A DNA stretch of 61,177 nucleotides, filler included, from Basidiobolus ranarum (taxonomy: Eukaryota), in the NCBI GenBank assembly GCA_040143965.1. It is 11 parts of 11 records of this genome, joined end to end, with 100 filler letters (N's around TTAATTAATTAA, not from the genome) between each part and the next. Parts side by side here need not be neighbours in the genome. Positions count along the whole stretch, not along the records: positions 27,898 to 33,368 come from JASJQH010008462.1; 10 more parts are not named here. One strand, written 5' to 3'. Below are positions 1 to 61,177 of the stretch, in pieces (positions within the stretch are counted from its first letter, which is position 1; each line of letters begins with the position of its first letter). The notes beneath the pieces were generated by a model. The model saw only the letters and a list, made by a program, of their open reading frames with translations. It was not told the DNA's origin and searched no databases. Made by a program: the position numbers and the translations under genes.

Positions 1-317
1 TAGTTAGTTTTTTATTATTCTGCTTATTTAGCACTCAATTCTACCATTCAAAAGCATGTGTCTATTGCTCTAATTAATAGAAATATCAATTATATAACTT
101 TTACTAATTTTCACCATTTTCTTGAAATGTCTCTAAATCACCTCAAATTTCCACCTATGCTTAACACGCATGTTTGTTACAATCTGAGCACATTGAAAAG
201 TCCTGTTTCACAGTAAACAATATATAGGACATATGCAATTGAACAAAACTTAGGTGTCTGATCCACTGGTCCAAATCTTGGCCAAAACACTTCCAAATCC
301 TCTAAACACTTTTATCA
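1..317 (+). mobile_element. LTR family B (Copia-associated), 5'-truncated by the contig start
   Basis: Ends ...CTAAACACTTTTATCA. Homologous to the TSD-flanked solo LTR at 53925-54249 and to 11351-11783. Confidence 0.7.
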
Positions 318-324
318 TTTTCCA

Positions 325-1180
325 GATCTTGCAAAATAGTTGCACATGAATGGCTTCAAAGTCAGAGAACTAAGGATCAACCCATGTGCAAAAAATGTAA
401 CTCAAATGTTCCACATTTGCCACTTAAATGCTCATTTTCACCCTCAAATCCCTAATTTCTTTAATATATTGTTGAAAATAGTTTTAGCAGGTTCTTCATA
501 CCCAAGGTTTAGCTCATATCTAACACCAGTTTTAATCAAAAACCTCATCAAAGCCCACCAATATATAAAAGTTGCTGAATCTACATTCTTCCAGCTATTT
601 GGCTAAAACCCTGCAATATTGTGTCATTCACTATCAAGTTCTTTGCAGAAATCTGCCTGGCAAACACCAGACTGAATATGAAGTTCAAGGTTCTTCTTCT
701 GAACCTACTTTATGCATACTTCTACAATATGTTACAACTCATAATATGAAAATATTCCGTAAGCACTAATACCATTTCTATACATCCTCATTGTGTGACA
801 CTACTTTGAGTGCTTTGCAGAGTTTATGTGGCTTTTTGCTTGTGTTTAAGCTTGGGGCTGATTTCAACACTTTGAAAAGTACCAGTTAAGGTTAAAGAGC
901 TGTGAGTATTATTTAATAGTGCTTTGGCTTGTTGAGAGATGCCAGGTGTTTGATAAACTTCCAAATTTTGCACTCTTCCAAGTGGTGCACCTGGTTGCAT
1001 GGTAAAATTAAACCTTTTTGCACAGCATATCAAACTCTGAAATTGCAGATATTTGTATTGATGTGAAGAATTTAATAAGTGTGACTGAAGAGCCTAAACT
1101 CACTGACTCCTTTGCTTTTCCCTTTGGTTTACTAATTTTGGCTTTTTGAGTACTTCTTTAGCTGCTTTTCTCTCTTTTCC
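325..1180 (-). mobile_element. CACTA-element subterminal region plus degenerate accessory ORF
   Basis: GATCTTGCAAAATAGTTGCACATG block shared with about 5002, 14302 and 16529. Minus strand reads ...SVWCLPGRF...NSWKNVDSATFIYWWALM...YELNLGYEE with stops. Confidence 0.6.
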
Positions 1181-1389
1181 AAGTCAATAATTGTATACAT
1201 TTTTGAGATGTTTATGAAAAGGCCTACACTAGCCTAACTGCCATATGCTTCCAAAAACCCAGGATAAGGCACATGAAATAAGTCACAAACCTTCAGAGTA
1301 AAGCCTGGTATTTGGTTTTTCCATGATGCGCTCAAGTCAAGACACTGCACAGTTTCCAAAATGCAAAACATCTCATCATCAGAGCATGT

Positions 1390-3870
1390 GATGGTGGCAC
1401 TGACATTGAAAGTACTTTGGTTTGCTGGTTATTCCATGATATTTCTACTTTCTTGTGCCAATGCAATTTTGGGCTTTTGTGCAGGCTTAATAGTCCACAA
1501 CAAATTGTACTTGGCATGATTGTGATGGTGATGCTCATATGAATGGTGTGGGATTGATTGAAATCCCATATGCACCAGTGATCTGAAAAACCTGAAGGCT
1601 TGTATTGTTTGCACAAAATTGGCAATCTTTGAATTAGGTGACTACTGTTCATAATTTGCTTATATACTGTTGATTCCCCAAATTAAAGTTTTGATGAAAT
1701 CACCTAAATATAGATCATATATCCAATACCAAAGTAATCACCACAAAGCTGATGGTGTTACCAATATACTTGATGGATATCACTACTAGATTCTGAAAAG
1801 TCAAGGTTTCTTTGAGAACACTTATGTTCATGCATTTGCATTGGCTCTGGATGGCTTCTCATGAAACAAATATACCATTGGAAAGGCTTGCTGACCAATA
1901 ATTTTAATTAACTTGAATCTTCCTCCTTTTGAATGGTATAAGTGCCATGATATTTTTATACTATCCATCATATCTTCACTTAAATCACCAGTGCTCATTG
2001 ATGACTTCTTGGAGCCTTTGATTGCAAAATCTGAACAGTTATGTAATGGGGTTCAGATGGGTGAATATGCTTTTAAAGCTAATATCATTGTATGTTTTAG
2101 TGACACTCCTACCATCAGTAAACTTGGTGGCTTTAGTGGGCACAATGCACTATCTTGCTATAGATTTTTTCAAATTAATGGAGTGTATTCTACCAGGCAT
2201 AAGCATTACTACTATCCAAATACAACACTAAGCTCCATGATTTTACCATCAAGAACCTGGTGACAGTCAACATGATCACTGATAGCAATTCACCAAACAG
2301 TGATTCTAACATCAAACTTGGGATTAGCCATAAGCCTAAAATGAAATAGCTAGAGGCAGAGCTTCCCATTAGGAACTCTGAAAAATGCTATCCAACTGCA
2401 TTCCTATACTACTTTCACAGCTTCATGGTGGAAAATTCAATCTGAATGTGCCATAAAGCATAGAATTAAAGTTTGATGTAATTGGGAAAATGCTTGAAAA
2501 CATCAAGATTCAATCATATTTTTCCAGGACTTTCATCAATATACTCTCATCTATGTGTTTATTCAAGTGCAAAGACCAGAACAATAGGATTTGTATATAT
2601 TCAAGTGGAATCTTGAAAAGATTTCTGCCTGATAAATATTGACAACATTGGGAGTTGTTTGTGGATTTTGTTAATATATTTTTGCAGCATCAATTCATAC
2701 AGGCAAATCTCAGGCTAATTCAGCAAACATACAAAGATTTTATCATTGGATAGGAAAAACTTAATTACAGATTTAAATAAGATAGACTGCATCTATGCTA
2801 ATATTCAATACATTCCCTGCTGCTTCTTTCACAGTGCTTAGATAATTTAGGCCCTTGCTATGCAATCTGGGAGTACTCTTTGGAGCAAACCTATGGTAAA
2901 AGGATGCTCCATGTGAAATTGTTAGTATTTCTATATGCTGATCCAATTAACAATATTTCATCAAAATCAGTGATAGATGTAATGCAATGAGCTAAAGAGA
3001 CTCCAGAGTATATTAACCTTTCAGCAAAGGGCTCTTTTCAATGTGCTCCCAGGTTTTTGCATTGTTTGAACACAATTACAGCAACAAATCTCAATACATG
3101 TACTCACAGTAAGTACCTTTATAATTTGGACAATTTGTTTGTATGTTAAGGTGATATTATTTTTAGCAAAGCTATAAGACAGACTTCATGGTGTGAAAGG
3201 GCAAGCTATGCAGTATTATTGTTTTAGCCATAGTGTAATCTATTCAAGCAATGACACATCTACTTGTATTATGACATTTATTGGCTGCAAGCTATGGATA
3301 TTTTGGCTAAATTCTTTACAGAAATATGCCAAAATTCAAGAGCTCTCATATTCTCACAGTTAACATTAACAAGGGTCAGCTAGTTGCTAAGTATCAATGC
3401 TATTCAAAAGGTCAGATGTTTAGCAATTTTTCCACCATTAGTTGCTGGTAAAGCACATTGATGTTGTTAAGTTATGTCTGATCAGTCAAGTATGTGCATG
3501 TGTAGAGACTAAATACATGAGATTCTTGTTTTTTTTGATTCTCATTATGGCTGGAATAGAAAGCCAAAAATATCTAAATAAAGGCTTGAATATTGATTCA
3601 AGTTCCTACAGCAGTAAACCAATTAATTTGCCATTCAAAAATTAGATTTAGGCAAGTATTGTGGGAAGTTAAATAACATATGCCAGATATGAGGATCAAT
3701 AATTTCACTTGTAAGAATACAATCAAAATATCATCAAGAAGCCACCGTCTCACCTCCAAGATCCCTGGCAGAATGCAAGCCACCAATATTGTGAAGGTTC
3801 TCTGACAGTTTTGCCATTTAGAAGGGTGGATCCAATCCAGATCAAATTGATATTATTTTTGTTGGGGATC
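1390..3870 (+). mobile_element. Degenerate CACTA/EnSpm (Tnp2/Transposase_21-like) transposase
   Basis: NLPP..YK..IFILSII..KSP..IDDFLEPLI...D.P.ISKLGGFSGH..C motif (ORF 1913-2263). Downstream ICIYSSGILKRFLPDKY*QHWELFV. Many stops and frameshifts; boundaries approximate. Confidence 0.8.
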
Positions 3871-3904
3871 TGATTAATAATGTATCGTCAAAACTGGTGA
3901 TGAA

Positions 3905-4760
3905 TGGAATCCAATGGGTTAATGAGACTTGGGACTATATTCACCTTTGAACAAAGGGCTCTTGTCAATGTACTCATGTGTTTTTGCATTGTTTGAGCAA
4001 AATAACAGGAACACAACCCAATCTATGGACACAGAGTAAGTAATCAATAATTTAGAATATTTTATTTGTGTGATAATCTGATGCTATTTCTAGCCAAACA
4101 GACTTCTTAGTAAGATTGACCTTGATATGCAGTATCTTTGTTTTAGCCATAGGGTAATCTATTCAAGCAATAACACATCTGCTTGTTGCAGGATACTTGT
4201 TGACTTGGAGTTGGGAATATTTTGCCTAACTTTTTTACTGGTATTTGCCAAAATCCAAAAGCCTGTAATAATTGTGAATTGTAACAAGAGTCAGCTATTT
4301 GCCAAGTGTCAGTGATATTTAAAATCTCAGATGTTTAGCAATTTTATACTGCTAGTTTGCTGCTAAAGCATATTGATGATGTTGAGTTATGTTTGTTCTG
4401 TCCAGTGTGTGCATATGTGGAGATTAAACATAACAAGATTCTTGTATCTCTTGATTCTTATCATGGCTGGAATACAAAGCTACAAATATCTAAATAATGG
4501 CACATATATTAATTTGAACTCCATAGCAGTAAACTCAGTAATTTGTCATTAAAAAATTATTGGAAAGCAAATAACACATGCCAACAATGAGAATCAATAT
4601 TTTACCATGTATGAATACCATCATAATACAGTCAAGGGGCTGCCATCTCACCATCAAACTCCTTGGCAGAATGTAAGCCCCAACACTGTGACAGTCCTCA
4701 AATTGTTTTGCAATCCAGTGGGATGGATTCAATCAGGATCAATTGATTTTATTTTTTTAG
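3905..4760 (+). repeat. Diverged tandem copy of the transposon 3' region (about 2980-3870)
   Basis: Collinear similarity, e.g. AAAGGGCTCTT.TCAATGT.CTC at 3027 and 3954, and GAT.CAATC..GATCAA.TTGAT at about 3830 and 4727. Confidence 0.75.
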
Positions 4761-4857
4761 GCTAGACATTTATTTAAATGTAAAGACTGGAAGTATTGGA
4801 TTTGTATATATTCAAATGGAATTTTGAAACATTTCTGCCTGATGAGTGTTGGTAATG

Positions 4858-5484
4858 CCCTAATAGAAGTTTGAGGGCTGTTATTGAAGGAAAACTGTTA
4901 CAATTTTAATCCATTTTGAATTGACTATTTACTTACTATCATCAAATTGTCAAGTTAAATTTAGTGTTAATCAATTTTTCAATTACAGAGGTGATATTTG
5001 AAGATCTTGCAAAATAGTTGCACATGATTGGCTGCAATTTCAGAGAACTTTGGATAAACATATGTGCAAAAAATGTAACTCAAATGTTCCACATTTGCCA
5101 CTTAAATACTAATTTGTCACCTTGAAAATCCTTAGTCTGTTTGATATATTCTCCTAAATACTTTCATAGAGTTCTTCATACCCAAGGTTTAGCTCATACC
5201 CAACACAAGTTTGTATCAATATCTCCATCAAACCCCACCATTGTATTAATGTTGCTGAATCAACATTCTTCCAGCTATCTGGTGGATATGCTGCAATAGG
5301 GTGCACTCTGTATTAAGTTCTTGCCCAATATCTGCTTGGTCAACACCAGACTGAATGTAAATTTGAATGTTCTTGTCAAAAGCAACTTTCTGCATACTTG
5401 CACTGCATTTTTCCTTCATACTTTTGAAAATACTCCTCAAGCACTTTTACTATTCTCATACTTCCTTGTAGTGTGACACTACTG
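4858..5484 (+). mobile_element. CACTA-like element terminus (CCCTAATAG...), subterminal region and accessory ORF 3' end, inserted in a transposase fragment
   Basis: Same terminus at 16385 (CACTAACAG) and 39157 minus (CCCTAACAG). The preceding 4780-4857 is a transposase piece (KDWKYWICIYSNGIL). Confidence 0.6.
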
Positions 5485-5584
5485 NNNNNNNNNNNNNNNN
5501 NNNNNNNNNNNNNNNNNNNNNNNNNNNNTTAATTAATTAANNNNNNNNNNNNNNNNNNNNNNNNNNNNNNNNNNNNNNNNNNNN
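5485..5584. other. Artificial contig linker N44-TTAATTAATTAA-N44 (first of 10)
   Basis: Identical 100-nt linkers at 5485-5584, 11067-11166, 16647-16746, 22223-22322, 27798-27897, 33369-33468, 38937-39036, 44502-44601, 50064-50163 and 55622-55721. The 12-mer places stops in all six frames. Contig lengths decrease monotonically. Confidence 0.98.
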
Positions 5585-6347
5585 CTATTAGGATTAGGAT
5601 TGTTGGAATTCGAATTGTCAGGTGTTGACGTTGTCATGATTCACCCAACTAGATATAATGACGAATTATTGACTCTTTGTTCCTAGAAATATCCAAGAAA
5701 ATTCGTAAACAGAGGTACTGGACAGATTTTGAGCCCAAATTTGCAAGAAATCTCAACGGGAATATGAACAAACGGGACGCTTTGAGAAGGACAAGAAATA
5801 AATCAGTCTCGAGAAATAGATCCACCAATAAAACTTCTCTGTTGAAAATTTTCATGATTGAATCGATTTTGGATAAAAAAGTGATTTGAATGCAGATTCT
5901 AGATTATTAGAGACGTTACTAGATGGGAAAATTCGTCCCCCGAAATCAACAAAGATGTGGTAATAGCCAACAATTACCGAATGATGACGACAGAGAATCT
6001 GCTATGTCATCATTCACTCGATGATCATTATTCTTGAACAGTTGGTTCCGTCCGAATTCGGCCCTAGTTCTCATTACTAATAACTGAATAGGGTTAAGGG
6101 TTCAAGAATAACTCAACCGTTACCCACAGGGATAGTACAGAAACCCCAACCCTCCACAGCAATCTGAGTTCATATTGTTAAATGCCAATGTATATATAGA
6201 ATAGCACATTGCTTGTGAATACAAATACACATACAATATTTAAAGCTTTATTAAATAGAGACAAATGAAGAAGCAACGAATTTACAATTATATAATCTTT
6301 CAAAGGAGGTGCTGAAATAACATAATCTACTGGACTGCATATTTCAT

Positions 6348-6557
6348 CTACTCTGAATGTACCCAGCGCAGGTTTCTACAGCATTTTTTTGAAGGTTTAC
6401 TGTCCAATGCTTGCTGTAAAGAATAGGGTTCTTCTTGTTCTGTTTCTTCATACGAGCGTTTCAACTTCAAGGTGAATGTACGTGGGGAAATTTTGGGAGT
6501 TGGCGGGGTTAGGTATATGTCAGGTATTGTACAAAGATCTTCACAGAGGATCTCCAT
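6348..6557 (-). CDS. Small hypothetical protein (69 aa from first ATG) with IPDIYLTPPTP motif
   Basis: Open frame in CpG-retaining genic DNA. The first ATG is at 6557 (the track start is TTG). AT-rich 3' flank. Confidence 0.45.
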   Translation of the reverse strand: MEILCEDLCTIPDIYLTPPTPKISPRTFTLKLKRSYEETEQEEPYSLQQALDSKPSKKCCRNLRWVHSE

Positions 6558-7540
6558 TTCCGCCAAGAAAAATAACAGTCTTGTATTGTCCAAGCTTTAC
6601 TTTGTTTCTCTGTTTAAACGAGTTGCCAACCAAAACAGACAAACAGGAGCACAGATAAGTGTAAACTGAAGATATCCAGAATAATAGATATTTTATTGTT
6701 TGAATGATTGGTGGTCGATGTAATAATGATCGCTAAGTATAACGCGTAAACAGATTCAGTGGATCATCGACTATTCGTTGCTTCCTCTCACAAAAGTAGA
6801 AGTTGAAGGTCAGAGGTTACCAGTACCCAATACAATCCACTTGACAATGCTTTTATACACAGCGTTTGTGCTCCCCAAATCGATTGCTTCATCATTATCA
6901 TTCAGATCCAACGCGAGATAATTTAATAGTTGCATCAAGATACATCCCAACATGCGGTGCCCACATATAATCGAGAGATCTCCCGAATTTACTGATCATT
7001 TAGTGCGGTTGTTCGTTGACCCTTATTTGTTGGAGCCGATTATCGTTCAATAATATAGTGGTTGTGTGATCGTAGCTTTGGTTCTTGTTTGATGGTTCAG
7101 TATTAATTTCATATTCTGCATTGTCGAATGAGAGGCAGACTTAGGTAATGTGAGTGTAATATACCTTGATCTTATTGATATGGTATTACATATGCACAAC
7201 TGAGCTTAACCGAACAAGCACAGTTCGAGCATATATTTGCTTGGTAATTTTGCTTGGACAATATGCCTTTCCTAGATAAACCTATCTCTTCCTCACTCAA
7301 CCCCTTTCTCATTGTTTCATTCAGCACTTTCACTTATCATACATATATTTAGCATTTCCGTTTTCATTCTGCTCATTCAGTTTGAAATTTAGTTATCAAA
7401 CTCATTTCTTATTTTTATCAGGTTAACAAGTCGAAAGTTCTTCAAACATTCCCCAAATATTTTTGTTTGAATATTTTTCTCCCTTTCCCCCGCTATAACA
7501 CCATATCTGTATTTGTTTCATCTCCAAGGTAACTTCAGCA

Positions 7541-8400
7541 ATGCAAGCAGAAAAGGAACAAATGGAGTTAAACGACACCCATCCACCAAGTTATAATAGT
7601 CTTTATCCAAGAGATAGCGAAGAGATACCCGAGCTAAAGGGTAAAGATGATAAGACCCCCATCAACAATGTGATCGCATCAATAAACCGTATGAGTACAC
7701 ACACTCCTAGATACCAGGACCAATGCGCCAGTTTGAGTGAGAACCAGAAGATAAGAATAAGTGCAGCTACTTTAGCCAAAGATATCAATCGACTATCACG
7801 CGGACAATATGCTAACCAGAGAGCCGTACCCAGTAGTCAGATACTGATTCAAACTTTATCACAATATAACCAGCAAGGTCTAGCCTCACAACGTTTCACG
7901 ATGACCGAAGGTCAGCAAAGAAACCTAGATCTGGCAAGGGTTAGTAACTTGGTCAGTAAAATGGAAAGTTCTCGTTTGGAGAATCAAGTAAGTTGCTCAC
8001 AATTTCACACTGTTCTACATTGTTAGATATTGTCGATTTGTTAAAGCTAACTTAAATGCATGACTTTCAGGATTGGAAGTGTCGCTCACAGGTGTGCGAA
8101 GAAGAACTCGAGGAGATTTTAAAACATCTAAATGTCCCCGAAGATGCACCATTAAATTTGCAACGGTATGCACTCTCGGGGCATCAACAACGTGACATGT
8201 TTATCCGAGATATATTAGGTAGAATTGGAAAGCTTGAAGAGTTTCGAATGATGGATCAAGATGCTGAGCCGCACACTGTTCGCAAAGAACAGGACTTTGC
8301 CGATCTTGAAAGATCCTTGGATCGTCTTCCACCAGCAATGAATGATCAGCGTGCCATTTGTATAAGAAGGCATCGTTGTTTCGTCCCCATGGAGTCCTGA
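7541..8400 (+). CDS. Uncharacterised 258-aa repeat protein with GoLoco-like repeats; exons 7541-7987 and 8071-8400
   Basis: GTAAGT donor at 7988, GCTAAC branch point and CAG acceptor at 8070 join the two ORFs in frame. Seven helix + xxQ(R/D/C) repeats and an N-terminal PPSY. Confidence 0.8.
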
Positions 8401-8686
8401 ATTTATTTCCTTGGCCATCCAATTATTCATTTAATTAGCACATATTTTAGACACTATTCTCATTCTTAATCGCATGGTCAAAGAGCTTCAACAAAAAAGG
8501 ATTTCTAACGGAAAACCATATATCCAGGATATATTCGGAAGAACACACATCTTGTAGGATCTTTCCATTTCTCTCGCTGCTTTCAATCAGCAGGAAATAT
8601 TGTTTTCACTTGGTTGATGCCCATGCACTTCGTAGTTGTTATAATAAACCAATGCAGATGTAACATAAACCACTGGTCTATAATTT

Positions 8687-9699
8687 TTATTCAAAACCAT
8701 ACTTCTTCTTGGTTAATTTAATAATAAGGTCAGGCATTAAAAGTTTCAACCATTGAATCGCGTAGTACTTCATAGGTAAAATGATTTCTCTTTCACAGGC
8801 ATCTGATGCTTCGATAACCTTTTGAGCAACAGACTCTGGACTTAGTTTTCCTTTTTTAGATCCGTGCACCTCTTTGTTTGAAGTGTCTTTCACATCCACA
8901 GCAGATGAACGTAAATCAGTATCAATAGTACCCGGGCATACTAAACACACGTGAACTCCATATTTCTCAACCTCCATGCGGAGTGAATCAAAGAAACCAT
9001 TGAGTGCGTGCTTACTAGCTGAATATAAACTTCTGGAAGGAGCGCCGGCCTTACCACCCATCGAAGATATCACCACAACATTACCTGATGATTTAATTAA
9101 AGCTGGAAGGAATGCTTGTGTAGCTAAGACTGGACCAGTGAAGTTGATGTCCATAATCTTGCTTAATGAAGTAGCCAAGCTCACGCGAGAAGCTTCGTCA
9201 TTTGTGTCAATTTCCTGTGTAGCTTCATTGTATCCAATGAGTTCGACGAAAGGAAGAACAGATATAACTCCGGAGCAAAGAATTAGCGTATCAACTCCAC
9301 CCATCTTTTCCAGTGATACATTTTTTACTTTCTCGAGGTCTTTTTCCTGAGTAATGTCAGCGACAACATATTCAACGGTAGAAGTAGCTCCCAGAGACAG
9401 GCACTCATCTCTAACTTCTATCAACTGGGCTTCTCTTCTGGCACATATGATAAGTTTAGCACCCCGCTGTGCATATTTCAAAGCTAATTGTAATTTTGAA
9501 AGATGAATATACATTGGGAAACAACCCATTATAAAGAGAACTGTATACCTAGAACTTTTCCAAGACCGGAAGAGGCACCAATAATAACCACACGCTCCTC
9601 AGTAGGAGGGAGGCGTGGTGCTGGTGTCGCCCATGAGTTTTTCACCCAGCTTAAAAACGCTACAGAGCTTGCAATTCCAAATATCGACAAGTAAGACAT
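8687..9699 (-). CDS. Short-chain dehydrogenase/reductase (DHRS7/11beta-HSD-like), 315 aa; exons 9699-9549 and 9483-8687
   Basis: N-terminal hydrophobic segment and VVIIGASSGLG NAD(P) motif in exon 1. 65-nt GT-AG intron at 9548-9484. Catalytic S...YSASK and CPG motif. Confidence 0.92.
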
Positions 9700-10601
9700 G
9701 TGGATTAATCACTGACGCACCACTTTAAAGCATAGTATTTTATAGTATAAAGCAACATCTGGGTAAATGCTTGTGCAACAACAATAATGTATTATTGGCT
9801 AGGCTCGAGTATCTCGGATTTATCAATTACTGAGATCTACGAGGGAAAAGCATGTGAATGTCTTCTCTGAGTTAAAAGGCTCCAGATTGAAATTCCATCC
9901 ATCTCCAGTACACTTTTGGAAGATTTGACAGGGCACTAGGAAGAGCAAAGGATTGACCCCTGAATTGAAGCAACGCACTCGCAAGTATACGCACAGCCAC
10001 TGCTCAAACAAAAAAACAAGGCTCAGGAGCAAAGCCATAGTTAAAATAGTGGCTTCAAGTGATCCAAAACAATGTCCGGAATTAGTATCGTGTCATGAAT
10101 TAGATAGGCCAATTTCAAGTTGGGTAATTCAATATACACATTGTAGGTCACAAAACAAACATTCTATTGTTCCACATCATCCTCAGAATTAGGGTTAGGG
10201 TCAGAACCAAGCATGGAGTGGATTTCTGGAATCTGAAAAAAACAATGCGAAAATTTTTTCTTTTAGGATTTGTTATCAAAATTGATCAAGATCCATGTAA
10301 TTAGATTTATATACGAAAACCTACCTCGATCTCGATCGTGGAAAAATAGGGTATTTTTGTCAACGCTTATTGATTTGTACCCTTAGTTTTCCCTGACAGG
10401 TTATTGTTTGCTCATTCTTTGAAATAGGCTACAGTAAAGTTGTGGTACTATATTTCCTTGACTCTAGGAGAACCAAATTCTTTTGCAGAAATTTCTCTTT
10501 TGCCTTCATTGTAGCAGGGCATCGATATAGATTCTTTTCTAAGTACAAAGCGCTTCTCAAGATTGTAAAAATAGTCTGTTGACAGATAGATCAAACAAAT
10601 T

Positions 10602-11066
10602 ATGACCACTCAGCAGTCTTTTTCTGAGTCTTTGCCTTTTCAACAAGAAAGGTCAACAGATTCCCAGCAAGCTACTGGTAACAGATTACGTCCAATTTCT
10701 GAAATCATCGCTTCAAAGTCTTTCAAAACTTCCGAAGGTTTGTTTACTAAAGATCTTACCTAACATTATTTCAGTCCTATTTAACATTTTCTATCTATCA
10801 GATACCTGGAATGAAGATCTGGCCCAATACGAAAGAACTTTAGAAGATATGAGCTCAGCTAATCTGGACCAAAATTTTAAAGAAGAGTTGAATGCCATCC
10901 AGCAATGGTACAAAACCTTATCTGAATCCGAAAAAACTGCAGCCATGTACAGCCTGCTTCAGTTCTCTACTCCTGTTCAGATACAATTCTTTATTGTTGC
11001 TCTCTTACAACTTGCTAATAAGGAACCGATGAAGCCTGTGTTATCTTCTGATAGTGTTGGAAAAAG
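10602..11066 (+). CDS. VTS1: Vts1/Smaug-family RNA-binding protein, N-terminal part (3' truncated by contig end); intron 10738-10801
   Basis: RLRPISE...W.EDL.QYERTLEDMSSANLDQNFKEELNAIQQWY..LSESEKTAAMYSLLQ...VQIQFFI, the conserved fungal Vts1 N-terminal block. The SAM domain is not in the window. Confidence 0.85.
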
Positions 11067-11166
11067 NNNNNNNNNNNNNNNNNNNNNNNNNNNNNNNNNN
11101 NNNNNNNNNNTTAATTAATTAANNNNNNNNNNNNNNNNNNNNNNNNNNNNNNNNNNNNNNNNNNNN

Positions 11167-11487
11167 GTGTAAGCTATAAAAATCACTATATGGACTTAAA
11201 CAATCAACCAGGGCCTGGTACACTAACATAGATACATACTTGAAATCACTTGGTTGACATCTTAACCAAACCTTTAGTTAGAGTACAATTTGAATTATTC
11301 AGTGATAAATGGGGTTTTAGAGAAATGCAAAATTGTTAGTTAAGTGGAAATGTTGAAGTTAGGTAAATAGCTACCCATTATATAGTAGTTTGCTTATTCA
11401 TATTGCAATTCCTTAGCACTGAAGTCTTGTATTCAAAAGTGTGTGTTTATTGCAAAACACTTCATAATCCCCTAAACACTTTCATCA
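11167..11487 (+). mobile_element. Internally deleted Ty1/Copia 3' end: RT fragment, RNase H end, PPT, shortened family-B LTR
   Basis: CKL*KSLYGLKQSTRAWY joined directly to DILTKPL...F. TTAAGTGGAAA PPT-like tract, then TGTTGAAG at 11351 through ...CACTTTCATCA at 11487. Confidence 0.8.
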
Positions 11488-11783
11488 AATTAGACACTTA
11501 GGTTTTATTGAATCAAATTTGTCCTATTTGTAGTTTACTATAAAATAGAACTATTGGATGTGCCTGGATCATAACAAACATGCCTGTTAATCATGGGTGA
11601 AAATTTGAGGCGATTTAGAAAGATTTAAGAAAATAGTGAAGATTGGTAAACATGAACTGATTTGTTTATCTATTAATTGGAGAAATGAACACACATTTTT
11701 GAACAGAAGAATGGAGTGCTAAATAATCAAAGCATGAACAAAATAATAACTAAATAATGGGTTGCTTTTTACTCAATTTCAAC
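11488..11783 (-). mobile_element. LTR family B copy (inverted)
   Basis: Collinear with about 53980-54249 and the reverse complement of about 1-260. Confidence 0.7.
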
Positions 11784-11789
11784 TTTTGC

Positions 11790-14700
11790 ACTTAAAAGCC
11801 TGCTGGCGCAAGATGTAGAAAACCAGCAGGATCAGAGGACTCAATTAAGGAGCAGTCTAGCAATCAACTATCCACTTTGGAAGGCATCAACATGCCTGAA
11901 GCTAACTGAAGTCATTATGAAGCATTAAACAATTTACCAGATGTGTTCCTTTCCAGCAATAATGCAAGTGAAGAGATTGTAATGCCCTAAATATGTAGTA
12001 AGTCAAAAGTTTTTTTGCACATGTACCAATCCATAGTTCTCTGAGATTGTAGCTAATCATGTGTAACTATTTTGCAAATTTTGAAATTTCACTCCTGAAA
12101 CTGAAAAAACTGATTAAAATTAGATCTAATTTGACAATTATGTGACAGTGGGTAAACAGGCAATCCATAATAGATTAAAATTGTGAAGGTTTTCCTAGAA
12201 TAACATTCCCCAAATGTCTGTTTAGGCTATCAGAAGATGAAGAAGATGATGGTTGTGTTATGGACTCTCTGTTATTGCAAAGCATTAGTCTGATCATAAC
12301 ACTTAGAGTAAAGGAAGCAGCTTTCATTATAGAGGAATGGAGAGATCAATCCAATCTTAGCAATCAGGTGTTTGTTGATATTCTTACACTTTTACCACAG
12401 TTGCTTGGCAACTGTTTCTTGCCACAGACCTGGTACAAGTGGAAAACACTTGTTAATCATATGACTTATAATCCTTCAGTAATTAAACGACCCTCATGTC
12501 CAAATGGTTGTTGGGCCTTACTGGTGATCTGAAAAACCTGAAGTCATATACTGTTAGCACACAATTGGCAATCACTAAATCAAGTAAATATTGTTCATAT
12601 TGGGCTTACATACTGTTGATTCCCCATCTTAAAGTATTGATGAAATCACCCAAAAATAGATTGTAGATCCAATAGCAAAGTACCCACCATAAAACTGATG
12701 GAATTACCAATGTACTTGATGGGTATTGCTACTATAATCTGAAAAGTCAAGGTTTTGTTTAGAACACATATGATCATGTATTGGTATTTGCTCTGAATGG
12801 TTTCTAGCCAAATAACCGTACTATGGGAAGGCTAGCTGGCCAATAATTTTTATTAACTTGAATATTCCTCCTTTTGAATAATATCAGAGTCATAATATTT
12901 TGGTACTTTCCATCATATCAGGTTCTAAATCACTAATACTTATACATAGCTTCTTGGAGCCTTTGATTGCAGAATATGAACGGTTATCTAATGGGGTTCA
13001 GATGTGGGAATATTTTTTCAAGGATAACATTGATGAATGTATTGGTGACATACATACTTAACTCTATTGTGGAGAATTCAATATAAATGAGCCATTTTAG
13101 ATAAGATCAAAGCTTGTATCAATTGGGAAAAAGCTTGAAAACATCAAGTTAACATCATAGTATACCAGAACTCCCATCAATATAAACTCATGAGTGGAAG
13201 TATTGGATTTGAATATATTCAAGTGAAATCTTGAAACAATTTCTGCCTGATAAGTATTGACAACATTGGGAGTTGCTTGTGAATATTGTTAATATATTTC
13301 TATGATATCAACTCAACTTGGCCATTCTCAGGCAGATACAGTGACTGAGAAAAGATTTTGCAATTAGATATGAAAACTTTGCTACAGGTTTCAAGTACAT
13401 AGACTGAATCTATGCTGGTATTCAATACTTTCTCTGCTGCATCTTTCACAATGTTTACACATTATAGGCCCCTGCCAAACATTGTGAGAGTTCCTAAAGG
13501 AGTGCTCCTGCACCAAAATGATGCTACATGTGAAATTGTAGGTATTACTGTATGCTAATCTGCTTAGAGTGTAACAGAATTTTCATTGATGGATGTATTG
13601 CAATGGGTTAAGGAGACTCCAGATTATATTAACATTCCTGCAAAGGGCTCTTTTCAACTTGCTCAAAGGTCCAGATCAAATGGATTTTATTTTTGTCATG
13701 TTCAAGAATTTGTGGCAATGATAGCAATTCTTCCTTAAACAATTGTGTTGCAGCATGAGAAGTATCTTGCTCTAGAAAATAACACCAACTACCTAAGGGT
13801 CTTTCAGGCACATCCTATCCATATTGTTCCATGGCTCTGGGAAAGTGTCACAGATAAGTCATCATGGAATTAACAAAATACTTGTGCTGATGAATGACAT
13901 TTTTAGATTAGTGAAACTGGTTTCTAAGCAATTTCATTAAACCAAACTTACAATTTGGTTATCCCAATGCCATTGAAAAAATAGCCCCATCCAAAATATA
14001 ATTGGCTCTGAAGTAAAAGTCTGCTGGCAGGAAAGGAGAAACACCAGCAAGAGCAGAATACTTGATTGACAAATAGTCTAACAATCCACTGTTAATTTGA
14101 AATGTCATTGACATGCCAAGAACTAATCCCAGTAACAGTAAAGAAATATTTGAGTTCCTATTTGATATTTGAGGAGCGTAAATGTAGGAAAACCATGACA
14201 ATTTTAATCACTTTTGGACTGACCATTTACTTAACCCCACAAAATTGTCAAGTTATATTTATTTTAATCCATTTTTACCATTCCAGGAGTGAAATTTAAT
14301 GGACTTGCAAAATAGTTGCACATGACTGACTACAATATCAGAAAAATATGGATCCACAAATGTGTGAAAAATGTAACACAAATTTTATGCATTTACTACT
14401 TGAATGCCTAGTTGTCACCTTTGAAACCCTACTTTCTTTAAAGTGATATCTTGAATAGTGTTCTAGAGTTCTTCCTACCTAAGGTTAAGCTTTTATCTAA
14501 CAAAATTTGTATCAATATCTCCTTTAAAGCCCAGCATCTTATTAACTTTGCTGATTTAACAATCTTTCAGCTATCTGGCAGAAGCCATGCAATATTGTTC
14601 CACTCTGGATCAAGTGTGTTCTAGATATCTGTATAGTCTACACCAGAACAAGTTTAAACTTCAGTATTTTTGTTCTGAAGCCTCTAGCTATGTACTTTTT

Positions 14701-16646
14701 CATCATTTTTCCCCTCATAACTTTGAAATTACGCTGGTAGCACTTTATATATTTTTAGATCCTTGTAGTGTGATACCACCAACTGTGCTTTGTAGTGTTT
14801 GGGTGGCTTTTTGCTCTCCTTCAAGTTTGGGGCTACTTTCAACACTTCAAAAAGTTCCAGTTGGTGTTGGAGAGCCATGAGCTTATCTGTGTGGTGCGGG
14901 ATTGAATGAAATCAAGTATGAAAAAGATGGATGAGGCTGCATGTTGCTGTAGCTCAAGTACAGCATTCCAATGGTCCTCTAGCATTGTTGAGTGACTCTC
15001 CAACTGATGCCTAGTTTCTTCACAATGCTGCATCAATTCCTATATTGCTCTGTTATTTCTTGTCATAGCCTTCATTGCAACTTTATTGCTTTTTCCTATT
15101 ATCTCATACAAATTGTTACTGTGTTCTGGCTGAGATTCACTTGTAGTTATTTGATCCAAGTTGTTCAGGACAAGATATTCATTAGTGGATGTAGTAGGCA
15201 TTATGGAAGTTAATGGTCTTGATAATGCTCTGCTTGAACTATGGTCAATTATTGATTTGCTATATAATGGGGGGATGATAATATCTTCACTTGCACTGTG
15301 GCTACAATGCAATATATCTGGGAAAGCAAGTACTCCTTCTTCTTTACTTGTGTTAGTTTGTAGCGTAGAAATTCCTTTGAAAGTGAAAAATGGATTGTTA
15401 GACTGCATATCAACCAAGTCTTCTATTCTTGCTGGTTTGCTTTCCTTTCCTACTAGCAAGCTTTGGCTTGGAACCCATTTATGACTTAGATGAGGATATT
15501 TTTTCAATAGCATTCAAATAATAGATAGCAAACTTGGTGTAATGAAATTGCTCACAAGTTCCTTGAGATAAGCTAAAATTGCCATACATTACTAAAAATA
15601 TCTTATAAATCACCTGACAAATCATCTGTGACACTATCTCAAAATCAGCTGTATATATTAGACTTGCTCCATTTTATTGTGCCAGATCTAGTTTGCCAAT
15701 CATAGTAAAATTTGCTACATTCTAAATATTAAAATTTTTGCTTGTGTTAATGATCCCAATTATTTCAATTGTGTAATTGCCTGGAACTTATATAGTAAAT
15801 TGCATCAACATAGCTGATCATAGTCTGTTCTTCATCAACTTATTAGACACACATATTGAAGCAGCTCAATGCAGAATGCATTATGCTTGATCACACTATA
15901 TGAAATTAACTTTGACATTTTGACTAATAGTGTGAAAAGATCCCTGTTTCTGATGGAAACCAATAAAGCCTAACATCATGGATATATATGGTAGTTTTGT
16001 ATCATGGCAAAACGGATTCTTTGTGCTTCACAACCTACTTTGGTACAGGAAGCCACCACTTTCAGAAATTTTGTGTAGGCAGTCAAATGAAGGGGCAGGT
16101 GGTGCAAAGCAATACACACCTACTGACTTTACAGATTCCTAGGTATCTACTATGAATTCTTGCTTAAATATATGGAAGTTATTGCTAAACTTGACAGAAG
16201 CTGGGAAATGGGGCCTTAAACAAAAGTGGAAGCAACTTTTGGCTCTTCTTTGAAGAGAATACTATATCCTCATGCCTTCAGAAGTCTGCAAGGAGATATC
16301 CAATGAAACTCATGAGGATAGAAAGTGCAAATTGAGAAACCGGATTTTCAATTTTGAGTTGGCAAAGTCATGATTCCAATTATGCACTAACAGAAATTTG
16401 AGGATTGTTATCATAGGAAAACCATCACAATTTTAATCCATTTGGAATGACCATTTACTTGCCATTGTAAAATCATCAAGTTAGATTTGATTTTAATCAA
16501 TTTTTTCAGTCTCAGGAGTGAAATTTCAAGATCTTGCAAAATAGTTGTGCATGATTGGCTAAAATCTCAGAGAACTATAGATCAACACATGTGCAAAAAA
16601 CGTAACTCAAATTTTAAACAATTACCACTTGAACACTCATTTGTCA
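11790..16646. mobile_element. Nested CACTA/EnSpm debris: transposase about 12230-13660 (+); termini about 12010-12226 (-), 14165+ and 16385+; accessory-ORF fragments 11790-12005 (+), 13690-14130 (+), 14440-15560 (-)
   Basis: LLPQLLGNC..PQTWYKWKTL...CPNGC and WPIIFINLN.PP motifs shared with 51040-52130. Accessory ORF shared with 50164-50520. Confidence 0.75.
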
Positions 16647-16746
16647 NNNNNNNNNNNNNNNNNNNNNNNNNNNNNNNNNNNNNNNNNNNNTTAATTAATT
16701 AANNNNNNNNNNNNNNNNNNNNNNNNNNNNNNNNNNNNNNNNNNNN

Positions 16747-16856
16747 CTTGACAAAACTATAAATGTCAACTTTCTACTCAATAAATCAATAAGTGAAAAC
16801 CACCAATTCCTCTAATTCTCCAAACCACTTCCAACAGGCTCCCAAATACTTTAACA
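16747..16856 (+). mobile_element. LTR family A 3' end
   Basis: Ends CCAACAGGCTCCCAAATACTTTAACA, as does the LTR at 17703-18047. Confidence 0.8.
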
Positions 16857-16859
16857 GTT

Positions 16860-17485
16860 TTAGCTTGAGAGCATTGAATTAGCAATTTGTCTTCAACATT
16901 AAGTCATTTTTGTTAAAGGCACTTTGTTCTTTTTTAACCCAATGTATAGCTTTGGTTTCAGATAGTTTTGTATTGCTTTCTTCTCCTACAGCAGTGACCC
17001 AAAATTCTTTTGCTTGCAGCAGCATTTTCATTTTAATTTTCCAAACTTGATAATTGGTTCCATCCAATTTTTCAGAAGAGGGAAAAGTTCCATAACTTTG
17101 AGAAGTATACATTACAGAGATTGCAAGCTTGGGGCTCATAACCTGTTAAAGTACTTGGGAGCCTGTTGGAAGTGGCTTGGAGAATTAGAGAAATTGGTGG
17201 TTTTCATTTGTTGATTTATTGAATGGAATGTTGCCATTTATAGTTTTGTCACAATGTAAGTTAACTAACATGTAGAATGTGTTAAGGAAGGTCCCAGGAG
17301 CATGTGTGCAAATTTTGGGGTTTCTAGCACAAGCTTGAAATATATATAACTGAGAATTTCTAGGCTGGTAAAAATCTAAGGAAATCCCAATTGAGAATAA
17401 TTGATAATATCTTAGCAAATATAAGAAAATTAAGTACTAAGCTCTATATGACTATATAGGTGCTTAGGCAAAGCTAATTTCAACA
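16860..17485 (-). mobile_element. Ty1/Copia 5' end: LTR 17485-17144, PBS 17143-17132, gag N-terminus
   Basis: TGTTGAAA...TTTAACA LTR followed at once by GGTTATGAGCCC (half-tRNAiMet PBS) and KLDGTNYQVWKIKMKMLL (Copia gag start). Confidence 0.88.
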
Positions 17486-17702
17486 CAAAGCACTTCATAC
17501 CTAAGGTTGAGCTCATATCAAACACAAGTATATATCCATATCTCCATCAAAGCTCATCAATGAATTAACATTGCTGAGTCAACATTCTTCCTGCTATCTG
17601 GCAGATATCCTGCAACATTTTACCACTCTGTATTAAGTTCCTCCCAGATATCTGCATGGTCAACACCAGACTGAATGTCAGGTTGAATATTCTTCTTCTG
17701 AC

Positions 17703-18047
17703 TGTTGAAATTAGCATCGCCTAAACACCTATATAGTCATATATAGCTTAGTACTTAATTATCTTATAATTCACTAAGATATTATCCATTATCCTCAATC
17801 TGAATTTACTTAGAATATTTGTACCAACTTTGAAGTTCTCAGATATATACATTTTCAAACTTGTGAAGAGGCCCCAAACTTTGCCACATGTTCCTGAGAC
17901 CTTTCTTAACACATTCTACATGTTAGTTTGTTTATATCTTGACAAAACTGTAAATGTCCACTTTCTACTCAATAAATCAACAAGTGAAAACCACCAATTT
18001 CTCTAATTCTCCAAAGCACTTCTAACAGGCTCCCAAATACTTTAACA
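17703..18047 (+). mobile_element. Solo LTR (family A), 345 bp
   Basis: TGTTGAAA...TTTAACA flanked by CTGAC/CTGAA (5-bp TSD, one mismatch). It interrupts the accessory-ORF domain. Confidence 0.85.
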
Positions 18048-18149
18048 CTGAAGCCATTTGATGCAAACTTGCATTGCATTTTTCCTTTTAAACTTTGGAA
18101 AATACTCTACAAGTACTTTTACTATTATGCTATATCCTTGCAGTGTGCC

Positions 18150-18320
18150 ACTTCTCAGTGTGATTTGTGGTGGATTCTTAAATTGATATCTAAGTTGGTG
18201 CAGAAATGCTGGAGTGATCAATTGCTGAATTAAGGTTGATCTAAACTCATCCCATGTATCTATTGAATTTGCACTGTTGAGATGGGCTCTTTCAAAATAT
18301 GATCTGATGTAGTGCATTTA
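18150..18320 (-). mobile_element. Retrotransposon gag-like remnant
   Basis: YFERAH...IDTWDEFRSTLIQQL....LHQLRYQFK..PQ resembles the Retrotrans_gag pattern. Confidence 0.45.
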
Positions 18321-19129
18321 CACTTGATTCAATTAGCATATAATCAGTCATAATTGATTTTGTTGAACATGATCTAAGTTGACTCATTTCTCAACAAAAT
18401 AAACTGCACTAATTATCCACAGATATATTCTAGCAATCATGAAGAATCAGTTGTTCAATAAACTTCTGTAGATACCTATCTAGTCTGGAGCTAATAATCT
18501 AGTAATTAGAAGCTCCATACTCAACTCATCAGGCATTATTGTCAAGTTGCTATAAACACTGTGCATTCTTCCGAGTAATCTTTTAGGATGGCGAGTTACA
18601 ATTTAAGCTTGCTTCATGCGTTAAAAGGTTTATTATAGCTATGTGTAGATAGGAATAGTATATATTAGCTGTGAGTACTGCACAAGCGTTAGTATTGGCG
18701 TCGATAACACGTCTGACAACCTTAAAAACACGTGTACAGGCCACTCTGATAGGAGTGAAGAGAAAGCAAGTGTGGATCAGCAAGATATAGCTCAATGTGT
18801 AGTCTATTTCTTAAATAGTATTATTGCCTTTGTATTCCCACTAATGTCGTGATCCAGAGCTTTGTGAAAGATGAATCATCTGCTTGCGTACCTCTATGGC
18901 GTCAATTCATTTAGTAAATTGGATCAAAGTAGATACAACTAGTATTATTACACACTTCTTAGAATAGTCTATCGCAGTTATTATGGCTTGAGAATGGCTG
19001 TTTATATCCAAAACAATTCCACTTCTGATTGGTCAATTCGGTTGTAAGTATATAAATATATATAAAAAATATTCTGCTTTCAGGTACCATTTTACATTTT
19101 AAACTTTTCCTTCGTTCATCTTTAGTAGC

Positions 19130-20614
19130 ATGCCATCCAAAGCGGAGGTTGGTGTGGAGAAAACCAATCGGAAATCCTTTTTTCGTCAACATAAGTGGAA
19201 ACTAGCTGCCTTAGCAATCATTATCATCGTTGCAGTAGTTTTACTTGCTGTACTAATACCCAAGAACAAGTCTAATACAAACCACGCTAACTCCGGTGCT
19301 GATTCTAACGGCGACACCATCAAGCCAGACCCTACTACTAATTTATATGATGATACTGCAAGACCTAATTCTCGAGTTCCTCCTTTAAATGAGCCGTTTC
19401 CTTATGGAAAAATCCCAGTTAGAGGGGTTAACGCTGGTGGATGGCTTGTGCTTGAACCTTTCATTGCCCCTTCTTTATTTGAAGGATTTCAACCTGAAGA
19501 TGGTGTAATTGATGAATGGACTTTATGTCAGAAACTTGGTAAGGAAGAGTGTAAAAAGAGAATTACTAAGCATTACGAGACATTCTATACCGAAGCGGAC
19601 TTTAAACAAATGGCTGAAGCTGGACTTGATCATGTACGTATTCCGATCGGATATTGGGCTGTAGATATTCAAGATGGAGAGCCTTTCATCGATGGCTCTT
19701 GGGAGTACCTACTTAAAGGTGTAAATTGGGCACGAAAGTATGGACTTCGTGTTATGGTAGAGTTACATGGCGCCCCTGGGTCTCAAAATGGCTGGAACCA
19801 TAGTGGTAGATCTGGAGAAGTGAGATTTTTGAATGGACCTAACGGACAACAGAATGCTGATCGTACAATGGATGTTGTAGTAAAGGTAGCCAGCTTCTTC
19901 TCCAAGCCTCAGTGGAAAAACGTCGCACCTCTTTTTGGGGTGTTAAATGAACCCGTGATTAATAGGCTCAATAAGAGTGTTGTTGATGAATGGTACTATC
20001 AAGCCTATCAAAAGCTTCGCAATGTAACATCTCCTGAAGAACCTGTTCTAGTTTATCACGAAGGATTTATCGGGTTGGACAGATGGTCAGGGACATTCCA
20101 AAAACCTGATTACAAAAACGTCTGTATGGATGTACACAACTACATCATCTTCGATGTCAATCTAGTGGCCATGTCAGAGCAACAAAAGCTTGATTTTGCA
20201 TGTAATACCTGGAAGAAAGATATCAGCACAAGTAATCAAAACTTTGGTTGGACAATGGTTGGTGAATTTTCCATTGCTAGCAATGACTGCGCAAAATGGC
20301 TGAACGGGATTGGACTAGGCACACGCTGGGATGGCACTTTCCCCGACAATTTAGGCAACCCTCTATGCCCTACGAAGCCCAAGTGCAGTTGTGAAGGTGT
20401 TGATGACTGGAAAAATTTCACCCCAGAGTACAAGGAATTTTTGAGCAAGTACGGCCAATTCCAAATGGAGGCATTTGAATCAAGCTTTGGATGGTTCTTC
20501 TGGACATGGAAAACTGAGAACCATGTCAATCCACACTGGGATTATCAAATTGGATTAGAACAAGGGTGGATGCCAAAGGATGCTGGAAATCGTCAAATTA
20601 AATGTCCCGTCTGA
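19130..20614 (+). CDS. Glycoside hydrolase family 5 exo-beta-1,3-glucanase (Exg/ExgD-like), type II membrane-anchored, 494 aa, intronless
   Basis: N-terminal TM helix. RGVNAGGWLVLEPFI.PSLF, DHVRIPIGYW, LHGAPGSQNGWNHSG, acid/base NEP, nucleophile GEFS, GWFFWTWK. Confidence 0.95.
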   Translation: MPSKAEVGVEKTNRKSFFRQHKWKLAALAIIIIVAVVLLAVLIPKNKSNTNHANSGADSNGDTIKPDPTTNLYDDTARPNSRVPPLNEPFPYGKIPVRGVNAGGWLVLEPFIAPSLFEGFQPEDGVIDEWTLCQKLGKEECKKRITKHYETFYTEADFKQMAEAGLDHVRIPIGYWAVDIQDGEPFIDGSWEYLLKGVNWARKYGLRVMVELHGAPGSQNGWNHSGRSGEVRFLNGPNGQQNADRTMDVVVKVASFFSKPQWKNVAPLFGVLNEPVINRLNKSVVDEWYYQAYQKLRNVTSPEEPVLVYHEGFIGLDRWSGTFQKPDYKNVCMDVHNYIIFDVNLVAMSEQQKLDFACNTWKKDISTSNQNFGWTMVGEFSIASNDCAKWLNGIGLGTRWDGTFPDNLGNPLCPTKPKCSCEGVDDWKNFTPEYKEFLSKYGQFQMEAFESSFGWFFWTWKTENHVNPHWDYQIGLEQGWMPKDAGNRQIKCPV

Positions 20615-20805
20615 GCTTGTATTATCATTTTAATTACCTTACTGTAATAGTTTCTCGTTAATAATAAGCATCCGCATACCTATTAGTTACATTCCCGATA
20701 TTTAAGCTATCTGCTTTCCTTATATGGTACTTGCTAATATCTGATTAGAATATAGATTTAGAATTTGTGGGGAGAAAATTTTATTTTTATGTCGGTTCTT
20801 AATAC

Positions 20806-21060
20806 TTAATCAGTATTGACGTTCATTTGAGTATTATGAGAGGAAGGTATTGTAGAGTCAGTGATTCGATTTTCATCACTTTTAGTTTGCTCATAGATAC
20901 CATCCATATTCTTTTGAGTCTGTGCAGCATTATATTCACTATCAGCTTGAGCTTGTTTAGCCACCCCTTCGGCTTGCATTTGTTGACGTCCTAACAGACT
21001 TCCAGCAATTTCTTGAACATAACCGGCCGCATATTTGAGGTTAGCGTTGATTTTGTCCAT
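20806..21060 (-). CDS. CsbD-like small stress protein (diverged paralog)
   Basis: N-terminal half closely matches the neighbouring gene (KINAN.KYAAGYVQE.AGS..G..QMQAEG.AKQAQAD.EY). C-terminal half is diverged. Confidence 0.75.
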   Translation of the reverse strand: MDKINANLKYAAGYVQEIAGSLLGRQQMQAEGVAKQAQADSEYNAAQTQKNMDGIYEQTKSDENRITDSTIPSSHNTQMNVNTD

Positions 21061-21936
21061 ATTGATTTAGAAATAGGTTGAGTGAAAATACTTTGAATAC
21101 TACCAAAATGAAGTATAGTGTGGGTAAAATCAGCGACCATGAATGAAAAGAGGTCTTTATATATCTTATGGAATGCGGACGTCAGTACTAACCTTGAGCA
21201 TATCCATTGGGCTAGTTAGAAATGGAATTCCTTCATATCCTCTCCATCTTATCGCTACTAGTAAGGTACGATTTACGAATGGCCCGAGAACATTATCGTC
21301 AGTAACTTATTGGGTGAGGTATACTTGGTCTTAAAAAGATATTCATCATTGGTTAAACACTATATAAAAATGGCGTATATTCGTTTTAACGAGTTTAGAG
21401 GATACCTTCAGTTACTAAATTCTATCAAATCATTAGAATCTGTAAAACGGTGAGCTAAGCAGTTGAGAACGGTATCAATCTTAAAATAGTAGTCGAAGAA
21501 GCAGTCGTAAATCTATAGAAAATACCGAATTAAATTGAAAGAATAGATGAAGCCTCTTTGTGGGTGAAATCGAGGGTGGCTTAAATTGGACTCGAGAGTG
21601 ACCAATTAGAGTTCATACTATGCATAATTGTATTGAATACAATTACCAAATGAACTTGACCCAATGCCAACTCGTGTGGATAGTTTGAGCTTCATACTAG
21701 GGTATACTAGCGATAGATGTTCCATTTCGTCAATACTTACACCACATTTGCTGTTACCCTTTGCAAGCTTGGCAAAAGGTGACGATTGTGATGAAGATCC
21801 ACTGTCAAACTCGCCGATCATTGAAATATCTTTGGTCCACTTTATTGATACGTTACGAACAAAGTTTCAAAAGAGAACTGAATTATTTGTATCATACAAA
21901 GATCATATTATTGAACTAAAGTAAGATTCTGAGAAG

Positions 21937-22222
21937 TTAATCTTTGTTGGCATTCATACGGGTTTCTCCTTTAATAGCTCCTGCTTTGCCCTCAGCTTGC
22001 ATCTGTTCGTTGCCAATAGCGGAACCGACGGTGTCCTTGACATTACCCTTGAGTTTCTCACCAGCGCCTTGAGCATACCCTTGGGCTTGGGCAGCCTTGT
22101 ATTCGGCATCAGCTTGGGCTTGCTTAGCAGCTCCTTCTGCTTGCATTTGTTCGTTACCAATAGCACTACCAGCGGTTTCTTGAACGTAACCAGCGGCGTA
22201 TTTGACGTTAGCGTTGATTTTG
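21937..22222 (-). CDS. CsbD-like / fungal Hmp1-type small hydrophilic protein (start codon off contig)
   Basis: KINANVKYAAGYVQETAGSAIGNEQMQAEG...KGNVKDTVGSAIGNEQMQAEG: two CsbD-type repeats with strongly biased codon usage. Confidence 0.85.
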
Positions 22223-23115
22223 NNNNNNNNNNNNNNNNNNNNNNNNNNNNNNNNNNNNNNNNNNNNTTAATTAATTAANNNNNNNNNNNNNNNNNNNNNN
22301 NNNNNNNNNNNNNNNNNNNNNNTATAGGGGAGCGCTCACCAAACCATCGCCTTCATTTCTCCATCGATTATATTCGTGTGATAATTCGGGCCCACCAGAG
22401 CTCCCATTGGCCATAGCGCGGACATGTGAGAGCACACTACCTGGTCTGATATAAGACATCCATAGAACAACAGCTGAAAAAAGGCACTGGATAATTAAAT
22501 CCTGTAGAACCCCCATATTGTCACATGAAAGTTATTTATTAGAGCTTAGGTTAGGAAGGCGATTACCAGTTTTCCATTGACACGACATTTCACATGCTGA
22601 TGCAGAACCATTGTGGTTGGAGCCAGAGCTAGATTGATCCAGCACACTAAGGGTCCAGAACAAATATGATTGAAAGCATCGCCTTTTGGCCCACCTCGCC
22701 CATGATCCTGAAGGAGATTCCTAATTCGCCTTGGAAGCGATTGACATCTTTGAGAGTCTAATGTTTGTGCATCGGAATCACATGCTAGTAGACTGCCAAG
22801 TACTGAATCATTTCCTGTGCTGTTCATCAGTTTAGGAATAGCTGTGTCGGGGGGAATTTAGCTTAGCCTGATAAGTTGCTTACGGGCAGCTCAGCCAAAT
22901 GAACTTCATCACTGGCAAATGATTCCGCACGTATTGTTCATGTCTGAAACACTAACCCGTTCTTTTTCAAACATTCAGATAATGGCTTTCATGTGATTTC
23001 ATGGTACAGAACGGAGTCGTTGGTTGTGTGCATCTCAGAGTACAGATGATTTCACATCCAGAAGCCGATGCAAAGGCTCGACGCAAGAGCATAGAAAATA
23101 GCCTACATTTGGCAC

Positions 23116-23295
23116 ATGTGGGGTGATGCTGACCAACCCAGTTTCTACGAAGTAATTACATGCCTATTGCCTGATTGGAAATCTGCTTACTCAATTGTCA
23201 GAAAAAAACCCAAATCTCATTCTGCTGATAACGCATTTCTGAGGCCAATCAGTTTACTTGGTGCCATCCGAGCTCCTCTATTACGCATAGCTTGA
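23116..23295 (+). pseudogene. Possible non-LTR retrotransposon RT fragment
   Basis: LPDWKSAYSIVRKKPK......FLRPISLL resembles the LINE RT N-terminal P..WK.A.....KP......RPISLL motif. No downstream RT motifs seen. Confidence 0.3.
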
Positions 23296-25589
23296 GCCTT
23301 ATCTTGGGCCTTCACATGCCAGTGATGGAATGCCTTGGAGCTATATTTCGGGATGAGAAATGGATCCGCATTGTATCGGTACAGGTTTCAAACGTGACCA
23401 TCTCATTGCTGTGATTGGTGGATCTGTTGTGGACATCAAAATCTCAGTTGACTATCTCTGTACTTGTTCACTACGAGGTGATAGGGGATATGCGGGATAT
23501 GCGGGATATGTCCACTCAACAACGATATCTACGTGATTGTCAGTATTCCTGCGCATAACCCTGTGTATGTGAGGGGCTGTTATTAGTCCCCTGAACCTTG
23601 AGAGCACACCATCTTTTCACGTTTTATCACAAGTTGTCAGAGGCAGTTTGACCAAGATGCTGAAGGATTGGCTGGGATTAGATCCCATTTTGGCTCGTGG
23701 TTGATTCCTATTTTAGTTTTGATTAAGAACCCAATTGAGAGCCCCCCGTTGGACATTTAAGGTAATTGATTAGAACGATGTCTTGATTTAATCTAGATCG
23801 AAGTAGTCAGGTTCAGATGTTGCGATAACTCTAGACGCATTAAAGCTCGGTAGAAAGCTTTGAATTCAACAGCTACCAATACGGAGTTGAAACCCTAATG
23901 GCACTTACTGGATCTTGAACATCATTGCTATTATTTAGCCGGGTGTTCATTTAAGCCGATTTTTAGCATGGTTAATACTCAAGCATCAAGTTTCGGTAAC
24001 ATCTGATGGTAACTTGGAATTAGTATGTAATATACCATTCTCTTTTTATCATCCATAAAATATTCCCATCATCGTTTGAGTGTTTTTAAGCATTGCTGAA
24101 TACACTTGGTCCAGTCAATATGCCTCGTACAATGCTGATTTGAATATGACTTTGCTCATCTGTTTGCAATAGAGTGGAGTCAAAAGCAACATATCAATGA
24201 TTTATTAGTTGGGGAAATTCACAATGAAACGAAGACCTGCATCTAACAAAAATTAGACTCAACACCACTTAATGCACATCCAGTCGTGGAGCCTGATTAG
24301 GTCATCGCCAGCACCACTGGAGGCGAGAACACCAAGGTCAGTGAAGGACACAGAGGAGTGTTTGGCCTATCCCTGCGCAATTATAGAGATTAAACTACCC
24401 ACCACATAAGTAGTTTCTTCCAGATCTTCGTTTTCGGTTTGATGGTGCCAAAGCTTAGAATTCTAGAGATTCCAGTCATATTGACTGTGTGATTAAACTG
24501 AATTTAAAGCTTTCAGATCACCTGCTGACTATTGGTAAGCATCTATACCCTGGAGCTCAAATTGGGTTCACATTATTTAACAGTATCTCAAATTGCGATT
24601 TCCTGTCAATTACAAGGCTAGATGCATTCAGACTGCTTGTATTACATCGTTTGGTTCTAAGTAACTGATTTGTTGAGCATGCCTTTAGTCACACTTGTAG
24701 TTATGTAGTTATTGCCATCGAAAAATTGCTTAGTCATAGAATCAGTTATGATTCAATATTTTGGAAGATTTCTTTTTTGAGCATTGAGGATGTTTCAGTG
24801 ATGTTTCAAGTCAACTTTGAGTGGTAAGAGAGTTTAGATAAAGCAGTGTCTTATCGTTGTACTAAAGAAAATACCTAGAGAACTTTATATTGACAAGATT
24901 TGCAATCCTGCAGTTTTTGTGACACTTGCCTTTCCGAATTTGAATTGGGTTGTAATGCTCCACTTAATGGCCCACAAAAAGTTCTTTTGATTCCCATAGA
25001 TACTACTTACTGGCAGAATTTGCGGTGTTTGGGAGGTGTATTTGAGAAATGGATGTATTGTGAGTTTGAGTGACATCTATCATATGACTAAAAATAAAGC
25101 ATTTATACTCTTTGGTGCAAATACAAAAAACAAACACTAGGGTTGTGTTCAAAACATCAGTGGGAGTAAAATGAACCATGTTGCGATCACTTTAAATTCC
25201 TTTGAAAGTTCAAGTTCAGCATTGCTAATTCTTGGATAAATCACATAACTACTAAATATATGTCCATTTACTTATGCACATGAATATCTGATCTAGTTAA
25301 TATTTGGTATTGTGCTAGCTACGAGAAAATACCTCATTAATATTACTAATGATCACAATGACGGAAACTATAGCAAAAGAATAGTACTTACATTAGTATA
25401 CTAGCTAAAATTCATTCACCCAGTCAAAGGTTATAATCCTCGGTATCAAGACTTTCAGAGAGAAATCACCTCAATTAGTATTTTGACTGCTGAGATATAG
25501 TAATTTGCAATTGCATAAGTAAGAGAGTGAATCCATTATTGTAGACAATGGCTACTTTGAAAACAGAGGGCTATTGAAGCTGATTAACC

Positions 25590-26412
25590 ATTGAAGGATC
25601 TTGAGTGTTAGAAAAATTTGTGGATTTCACTTATCAATGTATTGAGTGAAAAGTTGATATTTATAGATTTGTCAAATAAGCAAACAAACTTATAGAATGT
25701 GCTGAGAAAGGTCCCAGGAAACGTGTGCAAAGTATGAGGTCTCTTGGACAAGCTTGAAAAACCTATATATCTGAGAACTAAGTTCTGATTTCAAATAATA
25801 GGTGATATCTTGGTGAAATATGGAGTAACTAGATACCAAGCTATAGATGACTATACATATATTTAGGTTATGTTGATTTCAAAATTAACAACATCACCAT
25901 GTTTAACTAAGCTTTTGGCACTAACCAAGACAGATTCAATCATTTCCAGGATATCAATGATGATATTGACCAATTCTGAATATTGTTCAAGTATTTGGAG
26001 TCTTGAAATTGTTAAATTATTTGGGAGCCTGTTGGAAGTGGCTTGGAGGATTAGAGAAATTGGTGGTTTTCACTTGTTGATTTATTGAATATTCAGTTGA
26101 TATTTATAATTTTGTCAGGATGTAAACAAACTAAGTTGTAAAATGAAAGGTCTCAGAAACATATGTGCAAAGTTTGGGACTTCTGTGAAAAATCTATATA
26201 TCTGAGAACTTTTAAGTTGGTAAAAATATTACAAGTATATTCCAATTGAGAGTAATGGGTAAAATCTTAGTGAAATATAAGATTACTAAATACTAAGCTA
26301 TAATTGACTATATAGGTGTTTAGGCAATGCTAATTTCAACAAAAACCACCAATTTCTCTAATCCTCCAAGCCACTTCGAATAGGCTCCCAAATAATTTAA
26401 CAATTTCAAGAC
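25590..26412 (-). mobile_element. Family-A LTR copies (degraded about 25590-25885; intact 26010-26341) plus an inverted LTR-end duplicate at 26342-26412
   Basis: TGTTAAA at 26010 through ...ATTTCAACA at 26341, homologous to 17144-17485. Confidence 0.75.
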
Positions 26413-27897
26413 TGCAATGTGAATAAATATGAATCATTTGAGTCAGATGCAAAGCACAAAAAGAGCACTACAAAAGCAAAGGCCAATCAACTACTATCAC
26501 CTGGTCTTTAAAGTTAAGTATGGAACTTTTAAGAAATTAGCTAGCCTCCTCTAACATTTCCATAAATCTCAATAGAGTGTTGGCTATTAAAAAGTGGTTG
26601 TTGCTCCATCCTTACAACGTATATCTTCAGTAAGTATATAAAGAATCTTTGTTATGCTTTAACCAGAGATATAATGGAAACCATAGGCATAAGTATATAT
26701 TCACAAAAAGTTTGTATTAATCCGTTTAATAACTAGTTGAGTTATTTGTAAATGGGAACCTATAACTTTTATATTGGATCATTTATTAGGTTATCAAAAT
26801 ATTCTTTCACGTTGGCTTTTCTTTCTAAAAGAAGGTAAAATACGCATACTATTTAGCAGTTAATTTGAAAGATACATTTTTAGAGCATTTTCGATGTCAA
26901 CCTAGTTGCTTCAACAATGACTTTATAGATAGGACAAATGAAGGTAAAGAAATGTCAAACCATGGAAGGTTGAGTTAACACACTCGTCAATTAATAAGAT
27001 CATCATCTGTAATGGATAGAGGACAGAGGGTATGTGATACCTTTGTGTGAGATTAATACACATAAAAGCTATGAACATATCGGTGAACAAGGATAGCTAT
27101 GCAATAGAAATTGCTATACATATAAAAAAATAGGAGGAAGGCCCGAGAAGATACCCCTGCCGTACCAATACTCATTCTATGGATACAGATGACACTAATC
27201 TAAACCAAAACTTCTCACCAATCACTCAAATAACAAAAATAGATTCTAAAAGAAAGATTCACAGGTTAACCAAAGCATGTATAGTATCTAATGATCGGAA
27301 AACTTTGGTTGCTGTTTCGTATGATACCGTCGTTGATCGTCGTATACCTATAAGGTCATTGGAAGTGGGGTGTGCGATTGGTAGGAGGATTATACATGGA
27401 ATCTCCATTTACAACCGATGTCCAGGTACTACGTAAAATATAGCCACAATTGCTGCGCTAATGATCAATGAATAGCTCATAATTCGAAGGGCCTGGATAA
27501 TATGAAGATATCGAATGTGAGGGTCTTTAACTCGGTTGAAATGGAGAAGGCTCTTTTCACTAAAGGGTGTTATCAAACGATATATTAGATGAATTTGAGT
27601 TGTGCAGTCATTTGCAATTATACGTCCTACCTAATTCCAAGAATGGTTAAAAGAGGAGAGAACTTCTTTTGGTGGACAAAGATGTTTAAGGTCCCAAGCC
27701 AGATAGGTATGAAGCCCTAAAATGAGTTAGACATCAACATATAAGTCACTTCTAGTCTGATTTAGGGCTTTGCGGACAACTCCTCAGTTTACTTACCNNN
27801 NNNNNNNNNNNNNNNNNNNNNNNNNNNNNNNNNNNNNNNNNTTAATTAATTAANNNNNNNNNNNNNNNNNNNNNNNNNNNNNNNNNNNNNNNNNNNN

Positions 27898-28008
27898 ATG
27901 GAAAGCTAGCCCATAAAACAGCACTCGCATTGCAGCTCGGTTGGTTAAATGAAGGACTATAATGCTGTAAAGTATTGCCTACTTTGGTGAGCGGTAGTCT
28001 AACACTCA
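27898..28008 (+). repeat. 111-bp terminal direct repeat (copy 1)
   Basis: ATGGAAAGCTAGCCC...GTCTAACACTCA, identical to 33258-33368. Offset is 5360 bp. Confidence 0.97.
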
Positions 28009-28149
28009 ATTCTTGTTCCCCAGTTATTTTCTTTGCTCCAAAGAGAATACTATGTACAACATTATAAGGAGCAGAGTATCAAAAGGTGTTGTTGGTGTTC
28101 CGCTACAATTGATACTCAAGTACCCTTACACTTCTTAAGAACATAAGTG

Positions 28150-28222
28150 GCCACCTTAGCTCAGTTGGGCGAGCGTCAGACTGAAGATCTGAAGGTCCTG
28201 CGTTCGATCCGCAGAGGTGGCA
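28150..28222 (+). tRNA. tRNA-Phe-GAA: tRNA-Phe(GAA)
   Basis: Full cloverleaf with TCAGA-CT-GAA-GA-TCTGA anticodon arm, GTTCGATC T-loop and oligo-T terminator. Position 21 is C. Confidence 0.96.
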
Positions 28223-28456
28223 TTCTTTTTTTTTCTGATCTAATTTATGTCTCACAATTATTACATCAATGTTTTTTGCAGGAAGCCCGACATCTATATA
28301 GAATTGTGCATCATGGATACTGACTGCTGTTTGTAGCAATTTGATGCATAGATTTCATTGCATATGGTATATAGGCTTAACCGAGTGTCTTCCATGTTTG
28401 ACATAGTCAGGTTCTCTTTATTCATAGTAGTACATATTTATAACGATGTGTAACAT

Positions 28457-28529
28457 GCCCGGCTAGCTCAATCGGTAGAGCGTAAGACTCTTAATCTTAA
28501 GGTTGTGGGTTCGACCCCCACGTTGGGTG
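28457..28529 (+). tRNA. tRNA-Lys-CTT: tRNA-Lys(CTT)
   Basis: GCCCGGCTAGCTCAATCGGTAGAGC; TAAGA-CT-CTT-AA-TCTTA. Confidence 0.97.
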
Positions 28530-28772
28530 TTATTTTTATGCTCGTCAACTTTATCCAAATATTTTCTTTCCGGTGTAGTCCACTTTATCCAGTTAGTAGG
28601 ATACTTCTACATGTCAGAGAGTGCCTGCGATTTCATCGTTGTACTCTTTTCTATTCCATTTTTACTCTGGTATTACTGTGCTGATATTCTTGATGCACAT
28701 TTCAGCCCTAGCTGCCCGATTCTATAGTTTGTTTTGACAAACTGCAGAATAAATGCAAGTAAAATTGTAAAA

Positions 28773-28845
28773 TGGAGGACCTGGGTATCGATCCCAGTGC
28801 CTCTCGCATGCTAAGCGAGCGCTCTACCATCTGAGCTAGACCCCC
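28773..28845 (-). tRNA. tRNA-Ala-AGC: tRNA-Ala(AGC)
   Basis: GGGGGTCTAGCTCAGATGG...; CTCGC-TT-AGC-AT-GCGAG; G3:U70 pair; GATCGAT T-loop. Confidence 0.97.
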
Positions 28846-29217
28846 ATGTTCTTTAGTTTGAGCCCGACATGCGAACATATCTTACGCGGTGTGTTAAGTA
28901 TATATCGTTTTCATCGCATCACTCCGAGATATTGTGACAAACTCGTGGTATATCTTTGACTAATACATTTTCCTGTCGGCTAGTCCATGGGGGTACTCTA
29001 CTTGTGTGAATGTACTCATAGGTGCTGGTTGCTTCACCTTCCAACTAAGTATATGAGAGAAACACCATAAAGTGAGACTTTACTTACACATGCTTCATAT
29101 TGGTGCGAGTAAAAGTAGTTACTTTCACTTGGTATGTGTCCTAGTGAATGTTCACTATATTAAATTTTGCCAAAAAGTCATGGATAGCAAGAAATTCGGC
29201 AGCAAAAGAAAATCAGA

Positions 29218-29291
29218 TGTCTTCGCTCGGATTCGAACCGAGGACCGTCTGTGTGTTAGACAGACGTGATAACCAACTACACCACGAAGAC
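29218..29291 (-). tRNA. tRNA-Val-AAC: tRNA-Val(AAC)
   Basis: GTCTTCGTGGTGTAGTTGGTTATCAC; TCTGT-CT-AAC-AC-ACAGA. Confidence 0.97.
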
Positions 29292-29432
29292 CTCCTTATA
29301 ATGGATTAGTATTCTTTTCTTCATAGCTACATCACAATTTCAGCTGAGCACTTGCCATACTTATTTGCAGGTTAAGCACTCCTCGTACCCAATAGATATA
29401 TATATATGTAATAAACTTTATATCATGTAAGT

Positions 29433-29504
29433 GGGGGGTTGGCGCAACGGTAGCGCGTTCGCCTCCAGAGCGAAAGGTTGCGTGTTCAAATCACGCACTC
29501 CTCA
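29433..29504 (+). tRNA. tRNA-Trp-CCA: tRNA-Trp(CCA)
   Basis: TGGCGCAACGGTAGCGC D-arm; TTCGC-CT-CCA-GA-GCGAA; upstream TATA-rich tract. Confidence 0.96.
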
Positions 29505-29705
29505 CTTCTTTTTGTTCCATCGCTACTTTGATTAGCATATTAAATACTTGCTTATTTCGAGTCTGAAAAAGATTTTATAATATGCAGACCCCAGTATTAA
29601 TATTTATTAGTATTTACTTTACTCATTTTTCTGTTGGGAATTTCTTTGGTAAGTTTTTAGAGACATGTCAATCCAAAAACCTATACGTATGAAAAGTAAA
29701 AGGAG

Positions 29706-29777
29706 TTCCCCATCGGGGAATCGAACCCCGGCCGTCTCGGTGAAAGCGAGAAATCCTAACCACTGGACCAATGAGGA
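29706..29777 (-). tRNA. tRNA-Glu-TTC: tRNA-Glu(TTC)
   Basis: TCCTCATTGGTCCAGTGGTTAGGAT; TCTCG-CT-TTC-AC-CGAGA. Confidence 0.97.
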
Positions 29778-29963
29778 CTTTGTTGGTTGCTACTCTATAG
29801 TTCTTCCTATTTTCTGAAAAGATTACAAAAACATTAGGTATCAAGCTTCCCTATTCTATCACAGAGACTATCCTTGCTTTCTGTTAAACAGACGATTAGT
29901 TAGATCTGGTAACAAATCGAAATTTATTTTATATATTTAGTCTTTGGACTCCATCTTAAATTA

Positions 29964-30034
29964 GCCATTGTAGTATAGTGGCAGTACATCGCGTTGTGGC
30001 CGCGTCGACCTCGGTTCGATTCCGAGCAATGGCA
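29964..30034 (+). tRNA. tRNA-His-GTG: tRNA-His(GTG)
   Basis: GCCATTGTAGTATAGTGG; CGCG-TT-GTG-GC-CGCG. G-1 is not encoded. Confidence 0.96.
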
Positions 30035-30291
30035 TTTTCTTTTAGTTTCATAATAAAATAAATTACGCTGACCTTTTTAAGCTTATCATTCAATCAGCCT
30101 TTTCATGGAATATCCTTGCAACCATCAATGATGCATAAAGTAGTGTGAGTGATACTTGGAGGGTTTTATGCTTGCTAGAAATTATTAATCTCTAAATGCC
30201 AAGTGAAGGTCTTTCCTAGCTAGTCATCAACCTCTTCCAGTCATAGGAGATTATCATTAGGGTGAAAGTAAGGCATTGAGTATCAGTAATT

Positions 30292-30374
30292 GGTAACATG
30301 GCCGAGTTGGTCTAAGGCGCCGCACTCAAGTTGCGGTCTCGTAAGAGGCGTGAGTTCGAATCTCACTGTTATCA
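30292..30374 (+). tRNA. tRNA-Leu-CAA: tRNA-Leu(CAA)
   Basis: CCGCA-CT-CAA-GT-TGCGG; long variable arm CTC-GTAA-GAG; no intron. Confidence 0.97.
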
Positions 30375-30533
30375 TTGCTTTTGAGCCATTTCACTAGCGG
30401 ACTGTACATAGGAGTAAGAAACATTTTTTACTAATATGCAATAAAATGATCGATTTCAGCTTTATAAGAAGAACACAGTCAATACTACCTACTAGTAGGT
30501 TCAATACTGAGAGAAAGCGGTTGTAGGTATATC

Positions 30534-30605
30534 GGTTTCGTGGTGTAACGGTTAGCACCCAGGACTTTGAATCCTGTAATCCGAGTTCGATTCTCGGCGA
30601 GACCT
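30534..30605 (+). tRNA. tRNA-Gln-TTG: tRNA-Gln(TTG)
   Basis: CAGGA-CT-TTG-AA-TCCTG; T-run terminator immediately downstream. Confidence 0.97.
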
Positions 30606-30726
30606 TTTTTTCTATTATCCCCACAATATTGGTAGACTCACAAAATACCCATGTGTTATCTATATTTGTTAGTGATCATGTAATTTCCCTAAATATAGTT
30701 GTAAAAACAAATAAACAATTGTATTG

Positions 30727-30808
30727 GACAACATGGCCGAGTGGTTAAGGCGTATGACTAGAAATCATATGGGCTCTGCCCGCGCAGGTTCAAATCCTGC
30801 TGTTGTCG
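30727..30808 (+). tRNA. tRNA-Ser-AGA: tRNA-Ser(AGA), first gene of a dimer
   Basis: TATGA-CT-AGA-AA-TCATA; variable arm GGGC-TCT-GCCC; G73. Confidence 0.97.
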
Positions 30809-30813
30809 AATTT

Positions 30814-30887
30814 GCTCGCATAGCTCAGTTGGTTAGAGCGTGGTGCTAATAACGCCAAGGCCGCAGGTTCGACCCCTGCTGTGAGCA
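30814..30887 (+). tRNA. tRNA-Ile-AAT: tRNA-Ile(AAT), second gene of a dimer
   Basis: TGGTG-CT-AAT-AA-CGCCA; starts after a 5-nt spacer behind tRNA-Ser; followed by TTTTTT. Confidence 0.97.
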
Positions 30888-31358
30888 TACTCTTTTTTGT
30901 TTTGAATACTTCCTGACATTTCATACTTTACGCGTTGAAAAAGTTAACATGGATCGGTGACCTCCGGCTTCAATTTATTTTGCTTATCTGGTCAATTTCA
31001 CCTCGTTGACTCCTTTTGCCATAAGTAGAATTTGCAACACTTTCAAGAACTACAGAGGTGTAGATCTTGAATGTGCCTTCGAGTGAGAGAGTGAGATAGG
31101 AGATGAACCATACCATCTCTCTGCTCGGACTAGGAGGATGGTGCAAACTGTGTGCTGGGGTATCTTAGTTTTTTGATGATATGGCCAGAGTGGTCGCAGG
31201 TAATATATATAATTTTCTTTATTTAAAATATTCTTTGTAAAGTAAATTAATAGTTAAGTTGTGGTGCCATGAATGATAAATGGTGCTGATGAAGCCTGTA
31301 AAATGGATCGGCACTTAAAGATTAAAATGATGGCAGACGATCCATCAAAAATTAAGTA

Positions 31359-31431
31359 CGAGCATACCAGGGATCGAACCTGGAATCTCCTGATCCGTAG
31401 TCAGGCGCCTTATCCATTTGGCCATACGCCC
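31359..31431 (-). tRNA. tRNA-Arg-ACG: tRNA-Arg(ACG)
   Basis: GGGCGTATGGCCAAATGGATAAGGC; CCTGA-CT-ACG-GA-TCAGG. Confidence 0.97.
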
Positions 31432-31619
31432 GTATTCAGTTATTCCTGGAGTGATCTCATTAACAATTCTGCATGCATTCAGATACAAGGATGAACACAC
31501 CACTTTTGCTCCAACGATCCAGATACTGCAGAAAAACTTAGTAGAGAAATATTCACTCTTATTAAACATGATTAAACCATTACTCTATAACGGTTCTAAA
31601 TAGCAAAAAGTATATCCAG

Positions 31620-31691
31620 TTCCGCATCGGGGAATCGAACCCCGGCCTTCTCGGTGAGAGCGAGAGATCCTGACCACTGGACCAATGCGGA
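31620..31691 (-). tRNA. tRNA-Glu-CTC: tRNA-Glu(CTC)
   Basis: TCCGCATTGGTCCAGTGGTCAGGAT; TCTCG-CT-CTC-AC-CGAGA. Confidence 0.97.
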
Positions 31692-32008
31692 TATACGTAT
31701 TCATGCAACGTTTCTGAATTCTTACCGGAAATTTCTACCACTGGCTTATTGTGTTCCCCCTTTCTTTCTAATACTATTCCTTGAGGTGCTATACCAGACC
31801 CTTGGGAGCTCCATGATAGAATGATCATTCCAGAGTGAGATTTCTACTTTCTACTTAGAACGTATGGTTGCTGTTAAATGGATCTGAATGCTCTTGAGAG
31901 TGTTGGGATAAGGCCTGCACTGGAAGTAATCCATCGATCAATCCCAAGATAGTTAGAAAAAACTTGTTAAAAGACATTGAAGTTAGTTGAATCTACTTGT
32001 TATTAAAT

Positions 32009-32079
32009 GCATACTTGGTTTAGTGGTATAATTACCGCCTGCCACGCGGTAGACCGGGGTTCGATTCCCCGAGTATGCA
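32009..32079 (+). tRNA. tRNA-Gly-GCC: tRNA-Gly(GCC)
   Basis: GCATACTTGGTTTAGTGGTA; ACCGC-CT-GCC-AC-GCGGT. Confidence 0.97.
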
Positions 32080-32725
32080 ATTCTTTTGGGGAGATTAAAG
32101 ATATCTAATCTATCGAGCATTCATGTATTATTGTTGCTTTTATGCCGTTTTCCCTGAACCTCAGCAGAGCTATAATATCAGTACTGGTTTCTCTCCCGGG
32201 AGTTGGCAAGAACTGTTTATCTCATTTTCAATCTTGTCAGTAAGCATATCCATGCGAATGCTTTGCCTTTAAACCAAAATAGACATACTACAGAACCACC
32301 GCACAATTAACATTTCTTACGGACTAGGGTTGGTGAAGGTATAGATATATCCTTAGGGCTCAATATGGAGTATCTAGCAAAATTGGAAATACAAAATTTT
32401 CTCATAACACGCATATATTTTAACTATCGTAGCTGCATATACCTAGGTTTTGTAGCAGTTTCGAACCCGATGATCAACTGTCCTGGTCCGATGCACTAAC
32501 CGAGGAAACTATGGCGTCCCACATCTTACAAAATGATAATCGTACTTATATACCTCTAAATGCATAGCTATCCCTGATGTGAGCTGTGTTTAATCAAAAG
32601 ACATTTGTGCACCAATTTCATAGAGAGACAGCCTCAGATATAGTAGACTTCACTCTCTACGCTACCCTTCTTGCGCTTTCAATTGAAAGAGTCTTTTTAA
32701 AATACATCACGAGAAACAATATATC

Positions 32726-32798
32726 GCCTTCTTGGCTCAGTTGGCAGAGCGTCTGCCTAGTAAGCAGAAGGTCGCTGGTTCAATTCCGGCAGAAGGCA
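32726..32798 (+). tRNA. tRNA-Thr-AGT: tRNA-Thr(AGT)
   Basis: GCCTTCTTGGCTCAGTTGGCAGAGC; TCTGC-CT-AGT-AA-GCAGA. Confidence 0.97.
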
Positions 32799-32967
32799 TC
32801 CTTTTTATTCTAATTTTACTACTACCTGCATGTTAATTTTGGGTCAACCATGCTTAGCAAGAGAAAGTTGGATTAGTAGAGGCAATTTACGTTTACAAAG
32901 TCAGTGTTCATAGCAGCAAAAGTTTTATATAGAGAGCTGATCAAAATTCGGTCGATTCTAAAAGTAA

Positions 32968-33050
32968 TGAAGAGAGTGGGATTCGAACCCACGCCTCCGA
33001 AGAGATCACGGCCTTAACGTGACGCCTTAGACCAACTCGGCCATCTCTCC
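32968..33050 (-). tRNA. tRNA-Leu-AAG: tRNA-Leu(AAG)
   Basis: TCACG-TT-AAG-GC-CGTGA; long variable arm with TTCG loop. Confidence 0.97.
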
Positions 33051-33257
33051 ATTTCTGGAGGCCTGCCTTTATTTGGCTCATATTCTTACCATCACCTTCA
33101 CATGTATTAGAGCATCACAAACAGCGCACCAAGCTCTTTGAGATCTCTCGATTAATTGACAGCAGAGCCTGTGTTGTTACCAAAATTTTGGATTTTTGTC
33201 TGCTTGGGGGTTTGCTGCACCTTTCTTTCGTATTATTGGAATATTTGCCTTACTACC

Positions 33258-33368
33258 ATGGAAAGCTAGCCCATAAAACAGCACTCGCATTGCAGCTCGG
33301 TTGGTTAAATGAAGGACTATAATGCTGTAAAGTATTGCCTACTTTGGTGAGCGGTAGTCTAACACTCA
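33258..33368 (+). repeat. 111-bp terminal direct repeat (copy 2)
   Basis: Identical to 27898-28008. Confidence 0.97.
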
Positions 33369-33468
33369 NNNNNNNNNNNNNNNNNNNNNNNNNNNNNNNN
33401 NNNNNNNNNNNNTTAATTAATTAANNNNNNNNNNNNNNNNNNNNNNNNNNNNNNNNNNNNNNNNNNNN

Positions 33469-34105
33469 GTGCCACAACCTATGCTCCAAAATATTGAAAG
33501 CATTTGCCATGACGTTGGAAATACCAGAAGAGGATGGTGGCTCTAATCACTTTGTGGACAAACACGACATCAATGAAAAATCCGGTTCAGTATTGAGAGT
33601 TCTTCACTATTTTCCATTAGAAGAGGCCAAAAACGAGGATATCAGAGCCGGAGCGTAAGTTGGAATTCCCTTGAAAGATCAGTTCATTATGTAAGGCTGA
33701 TTATTGTTTTCGTCTAGCCATACGGATTATGGCAGTTTAACTCTTCTGTTCCAAGACGGTGTAAGTGGATTGCAAATTCAAAACCGCGCTCAGGACAAAT
33801 CTGATCAGTGGCTTGACGCTCCATGCTTGGAAGATTGCATCATCATTAATATTGGTGACCTGATGCAATTCTGGTCAAATGGGTTGTTCAAGTCTACCAA
33901 ACATCGAGTTGTTTTCCATCCACAGCAGAAGCAATCTTCTAGATATAGTATTGCTTTCTTCTGTCATCCTAACGATTCTGTTAGTCTCAACCCTATTTCT
34001 AGTCCCTTTATTACCAACAACAAAGAGAAGCCACTTATCAATGCTGGTGAGTATTTGGAGCAACGCTTACGCGCAACCTACGGAAATTTACAAAAACCTC
34101 TCTGA
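33469..34105 (+). CDS. 2OG-Fe(II) oxygenase (IPNS/DIOX-like), 5' truncated; intron 33655-33717
   Basis: LRVLHYFP...IRAGA|HTDYGSLTLLFQD...GDLMQFWSNG.FKST.HRV...RYS (HxD...H...RxS). Confidence 0.92.
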
Positions 34106-34292
34106 AGGGAGCAGCTTGTTAATACCTATGTTGCATACCTCTTGGTATACTCAGACATGATGGTATTTATTCGTATACGTTGTAGTCAAAATGAAACAAT
34201 AAAATAAGTCAGACATTTGTTATTGATTGACTGAGGAAGATGAGGGGAGATTATGGGACAGATGTATGAAGATTGCTGTTAAATAGAGGCCT

Positions 34293-35255
34293 TCATTCTC
34301 TACGAAGGTTGTCTAAGCGTGCTTGAAGAACCGCGTCATCTGACAACATTTCCGCTTGTGGCTCCTTCTCACTAGTAGCCATACCTGGGTTCTTGAGAGG
34401 AGTGACAGTATCGGATAACTAATATAAAATTTAGTGGCGCTGAGCAGAAGCAATATCAGTTAAAGAGTCAACATACCGATTGATCGAAGGATATTCCAAT
34501 CTCATCAAAGACTTGATTGACGATAGCATCGGTTTCTTCTTCTTCATCCTCCTCCTCCATTGCATCATCAATGGCATCGCTCATCATCTCTTCCTTCATA
34601 TCCATTACCTCACTCTCTCGCTCGAATTCCATCATGATATTTTGAATTTGTGGAAGATTCATTCGTGAATTCATGGATTTCATGGCCTGTAAAGAATACA
34701 CGTAATTTTACAAAGAGAATTTAGTAGAGTATTCAAACGATAGTCCAAGTTGAAATAGTATACCTTAGAGGCACCTTTCATGGCTTCAGCCATTTGGTTG
34801 TTGGAGCTGAGAGTCTATAATATCGTAAAAGTATCGTGTTAAGTCAAACAACTTAAACCACAACAGTAAAAAAATGCCGATGAAGTGGCCACAGAGAGAA
34901 GATCTTAACCTGAATTCTCAAGGACACCGCTTGAAGTTGAGTCTTCATTTGATAGAATTTTTGGACATTTTTACGAGTGCGTACTAGATCTTTGGCCATG
35001 ATCTTACAAGCATTCTAAAAAAACGGGCAGTTTGAGTCAAAGTACTCCTACAGGTTTTGGACACGAGCGAAACAAGTGAAATTAACCAACCATCTGACCG
35101 GCCTTTGCATTTTTCTTTATGTCGGCGATCAATTTTTTCTCTTGTTGCTCCATCTTGCCGCGCTCTCTGTCCAATTCTCGTTGGGCTTTATTGAGGGCCC
35201 GTTGATGTTGGCGAAGTAGTTCGGCAGGAGATTTTCGGCGAAAGAAGTTGAACAT
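34293..35255 (-). CDS. DID4: ESCRT-III subunit Did4/Vps2 (CHMP2A), 218 aa; exons 35255-35091, 35014-34910, 34814-34764, 34686-34477, 34418-34293
   Basis: LR.HQRAL.KAQRELDRER..ME.QEKKLIADI.K.AKAGQM; IMAKDLVRTR; QLQAVSLRIQ; MKEEMMSDAIDD; C-terminal LQARLDNLRRE. All four introns are GT-AG and in frame. Confidence 0.95.
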
Positions 35256-35949
35256 AATTACAACAGACTTGGATAATAAGGATAGTTGCTACTATGTGAG
35301 TTCGAAATGGATGGCTAGTTATGTAAAAATTAAGCTCTAAGGAAAACAACCTGATTTGTATACGTGGTATTTGTGCGGTCAGAATTTTACGTGGCACCCT
35401 TAATCAAATTTTCCATCAAGAGTAGTTTAAAATATTCCAACGTTTCTTTCGAATGTGGTCTAATCAATCAAATGATGTTTGCAAATGATCGCAATATTGA
35501 TTTTGAATGCAAATGCTTCAGTTGAGCATCTCTTCCTTCACTGTGACAATCCTATTTAACAATAATGAATCTATGGATCTTTTCTGGTTCTAGGGCGGCG
35601 GTGTCTACTGCAATTGGCTTCTACCATTAATGACTGAAGATAAATAAATCACCCTTTCCTTCTTAACGAGCATTTCAAGTTGCTTTATGCGCATTAATCT
35701 ACCTCAAGCGATCAGCAACACCTAACATCAGTTCATTGAGGAGTTTGTATGAGCAAAGAAGCTTAGAAAGAAACAGCTGTCATCTCCAACATGTCATTAA
35801 TTAGAAGACCTATTGATCAAGAGTGTGGCGACGCTGGATGAATATTGCAGGATCTTGATATCCTGTTTGTTGTCCCAAACACAGCACTATTGTTTATTTC
35901 TAGGCTTACATTCCAAGTATAAATACCTTAATTCTGGTCATTATAACAG

Positions 35950-38620
35950 CATCTCTCATGCTCATAATGAGCCTATCTCTTTGTATTCCTCGTACAAACC
36001 TTATTTAGTCCAACATATTATGGTACATCTTTTACAAAAAGTAGAAGTTACTGGACTGTTTTGTATATCAACACGTGATTACCATCAAATAAATATTGGC
36101 CTGGATACCAGTCATCAATTCTAGTCATTCCAAGTCCATCCTTACTAAGTCAGGCAAATAGACTGGAGAAAACTCATATTATTGAAGAGTTAATCACACT
36201 TTTGAGAAGCTCTGTATGAACAACTCAGCTTTCATTTGCTAAGTCCATGACTATTTTTTCAGACATGTATCAACTATCAATTGCTAATAATGGGAGATGA
36301 AATTTGGGCCCAAAATTTGCCTAATTACAATCCCCCTCCTTTACCTGTACATCAATTCAATGATATTTATATCTTACATGCAGTATTGAGTATTGTTATA
36401 CAAATCAATCCAAAAAATTCTTATGCCAAAGTATGTTTCAGCATGAATCAAATTTAGTTCATCAGATTTGACTACTAATTGGAAATGGTGCCAATTGCTC
36501 CATGCCAGATATTGTGAGTAAAATCAATATGAAGGGAAGCATGTGGCACCCACATTAGTGATTATAATTGAATCTCATTCTTTACTTGCATTTTTTAAAA
36601 AACCATACCTCTGCATTCACTCTATGGTTAACTGGATAATTTTCTCATAACTTAATCAGAGCACAAATAGCAGCCATTGACATTATGAAGGTAATTCCAC
36701 TACCATTGTTGATGTTATCCACATCTGTATTCATTATGACCAGTGAATTAGTTTTGAGCCAACAATTTTTTACTTTTGCATTTCATGTATCTGTATTTCT
36801 AGATACTCTGTTTGACTAGAGCAAAATGTTTGAATATTTTCATTGTTGAAGTATCTTAGGAATCTGTTGGAAGTGATTTGGATTATGAGAACAATTTTGT
36901 GGTTGTATCTTTTTAATCTATTGGGTAAAAGGTTGAAAAATATATTTTTATAAGATAAATGGACAAACATTCAAGTCCCAACAAATTGTGAACACAGTTG
37001 GGGCTTGTTGTGAACCAACATACAACATTACTTAACTTAAACTATCTCTATTCAACTTGCATAAGTATACATCCCTTCTATCTGATTCTATGATATCATA
37101 TGATCATTATCCAATCAATATCAACTGCTGAGTTATTTCCATACCCTCCCTCAATTCACAGTAGTATAAGCTTATCATAGGGAAACTATAAATTTCTCAA
37201 CTTTCTGTCTTGCCAATATTGTGATTAGCATAGCCCAGATACCACCATAGTCATATGTAGCCCAGGATTGAGTTTCTCCATAATTTACCAGCATACCACT
37301 CACCAAACTCAACTGGAACATGTTAAGAGTATTTTTACCAATTTAGAAGTTCTTAGATATATAGATTTCCCTAACTTGTGCAAGATGCCCTAGAGATAGC
37401 ACCAATATAGCTGAGACCTTCATTAAATATTCTATACACTTACCTATGGACTTATTACCAGTCATAGTGCCAGATTATGAGTATATATTGTAGAGGTTAA
37501 AGTATTCCAAGACTTATGCAGCACCATTGGGCACTATGACAAACCCTCTGGCATGATCCAAATCAATCACAATAGCTCAAATATACTGGGCCAACATCAA
37601 ATAAATCCTGACACAATGGAACAAGTTCTATGTGTATCACAATAAAACTATAAACATCAACTTTCTACCTATTACATTAATAAGTGAAAGATAAATTCTT
37701 CAACTTATCCAATAACTTCCAACAAACTTCAAAAAGACTCTTACAGTTTAAGAGCTCCAGGATTGCACTCTTGGCATTGAAAATCTCTCAAGTTTCTGGA
37801 ATTTTTCCCTCCCTTGAAAAATTGAAATGACAATACTGTTGCAAGAAAATGTCTTTGGGTTACTGTGGAAGGAGTAGATGCAATGCCAAGCCATCAGAGA
37901 TACAAGTTTTACCCCATGTTAAAAAAGAGCTCAGCACTTTAATATAATTGGTAATGATGTTGAAGCTAAATTGTAATTCATTGTTCAAGAGCAAATACTA
38001 CCTTAAAGATATGCAAATCCTTGGAAGAAACCAGCCACAGTAGTTTAACTGATAGCTATATGTTGCTAAAAGACAATTTTCAACTTGACATGGACACTAA
38101 GGAAAGACATTAAATCTCTGATTGACAGAGTAACCATTGTTGTGGATATAATGGAATGATTTGGAGTATCTGCAATTCATCAAAACTATCCAATCAGAGT
38201 CTTGAATAGCTCATCAGACAGGTTCCAGAGTCCTGAAAGGACTCCAGAATCCCAAGCCAAAAATTTGACCTTAAATTCTATACAGTCATATATTACTTGA
38301 TACTTCATTATCCTATGTGGAACTAATATATTGCCTATTATTCACAATTGTTATATACTTAGAGTATTTCACCAACAGAGAAGTTTGCAGAAAGGCATAT
38401 TTTTCAAAGAAGCTCCAAACCTTGCACATATGCTCCTGGGACCTTCCTTAACACATTCTACATGTTAGTTTTCTTATATCTTGACAAAGCTATAACCATT
38501 AACTTCAAACCCAAAAAGTTAATTAGATAAAACCTCAAGTTTCTTTAATTCTCCAAACCACTTTCAACAAGCTCCTAAATTATTTCAATATACAGGACTA
38601 TCATTGTAATGGCAAGATCA
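35950..38620. mobile_element. Heavily decayed LTR-retrotransposon debris (family-A LTR pieces about 37330-37745 and 38340-38590; Copia gag about 37750-38290 +)
   Basis: Homologous to the gag at 16860-17100 and to family-A LTRs. CpG nearly absent. Confidence 0.6.
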
Positions 38621-39036
38621 CTGAAACATGAATATATACTGACTTGCTATTATTGGGTGGAATTTGTTGGAACAATTAAATATCTGCAGTAAAGATATCA
38701 CACTAGAAGTATTGTTGGATAATTAATCTTTATTCAACATCAAAGTTAACTTTAGTTATGATACATATATCAGAAACAGAAAGCAATGTATCTATAGCAC
38801 CTATATCTTAAATAGGAATATCTCTATATCTATATAACAAGTATGTCTTATTACCCCCACTTATCTATTATATCTTATTACACAAACTCCTTAATATTGC
38901 AAACAATTGATTTACTTTTCTACTATATAAGTCACCNNNNNNNNNNNNNNNNNNNNNNNNNNNNNNNNNNNNNNNNNNNNTTAATTAATTAANNNNNNNN
39001 NNNNNNNNNNNNNNNNNNNNNNNNNNNNNNNNNNNN

Positions 39037-39157
39037 AAAATTGATTAAAATCAAATCTAACTTGACAATTTTGTGACGGTAAGTAAACGGTCAATCCCAA
39101 ATGGATTAAAATTGTGACGGTTTTCCTACAATAACAATCCTCAAATTTCTGTTAGGG
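39037..39157 (-). mobile_element. CACTA-like terminus, CpG-intact (young) copy
   Basis: Reverse complement begins CCCTAACAGAAATTTGAGG and retains three CpGs that are lost in the other copies. Confidence 0.7.
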
Positions 39158-39454
39158 CATGTTGAGAACAAAAACTAGCAAAGTCTTTAGAGCAGTATCA
39201 TCCACCATTATCCCTCCTTAGTACCCTTATTTTTTGTGCTGATTCTTTCTCCACCATTGCTTTTATAGTGTCTGAATGTAGTTAAGGCTTGAGAATTTGA
39301 TTTCAGAATGAATTCAAAATGAATTGGAGCAAAACCTGAGTGGATTTGATCTCTCCCATGCTTAAAAAAGGCTGTCTGTGATGTTTACAATATATACAAC
39401 CTTCATATAGATTTAATTTGGTGATGTTTACAATTTCTGGGCCTGAAACAGGCT

Positions 39455-40400
39455 GATTTTGAATCATTTGGGTCTTTTACTGGTAAGCTGAAAAACCTAA
39501 TATCATTTACTATTAACCAAGAATCAATGAACACTGTCTTGGGTAAATGTTGTTCACATTTGGCATATATACCACTGATATCTCATCTCAGAGTGTAGAT
39601 CTGATTACCATAATAAGGATTGATGGTCCACTACCAAAGTACTCATCTCAATGCCAATAGTATTGATAGTATACTTGATGGAGATAACCACCAAGCTCTG
39701 AAAAGAAAAGGTCTCTTCTAGAACATATATGCTCCTGCTTTTGCCTTATGACTTGATAGTTTCTCACTCAAGCAATGTATTAACAGAACAGCATGCTGTC
39801 ACATAGTTCTAAATAACTTTAGTCTTTCTCCTTTTGCATAGTATCAGAGTAGAAATGTTGAGATATTGTCAACCATATCTGGACCTAAAGCACCTTGGCC
39901 CAATGATAGCCTCTTGAAGCCATTACTTGCTGAATTTGAAAGGTTATCTGATGGAGTTTAAATGGTTTAATATTGTTGCAATGCTAATATTCCTTTACAT
40001 ACTGGTGATATTTCTGCAATTAGTAAACTCTAAAGTTTTTGTGGGCGCAGTGCACTAACTTGCTGAAAGTTCTGTCATATCCATGGTGTTCAATCTAACA
40101 AATATTCTAATTTACACTATTGGAATACAACACCAAACTTGATGGTCATACCTTCAAGCACTCCATTAGATTTTAGTCAAGTTTCTGGTATCAATACAAC
40201 TAACAGTCTGTCAAATATCAAAATTGGGAACAGCCATACGTCAAGGAATGTATTGTTAATGAGGATTAGCTGCAACCAGAGTTTCCCAGTATGTACTATG
40301 CTCATTCCATTCAACAAAATTCTAATATAAATAACTCTGCTTTACCATGGAAAGTTTCATCTGAGCATATTGTATGAGATAGGATTCAAGCTAGTATCAA
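39455..40400 (+). mobile_element. Degenerate CACTA/EnSpm transposase fragment
   Basis: Collinear with about 1530-2480 and 51330-52130 (ISGPK.P...DSLLKPLLAEFE.LS.GV...GD..AISKL). Confidence 0.7.
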
Positions 40401-40429
40401 TCTGTGTGGTGATCAAGAATGTTGGAAAT

Positions 40430-43400
40430 AGAAAAGCAATCTGGAAACACTATTCTTGCTGCCAAAGATGTATCTGTCTCTAGAATAGTAGTCACCAACT
40501 CTGTCAATATTCAATGTGGAAATTCTCAAATTTGACACTTCATGGAATTCATGAATATCCATGATTAACCATGTATTGCTATTGGTCTAGATGTATTCAT
40601 GCATTTAGTCTTTAATATTGGAGGACCACAAGTCTCTTATCCTGGTTTCAGCAACTTGCTACCACTAGATTCTGATTTCAACCAAGAAGTAATCTTGGAA
40701 AATCCTGAACAAGGAGACTTATTACCTTCCTTTCCAGCATATGCTAAATCTGTCAGATTGGCCATTCAACCTGCCATTGCGAGAAGCCAGAAAATCCCAA
40801 AGAACAGCTTCTGCACTATACCAGAGTCTCTTGTTCTCTTAGAAGCACCATCTGGAGAAACAACTTGGAGAAGACAATATCCAATTTCACATACTCTACA
40901 ACCATTAGTTTATGGAGTAGTACAGAAATGGGCTGATATTGGCATTACCACTCAAGCACCTGTCTACACTACCTTCAACAGCCTTGTGACCTTAGCACCA
41001 ATGAAGGATTTCAAAGGAATTCATTTGCTAAAAAGACCCTGTTGAAATTCAAGACCTCTAAGCAAGCTGCTACAGGATGAGAAATTTCCCATTCCAAGAA
41101 TCAACAAAATATTTTCCTCACTCTTCATATAGAGAAACATGCAATGAATGTTTCAAAAGGCACCCTTTAGACCCAAGACATTGACCAACAAGTTTCAAAC
41201 AGTTATGACTATCATCATCAAATATGCTAATTATGCCTTAGTGTTTGTTGATGATTTTTTCATTGCCAGGGTTAACTGCCAGGGCTGATGATGTAACCCA
41301 TCTTACTGATATTCTCCAACATCTTACTTCTGCTGGACTAATCCTGAATGCTGAAAAATTCAGCTTTGGCTGCCTTCAAATCAATCTACTTGGTTTTATT
41401 ATTACTTCTACAGACCACCAATTAGATTGTTTCAAGTTAATCAACATCAAGGATTTGGGTTTGGGTTTGGGATAGTTTTTTACCAGGATGAAGACCAAAG
41501 TCCACCTTTATGAATTTCATTACAAGCAAGATCTTTGCAGCATGCTGACCACAATTAATATGCTACCAAGAAGAAGTTACTATTCATTGTGTTTGCCCTC
41601 AAGAAATATCACCAGTATCCCTGGGGAAATCCTTTTACTCTTTACACTTTTTCCAACTTCCCTGTGGGAGGGACATGTGATTACTGATGTAATCAGCAAA
41701 CTCACAACTACTATAGACTTGATCCTTCAGCAAGACCCAGATCCATGAATTTGGCCACCGCAAAATGAAAGGAGTAATCTTATTCAGCTGTGCCACCTAC
41801 TAGGACACTTTGGAGCTTATACACCTATGAAGAAGGTACTCTCAAATGGATACCACTGGCCCAACATCAAGTCTGACTACCCTGATTTTTTAAGGTTTTG
41901 AAGAGATTGTCTACTCTACAATGTGACACACAATGGTTTTCACCCTTTGACTTCAATATATGCTGAACTCCCTATTGATCATATTGCTATTGACCTAGCT
42001 AGACCTTTCACAACCATTGATGACGGAAATAACTACCTCTTTTTGATAGTAAATGTTTGGTCATGTTTTGTGCTTCTCAAAGCTCTACCAGACAAATTTG
42101 CCACTACCATTGCCTAAGGCTTATTCCAGCTATTCTGCCTCTTTGGATTTAACAAACTCATTCCATATGCTAATGAAACTGAGTTTGTTAAACAAGTCAT
42201 CAAAGAACTCTGCCATAACTCTGCTATTGATCACAGACTAATAACTCCCTATCATTCTAAAGCTAATGGACTTGCAGAAAGACATATTCAAACATTTGCA
42301 AACATCATCTGTAAGTCCATCAATGGAGTCAAGAAGAATTGGGACAAGTCAATCCTAATGCTGCACTATGCTATCAACACTAAGATTGCAGCACTTCATG
42401 GACTTACCCCATTCTCACATATGTTTGGAAGAATGTTCAACCAACTAGAGAACTATCAAGATGTTCCACTCAAGCCAATGAGCACTAACAACTTAGTCAA
42501 ACATCTTCAATTTCTAACAGATATAGTCTACCCTGGAATCACCTTCAGAAGCTGAAATGTAAGTAGTCAAAAGAAGATGATATCTAAGCACACTTCTAGG
42601 CACAAGACTACTAGTTTTTCAGAAGGTTGTTTTGTCATGACTTTAGATCCCATTCACTAATTCAAACCTGCTCCAAAGTATAAAGGTCCCTTCAAGAATA
42701 TTAGAAGAACCACTGGAGGATCTTATGTACTTCAGGATAACATCAGAGACTTACTACACTAGAACTTTCCACCATCTTCCCTCAAATGTATTTCACAAGA
42801 TCCAACATTTACTGAATCATAAGAAGTAGAAGTCATAGTCTATCATAATGGTGAAGAACCCAACTGCCTTTACTTGGTCAAGTGGTGGGGTTACAATGCC
42901 AAACATAATACCTTGGAGCCCCACAGTCACTTTGATAATATCTCTATCATAGACCAATATTGGAAAAACAGAGAATCACATATTAAGAATAGCCTCATCC
43001 AGGGAGGGAATGATGTTACACATCAACATAAAAAGTTGTTTAACTTCACCATATTGACTCTATCATGTGACCTATCACATGACTAACTATGTTTCCTCTT
43101 AACCCTTCTGTCCAATCAGGTGATCAATCACATCATAACTATCCAATCAGTATCAACATCTGAGTCATATGCCCAGGCTCAAGTCAATATGAGTCACAAG
43201 ATTCATAACCAACGATCTGTCACTGCTAAGAGTTCAGCTGATGCATGACTCACTATCCATTCATATTGTCTTTAATTGCAATTAGTCATCTATTATCTGG
43301 GCATTGACTAGTTTGCTTTGCTCAAAAAGTATATACAAAGCTAACTGAACTGTTGGTTTAGGGTTTGTCTCAACAGATATAGGATCTCAACACTTCTCAG

Positions 43401-43547
43401 TGTGTCTTCATAAGTTCAGTATTCCTCTCTTATCTCTTTCCATGCCTAGTATCCACTAGCATCTAAAGAACGTAAAGCCAAGCTGCCTAGCAAACCTACT
43501 CACTACTGTAATAAAGAAATCAACTGCCATTCCCAAGACATATATCA
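40430..43547 (+). mobile_element. Degenerate Ty3/Gypsy chromovirus: PR-RT-RNaseH-IN-chromodomain, PPT, 3' LTR from 43014
   Basis: RRQYPI; FPIPRI; FVDD; IVFALKK; H..GHFG zinc finger; HIAIDLA.P; TPYH..ANGLAER; YLVKWWGY...NT.EP. PPT AGGGAGGGAATGA then TGTTAC. The LTR end (about 43547) is a guess. Confidence 0.9.
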
Positions 43548-44039
43548 GTTAGAGCTGCTCTCCTAATATATCCTACTTGAACAGTTCTAAGCCTCTGCTC
43601 TAATTGTTTCCTTTGCTCAGTAAAGATAAAGACTTTATTCACTTTTCTGTTGGATGCAACAAAGTCACTATTTTGGTGGATGAAATCGAATGCATTGGAG
43701 TGCCTAGTAATGTTCAAGATATTGTAGTTCCAGTCCTGATTAGTCTGCCACATGAGTGTCAGAGCCTAGTAATGTTTCTAGTGGAAAGAACTGAAAATTT
43801 GGCCATCAAATATATATTTGGCAGACTTCTGGATGATAATTTATGCAAATTGGGATCCAATTAACTAAGAGAAGTGCGTTAATAGACTATGGGAAACCTT
43901 CCTACACAGCTCAAAAGCACTCTGAAAAGAAAATAACACAATCTATGTTTACTGAAATAGAAATGGCCACTTTTGTGAAGATTGCTATAAAGAATTGCGA
44001 AAAAAGAGAAGTACTGAATCTGGAAGTGTTGATACACCT

Positions 44040-44501
44040 GAAGTTCCCTTCTTCATATCTGCTCTATCTACAACTACCAACAAGGATTCTCAGACATGGT
44101 ATATTAGACTTGTTTTATTGGACCAGATCAGATGTTGCCACTTGATTCAGCTTGCTAAAACACTATCAGGAATAATCTGTCAGTTACCATGGCCAGGTCT
44201 TATAACACTTGATTGTACACTCTAAGGAACAATATGACACCATCCCCATACATTTGGACAAAAAGATTTTTTGGAGATATTGTGCCAGCTTGTACCAAGT
44301 TACCCAATATAATATTGCCAAACTATGATTTTTGGCATATGTTGGGGAGAATGTAGGATTTATTGTAGCTAACAAGAGGCCCAGAGAAGGGATACTCATG
44401 GGGAGGCAAAGGCTTCATAATAACATTTTTTCCCATTTTAGAGCAAAAGTAGAACATAGCTTTTGTTTTCTAAAGAGATATAGCAAAGTAGCAGGCAAGT
44501 A
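44040..44501 (+). mobile_element. DDE_Tnp_4-like (PIF/Harbinger/ISL2EU) transposase remnant
   Basis: LDCT motif and C-terminal N..FS.FRAKVEHSF..LK signature. Confidence 0.5.
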
Positions 44502-44601
44502 NNNNNNNNNNNNNNNNNNNNNNNNNNNNNNNNNNNNNNNNNNNNTTAATTAATTAANNNNNNNNNNNNNNNNNNNNNNNNNNNNNNNNNNNNNNNNNNN
44601 N

Positions 44602-46161
44602 CCAGTTCTTCTCTGCGATCTCAGTAGCCTTGGCTTCACCGACGAGTAAAGTACTTTCTACGAATCCGGGGTCTTTTTCCAATCGCTTCATTTCCGATTG
44701 AATGGGGTTTAATGTATGTACCAATACTTCGGCCAAATCTTCTTTGAATTGGGAGTTATTTGAATCTTGATGGATTCCACAGATCTCTTCAATACTCTTT
44801 CCACTGGCTCCTGAATAAATTCGCAATAAATTCGCCAATTCTGGTCTTTTTTCTGGCTCATAGGTGATGCCCGTGAATGAATCAGTGGTTGCTTTACGGA
44901 TTTTGCGTACAATGGTATCGCTTGGATCGTTCAGATTGATACGAGTGTTATCTGAAGGATCAGATTTCGACATCTTGGAGCTACCATTTCTTAGAGACAT
45001 GACCCTTCTAGTTTGAGCTTTAAGAGGTGAATAAAAATAACGTATCCAAAAGATGATGTTAGATGTGTTCATTTGGTGATCATATTTTCTGTTGACTTAC
45101 TCAAGATTGCTTGGGGGAGTGGAAAGACATCTTTCTGATAACGATGATTAAAGGTGGTTGCGATATCTCTTGCCAATTCCAAGTGCTGAATTTGATCTTC
45201 ACCAACAGGGACATGAGTGGCACTAGTTAGTTAACCGAAAGTTAGCAACTCGATCTCGTAAACATCTGGAGGTGATAGGATCATGTGATGGTGAGTATTA
45301 CTTGTATATGAGTATATCCGAAGCCATAAGAACTGGATACGCAAAAAGACCAAGACACAGGCCTGATGATGCATCTACTTCAGCAATGGATTGTATTCCT
45401 TTGGATAGTTGAAGTTTACTCTAGATAAAGAGTGTGAATAGTTCGAATCATTTCACCAAAGTCTCAATCCATAGATTATATTACCTTCCATTGTGTCATA
45501 CGTGTTAACCAACTAACTGGAGTTATACAATTCAATATCCAATTGAGTTCAGCATGTTGAGTTACCTAGAGAAGAGTGAATGTATATATCATAGACTAAT
45601 CAAAATGATCAACCTCAGTGTATACTTACTCGTGACTGCCTAAATAAGATCACCCTTTCTACATCAATACCACAAGCAAGTAACGCTATGGCCGAATTTT
45701 TAATACTTTTACGAAGTGTTGCTGGATCTTGGGGTAAAGTTAAAGCATGAAAGTCGACGATACTATAAAGTATCTTGGCATTTTCTCCATTTTTATCTTC
45801 TACAAAAGAGAGAGGTGCATATTCGTTTTGTAACTTTACCCAATTCGCGATAGCACCTAAATAGTTTCCCAAATGAAGTGAACCAGTGGGTTGAATCCCC
45901 GATAAAATGGTGACATTTTTGGTTTCGGGGGAACTAGTCGAAGTACTAGCTAAACGAATAGACTAGTCGAGATGAAAAAAAGAAAAAGTTACTATGTTAA
46001 GTTGATTTCTAGAAAAAAGTAACGGCGTAAGGGACATGTAGGGACTTTTTAAGTAACCCAGTACAATTCTCCCTATAACATAGTATGGTACTTACCTGCA
46101 CAAGCTTCGTGTTTATGGAGGGTAAAGCTCTCCCAAGTGACGTGACTCTCATAAAATGCAT
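44602..46161 (-). CDS. MSW1: Mitochondrial tryptophanyl-tRNA synthetase, 3' truncated; exons 46161-46096, 45962-45630, 45565-45485, 45420-45302, 45222-45101, 45017-44602
   Basis: [38 protein letters not shown] and KMSKS. Presequence-like N-terminus. The start could also be at 46152. Confidence 0.95.
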
Positions 46162-46870
46162 TGGAATTTCTAAAGCTTAAAGTGCACACTGAAGCTTGGA
46201 TTTATTCAAAATATTGATAAATACAAAATTTTTTACTACTCGAAAAATCGGGATTTTCCTTACCTTGATTAAGGCCAAAATAATATCATGGTGATCCATG
46301 CTCTAAACTCCAAAGGTGGGACCAAAATAAATTGGGTAGTATTTTGCATGATATAAAGATGAATCAATTATTGGATGTAGTAGTGGGTACGTTTACCACC
46401 GGTTCAGTTGAACTATTACAAGCTCTGCTATATCATCCCACTTATTACAGTTCTTATGAGTAACATTAGATAGTAGAAGATTGAAATTACCTTGAGTAGA
46501 GAGGAAGAGTAATGTCTCTCTCAATGGAACTCTCATGAAGACAGTGATTTGAAAAAGATTGATGAGAATATAAACGAATTTGTTGTAGCAAGAGTGATTG
46601 AAGTAAAGTATTCGAATTCGTTAAGCTAGCACTTATAGTTGATTAAAGTTCTCTGTAATGATCGGCCTGTTTGTTTCAGTGGTGAAGACGGATTGTTTCT
46701 ACCTACTATTATTGTGAGTATCGTTGAAAGTTCCATAATAGTCTTAGAAGACACTGAGCATTAGGATTTCTTTATTCAATTCCAACCATCCAGTAAGTAT
46801 ACATTCTGATCATTTTCGTAGTGATGATTAGGCAATGTTCGTTGGCTAAAGTAAAGGATAGAGAAGGGGA

Positions 46871-49800
46871 TTAAGGAAGAGATGTCAAGAATAAATTTTT
46901 GCAATCACTTGAAAAGAACTCTTCGAAGTCTCTAGAGAAGTCAGCGATTTCCGAGCTAACTGATCCGGTCAGTGCAAAGTAAAAATCGCGTAGTAAAGGA
47001 TGCAAATTACAGTGCTCTAATTTAGCAAGAGTGCTCTTTAATTCTACATTGAAAGGAGGTGTTAATCAACATAAATATACGTTTGGGAATGACCGCATTG
47101 AATGAATACAATTTGCATACCTGAGATAAAGCGCTCTTCTGGGGAAACCTTTTTAGCTAAAATAATTATCGAAGCTATTCTAAAAGCTTCTAAAAATACC
47201 GTGGCATGACCGGTAAATCCGAATGGACCAAAATTTCTGGACTATAGGGAGAAATATCAGGCAAATTAATGGTTTTATATTATTTGTATGGGCTCTATAA
47301 GCAAATAAGGTACCTGCTCCTTGGTTTTTTCTGAACTTTCAATCAATTGATTTAGCTTGGTAATGGCTTGATATCCTTCAAGGAGAAAGAGGTTTCTTAG
47401 GGAGTCATCGACGATTTGTTGCTCCACTAACTTTGCCAAGGTGTCTCGGAGTACCTGAAATATCAGTTGCGTATCAATCAAATCCTCTTTATAGATATTA
47501 GGTCTTTCGGCAGCAAAAAGAGCCTGATTTGGATTGAGCTCATGCTTTATGATAGTTTCTATCGTGCCAAAAAATCATGTTAAATACGTTGCTTGAATTG
47601 CTTTGAAAACATCTCTATACTTACCGAAGGACCCTCCTCCGTTTAATGTGTCCAAATAGGTTCTCATTAATTTTAGTGAGGTAGGCTCAAGTTTGGCAGC
47701 ATTTTGACAACATATCTCGGCAGCTCGCTCCGAATTCAATGGTGTTTCCAACTCTCCAATCTTTGAGATAAGCTGAGCGCTCTCTTGACGAATATCTATA
47801 TCATCATCTTGCAACAAACGGATGAGTACGCGATATACGTCAACCAAGATCTCATTCTCGGCTTTGCATGTATTACTTGTACCCCGCGACTTTAGAGATT
47901 GTTCGAAACGCTGGATTGAGGCAAGGGCTACTTCACGCAACGATTCAGACATGGATTCTTCGCTGTATTTCATGACATACTCGGACCAAACTTTTGAGGA
48001 TTCCAGGATCTCTTTTCCGTCTAGCCCGTATTCGTTTTTGTGAAGCCACATATAGTTTACCAAAGATCCGATCAAAGGGAGAGTGAATTCGACAACGGTC
48101 AATGATCTTGTACTACTCATCATGTTCATCAAGTGGTTCCAAAATTCACTGATACTAAAGGTGATGTCTTTCTCATTGTATGCTTGAATTACAACAGGTA
48201 TGAAATTGCCACGGGAAAGCAAGCTGATTTCAATCTTGAAGCATTCCAGGTTAGTTTCGCCAGCATATATCAATTGAGCTAACTTTAACCATAGTCGGTT
48301 CATACTAAACTTAGATTCCGTCTGGCTAGTACGCTTTTCTACTAATCGATGAAGAGTCCTAAGCGTAGATAATCGAACTTCATAATCTGGATCTTCTAAT
48401 AGCGCTTCTATTATTTCATCCGCACCTAATTTTACGAAGTCTAACTCTTGACTGGCCGCTTGTTGAGTAATGATCTTGGAAGCATGCCGAAGCACCAAAT
48501 ATCTGCCAACATCAACATTGTTGTCATTTATCTGCTCAGCAAAAACATCGCGGAATGCATATAAAAGAACATCCTTTCGGAGTTCTGAGAAAGCATCATC
48601 TGCCACTACAGTAAGCCTATTTTTGCTTTGATCAATGATGTTGCATGTGATCCAAGCGGGTTCGAATACAAATTCTGACATCATATCGTAGAATACGGCG
48701 CGAGTGATACCACATTTGTTATCGCCGAGTAATAGTCTTAACTTAGACTGAAAATGAACGGCAATACAATTGATTACATCTTTCTGTACTTCGTAATTGA
48801 CTACGTCGTACAAATGCCCTCTAAGGAGTGACAAAAGTTGAACTAGACGGCCATGAAGTTTGTTTTGCGATTGAATGTTAATATCACTCCAGAGCATTTC
48901 GATGGTGGTAACCAAGTCATTGGTGACTACTAGCGGTACGAGAGCACGGGCTGCCATTTCTCGAGTTTTGTATATGCATCCGCTGGCACACTCAAGAACT
49001 GCAGGGACAAAAGCCGACATAGTTAATGCTGAATCAGGCCCATCCATAACTGAAGGCTGTAATCGTGAGAGTAGTGTCAAAACTGGGTATAGACCAGGGT
49101 GAACAACAGGGGAATCAAGTTCCTTTGATCTTAACATCTGCTCTACAGCGAGTTCCAATTCTGTTAGCAAGAAAGGATGCAGTTTGGGAAACCGAGAGAA
49201 GAATTCTTTGCCGGTCATTGTATTCATTGAATGGTGTTCATCTTTGGTTTTCTTTGTCCCAAGCGTTCTTTGTAACAATGTGGAGAAAAGCATCACGGAA
49301 CAGTTGCGGATCGCCCAACAATCGGAAGAGAAACCTGAAATGGCTAACATGAGACCATCCTCAACATAGGATAATACTTTGGTGCCTTGCTTGGCGTCGG
49401 TAAACATCTGCCTTAAAATATTGAAAGCGTGAACCTGAGGTAGATCAGTATTCTGATTGGCTTCTATTGAAGGCACTTCTCGAGCAATCTTGAACGCTTT
49501 TTTCATGGTGTAATTTAAAAGGTACGTGCTATCAGCCGGTTCACTGCTTACAATAGCTAAAATACACAGTGGAATTCCTGCACTTCTACGTGTAACAGAG
49601 ACCGAATTAGAGAGAATATTATCTAGGTTTTCATTTAGCCATGTTTTAGGTACAGCTGAGTGATCAGAATCTGGGGCAGTCAATAGCCTGGAGCAAACGG
49701 CTATGTAGCCTGGATATACGGCAGAAAAGGCACCACGATGGCGGATTGAAGTTAATAAAGTGCGAAGTAAATTGCCACCTTGAATTACATGTTCATAACT

Positions 49801-50063
49801 CATTACGGGGAGAGTATCGCTATTCCCATCATTCAAGGGAGCACGAGAAAGAAGAACACCAAGTAATGTGCTTGCTTCTTTGACGGCTCTCCAGCAATAA
49901 CTTAATATGGCTCGATTCTCAGAGCCTATACTACTTTCGTTATTTTGGGGAGTAGCATCTTCAATCATCTCTTCTATCTCTTGGAAAAGAGGATTGTTAC
50001 CTTCAGGTGAAGGGTCGGATAAAATATTAAGAGCAGTAGAGCACTCTAAATTAGCTAAATCAA
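46871..50063 (-). CDS. TRM732: THADA/Trm732 armadillo-repeat tRNA methylation cofactor (DUF2428), 5' truncated; large exon to 47625 plus about three small 3' exons
   Basis: CWRAVKEAS, RHRGAFS, TRRSAGIP, QVHAFNILR and WAIRN. After the GTAAGT donor at 47624 the frame continues LFAAERPNIYKED. The final exon and stop (46871) are less certain. Confidence 0.88.
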
Positions 50064-50163
50064 NNNNNNNNNNNNNNNNNNNNNNNNNNNNNNNNNNNNN
50101 NNNNNNNTTAATTAATTAANNNNNNNNNNNNNNNNNNNNNNNNNNNNNNNNNNNNNNNNNNNN

Positions 50164-52130
50164 GAATAAGGGTAAAGTGTTTTGGTTGAACTTTGCTCAA
50201 CTATTGATTTACTACGTAATTGGGGGATTACAATCTCTTCACGTGCACTATTGCAGGAAAGGAACACATCTGGTAAATTGATAAATGCTTCATCATTACT
50301 TGAGTTAATTTCCAGCATGTCGATGCCATCCAAAGTGGTGAGTGGATTGCTAGATCACTCATAAATTAAGTCTACTGATCTTGCTGGTTTTTCCTTTTGT
50401 GCCAGCAGGCTTTGGCTTTGAAGCCAATTTAACCTCCATTTTTAAGTGCTTTTCAAATGGTAATGAATATTTCAGATGATAAACTTGGTGTACTGAAGTT
50501 GCTTTGAAACAGCTTATAGAGACAAAAATTGCCTTCCATTACCAGAAATATTTTGTAAATCCCCTGATCACTCATCTGTAACACTGTCTCAAGATCAGTT
50601 AATGATATTGATGAAATTTTCCTAAAATACTACTCTTATGTAGCAGGTGTTCTTTTTCCACAACATCCTTCTCAAGCCACAACACAAGTGTTTAAAGAAG
50701 CCCTGCTCTTATTGTCACAAATTCTTTTGCTATGAATGCCAGAGGCTTCTTGGAAAAAATAATCACAAGCATAGTCACTGAACAAAGCCACCAGCTGCAC
50801 AAAGCCAGGTGAAAATTAATATTAATAAGTACACAAAATCAACTTTAGTTTTGTCCACTGATTCCACTGGATGTGCTTTGCCACAATATTTTGGTAACAC
50901 TGCCAAAAGTAAAGATACTATGTAGGTACCACATTTACATGACCAGAATGATGTAGGTAAACATGCAACTTTGGTCTAACCAACCAGGCCAGAAACTTTA
51001 AGGACATGCAGAGAGATGTTCACCTGGTTCATTCCAGTACAGATGGTATTATATCAGAAGATGAAGAGGACAATTGTTTTGTTATAGACTCTTTGTTATT
51101 GTCAAGCATTAGTCCACTTGTAACAGTTAAAATAAAGGAAACATCTTTGTTTATTCAAGAGAGAAGGGTTCATTCCAATTTTAGTAACCAGTTATTTCCT
51201 GGTTTACTTACACTTTTACCACAGTTGCTTGGCAACTGTCATAAGCCACAGACCTGGTACAAGTGGAAAACACTTGCCAATTGTATGACTAATATTCCCT
51301 CAATAGTTAAATTGCCTTGATGTCCAAATGGCTGTTTGGCTTTTTCTGGTGATTTGAAAAACTTGAAGTCATTTAATGTTTGTGTATAATTGGCAATCAC
51401 TGAATTAGGTAAAGACTTTTTCTATTTGGCATATATACCATTGATTCCTCATCTTAGAGTTTTGATGAAATCACTCAAATATAGATCATTCATCCATTAC
51501 CAAAGAACTCACCATCAAGCTAATGGTATTACCAATATACATGATGGATATCACTATCAGAACCTGAATAGTTAAGGTTTGTTTAAGAACACATATCATC
51601 ATCCATTTGAATTTGCTCTAGATGCTTTTACAATAAACTAATATACCATTGGAATGGATTGCTGGCCAATAATTTTAATCAACTTAAATCTTCCTCCTTC
51701 TGAACAGTATAAGAGTCATAATAGTTTAGTACTATCTGTCATATCTGTACCTAAATTACCAGTGCTTATAGATAGCTTCTTGGAGCCTTTGATTGCAGAA
51801 TTTGAATTGTTATCTAATAGGGTTGAGATAGGTGAATATTTTTTTAAAGCCAATATTGTTGTATGCTTTGATGACACTCCAGCCATCAGTAAACTTGGAG
51901 GTTTTTGTAGGCACAAGCACTGTCTTGCTGTAGAATTTGTCCAATTGATGGTATTTACTCTACCAGACATATACATTATTGTTATCCATATACAACACTA
52001 AACCCCACAAGTTTACCTTCAAGAGTCCAGTCGGATTTAAAAATGCTCACTGATATCAATTTATCAAAAAGTGAGTCTAACATCAAACTTAGCATCAACT
52101 GTAAGCCTATGATTATATTGCTAAAGGGGA
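50164..52130. mobile_element. CACTA/EnSpm remnant: accessory ORF 5' part (-, 50164-50760) divergent from the transposase (+, 51040-52130)
   Basis: CWPIILINLNLPPSEQYK...IDSFLEPLIAEFE...DTPAISKLGGF. The accessory ORF matches 15040-15513. Confidence 0.8.
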
Positions 52131-52149
52131 TCAGAAATATTGTGGCTGC

Positions 52150-53700
52150 AGCAAGCTGATCTAACAGTGAGTCAACTAATGGTAAGGGGTACTGATTGTT
52201 GACTGTGATGCTGTTTAGGCCTTAATAATCAAACAGAGGTGGAGGGATCCATCCTTTTTCTTAACAAATAAGATTGGAAAGCCTGCTAGAGACTTTGAAT
52301 GCTGAATAAATTATTTTTGCAGATTTTCTGCTATATAATCTTTCAGAATGTAGAGTTCTGGCTGGGTTGGCCCATAGATAGGCTCAAATGGTGGTTGTGA
52401 TCTTTCTGGTAGATATGTTGAGCAATCATAAAGGCAGCAAGTTTGGAGTATATCATATTTCTTCTTGTCATACATATCTGCAAAGGCTAAGTGTTTGGGT
52501 AGGAGTATAGGAACTACAGGTTTCGTTGGTTACAGCTCTTCAGCTTCATTGTCTGCAGATATTGGCTTCATAGCTGTGTTGAGTATTTGGGCTGTTGATG
52601 AGTGGGATAATTTGTGTTGAAATTAGCTTTGCCTAAACACCTACATAGTCATATATACTTTTGTACATAGTTTTCTTATAATTCAATAAGATATTATCCA
52701 TTATTCTTGATTGCAATTTAGTTAGAATATTTTTACCAACTTAGAAGTACTCAGATGAATAGATTTTTCAAACTTGTGCTGGAAGCCCCAAACTTAACAC
52801 ACATGTTCCTAGGACCTCCCTTAACACATTCAACACTTTAGTGTGTTTACATGTAGACAAAACTATAAATGTCAACTTTTTACTCAATAAATCAACAAGT
52901 GAAAACCACCATATCCTCTAATTTTCCAAACCACTTCCAACAGGCTCCCAAAACTTTAACACCTTGTAGGTTGACAGATATGGACTAAGAGGTGGAACTT
53001 GCTAGAACTTGATAATCTATTTTTCCAGTTGATTACTGGGTTGTGCTGCATGAACCATGTGATTCCAAGAATTTACAGGATGGTCAGGTGAAGAAATGAT
53101 ATTAAGAGCTATTTCTTCTAGATGAGCAGTGGACAGGAGTGTCATAAATATTGTTTCATGTGTCACAGCCCTGACAATAGCAGCCTTCAATCAATTACAT
53201 ATACCCGGACTGGAATATATCTCTTGTTTGTAATGTTAGAGTAGGATTTGACAAATGCAAAATCATTAAATTCTATATTTGATGGGAGTGAGATCTGAGA
53301 GTGGTCAAAGTGAGAAAGTAGAGAGGAGGAATATATCTTTGTTGTGGTCTTTCAAAAACTGATTATCAAAATGAACTGCCTGAAGCTTAGCATTAGTAAA
53401 GGTTACTGGGTCAGCCATAGTGAGTAAAAAATCCTTAATATTTTCTCCAAGTTCATATTGGGACTGGTTGATCAGGTTACATTCTCCCCAAATGATATCA
53501 CAAGCAAGAAGGCAAATTATGCAGCATAAGTTGTGGCAGGCTTTGACCCTTGTTTGAGTGCACAAAGCTTGGTAGCTGAAGTTCTCTCCTTGTCTGCATC
53601 TCCAGCTCAGCAAGGAAGGCAGAGAAGCTGGAAAGAAGCAGAGATTGACTTTCAGTCAAAGGAGCAAACAAAGATAGAGCTGTTCCTGATAGTAGTGTTC
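52150..53700 (-). mobile_element. Degenerate Ty3/Gypsy (Tf2-like) gag-PR-RT start
   Basis: LGITWF.QHNP.INW (protease end); PPFEPIY...L.DYI.ENL...FI..SKS..GFPILFVKKKDGSL.LC (RT start). Confidence 0.8.
52615..52961 (+). mobile_element. Family-A LTR inserted in the Gypsy remnant
   Basis: TGTTGAAATTAGC...CTTTAACA, 347 bp. The TSD is poorly preserved. Confidence 0.85.
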
Positions 53701-53924
53701 CCATTAGGACTACTTTTGTCTGATGAGAGAGGTATTTATTAGGATGTAGCTACATAATAAGTTTTAATTGATAGATGAAAGCACAATAATTTTAGCAAGT
53801 GCCCTCTAGCTTATTTGGTCAGAAGATTTTTGGTTCAGGAATTGTATTTGTAGGATTACTGAGTAGAGCTAAATTCACTACTTGAGCAAGCAAAGCACAA
53901 AGTTTTAGACTTTCTTGTTGAAGC

Positions 53925-54249
53925 TGATAAAAGTGTTTAGGGGATTTGGAAGTGTTTTGAACAAGATTTAGATTTGTGAATCAGACTGTTAAGTTTTATT
54001 GAATTGAGTATGTCCTATTTAAAGCTTACTATGAAATGGGACTATTGGATGTGCTTAGATCATAAGAAACATGCCTGTTAAGCATGGGTGAAAATTTGAG
54101 GTGTTTTGGATAAGATTTGCTCTAATTGATATTCCTATCAATTAGAGCAATAAACACATGTTTTTGCATGACAGAATTGCTTACTAAATGATCAGAATGT
54201 AAATAAGCAAACTACTAGATAATGTGTTGCTATTTACCTAGTATCAACA
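53925..54249 (-). mobile_element. Solo LTR family B, 325 bp
   Basis: TG...CA ends with a perfect 5-bp TSD GAAGC (53920-53924 and 54250-54254). Confidence 0.85.
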
Positions 54250-54936
54250 GAAGCTGATCAAGGGTGAGCATTATATACTTTTTATTGTAGGGGCTGGTGT
54301 AAACATAATACTTACTATGTTGGGGGGATAGTTTTAAAGCCACAAGCTTCTCTAGGAGTGATAATCACAATGCAATGTTCAACTTTATGTTGAAGGAATG
54401 ATTGGCCCCTTGACAAACAGATAAGCTGGTATCAACATCCTGTGATTTTGATCAGAGATTAAAGCTTCTTTGATCAAAAACAACTGTAAACTCAACTAGT
54501 GGTGTCTTAACAAGGATGAACTTAGAGCAATTATCCAAAGGTGGATGGTGCCCTTGCCTTAACAAGGAAGCTTAGGAAAGATGTGTCATAAGAGTGAAGC
54601 CAACCTGGGTGGGTTTCAAGGTTAGAGAACAGGAATAGAGAGAAGTCTACAGGCAAGTATATGTAGTCTGATCAAACTGTCACAGTAAGGAGCTGGAAAA
54701 GGGCTGCAAACAGAGACTAGAGGCTAGACATAATGGGGATACTTGGGTGTAGACAACAAGGCAAAATAAGAAATTCCTGGCCTGGGAAGATACTTTGTCA
54801 AGATTTTTACTTGTCAACTGGTGTTCATCAGACCTCAGTCCGATTAAGGATAACAGAGAACTTTTCTTGATATTGCAGGGTCAAATATAATATACTGGAT
54901 AGGGAATATGCTGTGGCAACTTGGATTGAGGAAAAA

Positions 54937-55006
54937 TAGCAGCAAGAGGTTTCAATCCTCCAACCTCAGGGTTATGACCTGTATGCTTCCTCTGCACCAT
55001 GCTGCT
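54937..55006 (-). pseudogene. Initiator tRNA-Met pseudogene
   Basis: AGCAGCATGGTGCAGAGGAAGCATACAGGTCATAACCCTGAGGTTGGAGGATTGAAACCTCTTGCTGCTA. A1:U72, CAT anticodon, initiator-type GA(T)xGAAA T-loop, no CpG left, short deletion in the anticodon stem. Confidence 0.85.
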
Positions 55007-55114
55007 TGTTACTATTTGAATTACTAAAACTTTATTTAAGCAATAATCTTGGTAGAATACAGGGTTTTATTACTGTTTTTTAAAACTAGCTGTTAAACAT
55101 TAACTTGTAATAAT

Positions 55115-55196
55115 GATGCTTTGGCCAAGTAATTAATACAATGCCCTGCCAAGGCATTTCCCTATGGGAGCACAGGTTCAAATCCTGCATGCATCA
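55115..55196 (+). pseudogene. tRNA-Ser (probably GCT) pseudogene
   Basis: 82 nt with long variable arm and GGTTCAAATCC B-box. D-loop GG lost; anticodon now reads GCC; no CpG. Confidence 0.75.
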
Positions 55197-55558
55197 GTTT
55201 TTAGCATTGAATACTTTTGAATAACCAGAGAAGTTGGTTTTGAATTGGACATGACTCCTAGTGGCTCAGCATTGGTTATATTTTGGCACAGACACAGCTT
55301 TGTCTGCCAATGTAAGCACATACTAAAAGCACATGTCATGTAACACACCTCTGGGGATCTCATCCTGATAATACAGACTCTGCCGGTACACTTTTAACAA
55401 TTGATAGCAACTGAAGAAATCTACCACTAAACAAAGATAATGTCATCTAAACTTCTCAAATTATTCAAGTTACCAAGCTTTGCACATGTTTCTTTAGCCA
55501 GAAAGTATTTTGTCAGAGACTGAGAGCTGTGATCCCCCAAAAGTGCAAAGACAAAAAA

Positions 55559-55621
55559 TGCCACCTCTGCAGATTCAATACAGGACCTTCAGCTCTTCAG
55601 TCTGATGCTCTCCCAACTGAG
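55559..55621 (-). pseudogene. tRNA-Phe(GAA) pseudogene, cut by the contig end
   Basis: CTCAGTTGGGAGAGCATCAGACTGAAGAGCTGAAGGTCCTGTATTGAATCTGCAGAGGTGGCA. Aligns to 28150-28222 with the CpGs mutated. Confidence 0.9.
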
Positions 55622-57179
55622 NNNNNNNNNNNNNNNNNNNNNNNNNNNNNNNNNNNNNNNNNNNNTTAATTAATTAANNNNNNNNNNNNNNNNNNNNNNN
55701 NNNNNNNNNNNNNNNNNNNNNACATGGAATCAGAAAACTTGAATATCTTGCAAACTTGTGAAACCAAACTAACATAAAAATGTTTGACTTAATATGATAT
55801 GGCAACATATAATTGGCTTCTAATATCTTGCTAAGCCATTGTTTGCATTTTAACTGGATCAAGTTGATGATGTCACTCATATACTGTTACATCTGGATAA
55901 AATCAAATTGAAACCAGTGATCTGAATAAGGAAATAGATGGATACTGCCTGACTTATAAGTGCATCATTTGGACTAATCTAGCATCCTCCACACTAAAAA
56001 TCAAGTATAGCAACTTATATACATTTACTCAAATTCCATGGAATGAATAATTCAAGCATTAGAATCACCTCATTTAGTATAAGACATGGAGAATATTTAA
56101 TACTAGTAATAGAAAATACAATTCTCCATCCCTTTTCATTGCTGTCAAGCTGCCAATGGCTTAAAATGGATAATTGAACAATTACTTACATAGAGTCCTC
56201 GATATGGAATCAATTTCAAGGTAGCATAATTTCTGCGAATAATTAACAAAGTTCATGATAGCCATGGCTCAATTGTTGCGTGAGAATTGGGCCTTGAATC
56301 TCCCTACACACATCGTTCGAAAGCTTAATTCTTGCTTGCCTATACGAGCCTGAAATACGTTGAATTAGCTGAAGTGAATCAAATTCGTCTCGTTTGAAAT
56401 GCTGGTGAACATAGAGTATCGTAGATACATCCTTTCTCTGTTTATTCCTTCGTTGGTCTGATATCTGGTAGAATCCATAAACCTATTTCAAATCTTAGCA
56501 GGCTTCCTCATTAGCAACCACTGAAACAACCACAACTTACGCTTAGCCGGCGAGAGAATGAAGAAAATCTACTAATATCATAATGTTGGGGAAGTATTTC
56601 GGATGCAAATTTACTTCGATCTTTGATACTAAATCTAGTTCCTGAGCGCTCCCAAGCTATCACATCGGAGTACTTTTGTTCCGAAAGTATGCTAAAAGTT
56701 GAAGTAAATTAAAAAAGGAGCAATATACAATAATAGATCATGAGCGAAGAAGAGATAAAGGAACGAAAGAGTTACTTGTAAAGATTCAATACAAAAGGGG
56801 ATGTGCGTACAACGTGCTTATCGGAAGGCTCTAGCATAATCATTAATCTTTAATACGACACTTTCACTGGTCTTTATATAGGTCGGGAGAAAAAAACTTA
56901 ACTAGATCCCATAATCACTCATGTAATCTTCACCACTATCAGATATGCAATGAATGTGATTGAATTTGGATGGTCAGTGTCCGGTAAAAGTAAAAGTGTG
57001 AGAGGTACTATCATTTGCTTTGTTTCATCTACTTATTTGAAAAAGTATCCGGAGTCATATTATTGTAATGTACCACCTGGTCAGTCATTTCTCCATGCAT
57101 TTGGGTTATAAAAATGTATATATTTCTCATTCGCAATATCACAAACGTTAAAGGGCGCTGCTCGATAGTGATGCAACCC

Positions 57180-57455
57180 CAACCTTTTTTTTCTGAAAAA
57201 TTGACGCTTCAAATATATCAATTTCATGAGGGCCACAACCTACACCGTAGTTAGGGTGATCTTCACCAGGATGTGCACATTTATTAAGTATTTGACTTAA
57301 TTGTTCGAAAATTCCCTAGGCATACTTTGAAATATGTATCGTAGGTATATGGTTGGGTACCATACTCCATATCCTGTTCTACTCAAATTACCTAGAGTCC
57401 AAAAGAGACGTCAATAGAACCAAGAGAGATACATCAGTGAAACAAAATATGGTCC
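57180..57455 (-). pseudogene. KRE6/SKN1 fragment (deleted paralog)
   Basis: Collinear with about 58270-58630 (WTLGNLSRTGYG, PYTYDT, LNKC..PGEDHPN.GVG...HEIDIFEAS) with internal deletions. Confidence 0.8.
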
Positions 57456-57657
57456 AGAGATCAAATAAAGAACTAGGAAATTGGATTTAAATCTAATCAC
57501 CTTTTTATTTTCAAGATATAAGCTTGAAGTAAATATAACCATGGCTCATATATAACTGAAAGTTTACTTCTGCGCATACAATTACTACTAATATTAGCGG
57601 TTCATGTACATATAGAATGGCATGGTCGAGTATAATGATAAGAACAAACTGGCCATA

Positions 57658-58645
57658 CTATTTGGTCGAATTGTTGGCCCAACAAGTTGGAGTAAGAGAA
57701 TACTTTGGAAACTCGTAGCCAGCTTCTTTCCATGTTTTTGGGATGGGGGAGTTGTAGGCCTTAGGATGATCTTTGATATATTGAGCGGTGGGGAAGTTTG
57801 ATGGATCACAAGAAACATTAATCTTGTCAGGAAGTTGATAAACGCGGACATAGTCGATCCACATTGTACTTTGGAAGGTCAATTTTTTCAAAGGAACCCT
57901 TCTAACCCAATTATCCGACATGCCAACATTCATAATAATCGACATAGGCTCTTCACTAATTAGTCTTTGAGCAGTTTTGGAGAGCAAGTCAGGTCCAAGT
58001 GCTCCAGCATCTAATCTCCATATATCCTTGTCGTTAATTCTCCAGATAATATATCCTTCGGCTCCAGGTACATATTCGAATGAATATGTTTGAAAACCTT
58101 TTCCTTCATACACGTTTGATGGAATTCGAGCAACCGTAGAAAGACATTGTTGGAGGTTATCAACTTTATAGCTGTTCCTTGTTGCCGTTTTGATCATAAA
58201 TATGCATATAATTATCATCTGCAGAACGATTTCCGCCATGAGGATTGAAGTTTAAAGGTGCTACTTGATCCGAGAGTGAGGCTATGCCATGTTTCTGAGA
58301 AACTGATGCTTCAAATATATCAATTTCAGGAGCACCGCGACCTACACCAGGGTTCGAGTGGTCTTCGCCAGGGCATACACATTTGTTAAGCCCAGGTAGT
58401 ATGGAGCATTGAAACCATGGACGGGATGTAGAAGGCATGCTTTGATTTACAGCAACTGCAGCATCACTTGTATCGTAGGTATATGGCCAGGTACCATCAG
58501 TAGTAGCTCCATATCCCACTCTACCCAAGTTACCCAGCGTCCAAATACCAGGCCAAAAGCCTGGAATTTCACTAGAACCAGGGAGAGATACATTGACTTC
58601 AATAATTCCACCAGTGAAGCAAAATTTGTTCCAACTTTGAATCAT
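57658..58645 (-). pseudogene. KRE6/SKN1-like GH16 beta-glucan synthesis-associated protein, frameshifted near 58190 and lacking its N-terminus
   Basis: [40 protein letters not shown] and [12 protein letters not shown] in one frame. N.Y...LQQ..S, ISEEPMSIIMN and IDYVRVYQ...CDP..FPT..YI..H..AY in another. Confidence 0.85.
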
Positions 58646-59053
58646 CGAAGCATTGACACTCTGACAAAAGTATCACACGTATCATCCAAATATGGCCATG
58701 TACCTGGTAAAAGTACCATCGTGATCTAAATACCGGGAATGGCATATCTACTTAAATATTCACGATGTCATTTCAAAGTGACTTTCTAAATACATTTTGT
58801 AACACTTGAGCAGCTGAGGGAACTTCAAACCATATGCTCTACTAGGCTAGTGGCATCATGGCTTATGACCTTTGTCAACGGTACGTGAAGGGTATATGAA
58901 TTGATAAAATTATATGAATATACTTGTGAGAACAAGTCGGTGGTAAGTAAAGATGCCGGTCAAGCATCATGAACTTGACAGAAATTTAGCTGGCTACTTC
59001 TTAGGAAAGAGAGTTAACACAAGTGAATAATTGAGGGACTCGTAACTAGCTTC

Positions 59054-59190
59054 CTTTCATGTTCTGGCGGCGGGGGAGTTTTAGATCTTAGGATGAACTT
59101 TAATATATTGAGCAGTAGGGAAGTCTGGTGGATCACAAGAAATATTACTCTTGGCAGGAAGTTGATAAACACGGACGTAGTCGATGCTCA
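59054..59190 (-). pseudogene. KRE6/SKN1 C-terminal fragment (third copy)
   Basis: IDYVRVYQLPAK.NISCDPPDFPTAQYIK.HPK; matches 57720-57870. Confidence 0.85.
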
Positions 59191-59796
59191 TGATACTTTT
59201 AAGGGAAACTTCTAAATGTCAGATTCCAATGCCGAAACCTAACTAGCTGACGTACTGAGCTAATATATGTATCGATCTATATAATGTCGCACCTCACCCC
59301 GATTGAACACTAGTATCCGTGCACTAATTCAATAATTTTGAATTCAAGCAAATTGGAACAATATGCCTCCCAAATTTTACTCGATTTAATATTTTTATTA
59401 TAATTCTCATTAATATATTTAGATATTTTTCCAACTTAGGATTATCGATTCTAACACAAATTAAATTTTGTAATGATTTGTTGGTATAATTTTGTCTGTA
59501 TAATAGTACATACAATCACTTGAAACAGATCAAAATTAATTGGTAATGATTCAATCAAGCATCATGATGAATAATGATTGATTTACTGAATATTCTACAT
59601 ATCGTGATCTTTCCCGAATATTAACAACAAATCACATATGGTTGGGACGCTTGATGATAAGCCGAACTGTCAGTTAAAATTCATTCTCTATATATAAATA
59701 AGCATGAAGGTTGGAAAAAACAGAGGCTGTAAAAGAATTCACTTAACAGTAGATCATTACCTATTATGCTGGCGTTTGTAGAGATTGAGTTCCACG

Positions 59797-59872
59797 GATT
59801 ATACTATCAAAGGATAGCTATACGAACCGAGAGAGATTATACTATCAAAGGATAGCTATACGAACCGAGAGA
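59797..59872 (+). repeat. Perfect 2 x 38-bp tandem duplication
   Basis: GATTATACTATCAAAGGATAGCTATACGAACCGAGAGA occurs twice in a row. Confidence 0.95.
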
Positions 59873-61177
59873 AGAGCAATACTAAATCCTATGCTATATC
59901 TCCATCCATAGTATGCTCCACATCCTACTCCTTTCCCCACTTTTAGCCACTATTGGGAAGTGATTTCTTATAGTTGACGATTGGTTAATCTTACAGATTA
60001 TATCACCACCAATTTGTGAAACTGATTCAGCATGACAGGTAAGCTATAAAATGACTCACATTTATTAATACACTAACTCATATTTGAGCAGCCCCATATC
60101 TTCAAATTATAGGCAAGCGAAGGGTGAGGTGAAAAGCTACTACCACATTTGTGAATCATGTGTCTTGCTAAGTGATGAATACCCGAGTGTAAGAATCACA
60201 CATTTCTTTATGTTTCCCGCTAACCATGATCAATGGTTTGTTCAGTACAGACATGCAATACTCAACCATCCTACCCAAGTCTGAGATTTCCTGACTAACG
60301 ACGACAATCCGAGTCAGATAATGGCATACTTGAGTAAGATGATTGAGTATTACATATATACTCTAAACAATCCATTAATTGTGAATAATAAGAACGAACA
60401 TGTGTGCTTTGAACGCCGGCGCTCAATTATTTCCAACATGGTTAATATTCAGTTACTCTCAACATCGCGCTATCCTTCACTGATTCCTTTTCCTCCAAAG
60501 AGACTATCACGGACTTCGTCGATATTATCTCAGGTACGATTACAATCACGGAACTCTTGACGGGCTCGTGGTAGCTCCAATTGCAAGGATAGCCAGCATA
60601 CTGTGATATTTAAACTTCGGAACCTTCATTAGAACCTTATAGGTTGTATAGTTAGAAATAGGGAGGTGGAGAAGGAATGGAATATGAAAGGAGTTAATCT
60701 CCAAAAATCTCACACCCGAAGGCAACTTAAATTTACCAACGCGATTGCAACATGTCTGAGTGCTTGGACATGGGGAGATGATGGTTATATTTATATATTA
60801 TGGCGATATTACTACAAATATCTTATTTCTACTTTATACTCTCGGTATGAAATTTAGACCACTTGTACCTCCGTGTTTATATTTCCGCCCCTCTAATGCT
60901 CACTATATTTGGTCTTTTTTTATGATACAACTTGGATTGTTAAATTCAATTTCGCAAGTCTGAGATTGCCAGCTATTACAAGCAAAAGTACTTTCTCATT
61001 AAGCCAATCATAGTATCTCTACCAAGCCTACAGCTTAATCAAGCTTAAAAGTTTCTCAAACACTTGATTTCCATATAAGGACTTTCTCAGGTAGTGAGTC
61101 ATATATATGCAAGACATAGATTGTGATAGGATGATTAATATGCTCCAAACTAGTAAAACCAAACTTACGTCAAAGTG

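Follow-up and report, generated by a model that had tools for sequence, protein, structure and literature searches.

The window, a 61,177-nt stretch of Basidiobolus ranarum DNA, comprises 11 size-sorted contigs (5,456–5,484 bp each) joined by N44-TTAATTAATTAA-N44 spacers. In the sixth contig (27898–33368; 5,471 bp), tRNA genes were called with ARAGORN and with Rfam RF00005 (gathering score 29). ARAGORN detected 16 tRNA genes and RF00005 recovered the same 16, with scores of 53.4–69.3 bits, in agreement with the original prediction of 16 intact genes (10 on the plus and 6 on the minus strand).

From left to right, tRNA-Phe(GAA) (28150–28222, plus strand, 63.2 bits, T9 run at +4) and tRNA-Lys(CTT) (28456–28530, plus strand, 64.9 bits, T5 at +4) are followed by tRNA-Ala(AGC) (28774–28845, 53.4 bits, T4 at +1) and tRNA-Val(AAC) (29218–29291, 64.7 bits, T4 at +6), both on the minus strand. 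Then come tRNA-Trp(CCA) (29433–29505, plus strand, 65.1 bits, T5 at +5) and tRNA-Glu(TTC) (29705–29777, minus strand, 61.1 bits, T4 at +5). Three plus-strand genes, tRNA-His(GTG) (29964–30034, 61.9 bits, T4 at +1), the intronless type II tRNA-Leu(CAA) (30291–30375, 56.8 bits, T4 at +5) and tRNA-Gln(TTG) (30534–30605, 63.5 bits, T6 at +1), precede tRNA-Ser(AGA) (30727–30808, plus strand, 64.5 bits), which has no T-run on its 3′ side, and tRNA-Ile(AAT) (30813–30888, start at 30813 or 30814, plus strand, 65.8 bits, T6 at +6). The right part of the contig carries tRNA-Arg(ACG) (31358–31432, minus strand, 60.8 bits, T5 at +8), tRNA-Glu(CTC) (31619–31691, minus strand, 62.8 bits, T5 at +11), tRNA-Gly(GCC) (32008–32080, plus strand, 65.6 bits, T4 at +5), tRNA-Thr(AGT) (32726–32798, plus strand, 69.3 bits, T5 at +4) and the type II tRNA-Leu(AAG) (32967–33051, minus strand, 56.1 bits, T4 at +5). 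The two tRNA-Glu genes share 88% identity over 86 nt.

A T-run terminator (at least 4 T, at +1 to +11) is present after 15 of the 16 genes, the exception being Ser-AGA, the putative leader of a dimer. Seven of the 16 anticodons carry A34 (AGC, AAC, AGA, AAT, ACG, AGT and AAG), CCA is encoded by none of the genes (0 of 16), and the tRNA-His gene does not encode G-1 (base -1 is A). A34 anticodons, the lack of an encoded CCA, tRNA-His without an encoded G-1 and oligo-T tracts are features of eukaryotic nuclear tRNA genes. Judged by their sequence, the 16 genes look like working eukaryotic cytosolic Pol III tRNA genes.

Ser-AGA and Ile-AAT lie on the same strand with a gap of 4–5 nt, and a T-run is found only after Ile-AAT. 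From this layout, the two genes are predicted to form a dicistronic pair with Ile-AAT as the trailer. Yeast tRNA gene pairs are described with genes down to 3 nt apart and a terminator only after the second gene, and transcription of the S. pombe Ser-Met pair from the promoter of the leader, followed by processing, yields two tRNAs (Acker et al., 2008, PMC2566860). The pair found here shares the layout of the yeast dicistronic pairs described there, with Ile-AAT as the partner vs. Met in S. pombe.

The 16 genes serve 14 amino acids, and tRNAs for Asp, Asn, Cys, Met, Pro and Tyr are absent from the cassette. In the sampled ORFs, ∼60% of the codons are readable by the cassette, and it lacks tRNAs that read AAA (Lys), TTA (Leu) and AGA (Arg), the codons used most for these three amino acids. 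The cassette falls short of a full decoding set; with six amino acids missing and this codon coverage, the earlier proposal that it holds the major tRNAs of the fungus was overstated.

The first 111 bp of the contig (27898–28008), which lie within the 458-bp divergent spacer between Leu-AAG (minus strand) and Phe-GAA (plus strand), are 100% identical to its last 111 bp (33258–33368) at an offset of 5,360, exactly as first reported. One cassette unit, i.e., the contig without the duplicated end, spans 27898–33257 (5,360 bp) and consists of 1,205 nt of tRNA genes (GC 55.8%) and 4,155 nt of spacer (GC 35.5%). The genes are separated by 4, 121, 141, 158, 168, 186, 186, 199, 233, 243, 256, 316, 372, 469 and 645 bp, and by 458 bp across the closure; the range of 160–650 bp given earlier for most spacings accommodates 12 of the 16, with those of 4, 121, 141 and 158 bp falling below it. 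Only the 111 bp are duplicated: the Leu-AAG spacer at the contig end leads into the sequence identical to the contig start, and the contig ends there. Unit-to-unit closure rests on the graph of the assembler, because the contig stops after 111 bp and a second copy is never read through. A self end overlap of at least 15 bp was found in 1 of the 11 contigs, the one with the tRNA genes; since none of the 10 others shows any, the overlap is not a systematic assembly artifact.

No ORF longer than 99 codons (stop-to-stop frames) was found on the tRNA contig, and its six longest frames yielded no Pfam match at E ≤ 1. This upholds the absence of a protein gene and, to the extent of those six frames, that of transposon debris. 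A permissive Rfam scan (E ≤ 1) of the contig gave nothing credible beyond the tRNAs, and TRF returned three trivial rows for the unit, without Entamoeba-like short tandem repeats. The cassette thus has the composition of the unit of a eukaryotic tandem tRNA array, namely intact Pol III tRNA genes and non-coding spacers. Relatives of the cassette were sought in two metagenome scans, viral contigs and prokaryote genomes with 0 matches, 0 of 10 cassette ORFs matched a protein collection, and a search with spacer ORFs was also empty; these results weigh little, because none of the searched collections is built from fungal genomes.

De Bruijn-graph assemblers write an isolated cycle as the unit plus k bases, so that an exact terminal overlap the size of a k-mer is the mark of a cycle in the graph. 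The self-overlap points to such a cycle, that is, to at least two tandem copies or to a circle, and is silent on copy number. The array-or-circle reading of the original prediction therefore stands as far as the cycle goes, with the qualification that two tandem copies would suffice for it. We consider it most likely, if far from certain, that the contig represents a collapsed tandem repeat, with its units head to tail, in the nuclear DNA of a Basidiobolus-like fungus. A short-read de Bruijn-graph assembler would have folded the repeat into a single 5,360-bp unit plus an overlap of one k-mer (111 bp). The unit would comprise 16 genes for cytosolic tRNAs of 14 amino acids, each an independent RNA polymerase III gene, with 15 genes having their own internal promoter and T-run terminator, and Ser-AGA and Ile-AAT giving rise to one dimeric precursor. 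Observed in this scheme are intact genes, terminators, the layout of the dimer and a contig that closes on itself; the closure would reflect tandem chromosomal copies, which may be many, be kept identical by unequal exchange or gene conversion, and be expressed. A contig without single-copy flanks would arise most easily if coverage of the loop far exceeded that of the entry and exit edges. Against an array, one embedded in a chromosome would normally be expected to show in the graph by its entry and exit branches, so that a clean cycle is an equally good fit to a free circle.

An unlikely alternative is that the cluster is single copy and the overlap a by-product of assembly, arising from a dispersed or local repeat of about k in length that flanks a unique 5.2-kb cluster, or from a false self-closure. 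The contig indeed duplicates nothing past 111 bp, and a fungus could plausibly have a dense tRNA cluster in single copy, as in fission-yeast centromeres. A flanking repeat, however, would yield identical ends only if its length were almost exactly k; from the way such graphs are constructed, a longer one would become a node of its own and leave the ends offset rather than identical. Furthermore, 31-mers taken every 10 bases from the end stretches of the contig are absent from the remaining 54.7 kb of the window, a tiny sample, and the 10 other contigs do not close on themselves.

Free circular DNA, either released when units of a chromosomal array recombine or maintained as a stable episome, is quite improbable. 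The flank-free cycle is exactly what a circle would give, which is compatible with one and not diagnostic. Tandem arrays commonly shed circles, and rDNA is carried on circles in some protists. The cassette, however, has no replication or partition gene (its longest frame has 99 codons, and the six longest lack a Pfam match), and no eukaryotic episome with tRNA genes only is known to us, nor did one appear among the listed papers on tRNA gene arrays. Circles, if present, would most likely exist alongside an array and not instead of it. An rDNA episome is mentioned for Entamoeba (PMC2652664).

The spacers have a GC content of 35.5% vs. 36.7% in the other 10 contigs, and their 3-mer correlation with those contigs (0.886–0.943) lies within the contig-to-contig range (0.876–0.991), so that the cassette fits the same genome. 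A neighboring contig encodes a Trm732 homologue whose best 3 of 120 listed matches are from Basidiobolus (74, 73 and 70% identity); B. ranarum is the top match (74%), and the next after these three, among the matches listed, has 46% identity. This agrees with the fungal source assumed at the outset. Origin from another eukaryote in the sample, e.g., an amoeba with tRNA arrays, is highly improbable: no protein gene on the contig ties the cassette to Basidiobolus, and Entamoeba-type arrays assemble in the same manner, but GC and 3-mer composition are inside the range of the other contigs, and Entamoeba units are described with at most five tRNA genes and very A+T-rich spacers (PMC2652664) vs. 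16 genes and 35.5% GC here.

Tandem tRNA gene arrays are rare in eukaryotes, and a collapsed tandem repeat, if real and multi-copy, would represent an independent origin of this organization. It would offer a culturable system in which to ask (i) how a Pol III gene array stays uniform; (ii) whether it is expressed or silenced, as in Arabidopsis; and (iii) how copy number relates to tRNA supply and codon use. In that case, short-read assemblies of these fungi would lead to tRNA gene counts that are far too low. A broader, doubtful proposal is that much of the cytosolic tRNA gene set of Basidiobolus resides in high-copy, rDNA-like arrays, one or a few in number, built from the 16-gene cassette, with recombination homogenizing the copies and potentially shedding 5.36-kb circles, an Entamoeba-style organization of independent origin in a fungus. 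If true, this would be the richest eukaryotic tRNA repeat unit known to us. By analogy with Entamoeba, the array might have a structural role, e.g., at chromosome ends. A single-copy cluster would still be unusually dense for a fungus (3 genes per kb), and a modest curiosity only. The unit has 16 genes vs. at most 5 in the Entamoeba units described, 5 in the human 1q23.3 repeat and ∼8 in Xenopus. The 3.18-kb repeat of Xenopus laevis, with ∼8 tRNA genes per unit and a roughly hundred-fold tandem repetition measured experimentally, is likewise a multi-tRNA tandem unit, in an animal and with about half the gene number of the cassette.

A literature search found no fungus for which a tandem tRNA array in the nucleus has been reported, in line with the original view that the arrangement is undescribed there. 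The accompanying statement on dispersed tRNA genes in model fungi requires a qualification, since fission yeasts are described with about one-third of theirs in centromeric clusters (PMC10085805); the S. osmophilus centromeres contain 96 tRNA genes, 33% of the set (PMC10085805). These clusters are a fungal precedent for dense, mixed tRNA genes, and share Arg-ACG, Glu-TTC/CTC, Leu-CAA/AAG, Ile and Ala with the cassette (Jia et al., 2023, PMC10085805). As described there, they lie in centromeric repeat structures with a boundary role and do not consist of a single cassette repeated head to tail.

Precedents for the tandem arrangement itself are described in Entamoeba, the human and mouse 1q23.3 repeat, Arabidopsis and Hydractinia. 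The Arabidopsis Ser-Tyr-Tyr cluster is a tandem tRNA unit present in 27 units (Hummel et al., 2020, PMC7544208; PMC2886086), with three genes for two amino acids, and is heterochromatic and transcriptionally silenced (PMC7544208); copy number therefore need not mean expression or dosage. The ncRNA arrays of Hydractinia and Nematostella, described for each RNA type with tens to hundreds of copies, include evenly spaced, near-identical tRNA copies with near-identical spacers, an arrangement of tRNA genes that the authors consider unusual in organisms other than Entamoeba (Schnitzler et al., 2024, PMC11067881). Like the cassette, the human and mouse 1q23.3 repeat has a unit of kilobase size (7.3 kb) that carries several kinds of tRNA gene, on both strands (Darrow and Chadwick, 2014, PMC4041453); 9–43 units per allele are reported, with tRNAs as the only transcripts. 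Its five tRNA genes make up <6% of the unit (PMC4041453), whereas those of the cassette make up 22% (1,205 of 5,360 nt), and the 1q23.3 unit is described as GC-rich and CTCF-binding with retroelement fragments, whereas no element fragments were detected in the six longest frames of the cassette with Pfam. Entamoeba is described with 25–28 unit types of 1–5 tRNA genes each, some of which also include 5S or snRNA genes, vs. 16 genes in the cassette, and with very A+T-rich spacers and microsatellite-like repeats, in contrast to the 35.5% GC spacers here and a unit that lacks such repeats. Entamoeba arrays collapse in short-read or Sanger assemblies (PMC2652664; HiFi preprint, 10.64898/2026.07.06.736064) and, like the cassette, they have tRNA genes on both strands and no protein genes; the Entamoeba units are described as head-to-tail (Tawari et al., 2008, PMC2652664; 10.64898/2026.07.06.736064).

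The first 111 bases of the tRNA cassette contig (27898-28008), the sixth contig of the window (27898-33368, 5,471 bp), are identical to its last 111 bases (33258-33368), the two copies starting 5,360 bases apart, exactly as the original prediction had described. When the ends of each contig were compared by script, a self overlap of at least 15 bases was found in 1 of the 11 contigs, namely the cassette. The window (61,177 bases) is made up of unrelated contigs sorted by size (5,456-5,484 bp each) and joined by N44-TTAATTAATTAA-N44 spacers, and adjacency across these spacers is therefore without meaning.

When a de Bruijn-graph assembler writes out a cycle, the two ends of the contig repeat each other exactly over the length of one k-mer. 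Because such a cycle needs reads in which the end of the unit is followed by its start, it implies either a circle or a minimum of two copies in head-to-tail order. Judged from this behavior of assemblers, a real cycle probably lies behind the terminal overlap, and a tandem array in a chromosome is, on balance, its most likely form. An array within a chromosome would be expected to leave entry and exit branches in the graph, and a cycle free of flanks would arise most easily where coverage of the loop was far above that of the flanks, or where there were no flanks, as in a circle.

The contig stops after the 111-base repeat, and the sequence read amounts to one unit plus 111 bases. The cluster could be present as a single copy, with the self overlap as a by-product of assembly, which we consider unlikely. 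A repeat flanking such a cluster would yield identical contig ends only where its length was close to exactly k, and a repeat longer than k would become a separate graph node, leaving the contig ends offset; 31-mers sampled every 10 bases from the end stretches of the cassette were absent elsewhere in the window. Free circular DNA, which would also give a flank-free cycle, is less probable still. The step from the graph cycle to an rDNA-like array that sets tRNA dosage, as originally proposed, is plausible as a hypothesis.

ARAGORN detected 17 tRNA genes across the window, 16 of them on the cassette contig (10 plus-strand and 6 minus-strand genes), and the Rfam tRNA model recovered the same 16 genes at 53.4-69.3 bits vs. 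a gathering score of 29, so that the predicted set of intact genes was borne out by both methods. The genes follow one another in the order Phe-Lys-Ala-Val-Trp-Glu-His-Leu-Gln-Ser/Ile-Arg-Glu-Gly-Thr-Leu. The spacers between genes range from 4 to 645 bp, and the spacer across the closure, between Leu-AAG (-) and Phe-GAA (+), measures 458 bp. The 16 different genes take up 22% of the 5.36-kb unit, making the cluster unusually dense for a fungus, whatever its copy number. Glu-TTC (match at 29692-29777, -) and Glu-CTC (match at 31606-31691, -) share 88% identity across 86 nt, of which ∼13 nt belong to the 3′ flank; this similarity suggests that the unit underwent an old internal duplication and that an anticodon then changed.

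The contig was predicted to hold neither a protein gene nor transposon debris. The former holds: the longest stop-to-stop frame has 99 codons, and the six longest frames gave no Pfam match at E ≤ 1. The latter is upheld by the ORF and Pfam searches as far as coding remains go, and short element fragments may be present. All other details of the original sequence description were confirmed. A permissive Rfam scan of the cassette, including the larger spacers, revealed no 5S, snRNA or other Pol III/ncRNA family; the sub-threshold rows all overlap tRNA genes and score under the gathering cut-offs. Short tandem repeats of the Entamoeba type were not seen in the cassette, where Tandem Repeats Finder returned three trivial rows of 2.0-2.3 copies.

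Judged by their sequence features, all 16 genes appear to be functional, to be nuclear and to specify cytosolic tRNAs. Seven of the 16 have A34 anticodons (Ala-AGC, Val-AAC, Ser-AGA, Ile-AAT, Arg-ACG, Thr-AGT and Leu-AAG), which is the eukaryotic inosine-wobble set. None has an intron or an encoded CCA, and base -1 of tRNA-His is A rather than G. A T-run of at least 4, starting at +1 to +11 and representing a Pol III terminator, follows 15 of the 16 genes. A mitochondrial origin of the cassette was rejected, since a gene GC content of 55.8%, the oligo-T terminators, Trp-CCA and the A34 anticodons all point to nuclear genes for cytosolic tRNAs. A common upstream promoter motif was not found among the 16 genes. 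A/T-only runs of at least 6 nt lie within -45 to -16 in 9 of the 16, and upstream A+T content is mildly raised at -40 to -21 (0.70-0.74 vs. 0.61-0.63 in neighboring bins), both values standing without a control set.

The gene that has no T-run of its own is Ser-AGA (+), which ends (30808) 4-5 nt ahead of Ile-AAT (+), and the latter has a T6 at +6. Dicistronic tRNA pairs are reported to be common in hemiascomycetes, and the S. pombe Ser-Met pair was found to yield one dimeric precursor driven by the promoter of the leading gene (PMC2566860). Ser-AGA and Ile-AAT have the layout of such dicistronic pairs.

The Ser-Ile junction served to search for related cassettes, with a pattern exact in the acceptor stems and a degenerate one in which only the conserved T-arm and the D and anticodon arms were kept. 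Neither pattern matched JGI metagenome contigs, and the degenerate pattern had no match in viral contigs or in prokaryote genomes. Likewise, none of 10 gene-caller-type ORFs of the cassette was present as an exact sequence in a collection of 15 billion proteins, and the 99-codon spacer frame, used as a homology query, gave three word-sharing candidates, none at E ≤ 0.01. These blanks weigh little, because the metagenome, viral, prokaryote and protein collections were not built from fungal assemblies.

Since the cassette contig has no protein gene, base composition was used to link it to a host. GC content is 35.5% in the cassette spacers vs. 36.7% in the other ten contigs, and the trinucleotide correlation between the spacers and each other contig is 0.886-0.943, compared with a contig-to-contig range of 0.876-0.991. 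By composition, then, the cassette fits the genome of the other contigs, that of a Basidiobolus-like early-diverging fungus, and an origin in foreign DNA outside the fungal genome is very improbable. Those contigs carry, among others, ORFs for a glycosyl hydrolase family 5 protein (cellulase; 19130-20614, +) and a short-chain dehydrogenase (8687-9529, -), and a 797-codon open frame (47575-49968, -) for the C-terminal part of a homologue of the tRNA-methylation regulator Trm732/THADA, with DUF2428, TPR_Trm732_C and HEAT matches. The best three of 120 listed matches to this frame are from B. ranarum (74% identity) and B. meristosporus (73% and 70%), and the next is at 46%, from which the source was assigned to a Basidiobolus-like fungus; the two B. 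meristosporus copies hint at a gene duplication in the genus.

The only tRNA-like match in the window outside the cassette is a locus of 82-84 nt (55114-55197, +), called Gly(GCC) by ARAGORN, with a long variable arm and a T5 directly after it. It scores 34.8 bits with Rfam vs. 53-69 for the cassette genes, is dissimilar to the Gly-GCC gene of the cassette and could represent either a tRNA pseudogene or a Pol III element of tRNA origin. Being weak, atypical and unlike the cassette gene, it was of no help in tying the cassette to the fungus.

Codon coverage was measured on two sets of ORFs from the window: the three with Pfam support (1,571 codons) and all eight that span at least 150 codons (2,398 codons). 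With generous wobble, the cassette tRNAs read 61.0 and 59.5% of these codons, respectively. They serve 14 amino acids; tRNAs for Asp, Asn, Cys, Met, Pro and Tyr are absent, and the codons that the sample uses most for Lys (AAA), Leu (TTA) and Arg (AGA) have no dedicated reader. The original prediction that the cassette houses the major tRNAs is overstated: the set is large but incomplete, covering ∼60% of codons and missing six amino acids. Because the set is incomplete, other tRNA loci must exist, either scattered or as additional cassettes. Should the array reading be true, a second cassette with genes for the six absent amino acids would be worth seeking in the same assembly. Copy number alone would not establish dosage: tandem Ser-Tyr-Tyr and Pro tRNA clusters in Arabidopsis are transcriptionally silenced (PMC7544208).

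Tandem tRNA arrays, among them the 3.18-kb repeat of Xenopus, are an established but rare kind of locus. In the human repeat at 1q23.3, five tRNA genes share a 7.3-kb unit that is present 9-43 times per allele (PMC4041453). The Ser-Tyr-Tyr unit of Arabidopsis is repeated 27 times (PMC7544208), and Hydractinia and Nematostella have tRNA arrays of a type that the authors deem unusual outside Entamoeba (PMC11067881). A full-text search of main texts in the open literature found no fungus with tRNA genes in a nuclear tandem array, in agreement with the original prediction, and nothing on tRNA gene organization in Basidiobolus. The nearest fungal likeness is seen at fission-yeast centromeres, whose tRNA clusters in S. 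osmophilus comprise 96 genes, or 33% of the set (PMC10085805). These clusters sit within centromere repeats and do not repeat a single cassette head to tail. If confirmed, the Basidiobolus array would be a new fungal example of a tandem tRNA array, and its unit would hold a greater number of distinct genes than that of any array compared here from the literature.
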